Virus record (IMG/VR): IMGVR_UViG_3300037501_000026 | Span: 1 to 32,297 of that record | Source of the DNA: a virus | Taxonomy: Duplodnaviria > Caudoviricetes | Reading direction: 5' to 3' (one strand) | Length of the DNA stretch: 32,297 bases | Shown: piece after piece, positions 1 to 32,297 of the stretch | Numbering within the stretch: position 1 is the first letter of the stretch | How the letters are laid out: each line of letters starts with the position of its first letter | Notes under the pieces: generated by a model | Told to the model about the DNA's origin: nothing | The model's input: the letters and a program-made list of their open reading frames with translations, nothing else | Databases searched by the model: none | Translations under genes and position numbers: made by a program

Positions 1-242
1 TACTTGATGCCAGCGTCGAGCCCCGCCTCAATGCGGTCGGAGTACGTTGTCTTGACCCCGTCCTCTCGCGGGATGCCGAGGCGGTAGAACACCTCCAGCA
101 TCTTGTGAATGACAGAACCCTCCTGCATGTAGTCGGGAGAGTCTCCGATGATACGAAACCGCTTGAGCTTCTCGTAGTTGTAGCGTCGGCGACAATCGTA
201 CCACGTACCCAACTGCGAGTCGGAGATTTGCAGGACGTGCAT
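1..242 (-). CDS. PD-(D/E)XK (Cas4/RecB/AddB-like) nuclease, N-terminal part; runs off the window edge
   Basis: Manual translation from ATG 242: MHVLQISDSQLGTWYDCRRRYNYEK...MQEGSVIHKMLEVFY. This fits the S-x-S-x-L...C-x-R-x-Y...G-x-x-I-H-x-x-L-E N-terminal pattern of phage PD-(D/E)XK nucleases. TAATG overlap with the upstream ORF. Confidence 0.75.
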   Translation of the reverse strand, partial: MHVLQISDSQLGTWYDCRRRYNYEKLKRFRIIGDSPDYMQEGSVIHKMLEVFYRLGIPREDGVKTTYSDRIEAGLDAGIK

Positions 243-481
243 TAGTTACCTCCGCTCAGCTTGAGGCCATGCTCGATTTGGAGAACCACCATCCAGATGC
301 TCTTGACCTGCTCGATCACCTCGTCGAGGGATGCTCCCTGCACGTGTTGCATCCGTAGGATTGTGAACATGATGTAGATGATTCCCCTCTCAGTTGGAAA
401 CTCACCTTCACGCAAGATGTCCAAGAACCTGTTGTGATAGAAGGCCAGTTCCTCGGCCGTGAACTCACCAGTCTCCATCAT
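242..481 (-). CDS. hypothetical protein (79 aa)
   Basis: Overlaps both neighbours in coupled fashion (ATGA at 478-481, TAATG at 240-244). Confidence 0.7.
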   Translation of the reverse strand: MMETGEFTAEELAFYHNRFLDILREGEFPTERGIIYIMFTILRMQHVQGASLDEVIEQVKSIWMVVLQIEHGLKLSGGN

Positions 482-675
482 GTTACGATCCTCAGTCGAG
501 ACTCCAGCTCCTTGACCTTTGCCACGAGAGCGCGGTTCTCCACCATGATTCTTCTGAGGAGCCTGTCGAGACGCATCAGCTCAGGAAACAGGTTGACACC
601 GTGCTTTCGCAGGTGCTCACCCATCTCCGTCTCCGTGTTGCAGGGTTGACCACACACCGAACACCTAAGTGTCAT
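478..675 (-). CDS. C2H2 zinc-finger protein with C-terminal coiled coil (65 aa)
   Basis: MTLRCSVCGQPCNTETEMGEHLRKH has C-x2-C-x12-H-x3-H spacing. ATG 675 overlaps the stop of the 3D gene (ATGA). Confidence 0.7.
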   Translation of the reverse strand: MTLRCSVCGQPCNTETEMGEHLRKHGVNLFPELMRLDRLLRRIMVENRALVAKVKELESRLRIVT

Positions 676-986
676 CTGTCCCCCTTTGGCTTGTGGAGAA
701 TACGAACACGAACGTTCCGTCGGCCCCATCGCCTTGCGTCGGAACATGAGGACACGAAGAGGTCAACGTGTCGGCCCTTCACCTTACCACCCACATCGTG
801 AATCATACGCTCTCCGTGACCCTCGACGTGGATGATCGAACCGATGGGAAGTACCTTGGGATCCGCAGCGGCTGTGAAGTCAACGATGGGCATGACTCCA
901 CTCTTCGTGGGGTGCGCGTCCTTCACATCACAGCCGACTGCGTACATGGTGACCACGAACATGGCCTCCGTTATCGGGTTTGCCAT
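672..986 (-). CDS. 3D (Asp-Asp-Asp) domain protein, putative lytic transglycosylase / cell-wall modifier
   Basis: Motifs VTMY, TKSG, AADPKVLPIGSII, HDVGGKVKGRHVDLF and ARRWGRR are typical of the 3D domain. Confidence 0.85.
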   Translation of the reverse strand: MANPITEAMFVVTMYAVGCDVKDAHPTKSGVMPIVDFTAAADPKVLPIGSIIHVEGHGERMIHDVGGKVKGRHVDLFVSSCSDARRWGRRNVRVRILHKPKGDR

Positions 987-2491
987 GCCCTCATCCCCTG
1001 CTCTGCTAGGATACGACCCATCTCACGGACAACATCTGTTTCTGTCCACGCGACGACCTTCCTGCCGTCAATGATCTCCGTGCAGAGTTCCCGTTTCTTC
1101 TCCACCAGCCGTGCGAAGAACTCATCGATGGTACCAACGGCTACGGGGTACAGCGCGCGGATCTTGTCGGACTTCTGACCTGGGCGGGGGAAGCGTGCCT
1201 CTGCCTGCTCCTCGTTGGCGGGATTCCACTGCCTCTCAGCGAGGATGAGGTTGGCACAGCATTGCAGGTTGATACCCTCGCCGCCGACCAACGTAGAAGC
1301 TACGAGGAGGCGATTCTCGGGTTTCCAGAAGTCTGTGCAGACCTTTTCTCGTTCGGCTGCGTTCTGCTCGGCCCTGAGGATCAGTGGGTTGTACACCTTG
1401 AGGTTGTTGATGATCGTCATGGCAACGTCTTTGTGATGCACGAAGATGGTGAGCTTCTCATCTGTGGAGGAGAGAAACTCGTCGGCCCACTCTGAGACTG
1501 GACCGGCCTTCGCCAGCCCCGTGAGATGGCGCATCTTCGAGAGGTAGGCCAAACCCTCACCGTAGCTCTTGAACGATGACATTCCGTTCTCGGCGTAGAA
1601 CTCGGTGAACTCCTCAAGCGTTGCCTGATATGCAGCCTCGACCTCGGCTGACATGTTGTGGTACTCGTACTGACGAGTGATCTCAGGAATGTCTGGGAGG
1701 ACTTCCTTCCTCGTATAGCGGAGGATGAAATCACTCGTGAACTCTTGGAACCTCCTTGGGTTGTACATGTAACCCGAGGGCGATACCCAGTCCCTCTCAT
1801 ACTTCGCCTGAGATGGGAACTTGTCGGGGCGGACCATCATGAGGATAGGCCCGTACTCTCGAGCATGATTCTTGATGGGTGTTCCTGAGAGTCCGATGAC
1901 GTATTTGATGCCCTTGGCTAGCTTCATCAGGTGTTGCGTGCGCTTGGCATCGTGGTTCTTGACGTTCTGGACCTCGTCGACGATGAGGGTCTTCACCTTC
2001 TGATTGGCCTCCTCCAGCCATTTGACACGGCGGAGAAGGTCATACGAGATGATGATGACCTTGGCGAGGCCCCACAGAGGATCATCCTTCCCTGAGTCGA
2101 TCACCTGACATGGCACACCAGCCCACGATGCGATCTTTTTGGCCCACTGCACCATGATGGTGCTCTTACACACGATCATCACGGGTTGGATCTCGTCCAG
2201 ATGCTTTGCAATGAGCATGACAGAGATAATCATCTTGCCAACGCCCATCTCGTGTGTGAAGATGCACCGGAACCTTGCATCACGTGCGAACTGAGCGGAC
2301 GTCACCTGGTAGCGGAATGGCCGCTCATTGTCACGCGAGACAAGGTCATCGTACCGAGGACGCGTGAGGCCAGCCTCAGTTATCGTGTGTCCGCATGAGA
2401 GGTGCAAGAAAGCATACTCGCGACCCTTGATGTCTTCCCACGTGACATCCTTGATCGCGACGTCTTGCTTTTTGCAGAATGAGCAGTCCAT
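971..2491 (-). CDS. SNF2-family (HARP/SMARCAL1-like) helicase with N-terminal Zn-binding motif
   Basis: HEMGVGK (Walker A), DEVQ (Walker B), SGTPIKN (motif III), GGEGINLQ (V), WNPANEEQAEAR..RPGQ (VI). N-terminal CxxC...CxH. Confidence 0.9.
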   Translation of the reverse strand: MDCSFCKKQDVAIKDVTWEDIKGREYAFLHLSCGHTITEAGLTRPRYDDLVSRDNERPFRYQVTSAQFARDARFRCIFTHEMGVGKMIISVMLIAKHLDEIQPVMIVCKSTIMVQWAKKIASWAGVPCQVIDSGKDDPLWGLAKVIIISYDLLRRVKWLEEANQKVKTLIVDEVQNVKNHDAKRTQHLMKLAKGIKYVIGLSGTPIKNHAREYGPILMMVRPDKFPSQAKYERDWVSPSGYMYNPRRFQEFTSDFILRYTRKEVLPDIPEITRQYEYHNMSAEVEAAYQATLEEFTEFYAENGMSSFKSYGEGLAYLSKMRHLTGLAKAGPVSEWADEFLSSTDEKLTIFVHHKDVAMTIINNLKVYNPLILRAEQNAAEREKVCTDFWKPENRLLVASTLVGGEGINLQCCANLILAERQWNPANEEQAEARFPRPGQKSDKIRALYPVAVGTIDEFFARLVEKKRELCTEIIDGRKVVAWTETDVVREMGRILAEQGMRAWQTR

Positions 2492-2494
2492 GCG

Positions 2495-3085
2495 TTACTT
2501 GGCTTTCTTCTGTGACGCGACGAACTTCTCGGCGGCCTCCCTTGACCCGAGTTGCTTAGCCAACATCTCCAGCAGCTTGTCCTCGGCCGACATGGGAGCC
2601 TTCCGTTCGCCAGACGAACGCTTTTCCGTTCCCTCCCCGACGCGAGGCTTGGGCTTGTACTTCCTGTCGTACTCACGAACTCTGGCCCGCTCCGTCTCAG
2701 AGAGTTCCATCAGAGCTTCCTGCTTGGCGAGTGCTGAGGAGTTCTTGAAGATCTTGACCTTCCGCATCGCACGGTTCAGGAACTCGATGTGATCCGTCTT
2801 CTCCTCCATCGTCATCTCGGCAAAGCTCTTGCCGGTCTTACGAATGGAGTCGAGTTCTGTCTGGAGTTCTGAGATGAGGTCTTTGGAGGTTCGAGCCAGG
2901 TTGAACAACCGCCTGTACTCTTCCTCCGTCATCTCAGGTTCTAGCCCCGAGAGTTTGACATCCTCTTCCAATGTGTCCTCCTTCATGTCGTCCTCAAACA
3001 TCCTTCCTACTGCTATGCACGATATGCAGACCGAACCGATGTCGTAGTTCAGTCCGCATCTCCTACATAGGTAGGGGAAGCTCAT
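2495..3085 (-). CDS. hypothetical protein, N-terminal Zn ribbon and charged helical body
   Basis: CRRC...CISC at the N-terminus; tight packing in the leftward operon. Confidence 0.65.
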   Translation of the reverse strand: MSFPYLCRRCGLNYDIGSVCISCIAVGRMFEDDMKEDTLEEDVKLSGLEPEMTEEEYRRLFNLARTSKDLISELQTELDSIRKTGKSFAEMTMEEKTDHIEFLNRAMRKVKIFKNSSALAKQEALMELSETERARVREYDRKYKPKPRVGEGTEKRSSGERKAPMSAEDKLLEMLAKQLGSREAAEKFVASQKKAK

Positions 3086-3336
3086 CGATCCTCGTTGATG
3101 ATCGCCAGCATCTCCTCCTCAAGCGAATCGGCGGCAAGACGAAGGGCGTCCGCCAGAATCGAGGCGCTGAGCCTCGTAGCGTCGATAGGATGGTAGTTGT
3201 GGGCCTGCACGAAGTGCACCCCAACGTTGCGGCAGAGTCGACCAGCCTCACCGCATGTGACGTCACTGACCACCATAAGTTGTGACACAGTCACGAGCTT
3301 CTTGCGCTCGTCGTCCTTGACGGGGAGGACGCTCAT
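3082..3336 (-). CDS. hypothetical protein (84 aa)
   Basis: MSVLPVKDDERKK... start at 3336; ATGA overlaps at both ends. Confidence 0.6.
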   Translation of the reverse strand: MSVLPVKDDERKKLVTVSQLMVVSDVTCGEAGRLCRNVGVHFVQAHNYHPIDATRLSASILADALRLAADSLEEEMLAIINEDR

Positions 3337-3506
3337 CGGGCTACCTCTCGCTTGGCGTCGGCGACCTTGGAAACGAGGGCCTTCATCTCGTCGCTGTAGA
3401 AGGCGGCTCGTCGAGCCTTGCGGTTGGGCATGGACTCTTCGATCCTCTTGACTTCCTGCTCGACCCTCCTCAGGGCGCGGCGCACCTTGCGGTATCGGTC
3501 GCTCAC
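3333..3506 (-). CDS. small basic helical hypothetical protein (57 aa)
   Basis: GTG 3506 overlaps the upstream stop (GTGA); its own stop overlaps the next ATG. Confidence 0.55.
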   Translation of the reverse strand: MSDRYRKVRRALRRVEQEVKRIEESMPNRKARRAAFYSDEMKALVSKVADAKREVAR

Positions 3507-3715
3507 AGGTGCACCCGGAGCATGTCGACGAACCTCTTGCCATCGAGGTTGAGGAGGTTTCCGATCGGCCCCCACACGACCTTGTGGGTGATGATGGGGT
3601 CCTCCTCACGCCACCGATGGAGTTCGAGCGCCGCCGTGGCGTGGTCGGGGGCCTCGATCACGAGCGCACCTGGGTTGGGTGAGTCGCGGTACGTCAACAA
3701 CGCAAGATAGATCAT
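3503..3715 (-). CDS. hypothetical protein (70 aa)
   Basis: MIYLALLTYRD... preceded by a GGAGG RBS. Confidence 0.6.
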   Translation of the reverse strand: MIYLALLTYRDSPNPGALVIEAPDHATAALELHRWREEDPIITHKVVWGPIGNLLNLDGKRFVDMLRVHL

Positions 3716-3725
3716 CTGTGTCCTC

Positions 3726-3905
3726 CTATTGGCCTGTGAGACTCTTGAGTTTGTTTTCGAGGAACCCAAGGATATGGGAATACTGCATCCTTGGGCATCG
3801 TCGAGAAGCCTCTTGAGCCACAGCGATGAGGTTGGCACGGTTCACCTTGCGGAAGATGGTGTTGCCAGCCTCGTCGTTGTATATCAAGGTGTATTCGGAG
3901 GTCAT
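3726..3905 (-). CDS. hypothetical protein (59 aa; below the ORF track cutoff)
   Basis: Manual translation MTSEYTLIYNDEAGNTIFRKVNRANL...KSLTGQ* fills the gap between neighbours. Confidence 0.55.
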   Translation of the reverse strand: MTSEYTLIYNDEAGNTIFRKVNRANLIAVAQEASRRCPRMQYSHILGFLENKLKSLTGQ

Positions 3906-3907
3906 GT

Positions 3908-4162
3908 TCAGTTGCAGAGGCGAGGACCGTCATTGACCTTGCGAAGCTCGCAGCTGTCCTCGACGTCGAGAGGGCCATACACGTTGATGATGCAGTACCC
4001 TCCCTGCATCCTGCTCAGCCCACCTACGACGGCGCGCACCCTACCCGCGTAGCGTGCGAAGCGAGGCATGATGACCTTGATGTTGCCGTCGTCGTCGATC
4101 ATGCGATCCGTCGGTCTACCCATGACGCGGAGATGGTCGGGGAGGAGATTGAGGCGGATCAT
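3908..4162 (-). CDS. hypothetical protein (84 aa)
   Basis: ORF in the leftward operon; ATGA overlap with the upstream mini-ORF. Confidence 0.55.
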   Translation of the reverse strand: MIRLNLLPDHLRVMGRPTDRMIDDDGNIKVIMPRFARYAGRVRAVVGGLSRMQGGYCIINVYGPLDVEDSCELRKVNDGPRLCN

Positions 4163-4272
4163 CTTTTCTTGTCACCTTTCCGGTTGAAGGGACCGTTCTT
4201 CAGGTACTCGTTGTTCGAGGCCCGCCGGCAAGTGTCAGCGATCTTGTTTTTCTTCGGCTTGTGTTTGCCCAC
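4159..4272 (-). CDS. small Lys/Arg-rich protein (37 aa)
   Basis: GGAGG RBS before GTG 4272; MGKHKPKKNKIADTCRRASNNEYLKNGPFNRKGDKKR*; stop overlaps the next ATG. Confidence 0.45.
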   Translation of the reverse strand: MGKHKPKKNKIADTCRRASNNEYLKNGPFNRKGDKKR

Positions 4273-4435
4273 TCTCTGTCCTCCCAAGGAATTCGTGAAC
4301 TGCCTGTTCAACGACGGTTGAAAACGTCAGTTTGTTGCGGAGCACGTAGTCACGCAAACGTGTCCAGGTGTGATGGTTCTTTACGGAAATGATAACGTTG
4401 TTCCCATCCTGCAAACGACTGAGGGGGCGGCTCAT
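4235..4435 (-). CDS. putative ribbon-helix-helix-like DNA-binding protein (66 aa)
   Basis: NNVIISVKNHHTWTRLRDYVLRNKLTFSTVVEQAVHEFL shows a beta-strand/helix/helix pattern; TGATG overlap with the upstream ORF. Confidence 0.5.
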   Translation of the reverse strand: MSRPLSRLQDGNNVIISVKNHHTWTRLRDYVLRNKLTFSTVVEQAVHEFLGRTESGQTQAEEKQDR

Positions 4436-4632
4436 CACTTTTTCCGCGTGCAGACCACGGCGGTTAGCTCCGTGGACAAGCACTTTGTGCAGCGGAAAGG
4501 CCCCACGCCGCCCATCTGGAAGACGCGGGTGTAGCCCTTGGAGCATGAACACTTGTAACGTGTCCAACTCGTTTGTGGGCGGGAGGGCCGCGCGCCGTTC
4601 CACTTTGGAAGTGGATTTTGAAGTGGAATCAT
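4435..4632 (-). CDS. small Zn-ribbon protein (65 aa)
   Basis: YKCSC...FRCTKCLS; first ORF downstream of the leftward promoter at 4737-4765. Confidence 0.5.
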   Translation of the reverse strand: MIPLQNPLPKWNGARPSRPQTSWTRYKCSCSKGYTRVFQMGGVGPFRCTKCLSTELTAVVCTRKK

Positions 4633-4993
4633 AGTGGGACTCAGGTGGGATTCTAGTGGAAGCCTTTTTCTGCTAAGTAACGTTCGCTCTATACTTTAAA
4701 TCCGTTCGCCCAGGGTAGCCCCCGGTGGTACCCTCTAAGGTAAGCCTCTCCCGCCGTTTCGTCAAGCGGTGATACAATATTAGGACCTTGAATATTGGAA
4801 TAGATATCATAATTTCTATTTTATTAATTATATATTATTATTATATAAGGGTAGGGGAGAGGGGGTGGGAGGGGGTACAGTTTCTAGAACAGTTTAAAGC
4901 TATACCCGAACGTTTGTTAGCGGAATCCGAGGCCCACCACGGTCCCACGCGCTGTCCACCAGTTTCCCACCTGTATTTCACCAGCGATTTCAC
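4611..4993. repeat. origin-like locus: inverted arrays of 11-bp-phased GTGG/CCAC motifs around an AT-rich core
   Basis: GTGG at 4611, 4623, 4634, 4645, 4656; CCAC/TCAC at 4934, 4945, 4956, 4967, 4978, 4990; nearly pure A/T tract at about 4804-4848. Confidence 0.6.
4737..4765 (-). promoter_or_regulatory. sigma70-type promoter, leftward
   Basis: Minus strand TTGACG-17 nt-TACCTT upstream of the leftward operon. Confidence 0.55.
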
Positions 4994-5039
4994 CTGCCAA
5001 AAATTGTCGCCTATTTATGTCCGGCAGGGCCAGAACGAG

Positions 5040-5071
5040 AAAAAGGCCCGATAGGAATCCTACCGGGCCTT
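5040..5071 (-). terminator. Rho-independent terminator
   Basis: Minus strand AAGGCCCGGTAGGATTCCTATCGGGCC-TTTTT: stem-loop plus U-tract just after the stop of 5078..5299. Confidence 0.75.
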
Positions 5072-5077
5072 GGGGGT

Positions 5078-5299
5078 TCAGTGGAACTCGTCGACCGAGT
5101 TGAAGCCGAGGTCACCGATGCAGCCTCGGCACTTGATGTAACCGGTCTTGGAGGGGTACGCGTTGTGGGCGGCAAGGGAGGCGCCACAATCTTGACACCC
5201 GGCGAAGAAGGGCACACCGGCCTCGTCCGTGTCCTCCATCGTGTAGGTGTCCTTGACACCCACCTTGGCGATGGTGATGTCGAGCAACGTGATCGCCAT
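5078..5299 (-). CDS. small Zn-ribbon protein (73 aa)
   Basis: CQDC...CRGC; followed by the terminator. Confidence 0.65.
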   Translation of the reverse strand: MAITLLDITIAKVGVKDTYTMEDTDEAGVPFFAGCQDCGASLAAHNAYPSKTGYIKCRGCIGDLGFNSVDEFH

Positions 5300-5300
5300 G

Positions 5301-5507
5301 TCAGTTCACGCTGTCGAGGATGGCCGCGATCTGACCGTTCCTGAACGGGTTGTCGGCCCTGTCGTCGCGGACTGCGTTGTGGATGATGATCTTGATGCGA
5401 CCCTTGCCGCCCGCCCATCCTCTGACGCGGCGGTGGTGGTTCACGATTCGGGTGCCTAGGTCGTAGCCAAGCATCCACTCCCTGGAATCCTTGAACGTCC
5501 TGCTCAT
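5301..5507 (-). CDS. hypothetical protein (68 aa)
   Basis: GGAGG RBS upstream; stop lies 1 nt from the next start. Confidence 0.6.
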   Translation of the reverse strand: MSRTFKDSREWMLGYDLGTRIVNHHRRVRGWAGGKGRIKIIIHNAVRDDRADNPFRNGQIAAILDSVN

Positions 5508-5529
5508 GGTCTGTTCCTCCTATAGACGC

Positions 5530-5570
5530 ACGAATAGGCTCACCCTCGTTGAAAGGGCGAGCCTACTCGT
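5530..5570 (-). other. intergenic RNA hairpin (processing site or terminator)
   Basis: Minus strand ACGAGTAGGCTCGCCCT-TTCAACG-AGGGTGAGCCTATTCGT pairs fully with G-U wobbles; no clear U-tract. Confidence 0.55.
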
Positions 5571-5574
5571 AGGT

Positions 5575-5781
5575 CTAGCGGAGAGAGGCCCTCTCGTAGC
5601 AGAAACGGCAGAGATTGTCCGGTAGATAGGTGGGCAAGGCCACGATGAAGACTCTACCACAGTCGGAGCAGCGGATCTTTTTTTCGACTTTGATAGAGCA
5701 CTCGTTCAACATGATGCGGAATTCGTGCACCGTCCATCCATTGGCACGGAAAGGTTCCAATCTGTCCTCCTTTGCAGGCAC
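5575..5781 (-). CDS. small Zn-ribbon protein (start uncertain)
   Basis: IRCSDCGRVF...LCRFC motif. Confidence 0.5.
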   Translation of the reverse strand: MPAKEDRLEPFRANGWTVHEFRIMLNECSIKVEKKIRCSDCGRVFIVALPTYLPDNLCRFCYERASLR

Positions 5782-6281
5782 GAGAGTCTTAGTCGACCCA
5801 CTCCCCCGGAGGGAAGTGAGTCGGTTTCGACCTACGAGTTGCGGAGCGCCCTGAGGGCCGCGAGGGCGGTCTCCTCGTCGGCGTAGAGGCCGGCCTTCAC
5901 GCCGAGGGCGGCCATCTTTCGCAGATCCTTGTCGGGGTCCACGACCGTGGCGAGGAAGCCCTGACGGATCTTGGACCGAACGCCGAGGTCCCAGGCATAG
6001 GTTTCGTCCGCGAGGGCCTTCTCTTCGCTGCCGTAGAGGACGAGCGATCCGACCCTGTCGAGGATGTCGACCCTGGGGTACTCGATTTCGACGTCCGCCG
6101 TGCTCTTCGCCTTCTCCGCGGCGATGGTGACCTTGGCGACGGTGACCCGAAGATGCCCGTTCGTCATGGCATCACTGATTGCCTTGGCCTTCTCGGGCCC
6201 GTAGATTTGCTCAATCGTCTTCATGCTATGTTTCTCCACGGAAACCGACACCACATTGTGTGGGTCGGCCAAGACTCTCGT
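5780..6281. repeat. imperfect inverted repeats (5780-5828 and 6241-6281) bracketing one gene
   Basis: Left arm acgagagtcttagtcgacccac...gtcggtttc; reverse complement of the right arm acgagagtcttggccgacccac...gtcggtttc (20/22 plus 9/9 identity). Confidence 0.8.
5832..6224 (-). CDS. hypothetical protein, first gene of the early transcript (130 aa)
   Basis: GGAG RBS before ATG 6224 (MKTIEQIYGPEK...); strongly C/G-ending codons. Confidence 0.75.
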   Translation of the reverse strand: MKTIEQIYGPEKAKAISDAMTNGHLRVTVAKVTIAAEKAKSTADVEIEYPRVDILDRVGSLVLYGSEEKALADETYAWDLGVRSKIRQGFLATVVDPDKDLRKMAALGVKAGLYADEETALAALRALRNS

Positions 6282-6498
6282 AGCTGTGTGATGTCGTCTG
6301 ACGAGGCTGTCCGGTGCTTACGCGAATAGTCTGCACCTTTTGGGTGGAGGGTCGGTTGTCACACCGTCCCCACCGTCGCTCCTAGGGTCTTGGCCTAGGC
6401 TCGCCCGCGCGGTTGGTGTCGTCGCATAGTCCCCCGACACTCAGGGCTATCAGGTCCTCACGGTTCCTACCCGTTTCTCGGGGCCGAGGGCCACCACC

Positions 6499-6527
6499 AT
6501 AATAGGCCGGGGCGGAAAGAAAGTCAA
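6499..6527 (-). promoter_or_regulatory. sigma70-type early promoter, leftward
   Basis: Minus strand TTGACT-17 nt-TATTAT. Confidence 0.75.
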
Positions 6528-6640
6528 GGGACAAGGGGATCGGGGCGCGCGAACTCCCCAAATGGGTCCCATCTGGCCGGCGGCGGGGGGAAGTGTTCTA
6601 CCCGCGAACAAATGCCAGATTCCATCTTACAAATGCCCTA

Positions 6641-6689
6641 AACGACCGGTCCCCCCTTAACGACGGGTCCCATCTCAACGTCGGGTCCT
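6641..6689 (+). repeat. three direct repeats with 18-bp period
   Basis: aacgaccggtccc (6641), aacgacgggtccc (6659), aacgtcgggtcct (6677). Confidence 0.7.
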
Positions 6690-6721
6690 ATAGGGTTCGC
6701 CTGTCTATCTTATGTTGCCCC

Positions 6722-6750
6722 TTGACAGGTCGCGCCGACGAGCGTATCTT
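6722..6750 (+). promoter_or_regulatory. sigma70-type promoter, rightward (packaging/structural arm)
   Basis: TTGACA-17 nt-TATCTT, about 40 nt before ATG 6790. Confidence 0.7.
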
Positions 6751-6789
6751 CGGGTGGGGGAGGGCCCCCCAGCAACGCTTAGGTGCAAC

Positions 6790-7338
6790 ATGTATCTAAC
6801 GGAAGATGAGGGCCGGGTGCGCATCGCACATCCGAAGAACCTTGTCAATGCTGTCGTGGAGTTTCGGAGGAAGGCTGGACGGCCCACCGGCTCTACTCGA
6901 CTGTCTCCCGCGGCCCGTGAGATCGTTGCACAAGCGGCTAGGGTTCTCCCCCCTATCGAGGTTGCCGAGGCTTTCGGGATCTCTCGCCGCACCGCCTCGA
7001 ATCTCTCTCGTGGCATCACCTCCAACATGACGAATGGCCGACAGAAGGTCAACGAGGATCTGAAGGACAAGCTCGATCGCGCCAGCGCCGACAGGGCGAA
7101 GGTGATCTCGGGGAAGGCTCTCGACATTTTGATGGCCACCCTTGAGGGCGTTGACCCCACGAAGGTCAAGAGTCAGACTGCGAAGGTTAAGATGGCCAAG
7201 GATCTCGCCACGATCCATGAGAAGATGAATGGGACGGGCCAGCAGGATGGGTTCACCAAAGTCCTGATCTACGCCCCGCGACAGAGGGACATGAAGGAGT
7301 TCGAGATCCTGGACGTTCAGGCGAAGGTAGTGTCATGA
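6790..7338 (+). CDS. HTH protein, probable terminase small subunit
   Basis: GRPTGS followed by an HTH (PIEVAEAFGISRRTAS) and a helical C-terminal part; upstream of terL. ATG 6790 has an AGGTG RBS and lies downstream of the promoter. Confidence 0.6.
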   Translation: MYLTEDEGRVRIAHPKNLVNAVVEFRRKAGRPTGSTRLSPAAREIVAQAARVLPPIEVAEAFGISRRTASNLSRGITSNMTNGRQKVNEDLKDKLDRASADRAKVISGKALDILMATLEGVDPTKVKSQTAKVKMAKDLATIHEKMNGTGQQDGFTKVLIYAPRQRDMKEFEILDVQAKVVS

Positions 7339-7448
7339 TCCTGCACGTCAGCTTCCTAAATAGAACCCTTAGGAAAGGTGATTACCGTGGGACCGGCCGG
7401 CGTCAGGGTCGGGTGATCGGGAGCGTGGATCGCGGGGCTACCCGATGA
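7335..7448 (+). CDS. 37-aa mini-ORF coupling probable terS to terL
   Basis: MILHVSFLNRTLRKGDYRGTGRRQGRVIGSVDRGATR*, with ATGA overlaps at both ends. Confidence 0.35.
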   Translation: MILHVSFLNRTLRKGDYRGTGRRQGRVIGSVDRGATR

Positions 7449-9067
7449 GCACGGTCGAAGTCACGCCTGTCATCGAGAAGGTGTTCAAACCCTTCAAGAG
7501 ACAGGAAGACTTCGTTGGCCTCCCGGATCAGTTCTTTGAGGCGTTCTACGGAGGTGCCGCAGGAGGGGGAAAGTCGGACATCATTGTGATGCTCCCCATC
7601 CTCAGGCAGTTCCACGAGAATCCCAACTACCACGGGATCGTGTTTCGTCGTACATACCCTGAGCTCGAAGCCTCCCTCCTCATGGTGGCCCAAAAGTGGT
7701 ATCCGTATTTTGGGGCCAAATACAACGATCAGAAGCACACGTGGGTCTTCCCATCTGGTGCCGTGCAGAGGTTTTCCTACCTCCAGAGCGATGATGATGC
7801 CCGGTCCCATGACACGGCCCAGTACCACTACATAGGCTTCGATGAGCTGACCCACTTCACGGAGTTCCAGTACACATACATGATCTCGCGGATCAGGCGG
7901 GCGACGCAGGGTCTGCCGACGATCATCAGGAGCGCGAGTAACCCAGGTAACATAGGTCACACATGGGTGCGGAAGCGCTTCGTCGAGCCTTGGCGATGGG
8001 GGTACAAGGGGCTCTTCGACGAGAAGTCGAACACCTACCGTATCTTCATCCCGTCCAAGGCGACGGACAATCCGCACATCATGGATAACGACCCCAACTA
8101 CGTGAACCGTCTGCGTCTGCTTCCAATTGCTGAGCAGAAGTCGAAGATCGATGGTGACTGGTGGGCCTACTCTGGTCAGGTCTTCGACGAGTTCCGGATG
8201 CAGCGTTACCCTGACGAGCCAGAAAACGCTGTCCACCTCTGCCCGTACTTCCCCATACCCCAATGGTGGCCCAAATATATCGCCATTGACTGGGGATACA
8301 CGGCCATGACGGTGGCCTACTGGTTCGCAGTCTCCCCGGACGCGCGCCTCTTTGTGTATAGGGAGTACTCCTGCACGAAGAAGTCTCCTGAGGTCTGGGG
8401 CGCCGACATTCTCAGGGCATCTCAGTTCGATGGGAATATCAAGTTCGCCACGTTAGACCCATCCGCGTGGCAGAACAGGGGTGAGCAGAAGCTCATCTGG
8501 ATGCAGGTCCAAGATGCCCTCGGACATATCGGGGTCAAGCAGGCCGACAACGATCGTGTTGGTGGTAAGCTAGCTATCCATGAGCTTCTCCGCTGGCAAC
8601 CCCGGCCCGTCCGCTACGTCCCGAAGGAAGGGTATCGCGCCGACAGGTACGACCAGATCTTCAGGATGAGTGGGTTGAAAGCTGCGCTGGAGTATAGGAA
8701 GATGTTTGACCCAGAGGTACCGGAGGTCAATCTTCCTAAGCTCCAAATCCTCGAAGGTACTTGTCCTCTCTTGGTGGATGTGATCCCGACTGTCGTCTAC
8801 GAGGATCCGAAGAAGGACGGCAAGCGTCCAGAGGACGTGAAGGAATTCGACGGTGACGACCCTTACGACGCGTTCCGCTACGGGGCGAAGGAGTATGAGT
8901 CCCTCGTCACGGAGTCGACTGGGGTCGGCGAGGAAATTCGTAGAACCTCCGAGATGATGAAGCTGGCTGAGACGGACATGTACAGCTTCTATCGTCAGAT
9001 GGAGAGGAACGAGAAGAAGGGCAAGGGAGATGTCATCCGACCCAATCATCGCCGATTCGGCCGCTGA
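7445..9067 (+). CDS. terL: terminase large subunit
   Basis: Walker A YGGAAGGGKS, VFRRTYPEL, Walker B IGFDELTHF, coupling motif ASNPG, nuclease domain AIDWG...DDPYDAFRYG. Confidence 0.93.
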   Translation: MSTVEVTPVIEKVFKPFKRQEDFVGLPDQFFEAFYGGAAGGGKSDIIVMLPILRQFHENPNYHGIVFRRTYPELEASLLMVAQKWYPYFGAKYNDQKHTWVFPSGAVQRFSYLQSDDDARSHDTAQYHYIGFDELTHFTEFQYTYMISRIRRATQGLPTIIRSASNPGNIGHTWVRKRFVEPWRWGYKGLFDEKSNTYRIFIPSKATDNPHIMDNDPNYVNRLRLLPIAEQKSKIDGDWWAYSGQVFDEFRMQRYPDEPENAVHLCPYFPIPQWWPKYIAIDWGYTAMTVAYWFAVSPDARLFVYREYSCTKKSPEVWGADILRASQFDGNIKFATLDPSAWQNRGEQKLIWMQVQDALGHIGVKQADNDRVGGKLAIHELLRWQPRPVRYVPKEGYRADRYDQIFRMSGLKAALEYRKMFDPEVPEVNLPKLQILEGTCPLLVDVIPTVVYEDPKKDGKRPEDVKEFDGDDPYDAFRYGAKEYESLVTESTGVGEEIRRTSEMMKLAETDMYSFYRQMERNEKKGKGDVIRPNHRRFGR

Positions 9068-9311
9068 TCATCTCTGGAGGCTGGTCGAATCCCTCCAGCG
9101 GGAGAAGGAAGCACTCCGTGCTGAGTCCAAGATGTGGCAGGAGCGTTTCCTCGCCATGACTGGGATGGCTGATCAGACGAGTGAGCCTGTGTCCCTGAGT
9201 GGGGGCCCACTCGGAAAGCACGTTTCGATCATGGGGCTTCGCCACAAGTATGAGGCCCTTGCACGTGAGCGGGCGAAGAAGCTGAAGGGGGAGGGCGATG
9301 ACGCTTCGTGA
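9030..9311 (+). CDS. hypothetical coiled-coil protein (93 aa)
   Basis: GGGAG RBS; overlaps the end of terL and the next gene. Confidence 0.55.
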   Translation: MSSDPIIADSAADHLWRLVESLQREKEALRAESKMWQERFLAMTGMADQTSEPVSLSGGPLGKHVSIMGLRHKYEALARERAKKLKGEGDDAS

Positions 9312-9681
9312 AGCACGCGTCCTCTTCACCAAGTTGGTCGGGCAGCTTCTTGTCCAGATCGATCAGACGGACTGGTCTCGTTATGGGAAGGTTGAGGTTG
9401 CTGTAGATGAATGGACGGTTCACTCCAACCGAATCTACATTGACAACGCTACTGGACAGCGGCGATTCGGTGTTGATCGTATTCATCACCCCAAGGGTTT
9501 CCATCCGCGAGGTCTTGCGTTGGATCTCTTGGTGTACATCAACGGAGCCTACATCACCAGTGGTTCTCATCCAATCTGGCGTGATCTGGATATCATGGCG
9601 CACAAGCTACATCCGGAACTGAACTTTGGTGATGAGTTTCACGACTCCAATCACCTGTCTCTCGGTGAGGTGAAGCGATGA
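9298..9681 (+). CDS. M15-family Zn peptidase (probable endolysin)
   Basis: FHPRGLALD (H-x6-D) and GDEFHDSNHLS (third His ligand). Confidence 0.75.
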   Translation: MTLREARVLFTKLVGQLLVQIDQTDWSRYGKVEVAVDEWTVHSNRIYIDNATGQRRFGVDRIHHPKGFHPRGLALDLLVYINGAYITSGSHPIWRDLDIMAHKLHPELNFGDEFHDSNHLSLGEVKR

Positions 9682-10328
9682 CGAAGACAAAGCTCGGGGC
9701 CATCATCGCGGCCCTAGTGGCATCTGGCATACTCGGCGCCGGCGTCCTCAAGAAATACTGTGAGGTCTTCCCAACGGACGCTGTCTGCCCTGTGGTGAAT
9801 CCGACACCGACCCCACCGACCCCGCCGACGCCGACGCCCGCACCGTTCACCTCGTGCCCAAAGAAGTTCGAGGGTGACGCGGTTTATATGCGGAACAACC
9901 ACTACGGTCAGGGAGTCGACAGCACGGTGTGGATCAGCGGTGATCCGCGCTTCTGCTACATGATCCACGGAGTGGAGGTGAGCCGCTGTCACCTCGAAGG
10001 GTGGGCCAAGAGGTCTGAGTGCGAGATGGAGCTGCTCGGTGGATGTCCGGTGTGGCAGTTCAGGAACGCTGCCTTCCCGGAGCCGCAGCTGTGCAGTGAC
10101 CGAAGCTTCGAAGGTCCTCATATGTCATGCGACCACTTCGGCAGCGTGGAGTTCAGGGACGACCCTAAGACGCCGGCGTTCGAAGGTCAGCCTGCCGAGT
10201 GTGGAAATCAACGCGACCAGTACGGCCCGAACGCGGGGTTCTTCATGATCGCGCACGGCAAGGGAGAGGTTCGTGCGTGCCTTCCGAACTTCACGGGCTG
10301 TGGTCAATGGCGGGCAATCGACAAGTGA
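9678..10328 (+). CDS. exported or membrane-anchored Cys-rich protein with Pro/Thr linker
   Basis: N-terminal hydrophobic helix, PTPTPPTPPTPTPAP linker, many Cys. Confidence 0.7.
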   Translation: MTKTKLGAIIAALVASGILGAGVLKKYCEVFPTDAVCPVVNPTPTPPTPPTPTPAPFTSCPKKFEGDAVYMRNNHYGQGVDSTVWISGDPRFCYMIHGVEVSRCHLEGWAKRSECEMELLGGCPVWQFRNAAFPEPQLCSDRSFEGPHMSCDHFGSVEFRDDPKTPAFEGQPAECGNQRDQYGPNAGFFMIAHGKGEVRACLPNFTGCGQWRAIDK

Positions 10329-10335
10329 GGTAGTC

Positions 10336-10563
10336 ATGGACCTTCTGCAGCAGTTCGTCGCGTTCTTCGAGAAGAGCACGGGCAAGAGCATTTCCCACGC
10401 TCAGTACCACATCGTCAAGGCGATTCTCGCCACCAACGAGGGGCTGATGCTCTTCTCGGGAACGGGTCGGGGCCTCGGGAAGACGACGCTCCTCACGGCT
10501 CTTGAGGCGTTCGCACACATGGAGGAGAGGAAGATCGGTGGATCGGCGGAGGTGAAGAAGTGA
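10336..10563 (+). CDS. 75-aa protein with an isolated Walker A motif
   Basis: GAGG RBS before ATG 10336; sequence contains SHAQ...LMLFSGTGRGLGKTTLL. Confidence 0.55.
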   Translation: MDLLQQFVAFFEKSTGKSISHAQYHIVKAILATNEGLMLFSGTGRGLGKTTLLTALEAFAHMEERKIGGSAEVKK

Positions 10564-10679
10564 AGTTCAAGCTTCTGAAGGCTCTGGTCTGGATCGTCCG
10601 GAACGCTCCGGCGATCATCGAGGTCGTGAAGCAGGCTCGGAAGCGTCACCCGGAGACGCACGCGGAGGCACTCAAGTGA
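10560..10679 (+). CDS. small amphipathic protein (39 aa)
   Basis: MKFKLLKALVWIVRNAPAIIEVVKQARKRHPETHAEALK*; GTGA overlaps at both ends. Confidence 0.5.
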   Translation: MKFKLLKALVWIVRNAPAIIEVVKQARKRHPETHAEALK

Positions 10680-11245
10680 AACCCTCGCTCCCCTACGTTG
10701 AAGTGCGTGCGGGTGACCTGGCCCTCTTCAAGGGGACGTCTATCCTTGGCAAGGTGATTCGTTGGGCACAGTGTACGGGGAGCGAGGCCCCCTCTTGGGC
10801 CAATCACGTCGGGGTGATCGTCAACGACGGCCAGCTGAAGGACGCCATCATTATCGAGTCCCTCTGGAAAACGGAGAAACGCCCCCTCCTTGTCAACCAC
10901 AGAGGAGATGAAATCTCGATTTTTCGTTTCAGAATGCTCACTCCTGAGCAGAAGTACGGTATCGTACGCAAGATGCGTGAGTTCGTTGGGGACACCTACG
11001 GATGGTGGCGCCTGATCCAGCATCTCGTGGACAACCGTATTTGGGGCGGTCGGGTCGTGCTGCGGTGGATCGGGAAGGAAAACCAGAACCGCCCGATCTG
11101 TTCTTACTCGGCGGGGCTTGCCTACGAATTCGTGGACATCACGTTCGGGAAGCCGGCGTTCTCTCTACAGCCTGACGACATGGATGACTGGTGCATGAAC
11201 AACGACCTGCCATGGCAGCCGGTCATCATCCGGGAGAAGCTCTGA
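10676..11245 (+). CDS. permuted papain-like NlpC/P60 (YaeF/YiiX-like) amidase/peptidase
   Basis: AGDLALF, NHVGV (catalytic His), GDTY and ICS (catalytic Cys) appear in the circularly permuted order. Confidence 0.8.
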   Translation: MKPSLPYVEVRAGDLALFKGTSILGKVIRWAQCTGSEAPSWANHVGVIVNDGQLKDAIIIESLWKTEKRPLLVNHRGDEISIFRFRMLTPEQKYGIVRKMREFVGDTYGWWRLIQHLVDNRIWGGRVVLRWIGKENQNRPICSYSAGLAYEFVDITFGKPAFSLQPDDMDDWCMNNDLPWQPVIIREKL

Positions 11246-13506
11246 TGGACACGGACCCTGACGTCAAATATCCGGGGATCTTACAGCCCGGTGTTGACGA
11301 CAAACTGATCGATGCTCTCAAGATGATCGTCGATCAGGTGGAGATGGAGGAACTCACCTCGCAGGATAAGGCCGTTCAAGAGGCCCGCCGGCGTGAGTTC
11401 TATTGGCAGGGGATCCAAGCTGTCTTCTGGGACGAGGTAGCTCGTCGTTACGATGAGATCATTCCTCAGTCCCCGGAAGAGGCTGAGGCACTCGCAAAGA
11501 TCGTCAACGTCTACAAGGCAGATGGTGAGTCCTTTGCTGCTGCCATTGCATCCTCCGTTCCGCAGGTGAGGTTCTTCCCCGCCGACGCTGACAACCCCGA
11601 CGACATCCTGACGGCCAAGGCGCAGACGCGTCTGTCGGAGAAGATCGCGAAGGACAACGAAGCACAGATGCTCATGTTCCAGCTGATGTACACGCTGTGG
11701 ACAGAGCCTTTCGCAGCTGCTCACGTCTCCTATGTCGAGGATCCCTCCTTCGGATACAGGGTTGTTCCACTGTACGAGAAGAAAGAAGCCACGCAGGTAA
11801 CGAGAGTCTGCGGGCAATGTGGGTTCCAGCTTGGGCCTTCAATCGTTCGCGAAGAGAACAATTCGGAGCCTCTCTCTGAGGAGGTTGACCCTGCTCAGGT
11901 GATGGACGTTTGCCCAAACTGCGGAGGGGAAGTTCCGGTCGAGCAAGAGGAGACGATTGAGATCCCCATCGAGACACAGCAGCTTGAGCTTCCTGAAGGA
12001 CGAGCGGTCATCGACATCTATGGGATCTCTCACGTTCGGATTCCCTTCTACAGCAGGAGGCAGGAAGACATCGCGTACCTGTTCCTCGACACCGAGCAGC
12101 ATTACTCCCTCCTTCGTGACATCTTCCCACACTTGAAGGAGAAGATCCTTCCGGGACAGGTCACATCAGCAATGGCTCAGGCCGACTACCGTCGCAGCAG
12201 CATGTCCTCGCGTGAGGCAGAGGTTGCGACATGTAGGCGGGTGTGGCTTCGCCCTTGGGTCTTCGAGATCCTAGACGAGGATACGCACGGAGAGGAGCTG
12301 ACTGCCCTTCGTGATCGATTCAAGGAGGGTGCGCTCCTCTACTACGTGAACGATCTCTTCGCATGTGCCTTCGATGAGGGGATGGATGACCATTGGGTGT
12401 TCACAAAGCACCCGATGTCGAGGTACATTCACAATATCCCGATCGGGGACGCCGTTATCCCCCTGCAGGACATGACGAATGAGGCGACAAACCTCGCTCT
12501 CGATCTGATCCTCAACTCGGTTCCACCCCTGATTGTGAATCCTGAGGTGGTGAATTTCGAGGAGCTGGGTAACACAAGGCAGCTTCCGGGGACGTGGATC
12601 AAGGGGAGACCGAAGATCCCCAACCAGCCCCTCGACAGCTACTTCTACCAGCCCAAGGCACCTACGTTCTCACAGTATCTTCCAAACTTCTTCACGATGC
12701 TCGACGCTCGCCGCCAGCATGTGGGCGGGATCTTCCCCTCCGTCTACGGTGGTGTTCTGACGGGAGGGTCGAAGACGAAGGGTGAGTATGAGCAGTCGAG
12801 AGCTCAAGCCCTTCAGCGGCTCGGAATCGTGTGGAAGATGATCAACGTCTTCTGGCCTAAGGTCATGGAGCGTGCGGTCAGGTGCCTTCGTAAGAACATG
12901 CAGGAGGATATCAAGGACGTTCGCAGGAATGGCAACGATTTCGTGAACGTCTGGATCCGCAAGACTGAGATGTCGGGCAGGACGGGACGGGTGGAGTCGG
13001 AGAGCAGCGAGGAGTTCCCGGTTGCTTGGTCGGCGATCCGGGGGATCCTGATCGAACTCTTGGGTCTTGGTATTCCTCAGGTGAACGAGGCGATCCTCCA
13101 CGCAGAGAACGCGGACTTTGTGAAGAAGGTGATCGGCGTTCCTGAGTTGTATATCCCCGGTGAGGACGACCGCAGATATCAGCTGACGCTCATCCAGCAG
13201 CTTCTCATGTCGCCGCCCTATCCCACAGGCCAGCCGACCATCGCGCCTGATCCCAACCTTGAGGACAACGACGTCTGTATTCAGGTCACGCAGGCGTGGT
13301 TGATGTCCGAGCAGGGTCAGGAAGCGAAGGAGATGAACCCTGCTGGTTACCAGAACGTGCTGGCCCACCTCGCGATGCGCTCCCAGATCCAGCAAATGAT
13401 GATGATGCAGCAGGCACAGCCGGCCGATCCCAACGTCCCATCGCCACAGGGCTCGAAACCAACACCACCGAAGGGACCGTCAGCGGGTCCGCCGGCGGTT
13501 CAGTAG
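11245..13506 (+). CDS. portal protein (P22-like) with Zn-ribbon insertion
   Basis: 753 aa, located after terL; has RFFPA..D.D..TAK, IPLQD..N, PPLIVNP and a Gln/Pro-rich C-terminus. Inserted CGQCG...CPNCG. Confidence 0.8.
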   Translation: MDTDPDVKYPGILQPGVDDKLIDALKMIVDQVEMEELTSQDKAVQEARRREFYWQGIQAVFWDEVARRYDEIIPQSPEEAEALAKIVNVYKADGESFAAAIASSVPQVRFFPADADNPDDILTAKAQTRLSEKIAKDNEAQMLMFQLMYTLWTEPFAAAHVSYVEDPSFGYRVVPLYEKKEATQVTRVCGQCGFQLGPSIVREENNSEPLSEEVDPAQVMDVCPNCGGEVPVEQEETIEIPIETQQLELPEGRAVIDIYGISHVRIPFYSRRQEDIAYLFLDTEQHYSLLRDIFPHLKEKILPGQVTSAMAQADYRRSSMSSREAEVATCRRVWLRPWVFEILDEDTHGEELTALRDRFKEGALLYYVNDLFACAFDEGMDDHWVFTKHPMSRYIHNIPIGDAVIPLQDMTNEATNLALDLILNSVPPLIVNPEVVNFEELGNTRQLPGTWIKGRPKIPNQPLDSYFYQPKAPTFSQYLPNFFTMLDARRQHVGGIFPSVYGGVLTGGSKTKGEYEQSRAQALQRLGIVWKMINVFWPKVMERAVRCLRKNMQEDIKDVRRNGNDFVNVWIRKTEMSGRTGRVESESSEEFPVAWSAIRGILIELLGLGIPQVNEAILHAENADFVKKVIGVPELYIPGEDDRRYQLTLIQQLLMSPPYPTGQPTIAPDPNLEDNDVCIQVTQAWLMSEQGQEAKEMNPAGYQNVLAHLAMRSQIQQMMMMQQAQPADPNVPSPQGSKPTPPKGPSAGPPAVQ

Positions 13507-13515
13507 GAGGTTGAC

Positions 13516-13848
13516 ATGGCTGAGATTCTGTCCCTTGGGGTTGTCACCAAGCTGTTCGATGAGGACTCCGCGGCTGCTCCGGTGAACAGCACGGCTTTCG
13601 CTATTCAGTCCGGTGACAAGGCGAAGGTCATCACGTGGAGAACTTCCTTCGCGTCGGCCCCTTCTGCCTGCTCCATTAAGCTCCAGCAGTCGCTCAACGG
13701 AGTGGACTTCTCAGATCTCGATACCAGCACGGCAACCGCTGGCGAGACGAGAACCACGGGAGTGACGGCGACGATGTTCCTGCGCGCTCGTAAAGAGTCG
13801 CAGACGGGTGGTGGCGCGCTCACGCTTGAGGTGAACGTTGGTGTCTAG
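13516..13848 (+). CDS. putative virion structural protein (beta-rich, 110 aa)
   Basis: GGAGG RBS; IKLQQSLNGVDFSDL motif seen in small phage beta-sandwich proteins. Confidence 0.6.
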   Translation: MAEILSLGVVTKLFDEDSAAAPVNSTAFAIQSGDKAKVITWRTSFASAPSACSIKLQQSLNGVDFSDLDTSTATAGETRTTGVTATMFLRARKESQTGGGALTLEVNVGV

Positions 13849-13990
13849 TTGGTGGAAGAGTCGCATTCGGATGATAGGTGAGGAGAACTATATCCGCCTG
13901 TATCCGAATCCGGGCTTCCGTCTGACTCTGAAGGGTTACGAGTTCAGGTGGAATGTCTTCTACGGCTGGCGTCTTGGGAGGGTTAGGTAA
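13841..13990 (+). CDS. small aromatic/basic protein (49 aa)
   Basis: GAGGTG RBS before GTG 13841; MSSWWKSRIRMIGEENYIRLYPNPGFRLTLKGYEFRWNVFYGWRLGRVR*; TAATG overlap with the next gene. Confidence 0.45.
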   Translation: MSSWWKSRIRMIGEENYIRLYPNPGFRLTLKGYEFRWNVFYGWRLGRVR

Positions 13991-14436
13991 TGGCTCAGTT
14001 TGGCCGGCCAAGTGCGGACACCTACAACAGTGACGGCTGGACCGAGGACGACGGTACCTCCGACGCCCTTTACGGTGAGATCGATGAGACGTCTGCAAAC
14101 GACTCAGACTACATTAGATCTCCGTTGACGCCCACGAGCGATGTCTATGTGTGCAAGCTGTCCAACCTGGAGGATCCTCTCTCCTCCTCGTCGCACACGG
14201 TCAGATATCGTTACTGTAAGGACGCCGCCGGCGGGGATCAGATCGATCTGACTGTCCAGCTTCGACAGGGATACGTCAATGAAGGATCGCCCGGAACCCT
14301 GATCGCCACGGTCGGTACCCACACGGACATCTCGGAGACGTGGACGGCTGGATCTTACACCCTGTCCGCTGGCGAGGCGGATGCGATCACCGACTACACG
14401 TCGCTCTACCTTCGTTTCGTTGCCAACAAGCCCTAG
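13990..14436 (+). CDS. putative virion appendage protein (148 aa)
   Basis: Beta-rich and acidic; RPSAD...W...LY..IDE...DSDYI and ITDYTSLYLRF patterns. Confidence 0.6.
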   Translation: MAQFGRPSADTYNSDGWTEDDGTSDALYGEIDETSANDSDYIRSPLTPTSDVYVCKLSNLEDPLSSSSHTVRYRYCKDAAGGDQIDLTVQLRQGYVNEGSPGTLIATVGTHTDISETWTAGSYTLSAGEADAITDYTSLYLRFVANKP

Positions 14437-14443
14437 GTGAGTT

Positions 14444-14779
14444 ATGGCTGTTTTCGAAGGACCTGAGGTCGATACGGTGGGGACTACCCCACAGACCCTC
14501 GTTACTGCTCCATCGTCTGGTGAGCAGAAGGAGGTCTTTTCGATCATCGGCTGGAATCGAGACAGCGCATCGCGTACACTCGTCGCCAAGAAGGTTGGTG
14601 GTAGCGTTACGCCGATCGAGGTGGGGAAGGCGGTCCTCGATGCTGGTGCACGGGGACAACTCCTGACCGCTGGCGCTGTTGTGCTGGATGGGACTGGTGA
14701 GTCTATTACGGTGGAGTCGGATGCCACTGCAGCCACCAGCGAGCCGCGCATTCACGCAGCTGTGTTCAAGGTGCCATGA
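14444..14779 (+). CDS. putative structural protein (111 aa)
   Basis: Beta-rich small ORF in the late operon; ATGA overlap with the next gene. Confidence 0.6.
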   Translation: MAVFEGPEVDTVGTTPQTLVTAPSSGEQKEVFSIIGWNRDSASRTLVAKKVGGSVTPIEVGKAVLDAGARGQLLTAGAVVLDGTGESITVESDATAATSEPRIHAAVFKVP

Positions 14780-15618
14780 TGAGAAAGATGCTGACGGTCG
14801 GGTTTATCCTCTTCGCCGCGTACGCGATGGGGCAGGTTTACGACGTGAGTGGTCGGCAGGTCGTGAACATCGGTCCAGCTTTGCCCTCTGGTACGAACAA
14901 CATCGGCGATGTGGATATCAGCACGATGCCAAACGTGACCATCGGCACGTTCCCAGACAACGAGCCTTTCAACGTGGCACAGATGAACGGCGTTGCTGTC
15001 ACAATGGGGAATGGCTCGTCTGGTACCGGTGTGCAGAGGGTCACGCTGGCCTCAGACTCCACTGGTAATATCGCAACCATCGGTTCCTCTGTCACACCTG
15101 GGACTGCCGCTGCGAACCTGGGAAAGGCTGAGGACGCTGCTGCCGCCTCTGGTGATACCGGGGTTGCGCTCCTCGTTCAGAGAGAGGATACACCGACATC
15201 AACGGCCAGCGCGAACAACGACTACGTCGTACCAAAGGCAAACGCGTGGGGCCACCAGTTTACTGCGAGCGTCTGCAACGATCCTACCCTTACCACATCA
15301 GCAGCGATCTCTCAGACAGCTCTAAACGGAAACGCTGAGATCGTCGCTCTGACGTCAGGCAACGTCATCTATGTTTGCTCCTACTCGTTTGTTGTGTCTG
15401 CGGCTGCATCCGTCCGTCTCGTCTACGGTACGGGCACCGCGTGCGCAACGGGTGAGACTGGGCTAACTGGTGCGTATCCCTTCGCCGCCAACGGTGGTAT
15501 TGCCATTAGTGGGGGTGCGGTTCTGATGAAGACCGCAGCGAGCAATGCGCTCTGCATCGAAACTAGCACGTCCGTCAACGTCCACGGTCATGTGACCTAT
15601 GCGAAGTACACTCCGTAG
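14776..15618 (+). CDS. signal-peptide-bearing fibre/decoration-like protein (280 aa)
   Basis: MMRKMLTVGFILFAAYAMG signal-like N-terminus; ALPSGTNNIGDVD and GKAEDAAAASGDTGVALL fibre-type segments. Confidence 0.6.
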   Translation: MMRKMLTVGFILFAAYAMGQVYDVSGRQVVNIGPALPSGTNNIGDVDISTMPNVTIGTFPDNEPFNVAQMNGVAVTMGNGSSGTGVQRVTLASDSTGNIATIGSSVTPGTAAANLGKAEDAAAASGDTGVALLVQREDTPTSTASANNDYVVPKANAWGHQFTASVCNDPTLTTSAAISQTALNGNAEIVALTSGNVIYVCSYSFVVSAAASVRLVYGTGTACATGETGLTGAYPFAANGGIAISGGAVLMKTAASNALCIETSTSVNVHGHVTYAKYTP

Positions 15619-17083
15619 TCTTCTGGCGTTGATCGTCCTTGCATCTCCTGCATACGCGGGCATCCGCTATGTTGGGGGTCAAGGGGCGGGGTTTGCCGGA
15701 AAAACCTCGTCTACAACGGTGACGTTCGCTCTCAGTAACTCTGGTAGTGAGATGTCAACCACACCAGAGGCCGGTGATCTTGTCGTTGTTACGTATTGCA
15801 CGGGTTCTACTGCTGACCGGACGCTGACCATCACAAACGCTGGTGGTACCCCCTACACCTATCTATCCGATCTTTACGCAAACGATACCTACGACGCAAA
15901 CATGAGGGTAGGTTATCGTTTCATGCCGTCTACCCCTGAAACCTCGCTTGTACTTTCTCAGACGTTCAACACCGCAGATGCTGGTCGTTATACGATCCAT
16001 GTGTTTCGAGGTGTGGATCCTAGTACGCCGATTGACGTTACGTCAACGACGGCCACGGGGATTGACTCTCGTGTTGTGAATCCTGCCGCCATTACCCCGT
16101 CTACGGCGGGCGCATTCATTTATATTACCGGCTGTGGAGCCGGTGGGACGGGTGGCACTTATACTGCGTCTCATCTTACGAGCTTTCTGGCCGGCACGAC
16201 GGCAGATACCAACGATGCCTTCATTGGATCTGGATTCTACATGGGGTGGACATCAGGATCCTACGATGGGGCAAACTTTTCTGGTGGTGGTACAACTACA
16301 ACTAGTGACTCGTGGGCCTCGACAACAGTAGCACTTCGACCCGCGACATACTCCAGCAATATCTATCCGACCACACAGAGAGCCGTTGGCAGGAATCCGA
16401 CAAGTTCATCGGTCTCTCTCGCTATGCCATCGGCGTACAATATAACGAGTGGCAATCATATCGTAATTGGATGTACGGTTGCGTGGAATGCCTCTGGTAA
16501 TGACTGCGCCGCTGGAGACGTAACTAAGACAGCAGGAACGTCCACAATCGGCACAGTCACGATAGATCAAGAGGCTGAACATAATGATGGGACTAACTAC
16601 TTTTCGGCCTGTTTGTGGTCCGTACCAGTAACGGGCACGGGTACTCTAACGTTGCAGGTGAGCAACGGTAGTATCATCGGTCTATCTTGTGTAGCACAAG
16701 AATATGCCGGGATGCACGCGACCAATCGTGTGGCTGGAACCGGATCTATCGGTACAGGAAACTCAACATCTGCATCAACTGGATCGTATGCTGGAGCTGG
16801 ACATAATTTGTTCGTTGGTCAGCTATCATTCTGGACTAGTTCAACATACACCATTACACCATCCTCCGCTTACACCATGTTGTACGAGGTCGAGGATGCT
16901 GCACAAATGACTGGAGGTTTTTCGGAGAGTTTTACCACGACTAGTACAACACAGAACGCCTCATTTACCATCGGTGGGACCGTTTATTGGGGTGCAGGTT
17001 TGGTTGTCTATCAGGACACCGTAGCCGATGAAGGACCAACGTGTGCGAATTTCATCACTCTGATGGGTGCAGGGTGTAAATGA
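15599..17083 (+). CDS. signal-peptide-bearing Thr/Ser/Gly-rich two-domain beta-sandwich protein (494 aa)
   Basis: MRSTLRSLLALIVLASPAYA signal peptide; two related domains (AGDLVVV...FRGVDPSTPID and SGNHIVIG...EYAGM). Confidence 0.7.
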   Translation: MRSTLRSLLALIVLASPAYAGIRYVGGQGAGFAGKTSSTTVTFALSNSGSEMSTTPEAGDLVVVTYCTGSTADRTLTITNAGGTPYTYLSDLYANDTYDANMRVGYRFMPSTPETSLVLSQTFNTADAGRYTIHVFRGVDPSTPIDVTSTTATGIDSRVVNPAAITPSTAGAFIYITGCGAGGTGGTYTASHLTSFLAGTTADTNDAFIGSGFYMGWTSGSYDGANFSGGGTTTTSDSWASTTVALRPATYSSNIYPTTQRAVGRNPTSSSVSLAMPSAYNITSGNHIVIGCTVAWNASGNDCAAGDVTKTAGTSTIGTVTIDQEAEHNDGTNYFSACLWSVPVTGTGTLTLQVSNGSIIGLSCVAQEYAGMHATNRVAGTGSIGTGNSTSASTGSYAGAGHNLFVGQLSFWTSSTYTITPSSAYTMLYEVEDAAQMTGGFSESFTTTSTTQNASFTIGGTVYWGAGLVVYQDTVADEGPTCANFITLMGAGCK

Positions 17084-17676
17084 GCGATGGACCCCAGATT
17101 CCTCGTAGATATTGGATCTACTTCGGTCCAAGAAGGGGAAGGGTTTCCTGGGCGGAACTTGAGGTACCCGACTCCGTATCAGCTACGCGTCGTGCGAGGA
17201 TTTCTTGGGCAGAGCTCGAGGTTCCGAATGTACCTCACAGAGCGTATGTGTCGTGGGCTGAATTCGAGATCCCAAATGCTCCACGCAGGGTTCGTGTCTC
17301 GTGGGCAGAATTTGAGATCCCGAATGCTCAACGACGCGGTCATGTCTCTTGGGTGGAGTTTGAGGTACCGAACCCTCCTAGGAGAGCACAGGTTTCGTGG
17401 GCAGAGCTGGAGATTCCTAACGCTCAAAGGAGGGCTAGGGTATCTTGGGCTGAGTTTGAGATACCTACTCGGCCGGATCGTGCGAAGGTATCGTGGGCTG
17501 AATTGGAGATTCCTAACGCTCCAAGACGTGCCCGGTTGTCGTGGGTTGAAATGGAGGTTCCTAGCTTGCCAGCAAGAGCACAGATCTCTTGGGCAGAGCT
17601 TGAGATTCCCTCCGTTGGAGACACGGGTGGCGTGAGTAATGCTCGCGCTGTGCTCGGTGGTAAACTGAGGAGGTAA
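17080..17676 (+). CDS. tandem 16-aa repeat protein (10 x RRARVSWAE[LF]E[IV]PNxx)
   Basis: Ten repeats visible in the translation; ATGA overlap with the upstream gene. Confidence 0.75.
   Translation: MSDGPQIPRRYWIYFGPRRGRVSWAELEVPDSVSATRRARISWAELEVPNVPHRAYVSWAEFEIPNAPRRVRVSWAEFEIPNAQRRGHVSWVEFEVPNPPRRAQVSWAELEIPNAQRRARVSWAEFEIPTRPDRAKVSWAELEIPNAPRRARLSWVEMEVPSLPARAQISWAELEIPSVGDTGGVSNARAVLGGKLRR
17131..17610 (+). repeat. coding tandem repeat, 48-nt period, 10 units
   Basis: Recurring tc(t/g/c)tggg..ga....gag core with varied synonymous codons; the first unit is 3 codons longer. Confidence 0.85.
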
Positions 17677-17677
17677 G

Positions 17678-19057
17678 ATGTCTTCGAACGTCCCGTTGGG
17701 TCAGCCTGATGCGGGTAGCGGGGACCCGTCCACTCCCGATAGCACCGATCGGGATATGGAGCTGTTTGACAAGATCGACGAAGGAAAGACCACGTCTGAG
17801 GACAAGGAGACTCCCTCTGTCGACGACATGTTGAAAGGTGAGGACACTCCCGGAACCAAGGACACGGATGAGGACGTTGTCAGTGGTGACGAGGATGAGG
17901 ATACGGATAAGGACGAGGTCGATGAGGGGGACGAGGACACTGAGGAGGACGAGGTCACTGAGGAGGACGAGGACAAGTCCAAGGTCGACCGACGCCCCGA
18001 ACCTCCCGAGCCTACCGAAGACGACGTCATCACCAACCGACCCACCTACGCCGCGCTGAAGAAGGCGTATCCCAACATCTTCAAGGATCACCCTGAGCTT
18101 CGGTCGATCCTGTTCCGCGAGCCGGAGTACGCCAAGATCTTCCCCACGATCAAGGAGGCCAGAGAGACCGCCGCCTACGCTGACACGGTTCGACAGGTGG
18201 AGCAGTCTCTCGCGGAGGGTGATCCGGAGATCCTCCTCAAGAGTGTGATGGACGCCAGCCCCCAGATGTTGGCTACGCTGGCCGAGAACATCCCTGCCAC
18301 ACTCTACAAGCTGTCGCAGGAGTCCTACGTCAAGATGACGACTCCGATCATTCGGAACGCCATCATCCTGGCACGTCAGCACGCACGCGGTGTGCAGGAC
18401 AAGGATCTGTGGAACGGTCTCGACCACATCGAGAAGTTCCTCTTCGGTGATCACCGCTTCTCGCTCAAGAAGGAGGAGCCAAAGGGTGATCCGCTGAAGG
18501 CGGAGAGGGAACAGCTCGACAGGGAGCGTCGTGACCTCCACATGCAGCGAGCACGGGGATTCGAGAACCGTGTTCGTGAGCGTAGCGAGGCGGCTTTCAA
18601 GCGTGAGATTCTCAGAGGTCTGGATCCTCAGAAGACACTCACTCCTCGCATGAGAGACCTCATCGCGGAACAAGCGTTGACGGAGGTCGGGGGGCGGATG
18701 AGCAAGGATAACGCTCATCTCTCCTCGATGAACACCCTATGGCGTAGAGCCGCACAACAGGGCCTCTCACCGGAGAGCGAAGAACAGTTGATCCGTGCGT
18801 GGCTGTCGCGCGCCCGTCCGCTGATCGGCCCTGTTCGACGTAAGCTGCTCGCCGAGATCGTCGGCAGGAGCGAACAACCCAACACCGAGGGAAAACCTTC
18901 CACTGATGGCGGCAAGATGCGTCCTCCTCGCGTCCCTGTCGGAAAGGATAGGGGTTCTGCACGTGCATCCCTATCCGGCTTGGACCCCCGAAAGGTGGAC
19001 TACTCCAAGACTTCCGATGCCGACATTTTGGCAGGGAAGGTGACTCTCAAGAAGTGA
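17678..19057 (+). CDS. capsid scaffolding protein (putative)
   Basis: Very acidic disordered N-terminus and helical body; sits immediately upstream of the major capsid gene. Confidence 0.7.
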   Translation: MSSNVPLGQPDAGSGDPSTPDSTDRDMELFDKIDEGKTTSEDKETPSVDDMLKGEDTPGTKDTDEDVVSGDEDEDTDKDEVDEGDEDTEEDEVTEEDEDKSKVDRRPEPPEPTEDDVITNRPTYAALKKAYPNIFKDHPELRSILFREPEYAKIFPTIKEARETAAYADTVRQVEQSLAEGDPEILLKSVMDASPQMLATLAENIPATLYKLSQESYVKMTTPIIRNAIILARQHARGVQDKDLWNGLDHIEKFLFGDHRFSLKKEEPKGDPLKAEREQLDRERRDLHMQRARGFENRVRERSEAAFKREILRGLDPQKTLTPRMRDLIAEQALTEVGGRMSKDNAHLSSMNTLWRRAAQQGLSPESEEQLIRAWLSRARPLIGPVRRKLLAEIVGRSEQPNTEGKPSTDGGKMRPPRVPVGKDRGSARASLSGLDPRKVDYSKTSDADILAGKVTLKK

Positions 19058-19068
19058 GGCTTTGACAA

Positions 19069-20337
19069 ATGGCACAGTTGCAGGACGCCGACGTCGTTGC
19101 AACCGAGCTGGAGAAGGTTCGCTCTGCGGTCCCTGTCCTGTTCGAGCGTGACGACACGTTCTACAGCGAGATCCCTGTCAGCACGGAGGTGGAGAACATC
19201 TCCAACCGTGACATGCGGATTCCGCTGGAGATCTACCCCGGTGGGGACTTCGCCCACTACAACCCGGAAGGTGGCTCGCTGGGCACCGGCTCGGGTCCCA
19301 AGTTCGACAAGGCGGTCATCAACTCGGTTCACGTTCGTCACAACGTCCAGTGGACGAAGAAGGCCGAGTGGGGTACCGACGACCCCCGGAAGGCGGTGGT
19401 GAAGGCTCTTCGTCACCTCCTCTCGACCTCGATGGCTGACTTCCGACGCTACCTCGACGCGCTCTGTCTGACGAACGGGCAGGGCATTCTCGGTACCATT
19501 TCTGCCGTGTCCAACGCCGGCGGTTACGATACCGTCACGCTCGGCACGGACGGGTTCGGTGCTCGCCTCGTCCGCTACGCGCAGAAGGTCGCCTACTTCG
19601 ACTCCACGCTGGCCACGAACCGCACGGCCGGCACGGACAAGGAGATCGTCTACCACGATCCGGTCGGTAAGCAGATCAAGACGGCCACCACGGCGTCGCT
19701 GGCTGCTACCGACAAGGTCGTCATCGGCGGACTCGGCAACGTCACCGGGTCCAACGTCGTGTCCCTGTACGGGCTCGGCTACCACCACAACAACGCTTCG
19801 ACGGGTACGTGGCTCGGTCTGGATCGCGCTACCCTCCCGATGATCCGCTCCACGGGCATCAACGCTGGGTCCACCTTCGCTCTGCCCTTCGCGCGCCGCG
19901 CCATCAACGCAATCGGTGACCGGCTCGGGAAGGACCAGATGAAGAAGCTCACCGCGTGGTGCCACCCCTGCCAGGTGCAGGCGTACGAGGAGTACGCTCA
20001 GGGTGTCATGGTCATCAACAAGACCGGGTCGGACGAGAAGATCAACACCTACTTCGGCGACAACGTCCAGCTCGCCGGGGCGCCTGTCCGGACGCACTAC
20101 TCGTGGGACAAGACCCGCATCGACTTCATCGCGAAGGAGCTGTGGGGCCGTGCGCAGGTGAAGGCCCCCGACTTCTACGAGGTGGATGGTCGTAGGATCT
20201 TCGAGATGCGCGACACGACCACGGGCGGTCTGGTCGCTTCGCAGATCTTCCACATCGTGGTCGGGTTCAACCTGTTCCACAAGAACCCCGCTGGGTCGGC
20301 CTACATCTACGGCCTCCCGGTGCCCACGGGGTACTAG
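19069..20337 (+). CDS. major capsid protein
   Basis: 422 aa, after the scaffold; strongest C/G-ending codon bias in the window; followed by a hairpin; HK97-like layout by inspection. Confidence 0.8.
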   Translation: MAQLQDADVVATELEKVRSAVPVLFERDDTFYSEIPVSTEVENISNRDMRIPLEIYPGGDFAHYNPEGGSLGTGSGPKFDKAVINSVHVRHNVQWTKKAEWGTDDPRKAVVKALRHLLSTSMADFRRYLDALCLTNGQGILGTISAVSNAGGYDTVTLGTDGFGARLVRYAQKVAYFDSTLATNRTAGTDKEIVYHDPVGKQIKTATTASLAATDKVVIGGLGNVTGSNVVSLYGLGYHHNNASTGTWLGLDRATLPMIRSTGINAGSTFALPFARRAINAIGDRLGKDQMKKLTAWCHPCQVQAYEEYAQGVMVINKTGSDEKINTYFGDNVQLAGAPVRTHYSWDKTRIDFIAKELWGRAQVKAPDFYEVDGRRIFEMRDTTTGGLVASQIFHIVVGFNLFHKNPAGSAYIYGLPVPTGY

Positions 20338-20344
20338 TCACCTA

Positions 20345-20382
20345 GGTTGGGTGGGGGTTCCTTTGGGGACTCCCACCCAGCC
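20345..20382 (+). terminator. GC-rich hairpin after the capsid gene (terminator or stabiliser)
   Basis: ggttgggtgggggttcc-tttg-gggactcccacccagcc; weak U-tract (gttct). Confidence 0.6.
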
Positions 20383-20397
20383 GTTCTGGAGGAGCTT

Positions 20398-20940
20398 GTG
20401 CTGACCAATCGTACAACAGTTGAGCTGGTCAACAAGAAGCTGAAGGAATACTACGGAACGGACGACAGTGGTCGACAAATCTACCGAGTCGTGTGGAGCG
20501 ATGACCAGATCGAGAAGCGGTTTGGGACCTTCAGAGAAATGTATGGGAGCATCTTCGTCCGTGAGTACAGAGGGATGGATGTCGTCAAAAAGTACCCATA
20601 CATCAAGCATCGTTGGGTCCTAGAGAAGCTGATGTTTGCCTTGACGGATGAGGTCATCGGTCTGGATCTCGATGGGCGTTGTTACGAGCCTATCTACACG
20701 TTCGAGGATAAGTTCGGTCAGGAGTTGGCGGTCGAGTGGTGGGCCGTCGAAATGATTGTCAAGCGACTTCTCGGTGTCATGGGCGGTACCGTGGAGAAGA
20801 TGCGTGACAGTGACGTCGAGGCCGCCGAAGATGCCGCCTATGCGAAAGAGGTCGCTTACACAGAGGACTACCTCGCTGACATTCAGGGCGGGGATGTCGC
20901 GGTGAAACTGAATGCTAGAGAGGCAATTGTAGTTCCATGA
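20398..20940 (+). CDS. hypothetical protein (180 aa)
   Basis: GGAGGAG RBS before GTG 20398. Confidence 0.7.
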   Translation: MLTNRTTVELVNKKLKEYYGTDDSGRQIYRVVWSDDQIEKRFGTFREMYGSIFVREYRGMDVVKKYPYIKHRWVLEKLMFALTDEVIGLDLDGRCYEPIYTFEDKFGQELAVEWWAVEMIVKRLLGVMGGTVEKMRDSDVEAAEDAAYAKEVAYTEDYLADIQGGDVAVKLNAREAIVVP

Positions 20941-21557
20941 GCAAGGCAACCATCGTTTCGGGGGCGCCGTTCCAGATCTGTGAGACGCATCCGCAGTGTG
21001 TTCCGTACGAGATCAAGCTTCCCCCTGCGGACTTCATGAACAAGGACATCCGAACCCTCACGCTGAGTGATGGGTACCACGCGCTTTACATCGACTGGAA
21101 GCGTGGTTTCATCGACGTTCCGGATGACGCCATCGCGCTGGCCGCGAGGACCGTCAGGGATATCCTTCAGGCACAGTTCATCTACGACCCGGAGGTTCAT
21201 CCCGCGATCTTCTTCATCCCGGAGGAGATCTCAGCTGCGGACGTCAAGAAGAGATACGCCGACGTTCTGAAGGAACAGCTCCTCAGACAACAGCGGTGGT
21301 TCGAGGTTCTTGTGAGGCGGGCCGACGTTGCCTACAACAAGAACCGGAACCTGGCGGAGATCTCGGACATCCACAGGGCAGCAGCACTATTCCTCGGGCT
21401 GGAGCGTGAGTGGTGCGACAAGAGCCCGGGCGCGATGGTACCCTGCCCTGCGTGCTTCACACTCGTCCGCAACGGTGCTGCTGTCTGCTACGCCTGCAGG
21501 GCCGTCGTCGACGCCGAGAAGTACAAGACGATCCATTTCGTTGGAGAGCAGAAGTAA
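20937..21557 (+). CDS. hypothetical protein with C-terminal Zn ribbon
   Basis: CPAC...CYAC near the C-terminus; ATGA overlap. Confidence 0.7.
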   Translation: MSKATIVSGAPFQICETHPQCVPYEIKLPPADFMNKDIRTLTLSDGYHALYIDWKRGFIDVPDDAIALAARTVRDILQAQFIYDPEVHPAIFFIPEEISAADVKKRYADVLKEQLLRQQRWFEVLVRRADVAYNKNRNLAEISDIHRAAALFLGLEREWCDKSPGAMVPCPACFTLVRNGAAVCYACRAVVDAEKYKTIHFVGEQK

Positions 21558-21578
21558 AACCGTTCGGAGGGCGAACAG

Positions 21579-22235
21579 ATGCCTCTTGCAAGCGCAGTCC
21601 TGGATGAAGTGGCAGCACTTTGCGGTGATAGGAACAAAACCCTATACACCTCTGAGAAGTTGCTTCCACTCCTCATCAGAGCAAACCGGGACCTGTCTCT
21701 GGCTTTCCAGCTTGCAGGGGTGGGGTCCACAGAGGGTATCTTCGTCACGACTGGAACAGTGGATCCCGGAGAGACGGCCATGCCAGACCTCCCATCGGAT
21801 CTTGTTCTTCCCATCGAGTTGTGGGAACGACCAGCAGCCTCCACGAGTGATGAGGACTGGGTACCAATGACCCAGATGGTATGGCCTCAGAACGAGCCCC
21901 TTGCCCCCACTCTTCGTTTTTGGCAGTGGGAGGGGGATGCCATACTCTTCCTAGGTTCCACCGAGTCACATAAGATCAAGATGCGTTACAGCAAGAACCT
22001 GGGGACCATCACAGGGACGGGAAGTTCGATCGTAACACCAAATGCGGAGCACTTTCTCGCAGCGAAGACAGCGTCGTATGCCGCAAGGTTCATCGGCAAG
22101 AATGTCGCATTGGGGGCGGAACTCAACAGAGAAGCACAGGAAGCCCTCGACCTCCTCCTGAACGTCCGGATCAAGGAGGATCAGAACGTGGTTGGCCGGA
22201 TGCTGCCGTACTCTATGAACGCTAGAAGGAGATAG
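21579..22235 (+). CDS. head-to-tail adaptor (tail tubular A-like), putative
   Basis: 218 aa; helical ends, LPSDLV motif and central beta region; position after the capsid gene. Confidence 0.6.
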   Translation: MPLASAVLDEVAALCGDRNKTLYTSEKLLPLLIRANRDLSLAFQLAGVGSTEGIFVTTGTVDPGETAMPDLPSDLVLPIELWERPAASTSDEDWVPMTQMVWPQNEPLAPTLRFWQWEGDAILFLGSTESHKIKMRYSKNLGTITGTGSSIVTPNAEHFLAAKTASYAARFIGKNVALGAELNREAQEALDLLLNVRIKEDQNVVGRMLPYSMNARRR

Positions 22236-22238
22236 CAC

Positions 22239-22574
22239 ATGTCTCTTGCAGTTGCGAACATCAAAAAGCGCCAGACTGGTGGGGTTTTCTTCGCAGCCTT
22301 CGAGGTGACCCCCTCGGGAAACTACGTCACGGGTGGAGAGGTTCTGTCTCCGACGCTGGAGTCCATGCACCACGGCGGCAAGTCACCCGACTTCGTGAAG
22401 GTGGATGGGAAGGCCGGCTTCGTCTTCCAGTACGATCACGCCAACAAGAAGCTCCTCACCTACTGCAACACGGCTGGTGCCTCCAACTCCGCTCTCGGTG
22501 AACACACCGCTGTCGCCTACGTCTCGGGCATCACGGGGGTGGCGCACAAGGGCGTGGCGGTCTGGCTCACCTAG
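22239..22574 (+). CDS. putative head decoration/structural protein (111 aa)
   Basis: Motifs YVTGGEVL and YDHANKKL; high codon bias. Confidence 0.55.
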   Translation: MSLAVANIKKRQTGGVFFAAFEVTPSGNYVTGGEVLSPTLESMHHGGKSPDFVKVDGKAGFVFQYDHANKKLLTYCNTAGASNSALGEHTAVAYVSGITGVAHKGVAVWLT

Positions 22575-22580
22575 GTCGCC

Positions 22581-24461
22581 ATGTTTGAGCACTCGCCGGT
22601 CTCGATCACGGATTTCCGTGGGAGGTTTGAACGGGGCGAAGCTGAGGCGACTCCGTTGGGCTTCTTTTCTGATGAGGGAAATCTCACATTCTCTCGTGAG
22701 GGAGTCGAGACTCGGCGAGGCTTCTCCCCGATAGCTGGCTTCAGCACCTCAACGGTCATCCTGCGCGCTCATGAGTTCAGACGGATTGGGGAAGCATCAC
22801 GCTTCATCTATCTGACTGACACAGGGGATTTCTACGATTCCCTCTACCCATCGACACCCATCCTCAGCCTCGGATCAGGGGTTGAAGATTTTGCCTTGGC
22901 AGTTGTGTTTAACAGGGCTTACATCTCACCTCACGATAGGTCAGCGGGTCTGACCGGGAGGTTTGTTTACGTTTACGACGGTTCGGGTAGCGCGAGAAAG
23001 GCGGCGGGCTCAGCTCCATCGGCCTTCACTCTTGTGGTGGCTGAGGGATCTGCCTCAGGTAACGATGCAATCGAGAAGGGTATACACCTTTTCGCGGTTG
23101 CGTATGAGACTGCCTCGGGGTTCATTACCAAACCGGGGACAGGAACAGTAGTAGCAGTTCTTGATGCGACCGGTGGGAAGGTCGCCGACCTGAGTGGTAT
23201 ACCTGTCGGTCCCTCTGGCACTGTCGCAAGACACATCCTCACGACGAAGATCATTCCCAATTATGCTGCCGGAACGGAGGCATATCAGGAATGGTTCTTC
23301 CTTCCCGATGGTCGTATTGGTGACAACGTGACCACGACGAAGAACGGCATCTCTTTCTACGACATCGCGCTGCAGGACAGTGCGGATTACCTGCTCACGC
23401 AGCTTGAGGAGATTCCTGCCGGTGTGTTCCTCGTCGATTACGAGGGACAACTTTGCGTCGGCGGGGAGGCCCAGAATAACTCTACCGTGAGGGTCTCTAG
23501 CCCCGGTAACCCCGAGTCATTCTCTGCACTCGATGGTTTCGTCAACGTCAACCCGGGAGATGGTGGAGGAGTCACTAATGGGGTCTCGCACAGAGGCAGT
23601 CTATACATCTCTAAGAGTCAGCGGTTCTACGCTACGAATAAGAGTGCAGGTTCCCCTTCCTCATGGCCGGTCATCTCAGTCGATTCTGGAATTGGCACCG
23701 AATGCTTCGGGATCTCCTCGGTACTGGACTCTCGAGGACACTCAAGGGATCAGTTCCTTGTTGCTGCACGATCTGGTCTCTACCAGTACCTTGGGGCCTT
23801 CGCAGAAAGGGAACTGACGTGGAACGTTCGTGACCTGTGGGCGAGGATCAACAAGATCCATTTCAGCAAGGTTCAGGTCATGGTCGATCCACAGAGAGAA
23901 TGGATTGTTGTTGCGCTTCCCCTCGACGCGGCGACGGCAAACTCCCACCTTCTCGTTGGTGACTACTCAGAGGCACTGGATCCTACGGGTGTGAAATGGT
24001 CCCTGTGGACTCTACCGAAGGCGCCGACGTCCTCACTGATTCAGGTGGATTACTCGTCGAAGGTTTCGATGATCGTGTACGGTTCCGTTGCTGGAGGGCT
24101 GTACTACTACGACGACAGCTCTCGCAACGATTACGGAACGAGAATCGATGGATACCTTGAGACGAACCTCATTGAGCTTCAGGGGAACGTTGACGGGATC
24201 AACCATTACGCTGGCGTGCGTATGAGGGTAAGGGGAGATAGCACGCTGACGGTTAGGCTCTCTGGCTACGACAAGCTTCAGACTGAGTCCTATCCCTCGA
24301 TCACCCTCTCCGCAACCCCCGGTGAAGCAAAGCTCGTTAGGACGGATTTCCTTGCCGAACGTGTATCTGTCAAACTGACGCAGACAACTTACGAGAGCTG
24401 GTTCCTTCTCAACAGACTGACTGTTCATGTCAAGCCCCTGTGGGCGGAGCGGGCGGAGTGA
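22581..24461 (+). CDS. tail nozzle/stabilisation protein (P22 gp10 / tubular B-like), putative
   Basis: 626 aa, beta-propeller-like; ITDFRG...N......G.ETRRG N-terminus and VRVSSPGNPESF; position in the tail module. Confidence 0.65.
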   Translation: MFEHSPVSITDFRGRFERGEAEATPLGFFSDEGNLTFSREGVETRRGFSPIAGFSTSTVILRAHEFRRIGEASRFIYLTDTGDFYDSLYPSTPILSLGSGVEDFALAVVFNRAYISPHDRSAGLTGRFVYVYDGSGSARKAAGSAPSAFTLVVAEGSASGNDAIEKGIHLFAVAYETASGFITKPGTGTVVAVLDATGGKVADLSGIPVGPSGTVARHILTTKIIPNYAAGTEAYQEWFFLPDGRIGDNVTTTKNGISFYDIALQDSADYLLTQLEEIPAGVFLVDYEGQLCVGGEAQNNSTVRVSSPGNPESFSALDGFVNVNPGDGGGVTNGVSHRGSLYISKSQRFYATNKSAGSPSSWPVISVDSGIGTECFGISSVLDSRGHSRDQFLVAARSGLYQYLGAFAERELTWNVRDLWARINKIHFSKVQVMVDPQREWIVVALPLDAATANSHLLVGDYSEALDPTGVKWSLWTLPKAPTSSLIQVDYSSKVSMIVYGSVAGGLYYYDDSSRNDYGTRIDGYLETNLIELQGNVDGINHYAGVRMRVRGDSTLTVRLSGYDKLQTESYPSITLSATPGEAKLVRTDFLAERVSVKLTQTTYESWFLLNRLTVHVKPLWAERAE

Positions 24462-25885
24462 GTCAGCAACAGATTGACAGAAAATACGCACAGTATCAGG
24501 CTCTCCTACAGGGGATCCAGAAGAAGGATCCTCGTCTGTATGACGTCCTCAAACTCGTCACGACAGACATAAAAAGCTTGCTCGATGTGGTAGATCCTAT
24601 CCAAGCCTCATTGCAGAGGATCGAGGCGGCGAGCACGGAGAAGCCGCAGGGACCTACCGTCTTCATTGCTGCAATAACCCCCGGTGCTGTCACGTTTGTG
24701 TGGGGATCCGCCGACACGAGCGTGCGTTTTTATGAGCTGCGCAAGGGAACTGAGTGGGATACTGCTACCTTCATTCTTCGTACATCCTCACTCTCAGCCG
24801 CGATTGAACCCATCGCTGAAGGCTCTCATACATACCTTCTGAAGACGCTCACGGGTTCCCTCGTTGAGTGCATCGACGCCGTCCCTGCCAACATCACAGT
24901 CAATGGCCCTTCCGCACCCTCGGTTACGACTCAGGTCATAGACAATAACGTCCTCATCAATTGGACTGAACCAGCCAGCGATTTCTATGTGGACTATTAC
25001 AACGTCTACAAGGACGGTGTAAAGTTTGCAGAGCTGTCTGGAACCTTCACTGCTAAGTTTGAGGTGACATCGGGTACCTACATCTATAGCGTGGAGGCGG
25101 TCGACATTGCCGGTAACGTTGGTGATCAGGGCTCCTCAGAGGCAACGGTAAGACAGCCTCCTGACTACAACCTCCTGGATAGTAGAGACGTCACGTGGAC
25201 GGGCACTCTAACCAACTGTCTCGTTGAGAACGGAAGGCTCATCGCCTGCGTTGATACGACTGAGACGTATGAGGCCCACTTCACCTCCAAGAGTTGGTCA
25301 TCTCCGAGTGATCAGGTCAACGCGGGGTACGAGCTGTACATACAGGAGAACCTCCTTTCCGGATCGTATGAAGAGCAGTACGACTATGGAGCAGTTCTAT
25401 CGAATACCATCGTTAACTACAACTTCCTAAAGGAGAACTTCGCAGGAACAGGTGATGTCACAGTAATCATCAAGACCTATTACAAGGTCAACGTTGGCGA
25501 TGCGTGGTCTGGTCCCATCACGGGAACCTCTGCCTTCATCAGCTCGTTCCGCTACATGAAGACCGTGATGGAGTTCTCTGCGGCGGCCGCCGACAACATG
25601 ATTGCTGTGTCTTCCTTCGTGATTCGGTTGGACGTAAAACGGGAGGTTGACAGCGGCTACGTCAATGCGCTAGCTTCGGACACGGGTGGAACGGTGGTTA
25701 GCTTCAACAAGTCATTTAAGGATGTTGACGCTATCACCGGCACCTCGGACTCCGGCGCACCAATTACAGTCATCTTTGACTTTGCAGACGTACCAAACCC
25801 TACATCGTTCAAGGTCTTCTGCTTTGACTCTAGTGGAAACAGAGTCGACCAGTTGGTTTACTGGGTGGCGAGAGGGATCGTGTAA
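24458..25885 (+). CDS. tail protein with fibronectin type III-like domains
   Basis: INWTEP....DYYNVYKDG...YIYSVEAVDIAGN FN3 pattern; GTG 24458 overlaps the upstream stop. Confidence 0.7.
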   Translation: MSQQQIDRKYAQYQALLQGIQKKDPRLYDVLKLVTTDIKSLLDVVDPIQASLQRIEAASTEKPQGPTVFIAAITPGAVTFVWGSADTSVRFYELRKGTEWDTATFILRTSSLSAAIEPIAEGSHTYLLKTLTGSLVECIDAVPANITVNGPSAPSVTTQVIDNNVLINWTEPASDFYVDYYNVYKDGVKFAELSGTFTAKFEVTSGTYIYSVEAVDIAGNVGDQGSSEATVRQPPDYNLLDSRDVTWTGTLTNCLVENGRLIACVDTTETYEAHFTSKSWSSPSDQVNAGYELYIQENLLSGSYEEQYDYGAVLSNTIVNYNFLKENFAGTGDVTVIIKTYYKVNVGDAWSGPITGTSAFISSFRYMKTVMEFSAAAADNMIAVSSFVIRLDVKREVDSGYVNALASDTGGTVVSFNKSFKDVDAITGTSDSGAPITVIFDFADVPNPTSFKVFCFDSSGNRVDQLVYWVARGIV

Positions 25886-26439
25886 TGGCCGAACGTTGGC
25901 TTCGATGGGATAGCGCCAACAAGAAGTGGCAGGAGTCTACTGACCTTGTCAACTTCACAGACATGGTTGAGAATCCCCTCCATGAGAAGGCCACGTTCAA
26001 CGGTATTTCTACTCCCTCTGGTATCTCCAACAAGGGCCTCATCTTCCACTCGAGTGGGGATAACCGTCTAAAGATCATTGAGAACGCTGGCAACGCTATA
26101 GACATCAACCAGATGTTCACCAAGGCTGGTGTCTATGTCGATGTCAACGGTATCACCACAACCGTCACGCTCTATGTGTGGCGTGCACCCTTTACGTGTG
26201 TTATCGAGGATGCGTATGCACATAGGCAGGGTGGCACGGGTGCAACGGTGAACGTTGTCAACGCTTCATCTGACATTCGTTCTAGCGATCTTTCCTTGAC
26301 GACAACAAGCTGGACGAATTTCGGTACGCTCCAGAATACGACCGTCTCTGTTGGAAACAGTCTGGCATTTGCCATCAGGTCAGTCACCGGCTCCCCAACG
26401 CAGATCGGGTTCTGTGTCCATATCCGTAGGACAGGATAA
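25885..26439 (+). CDS. putative tail fibre component (184 aa)
   Basis: LRWDSANKKWQ fibre-type motif; beta-rich C-terminal domain. Confidence 0.55.
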   Translation: MAERWLRWDSANKKWQESTDLVNFTDMVENPLHEKATFNGISTPSGISNKGLIFHSSGDNRLKIIENAGNAIDINQMFTKAGVYVDVNGITTTVTLYVWRAPFTCVIEDAYAHRQGGTGATVNVVNASSDIRSSDLSLTTTSWTNFGTLQNTTVSVGNSLAFAIRSVTGSPTQIGFCVHIRRTG

Positions 26440-27281
26440 TGTCTGACACGAACATCTTTCCGTCTGCTCCTAGTTCCTATGTAGGGCTATACTACATAGC
26501 TGATCCTTCCTCCGGGTGGTCAGTCAACGGAGACAACAATCCGGCTAACTGCATCGCGACTCAGAGTGACAGTAAGACAATATCTGTAAACCTGTACGAT
26601 GCATGGGATCCGGGTCCGAATTCTCCCTACTATAGCTTTGGTCTAGGATCTCTACCAACGTACATCACCATCACGGCGATGACGATGTACTGGTATGAGA
26701 ATAGGTCGGGTACGTCTCCTGGATCATGGAAGGGTCAACACTCTCTTGATGGGTCTAACTGGACAGACAACATAGCCTCACATACGGTCAATGCGGGCTC
26801 ACTTGTCAGCGGCTCCATGGCCAGACCTGGCGGAGGCTCATGGACACGTTCGGATCTATCCAACCTTCGGGTTAGGTGCTATCCCACCGCTGCTGCTAGC
26901 TCTAGCCGTGTAGTCTCGATCGACCTCTGGTATGTCACGGTATCGTGGACCTACGTTGTTCCTACTACCGTACAGACTGATGATGCCGATCAGATCGGGG
27001 TGTTCAGCGCCAGACTCAAGGGTACGATAAACTCGAATGGTGACCTCGGTGGGCAGTATAGGTTTGTGTGGGGAACCTCCTCTGGATCCTACTCATACTC
27101 CACGAGTTGGACCACGGTCACGGATGGGGGTTCCAACCAGTATACCCACACTCCATCTCTGAGCCCCGCGACAAACTACTTCTACCGAATCGAATACAGG
27201 AATAGTGGGCTTGAGGTGACCAACGGTGCTGAGAAGACGTTCAAGACCCTCAGCGGTGGTTGCTTCGTAATGGTGGACTAG
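26439..27281 (+). CDS. putative tail/receptor-binding protein with C-terminal FN3-like domain
   Basis: SARLKGTINSNG...YRFVWGT...LSPATNYFYRI...GAEKTFKT. Confidence 0.65.
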   Translation: MSDTNIFPSAPSSYVGLYYIADPSSGWSVNGDNNPANCIATQSDSKTISVNLYDAWDPGPNSPYYSFGLGSLPTYITITAMTMYWYENRSGTSPGSWKGQHSLDGSNWTDNIASHTVNAGSLVSGSMARPGGGSWTRSDLSNLRVRCYPTAAASSSRVVSIDLWYVTVSWTYVVPTTVQTDDADQIGVFSARLKGTINSNGDLGGQYRFVWGTSSGSYSYSTSWTTVTDGGSNQYTHTPSLSPATNYFYRIEYRNSGLEVTNGAEKTFKTLSGGCFVMVD

Positions 27282-27289
27282 GAGGCACG

Positions 27290-27565
27290 ATGGCTGCTAA
27301 CGTCGCAGTTACGATCACGGGTACGACGCCGAAACAACAGGAAAAGCTCGCAGAGTTCCTTTCAGACCTGAACGTCCAGAGGGTCAATCAGGAGCTGCCC
27401 CCCTACCCAACGGTGGAAGCCTGGGCATCGGATTTCGTCTACGATCAGATCAAGGCCAACATCAGGTCCTTCGAGCTGATCGAGGGCAACATGGTGCGTG
27501 AGGCTTACATCGCCGCTGACGATACCGTGCAGGGACAAGTCAGGACTCTGCTGGACATCCCGTAA
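27290..27565 (+). CDS. hypothetical protein (91 aa)
   Basis: GGAGG RBS before ATG 27290; TAATG overlap. Confidence 0.65.
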   Translation: MAANVAVTITGTTPKQQEKLAEFLSDLNVQRVNQELPPYPTVEAWASDFVYDQIKANIRSFELIEGNMVREAYIAADDTVQGQVRTLLDIP

Positions 27566-27762
27566 TGGCAGAGGTGAGCATCCGTGAGATGTGGATGCTT
27601 CTCGGGGAGAAGGACGTTCAGATCTTCCAGCTCCTCAAGGAGAAGCAAGAACTACTCGACGTGTGTATGAAACTGAAGGAGGAACTCAATGGCAAACTGG
27701 AGCAACCCCGGCCTGACGACGGGATACTCCACGCTGCTGTCGGAACTCAAGGCGAGGGATGA
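27565..27762 (+). CDS. small coiled-coil protein (possible fibre chaperone)
   Basis: LLGEKDVQIFQLLKEKQEL heptads; overlaps the next gene by 74 nt. Confidence 0.5.
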   Translation: MAEVSIREMWMLLGEKDVQIFQLLKEKQELLDVCMKLKEELNGKLEQPRPDDGILHAAVGTQGEG

Positions 27763-28123
27763 GGATGCCGTAACCCTCGCAGATTCCCCTACGAATCCGC
27801 CGACGGGTTACATCAGGTGGAACACTACCCTCAACAAGTTCCAACGCTGGTCGGGATCGGCGTGGGTGGATCTCATCCTTGCTGCCGCCGGCGGTGGCAC
27901 GGGAGGGACGACCTCCCTTGGCACTATGGCGTTCCAGAGCTCCTCCTCCGTCAGCATCACAGGTGGATCCATCACGGGCCTCAGCGCCATGACCGTCGCC
28001 TGTGACATTACGCCAACGACGGATGGCACTCGTGTCCTTGGCTCTGCCTCGATGATGTTCAAGGGGGCGTTCTTCAAGGACTACCTGGTGGTTCCCGTCG
28101 GCGCGGACAAGTGGGCACCGTAA
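27689..28123 (+). CDS. short tail-fibre-like protein (144 aa)
   Basis: IRWN....KFQRWSGSAW, GGTGGTT-LGTMAFQSSSSVSITGGSITG and ITPTTDGTRVLGS fibre motifs. Confidence 0.65.
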   Translation: MANWSNPGLTTGYSTLLSELKARDEDAVTLADSPTNPPTGYIRWNTTLNKFQRWSGSAWVDLILAAAGGGTGGTTSLGTMAFQSSSSVSITGGSITGLSAMTVACDITPTTDGTRVLGSASMMFKGAFFKDYLVVPVGADKWAP

Positions 28124-28801
28124 ATGGCTAAACCTGGATCCGTTTGGGTAGAGGGAACTGAGTTCCATCACATTGACGAGAATGGGGTGGAATGGAAGTT
28201 CAACGGTGATCTTGTGGCTGCTGGTTCTCTAAGGCCCGGATCTATCTGGCCTGAAGGGGATAACTACCACTACATCGACGAGTACGGGGATGAGCGGCGG
28301 ATGCTCGGCCAGGATCATGGAACTGTTTCTGGTCGGCAGGGGTCCAAGTGGATACAGAGTGTTCTCCAGAGGTGGGCATGGATTGACGCTTCGTCTAAGA
28401 AAAGGACTGCCCATGTTGACACTCATACTGACTCGCACGGAGATGCTACTGTGCCCCATAGTGATTCTGCCCACCTTGACGTTACCCACGTGGATAATCC
28501 CCATTCCGATAGTCATGGTGATGACTACACGGACACTCACTCGGACATAGCCCACGCGGATAATGCTCATTCTGACGATCATGGGGATCACTCGGATAGC
28601 TATCCTTCCCATATCGACTACCATAATGACTACCCTCACGGGGACACAGCACACTCCGATGTAACTGAGGACGATCACACTGACACTCACAGTGACGTTT
28701 CTCATGGTGATGTAGCTCACTCTGACGATCATGGGGATCACACGGATCACACTGACTCGTATAGTGACGTCGCCCACGATGATAGGCCGGTGCAGGCATG
28801 A
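28124..28801 (+). CDS. His-X-Asp repeat protein; putative radical SAM substrate and/or metal-binding virion protein
   Basis: Three N-terminal GS.W......ID repeats, then 25 HxD and 2 YxD motifs (28412-28783); ATGA overlap with the radical SAM gene. Confidence 0.8.
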   Translation: MAKPGSVWVEGTEFHHIDENGVEWKFNGDLVAAGSLRPGSIWPEGDNYHYIDEYGDERRMLGQDHGTVSGRQGSKWIQSVLQRWAWIDASSKKRTAHVDTHTDSHGDATVPHSDSAHLDVTHVDNPHSDSHGDDYTDTHSDIAHADNAHSDDHGDHSDSYPSHIDYHNDYPHGDTAHSDVTEDDHTDTHSDVSHGDVAHSDDHGDHTDHTDSYSDVAHDDRPVQA

Positions 28802-29994
28802 CTGTAGAGATCCATCCGATCGGTCTCAGGTGCAACTTGGCTTGCACGTATTGCTACCAAGAGAATATGCGCCCAACAGACCGTGCCTACATCAAGGTTG
28901 ACAAGATTCTCAAGCAGGTCAAGAATCAGGGTCAGAAATTCACCATATTCGGTGGAGAGCCCCTTCTCACTCCAATCGCTGTGCTTGACGAGTTCTTCAA
29001 GTTTGGTTACGAGAACTACAAGGAGAACGGGGTACAGACGAATGGTACTCTTCTGACACAGGCTCACATGGATATGTTCAAGAAATACAATGTCCATGTG
29101 GGTGTATCCTGTGATGGCCCCGGAGAGCTGAGTGCGGCAAGAGAGAGTCGGTCTGGTCCGCAGTACACGAAGGCCACTACGCTCCAGACTACTGAGGCCA
29201 TCGACAAACTCCTCGCCGCCGGCATCCGTTGTTCTCTCATCATCACGCTACACTCCGATAATGCTAGGGGGGACGGACTCGACCGCTTGGTGGAGTGGCT
29301 AACCGACCTGGCGTCGAAGGGTTTGCGTTCGGCACGCTTACATTTAATGGAGCTTGACAATCCCGAGAAATCCGCTAGATTGGTACTGACGCCGGAGGAG
29401 AACGCTGCCGCTGTTCTACGTCTGAGTGGTATCAAGGGTATATCCTTTGATATACTCGATGAGATGCGGCGCAACCTCCTGAACGATTTCTCGAGGTCAT
29501 CTTGTGTTTGGCATGGATGCGATCCGTATACGACGCCAGCGGTTGTCGGCATCGACGCGGATGGCACTTTGTCGAACTGTGGTAGGGTTAACAAGGAGGG
29601 TGTTAACTATCGTAAGTCGGATACTCCCGGTCGAGAGAGGCTCGTTGGTCTTTACCGTACACCTTATCGCGAAGGAGGATGCGGTGGATGTCGGTTCTTC
29701 CTTGCGTGCAAGGGTCAATGTCCTGGAACCGGTGAGGGGGGAGACTGGCGTAATCGAACATCGCACTGTGGAACGTTACTCATCCTCTTCGAGAAGCTGG
29801 AGCAGGATCTCCTCATGGAAGGGAAGAAGCCTGTCTCACAGTGGGAGAACAGAGAGGATCTAGAGAGAGCTATCGTGGAACCTGTGAGCAGTGCGCACGG
29901 TGACGTCCACGAGGATTGGCATGCCGACGTCCCTCATGGGGATATCTGGCACGTGCCGGTTGGGAGACCTGACGATGAGAATGCAGTGGGCTAG
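28798..29994 (+). CDS. radical SAM/SPASM-domain peptide/protein maturase
   Basis: CNLACTYC (CxxxCxxC), FGGEPLL, QTNGTLL, VSCDGP; SPASM cysteines CVWHGC...NCG...CGGCRFFLACKGQC...HC. Confidence 0.92.
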   Translation: MTVEIHPIGLRCNLACTYCYQENMRPTDRAYIKVDKILKQVKNQGQKFTIFGGEPLLTPIAVLDEFFKFGYENYKENGVQTNGTLLTQAHMDMFKKYNVHVGVSCDGPGELSAARESRSGPQYTKATTLQTTEAIDKLLAAGIRCSLIITLHSDNARGDGLDRLVEWLTDLASKGLRSARLHLMELDNPEKSARLVLTPEENAAAVLRLSGIKGISFDILDEMRRNLLNDFSRSSCVWHGCDPYTTPAVVGIDADGTLSNCGRVNKEGVNYRKSDTPGRERLVGLYRTPYREGGCGGCRFFLACKGQCPGTGEGGDWRNRTSHCGTLLILFEKLEQDLLMEGKKPVSQWENREDLERAIVEPVSSAHGDVHEDWHADVPHGDIWHVPVGRPDDENAVG

Positions 29995-31171
29995 CTCCAG
30001 TATCGAGCAGCTTTGGAGACCTCGTCTCGACAGGATCCAGAGCCTTGTCCATCGGCTGGAGATTGAAACTGTCCAGCAGGACCTTAGAGCTGGCGCTCTG
30101 ATTTCGAGGTCTCCGGGTGATCCGTCGTGGAGCCTTCTGAAGGTTGTTCCAATCGGAGTCTCAAAGGTCGAGGGTTATAGCGACGCCTCGATCTTCCCGA
30201 AGGAAGGTGAGCGCTACGTCATTCGTGCGCTGGTCGTTAAGGATCCAATTGAAACTGTCCCACAGACGGATGAAGAGTGGGGAAAGTTTCTTGGATATCC
30301 TCCCTGCTGCATCAAGCATTTCGAGAAGAACTGGGCCGCTGGAAACAAGGACCATCTCCTAACGCAGCTGGGTCCTAGCGTCTTCGGGTTCGAGCTTCCC
30401 TTCAACAGTACGCACAACGTGACGCTGCGCTACATCGGTGTGCGCCCGGTCTTCCACCTCCCTTGCAGCTTCGATTGTCCGGGGACCAAGCTGATCCACG
30501 ACGAGCACAAGAGGCTTGCCGTTCACATGGATCATGAGGCATGGGGGTGGATGGAAACTCTTCTCACCATGCCCTACAGCGTAAGTGTTGTCAAGGGAAT
30601 CGGTGAGATCGTACACCCCTTCTTCCGTCTTACCTACGATACGGGCGGTAAGGTCGAGTACAGGGGGAGCTTCAAAAACGTTCGCTCGGAGAACGTTTCC
30701 CCCATCTCAATGGACACCTTTTGGGAAGACAACGGGTTCAAGAACTACTTTGACATGGAGGCAGCGCATCGCAATATCATCTTCGAGGTGATCGGGCTGA
30801 ACGCGGACTCGGTGATGGACCTTGGTGCAGGGAATGGTCTATTCATCGAGAAGATCGGTCGTACCCTGTCGGCATTCAGGCGGATAGCAGTAGACTCCTC
30901 CGCTGAGAAGTGTAACAGGGGCAAGCGTCTGTGTCCTGATGTCGAATTCATCCATTCGAAAATCGAAGACATCAAGGAATCGGCGGACATCGTCTTCATA
31001 TCGTACAACCGTCTGCATGAGGGCTTTCCCTCCATTCACTTTGCAGACATGGTCAACAAATACCTCATTGTCTACAGCTATGAGGCGGACATCCCGACCT
31101 TGGTCATTGAGGGATTTGAGAGACTTGGTCAACGAAATCGTCGCGTCCACGTTTATAAGAGAGTCCAATGA
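29975..31171 (+). CDS. fusion of a Cys-motif domain (DUF483-like) and a class I SAM-dependent methyltransferase-like domain
   Basis: FLGYPPCCIKHF and FHLPCSFDC in the N-terminal half; VMDLGAGNG...IAVD SAM-binding motifs in the C-terminal half; GGGAG RBS before ATG 29975. Confidence 0.65.
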   Translation: MRMQWASSSIEQLWRPRLDRIQSLVHRLEIETVQQDLRAGALISRSPGDPSWSLLKVVPIGVSKVEGYSDASIFPKEGERYVIRALVVKDPIETVPQTDEEWGKFLGYPPCCIKHFEKNWAAGNKDHLLTQLGPSVFGFELPFNSTHNVTLRYIGVRPVFHLPCSFDCPGTKLIHDEHKRLAVHMDHEAWGWMETLLTMPYSVSVVKGIGEIVHPFFRLTYDTGGKVEYRGSFKNVRSENVSPISMDTFWEDNGFKNYFDMEAAHRNIIFEVIGLNADSVMDLGAGNGLFIEKIGRTLSAFRRIAVDSSAEKCNRGKRLCPDVEFIHSKIEDIKESADIVFISYNRLHEGFPSIHFADMVNKYLIVYSYEADIPTLVIEGFERLGQRNRRVHVYKRVQ

Positions 31172-31464
31172 TCCTCCTCAGACCGAAAGTGAGGATGTCT
31201 CAAGGGCCGAACAGAGTCTACCCTGAGATACTCTTTGCGATCGGCGTTGCTGAGAAGATCTTTGAAAACTATGGGCTTTCTGTAAACGTTGAGTCACTCC
31301 TAGAGGGTCATAGCCCACAACACTACGTTGGTAGAGAGGTGGACATGACCGTTCCCGAGGATCAGTCAAGGGACATCGCGGCGGACCTTCAGACTGCCTT
31401 GCTCGATTCCTTCGTTGTGACGGCGAAGGGGTCTATCATTCATGTGGTTTTCACTCATGCCTGA
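31168..31464 (+). CDS. small M15-fold Zn peptidase-like protein
   Basis: HYVGREVD (H-x6-D) and C-terminal IIHV. Confidence 0.5.
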   Translation: MILLRPKVRMSQGPNRVYPEILFAIGVAEKIFENYGLSVNVESLLEGHSPQHYVGREVDMTVPEDQSRDIAADLQTALLDSFVVTAKGSIIHVVFTHA

Positions 31465-31726
31465 TCAGGTTCTCTACGGTGTCATCACTTTCCTCGGCCT
31501 CGGCATTCTGGCGTTGGGGGGTCTGTGGGTCAGAGCGCATGATCAACACAGACAATGGTCCGTGGAAAAAATCACAGATGTTGAGAAGGAACTCGCCGTC
31601 ATCAAGACCAACCATCAGGAGATCAAGGACGACATCCGCGAAATCAAGGAATCCTTGAAGAACCACCTTGACATTGAACAGAGGTTCCAGAAGGCTCTGA
31701 TCACGCACCTCAACCTGAAGGTCTAA
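31457..31726 (+). CDS. single-TM coiled-coil protein (holin/XhlA-like)
   Basis: N-terminal hydrophobic helix followed by IKDDIREIKESLK coiled coil. Confidence 0.55.
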   Translation: MPDQVLYGVITFLGLGILALGGLWVRAHDQHRQWSVEKITDVEKELAVIKTNHQEIKDDIREIKESLKNHLDIEQRFQKALITHLNLKV

Positions 31727-31727
31727 C

Positions 31728-32111
31728 ATGGTTCACCTTCGGCCGTTCAGACAGGAAGACATCTCAGAAATCGACACCATCTGGCGCAGGTTCTACAAAG
31801 GCCAGTTTGGTGTCCCTTCCCTGAAGAACGTGATCGAGTCGAAGGTGATCACAGCTGATGGAAAGATTCTTGGCTTTGGAATGGTGAAGCTGTTTGCAGA
31901 AGGTGTCATCATTCTAGACAAGGATGCCCCTCTCAACTCGCGGGCTAAGGGGATCATCGTCGGTATCGAGCACGCGATGGATGTTGTGAAGCAAGCGGAT
32001 CTTGAACAGTTCCACATCTTCACAGACGATCCTCATTACATCGAGGTCCTGCAGAAGCATTGGGGTTTCAGGACCACCCCAGAGAAGGTGCTCTACAGGG
32101 AGATCGGGTAA
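31728..32111 (+). CDS. GNAT-like protein (position typical of the acetyltransferase-like gene before podovirus ejection genes)
   Basis: LRPFRQEDISEI start, DGKILGFG strand and KHWGF end. Confidence 0.55.
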   Translation: MVHLRPFRQEDISEIDTIWRRFYKGQFGVPSLKNVIESKVITADGKILGFGMVKLFAEGVIILDKDAPLNSRAKGIIVGIEHAMDVVKQADLEQFHIFTDDPHYIEVLQKHWGFRTTPEKVLYREIG

Positions 32112-32297
32112 TGGCCAAGGGTGGTGCAAAGAGAACGAACCAGATGTTGGAGCAGTCGTACAATCAGGCGAATCAGTTCTCCAACACACAGGGTCAGCGC
32201 AGCCAAGAAGCATACGGTTACGGCACGGGGATCCGTGACTATGTGACCGAACACTACAAGGCAATGCTGGAAGGACTTGGTGGTGGGGGTGACGGTG
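32111..32297 (+). CDS. probable DNA ejection/internal virion protein, N-terminal part; runs off the window edge
   Basis: TAATG overlap; MAKGGAKRTNQMLEQSYNQANQFSNTQGQRSQEAYG... is Gln/Gly-rich; synteny. Confidence 0.5.
   Translation, partial: MAKGGAKRTNQMLEQSYNQANQFSNTQGQRSQEAYGYGTGIRDYVTEHYKAMLEGLGGGGDG

Follow-up and report, generated by a model that had tools for sequence, protein, structure and literature searches.

The analyzed stretch of DNA (the window) spans 32,297 nucleotides of a Caudoviricetes genome record and contains 38 ORFs, among them a terminase (7445–9067) and a tail/host-specificity protein on the plus strand (24440–25885; phrog_1727, E 2e-14), which puts the cassette described here in the tail module. 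Directly after the fiber genes follow three overlapping plus-strand genes, an arrangement proposed in the initial annotation and borne out by the ORFs and PHROG matches. The first, g1 (28124–28801; 225 aa), encodes a cap domain and a His-x-Asp (HxD) array, the second (28798–29994; 398 aa) a radical SAM/SPASM enzyme (Pfam Radical_SAM, E 3.5e-16), and the third, g3 (29975–31171; 398 aa), a fusion of a DUF483-like and a methyltransferase domain. The genes of g1 and the enzyme are joined by an ATGA overlap, those of the enzyme and g3 overlap by 20 bases. For g3, the start called by the ORF finder, an in-frame GTG at 29891, is an alternative upstream of the ATG at 29975, which is preceded by GGGAG. 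Contigs of run X1, from which this DNA may stem, match positions 27000–32291 without differing letters. The genes upstream of the trio are of the tail/virion type and include, besides the phrog_1727 homolog, g0 (27689–28123, plus strand; phrog_20787, E 4e-4), a short fiber-type protein of 144 aa whose PHROG matches include a virion structural protein. This gene is part of the module, which had been overlooked previously.

The HxD array of g1 (28412–28783, plus strand; residues 97–220) is the presumed substrate of the enzyme. It contains the 25 His-x-Asp motifs counted in the initial annotation, and one further HxD lies at residue 16. All 25 His within residues 96–225 sit in HxD; in 20,000 shuffles of this segment the mean number of HxD was 6.3 (SD 2.0) and the maximum 14. 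Relative to the array His, Asp is found once at i+1, three times at i+3 and never at i+4, and His and Asp together make up 40% of the array residues. Two in-register Tyr-x-Asp motifs (Y135-T-D and Y213-S-D) had not been seen before. Within an internal duplicate (residues 127–158 and 177–208), Y135-T-D pairs with H185-T-D. A DNA-level tandem repeat could be ruled out, because both His codons (14 CAC, 11 CAT) and Asp codons (17 GAT, 16 GAC) are mixed and TRF detected only a single 9-base doublet. No NCBIfam model matched g1.

Residues 1–100 of g1 (28124–28423, plus strand) constitute the cap, an all-beta domain with three GSxW repeats and pseudo-three-fold symmetry that is modeled by AlphaFold2 with pLDDT values of 92–98. 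The unmodified array reaches only about 47–59, and the last block, with the C-terminal strand (residues 219–225; 28778–28798, plus strand), is again predicted to be ordered (pLDDT 95; strand at 219–221). P222 is invariant among homologs, and a [DSN]xP motif occurs close to the C-terminus in 53 of 58 of them. From the model we infer that the C-terminal strand packs back on the cap, and the array would therefore be a closed loop. Fold searches with g1 gave no clear match in the PDB (best Z 3.7) and a single match in BFVD (342 aa, 42% identity), probably the homolog from phage phiMa; the ESM Atlas offered no usable match for the cap. None of the three outcomes demonstrates a new fold.

The predicted docking site for g1 is the C-terminal motif of g0 (residues 132–144; bases 28082–28120, plus strand). 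The upstream gene ends in this motif for 32 of the 38 g1-type genes, and in 7 the motif is fused ahead of the cap; its P136 and G138 are invariant in 18 aligned homologs, and two g0 homologs match tail fiber PHROGs. Complex prediction placed one g1 on the three C-termini of a g0 trimer with a score of 0.88, compared to 0.05 for the best of three controls, with at least 95% of contacts shared between runs and a partner pLDDT of at least 64. The pass mark was attained by 116 of the 157 solved pairs, against 2 of the 215 mismatched ones; these figures apply to the present case only approximately. Because g0 and g1 also occur naturally fused to each other, the prediction may be biased towards a pass. 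Other phage proteins carry the cap domain at their ends with no array attached. In one locus (L111) the array is internal to a J-like tail-tip protein (phrog_5616, E 6e-57), and the module of the Thermus phage Cumys is placed after baseplate and collar genes. Very probably, the array protein is a tail-tip component of the virion, and the arrays within tail proteins, the position in the tail module and the predicted fiber docking agree with the earlier assignment to the virion.

This location bears on the possibility that the modified array becomes a freely diffusing peptide or acts intracellularly, as a true phage RiPP. In cells, precursors are indeed small and stand-alone, some with twin-arginine-like leaders. 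Yet the phage arrays are fused into tail proteins, the cap is predicted to dock on the fiber, and the C-terminal strand is predicted to be ordered with the cap. Moreover, as the initial annotation had stated, no transporter or RiPP peptidase is adjacent: a Pfam scan found none in the 38 window ORFs, and the 69 genes downstream in viral loci held none either, just two S74 fiber-chaperone matches. The genes for leader removal and export that a strict definition of RiPP systems calls for are thus missing from the window ORFs and the downstream viral genes, and we consider a released product very improbable.

Pfam and the individual residues confirmed the radical SAM assignment of the second gene. 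The CxxxCxxC motif is located at C12–C19 (bases 28831–28854) and leaves no room for an N-terminal RRE, whose absence had been recognized correctly, and the predicted SPASM set is present as C295-x2-C298-x5-C304-x3-C308. Eight SPASM Cys (C236, C241, C261, C295, C298, C304, C308, and C324; bases 29503–29769; spacing 4,19,33,2,5,3,15) are invariant in 27 sequences, among which no additional invariant Cys exists beyond the cluster ligands. The best 25 NCBIfam matches of the enzyme are all under their cut-offs, including AmcB (78.9 bits versus a cut-off of 425), anSME (TIGR03942; 66.9 versus 349.45), GrrM/OscB (60.2 versus 310), YhhB (57.4 versus 445), HxsB (36.9 versus 370), FxsB (36.4 versus 370), and XyeB (31.5 versus 450). 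By these scores the enzyme belongs to none of the XyeB, GrrM, FxsB and HxsB families with which it had been compared, and its auxiliary-cluster pattern differs. In quick trees calculated without bootstrap, the enzyme forms a clade of its own (SH-aLRT 100); a joint clade with cyclophane-type references was not rejected (p-AU 0.44), in a tree containing no characterized enzyme. References included sub-threshold AmcB- and YhhB-like stand-ins and an annotated AtsB beside an arylsulfatase, without HxsB and XyeB, and the genomes sampled encoded no HxsB, anSME, AmcB or YhhB members above cut-off; the viral members L098 and L130, which have an atypical first motif, were left out.

The enzyme itself carries four HxD on its C-terminal tail (residues 367–382; 29896–29943, plus strand), behind which lies a VPVG motif similar to the docking strand of g0. 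This tail holds at least two HxD in 51 of 120 homologs and, among the viral loci, in 47 of 52; [VAI]PVG occurs in 7 of 120 homologs. These motifs escaped the initial annotation, and we count them, as unaccounted for, against the interpretation given below.

The third protein, g3, consists of a DUF483-like domain (29975–30682, plus strand) and a class I SAM methyltransferase domain (30704–31171, plus strand; Methyltransf_25, E 2e-6; best fold match Z 16.4, rmsd 2.5, 141 aligned). DUF483 (PF04467) matches g3 with 23.8 bits (E 4.7e-5; cut-off 25) and occurs in 16–43% of the members of ESM Atlas clusters. The fold search used the whole of g3, and among the matches listed, which were filled by the methyltransferase domain, there was no solved match for the DUF483-like domain. 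The invariant residues C111, C112, H161, C164, and C168 of this domain probably form a metal site. The methyltransferase is fused in 45 of 52 viral and 32 of 80 cellular loci and in none of the three loci of cultured Thermus phages. The fusion of a Cys-motif domain to a methyltransferase was thus annotated correctly, but the methyltransferase is optional; the constant partner of the enzyme is the DUF483-like domain.

Relatives of the enzyme numbered 215 in a one genome-per-species scan and 118 in IMG/VR; viral contigs yielded no match to a single sequence, and an alignment query was required. Defining an array near the enzyme as six or more HxD/N, one lies beside the enzyme in 51 of the 52 close viral loci (in 49 of the 49 that extend at least 2 kb upstream), all three cultured phages, 55 of 80 cellular and 62 of 80 metagenome loci, compared to none of 27 viral loci of distant radical SAM proteins. 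The trio thus recurs, although these counts are not independent because the loci are related and partly duplicated. Thirteen of the remaining 25 cellular loci have an HxD-ending ORF within 2.6 kb (1 of 27 controls). Enzymes without an HxD neighbor, which had been named as evidence against the proposed function, are few: at the cellular loci L046, L050, L065, and L067 no HxD substrate is visible within the available DNA. Among 44 cap-domain loci with at least 3 kb downstream, the enzyme is present in 36 of the 37 that have an array and in none of the seven that lack one. It is also absent from the whole records of these seven, four of which are at least 90% complete (positive control, 3 of 3). 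One cap and array gene (L320) stands in a record without the enzyme that is 25% complete, and 4 of 21 array loci found by pattern and having 3 kb downstream lack both enzyme and partner. These data support that the enzyme goes with HxD arrays and follows the array, not the cap.

The existence of cellular homologs overturns the notion of a phage-only system. Some cellular precursors contain a single motif (L007, L017), among them a candidate 77-aa precursor in the type strain of Dokdonia pacifica (L017:6660–6893), whose radical SAM enzyme and DUF483 domain are fused into one protein, and RiPP-type tailoring genes (B12-radical SAM, 2OG oxygenase, PqqD) adjoin the cellular relatives. A modification of phage DNA by the module, as proposed for its counterparts in Cumys and phiMa, could draw on the methyltransferase domain and on homologs near deazapurine genes in some cyanobacteria, which are mentioned in the accessible part of that study (Kolesnik et al., 2024; PMC11437467). 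However, it leaves the dependence on HxD arrays unexplained, and the module sits in the tail region. No deazapurine family was matched among 70 neighbors of array-poor cellular loci, where a weak QueC match turned out to be a tRNA thiouridylase, or among the 69 downstream viral genes. We regard this function as hardly credible.

The motif grammar was derived from 48 non-redundant viral arrays with 500 shuffles as baseline. Of 1575 His residues, 1490 are followed by Asp at i+2, 61 by Asn and three by Ser, and Pro occupies the middle position of a His triplet once. Where Asx lacks its His, Phe, Tyr or Trp is found at i-2 70 times in viral (6.6 ± 2.4 in shuffles) and 41 times in cellular arrays (4.4 ± 1.9). 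Aromatic residues thus replace His about tenfold more often than expected by chance, and Ile/Leu/Val, Cys, Met, and Glu show no enrichment in this position over shuffles. As far as sequence can tell, this H/Y/F-x-D/N grammar matches that of the ring-to-C-beta crosslinking in triceptides, and a cognate precursor with aromatic-X2-X3 motifs, as in triceptide systems, is present.

The same grammar weighs on a simpler explanation, in which the array is an unmodified His/Asp metal binder on the virion and the enzyme pair loads the metal or has some other task. Virion metal-binding elements are conceivable in the sense of an iron decoy, and the high His and Asp content of the array, the recurrence of the motif on the enzyme tail and neighboring genes for DUF364 ("putative heavy-metal chelation") in three cellular loci (L007, L025, L040) would suit this function. 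But Phe and Tyr, which are poor metal ligands, substitute for His whereas Cys, Met, and Glu do not, single-motif precursors exist in cells, and the enzyme follows the array instead of the cap. An unmodified metal binder thus appears improbable. Metal binding by a stapled array remains compatible with the crosslinking reading favored here.

Since enzyme and partner accompany HxD arrays in many phages and bacteria, the enzyme likely staples the triplets. We propose, with a probability of roughly 0.58, that the array protein caps a trimeric fiber tip and that the enzyme and its DUF483-like partner crosslink the His, Tyr or Phe ring to the C-beta of Asp or Asn at i+2. About 27 rings of three residues each would then staple this virion protein. 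According to the predicted structures, a single g1 cap would receive the three C-terminal strands of the g0 trimer, one at each GSxW repeat, and the array would form a loop suspended from the cap that the C-terminal strand of g1 closes and that is disordered before modification. By analogy to triceptides, a 5'-deoxyadenosyl radical may then abstract a hydrogen from the Asx C-beta, and the resulting radical would attack the ring at i-2 and be oxidized by the auxiliary clusters, with a loss of 2 Da per motif. The co-occurrence and fusions of the DUF483-like domain suggest a required helper that might act in substrate presentation or electron transfer. The methyltransferase could, as a guess, optionally methylate His or Asp. 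Finally, and this is the least supported step, the stapled acidic and imidazole-rich loop might serve at the tip of the fiber as a rigid, protease-resistant element for adsorption or metal binding.

The enzyme might also act on the same aromatic-x-Asx substrate with another radical outcome, such as an N- or O-linked crosslink, epimerization, backbone splicing, or Asp oxidation or decarboxylation, perhaps with the DUF483-like metal site as second catalyst. Its separate clade, the anSME-like eight-Cys SPASM domain and the near-constant partner with invariant Cys and His, of which the accessible descriptions of triceptide synthases make no mention, are in line with this option. In contrast, the strict i/i+2 spacing, the interchange of ring residues only, the choice of Asp or Asn and almost never Glu, and the near absence of Pro in mid-triplet argue against it. 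Epimerases use an extra Cys outside the cluster ligands, and the enzyme lacks such an invariant residue. Other chemistry on this substrate therefore seems unlikely.

Beyond this phage, crosslinking may define a new virion element in phages of many tail types, a disordered HxD loop on a modular fiber-tip cap or a tail protein, made rigid by tens of His-Asp cyclophanes and serving to bind a receptor or metal, built by a two-component radical SAM/DUF483 maturase that works without a leader and was perhaps passed from phages to cells for use on peptides and large proteins. This broader picture is tentative, and we would put it at slightly less than even odds. If it is true, chemistry familiar from secreted peptides builds a part of a virus particle, and enzyme-made crosslinks join the modes of phage tail-tip assembly. 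DUF483 and a widespread unnamed radical SAM family would be assigned a role, and an enzyme that handles up to about 100 motifs inside a folded fusion protein would lend itself to use as a tool for stapling.

The His-Xaa-Ser system (HxsA–D) likewise combines His-containing triplet repeats with adjacent radical SAM enzymes. The phage enzyme scores far below the HxsB cut-off, however, and Ser at i+2 is restricted to the three cases mentioned above. The best solved relative is an anSME (AtsB; PDB 4k36, E 1e-18), which also lacks an RRE, has an eight-Cys, two-cluster SPASM domain and modifies a folded protein; it differs in the low family score, the separate clade and the context, as no sulfatase was matched in a Pfam scan of the window ORFs. 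With the triceptide synthases (XncB, OscB/GrrM, MscB/FxsB, YxdB, HaaB, YhhB, HtkB, ChlB), as far as these are covered by the accessible literature, the enzyme shares the CxxxCxxC core with a C-terminal SPASM-type domain and the aromatic-x-x motifs, several per precursor. Precedents for the proposed linkage are Tyr-C3 to Asp-C-beta (YxdB), Trp or Phe to Asn or Asp C-beta (OscB, XncB) and His-C2 to C-beta (HaaB, YhhB), and ScaB tolerates a His-to-Tyr exchange; the accessible text of these sources (PMC11002830, PMC11499958) describes no cyclophane between His and Asp. Unlike triceptide synthases, the enzyme has a constant DUF483-like partner; its presumed substrate is a structural protein of 225 aa containing about 27 motifs, and a cleavable leader, a peptidase and an exporter are all missing. 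The auxiliary Cys patterns differ as well: Cx2Cx5Cx21C in references of the FxsB (three over cut-off) and YhhB-like type (five under cut-off), Cx3Cx5Cx22C in those of the GrrM (four over) and AmcB-like type (one under), and eight Cys here.

On the structural side, the predicted position of g1 on g0 resembles, as an analogy only, that of the T2/S16-type gp38, whose N-terminal part is found on the gp37 trimer tip and which has a low-complexity repeat region (PMC12892980). Among the matches listed in searches of BFVD and the PDB there was no sequence or fold match between g1 and this adhesin type, which uses polyglycine-II helices and for which the accessible text of that source describes no modifying enzyme. 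A use of such chemistry on virion proteins was not reported in the open-license PMC and bioRxiv literature searched. The gene trio itself is already in print, as the "rSAM module" of the Thermus phages Cumys (Cumys_13/12/11) and phiMa (phiMa_29/28/27); there its function was left open, with DNA modification as a guess, and the word histidine does not appear in the accessible main text (Kolesnik et al., 2024; PMC11437467). The same three homologous genes are adjacent in the same order, the enzymes are 43% identical over 96%, the cap domains are 44–45% identical to that of g1, and the upstream gene has the same terminal docking motif. Cumys_13 contains 54 and phiMa_29 53 HxD, and unlike g3 the DUF483 proteins of the Thermus phages lack a methyltransferase. 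A third cultured Thermus phage, phiLo, also possesses the module, with three array genes that are encoded on the opposite strand, and with three cultured phages at hand the system is directly testable.

The window is an entire virus record of 32,297 bases that encodes a terminase (7445-9067), a virion structural protein (22581-24461) and a tail/host-specificity protein (24440-25885), with the cassette placed after a number of small genes of the tail region. A freshwater metagenome run, possibly the source of this DNA, has contigs identical to positions 27000-32291. The array gene g1 (28124-28801) carries 25 His-x-Asp (HxD) motifs in residues 97-220, the number given by the initial annotation, and all 25 His of residues 96-225 belong to such motifs (shuffle mean 6.3, maximum 14; 20,000 shuffles). 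Its description of the other two genes was likewise borne out: the radical SAM (rSAM)/SPASM enzyme (28798-29994) begins close to its CxxxCxxC motif, whose first Cys is C12, and its SPASM domain contains eight cysteines, all invariant in 27 aligned sequences; the third gene, g3 (29975-31171), fuses a DUF483-like domain, in which C111, C112, H161, C164 and C168 are invariant in 50 sequences, to a class I methyltransferase fold. Located 3' of the cassette (31168-32297) are ORFs of 98, 94 and 127 aa, followed by a Gly/Gln-rich ORF; those scanned had no Pfam, PHROG or NCBIfam match. The 94-aa ORF contains one hydrophobic segment, we take the 98-aa ORF to resemble a degenerate M15-type peptidase, and the 127-aa product may, presumably, be GNAT-like. 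Between the terminase and the structural genes, 10676-11245 has a weak match (E 0.004) to C92, a permuted papain-like peptidase, and one to phrog_1128 (E 1e-9). Two long same-strand ORFs (17080-17676 and 17087-17635) overlap in different reading frames.

The trio of g1, enzyme and g3 is a conserved system. Among 79 viral loci, which comprise 52 with close enzyme homologs (34-48% identity) and 27 with distant rSAM genes, an array (at least six HxD/N) was found near the enzyme in 51 of the close loci, the single exception having only 27 bases of upstream DNA, and in none of the distant ones; since loci are related and some duplicated, these survey counts are not independent. The DUF483-like partner gene is present in 46 of the 52 close loci (40/41 with 2 kb downstream) and in 0/27 distant loci. 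The cultured Thermus phages Cumys, phiMa and phiLo possess enzyme, partner and arrays without the fused methyltransferase. Of 215 cellular loci the best 80 were examined, and of these 55 have arrays, 72 the partner and only 32 the fused methyltransferase (one locus, L051, stems from a genome marked unpublished, and no conclusion rests on it); for metagenome loci the array and partner counts are 62/80 and 63/80. An ORF ending in HxD lies within 2.6 kb in 13 of the 25 array-less cellular loci (controls 1/27); in L013 and L059 a large upstream ORF has less strict motifs close to its end, and several further loci are cut short. Enzyme homologs lacking an HxD-rich neighbor, which the initial annotation had named as evidence against its reading, are few: four cellular loci (L046, L050, L065, L067) have no visible substrate.

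In phiLo, the arrays are encoded by three genes very rich in HxD (phiLo_135-137; L162:15807-21096, minus strand), which lie opposite in strand to the enzyme and 4-10 kb distant. Tandem paralogous rSAM genes, both with HxD tails, occur at L102:10001-13129 and L107:9847-13297, the latter locus also encoding two cap genes and a 2OG-Fe(II) oxygenase. The first Cys motif of the L098 and L130 enzymes contains an insertion (C-x7-C-x2-C instead of CxxxCxxC). Many of the control loci L141-L155 share a different phage rSAM and a conserved 241-aa upstream protein with a repeated motif, which is a separate recurring cassette.

The enzyme goes with the array and not with the scaffold. A search with the N-terminal domain of g1 (residues 1-100, the cap) returned 55 loci, and after one without a profile match and ten with less than 3 kb downstream had been dropped, 44 loci in 37 sequence clusters were kept. 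The enzyme accompanies 36/37 caps with an array and 0/7 without (Fisher p 2e-7, relatedness ignored), and the sole array-bearing exception, L320, is from a record that is 25% complete. Nor does the enzyme occur elsewhere in the full records of the seven array-less loci, four of them at least 90% complete (positive control 3/3). The dependence is reciprocal. A DNA-pattern search blind to scaffold and enzyme covered 125 loci and yielded arrays of at least 10 motifs in 39, and in 17 of the 21 with 3 kb downstream an enzyme or partner was present. Three of the other four look like simple tandem repeats, and the fourth, L394, from a record that is 41% complete, has what looks to be a genuine array. 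The three-repeat cap is a general unannotated module; array-less versions (L313, L319, L327, L330, L354, L355, L356) are mostly C-terminal in phage proteins of 300-420 aa.

Synonymous codons are mixed in the g1 array and it forms no tandem array at the DNA level, so the pattern is kept at the protein level. Across 48 non-redundant viral arrays, the second residue after His is Asp in 1490/1575 and Asn in 61/1575 cases, Pro occupies the middle of the triplet once, and Glu follows two after His in only 2/1647. For Asp/Asn without a His partner, position i-2 is taken by Phe, Tyr or Trp in 70 cases in viral arrays (500 shuffles: 6.6±2.4, maximum 14) and in 41 cases in 59 cellular arrays (4.4±1.9 shuffled); aromatic counts at other offsets are 6-25 and 1-12, respectively, and at i-2 of these Asp/Asn there is no enrichment of aliphatic residues or of the metal ligands Cys, Met and Glu. 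Mutation bias could be invoked for this replacement of His by aromatic residues. However, a change from His to Phe takes two base changes, and Gln, Asn, Arg and Leu, each one step away, are rare as replacements, which argues against it. In g1 itself, an internal duplicate (72% identical) pairs Y135-T-D with H185-T-D, and of 58 homologs, 51 have His in the column of Y135 and 53 in that of Y213. This grammar points to ring chemistry. A few arrays are mostly His-x-Asn (L089, L090, L108, L110:9066-10001) and would help to locate the residue setting acceptor choice.

The presumed substrate, g1, probably caps the tip of a fibre. AlphaFold2 predicts three all-beta GSxW repeats in residues 1-100 (pLDDT 92-98), a low-confidence array (about 47-59) and ordered last residues (95), a C-terminal strand that would pack on the cap. 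The gene upstream ends in an [LIV]-P-[VTFYI]-G motif in 32/38 g1-type genes (C-termini as printed), the same motif is fused ahead of the cap in seven, and the J-like tail-tip protein of L111 contains an array and also terminates in this motif. When three copies of residues 60-144 of g0, the fibre-type gene upstream (27689-28123), were modeled with one g1, the complex scored 0.88 (best of three controls 0.05), at least 95% of contacts agreed between runs and partner pLDDT was at least 64; the score mark is met by 116/157 solved and 2/215 mismatched pairs, counts that are only rough for g0-g1, and natural fusion partners may pass it more easily. In this predicted complex, residues 132-144 of all three g0 copies touch the cap, centered on the GSxW repeats, which supports binding with a single cap docked on three fibre copies. 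The arrangement resembles gp38 on the gp37 trimer as described in the part of PMC12892980 consulted, with no detectable homology between g1 and gp38. The enzyme's own tail (29896-29979) has four HxD followed by a VPVG motif that resembles the g0 docking strand; at least two tail HxD occur in 51 of the 120 best homologs and a following VPVG-type motif in 7/120. This tail might be a tether to the cap replacing a leader, or a self-substrate.

Cellular relatives offer candidate precursors. The simplest test substrate is a 77-aa peptide with a single C-terminal HID in Dokdonia pacifica (L017:6660-6893) and Aquimarina (L007:6672-6905), next to an rSAM-DUF483 fusion gene, another rSAM and DUF364, plus a PLP decarboxylase in L007 only. 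Peptides in which HxD flanks a long alternating Asp-Val/Ile run (L040:6957-7241, L047, L025:6828-7082, L031:2739-2996) look like an undescribed RiPP type; those of L040 and L025 adjoin a tetrapyrrole-methylase-like gene and DUF364. Elsewhere, a twin-arginine-like leader, called by eye, precedes up to 84 HxD (L014:10742-12187, L030, L018, L049, L024, L063), or arrays end 1300-1900-aa proteins upstream of the enzyme (L005, L012 with LamG domains, L033 with tectonin domains, L044, L064). In the trees the cellular enzymes group together (support 89-95) amid viral sequences that diverge more strongly; this hints at an origin in phages, but long branches might give the same picture.

The trio is a real, widespread and uncharacterised system. 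The claim that no such phage system had been characterised holds insofar as no report of rSAM crosslinking of a virion protein was found in the open-licence literature, but the module itself is in print: Kolesnik et al. (2024; PMC11437467), in the main text available to us, describe an 'rSAM module' with DUF483 fusions in Cumys and phiMa and propose DNA modification, and the word 'histidine' is absent there. We place the full mechanism, a fibre-tip cap whose array carries enzyme-made ring-to-C-beta crosslinks, at slightly under 60%; the crosslinks are what we infer from the array, and what the methyltransferase and the completed structure do is a guess. The enzyme has 62 NCBIfam matches, of which the best 25 all stay below their cut-offs (best AmcB, 78.9/425). 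In a quick tree of 46 sequences, the 15 members of this family group together (SH-aLRT 100), next to the FxsB/YhhB-like, GrrM/AmcB-like and anSME-like groups and outside them, so that the proposed comparison with cyclophane and anSME families gave a clade of its own, though the data do not reject a clade uniting it with 13 triceptide-type sequences (p-AU 0.44). The SPASM Cys pattern is like that of anSME, whereas FxsB/YhhB/GrrM/AmcB-like references have a single Cys set. We therefore compare the enzyme with triceptide synthases by substrate grammar, family membership not being implied. According to the portions of PMC11002830 and PMC11499958 consulted, those enzymes bond the ring of the first residue of the motif to C-beta of the third; a His-Asp ring is not among the linkages described there, which include Tyr-Asp (YxdB), Trp/Phe-Asn/Asp (OscB, XncB) and His-Ala/Arg/Lys (HaaB, YhhB, HtkB), and ScaB tolerates Tyr in place of His. 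The phage enzyme would thus work like a triceptide synthase, joining the rings of its array to C-beta two residues on.
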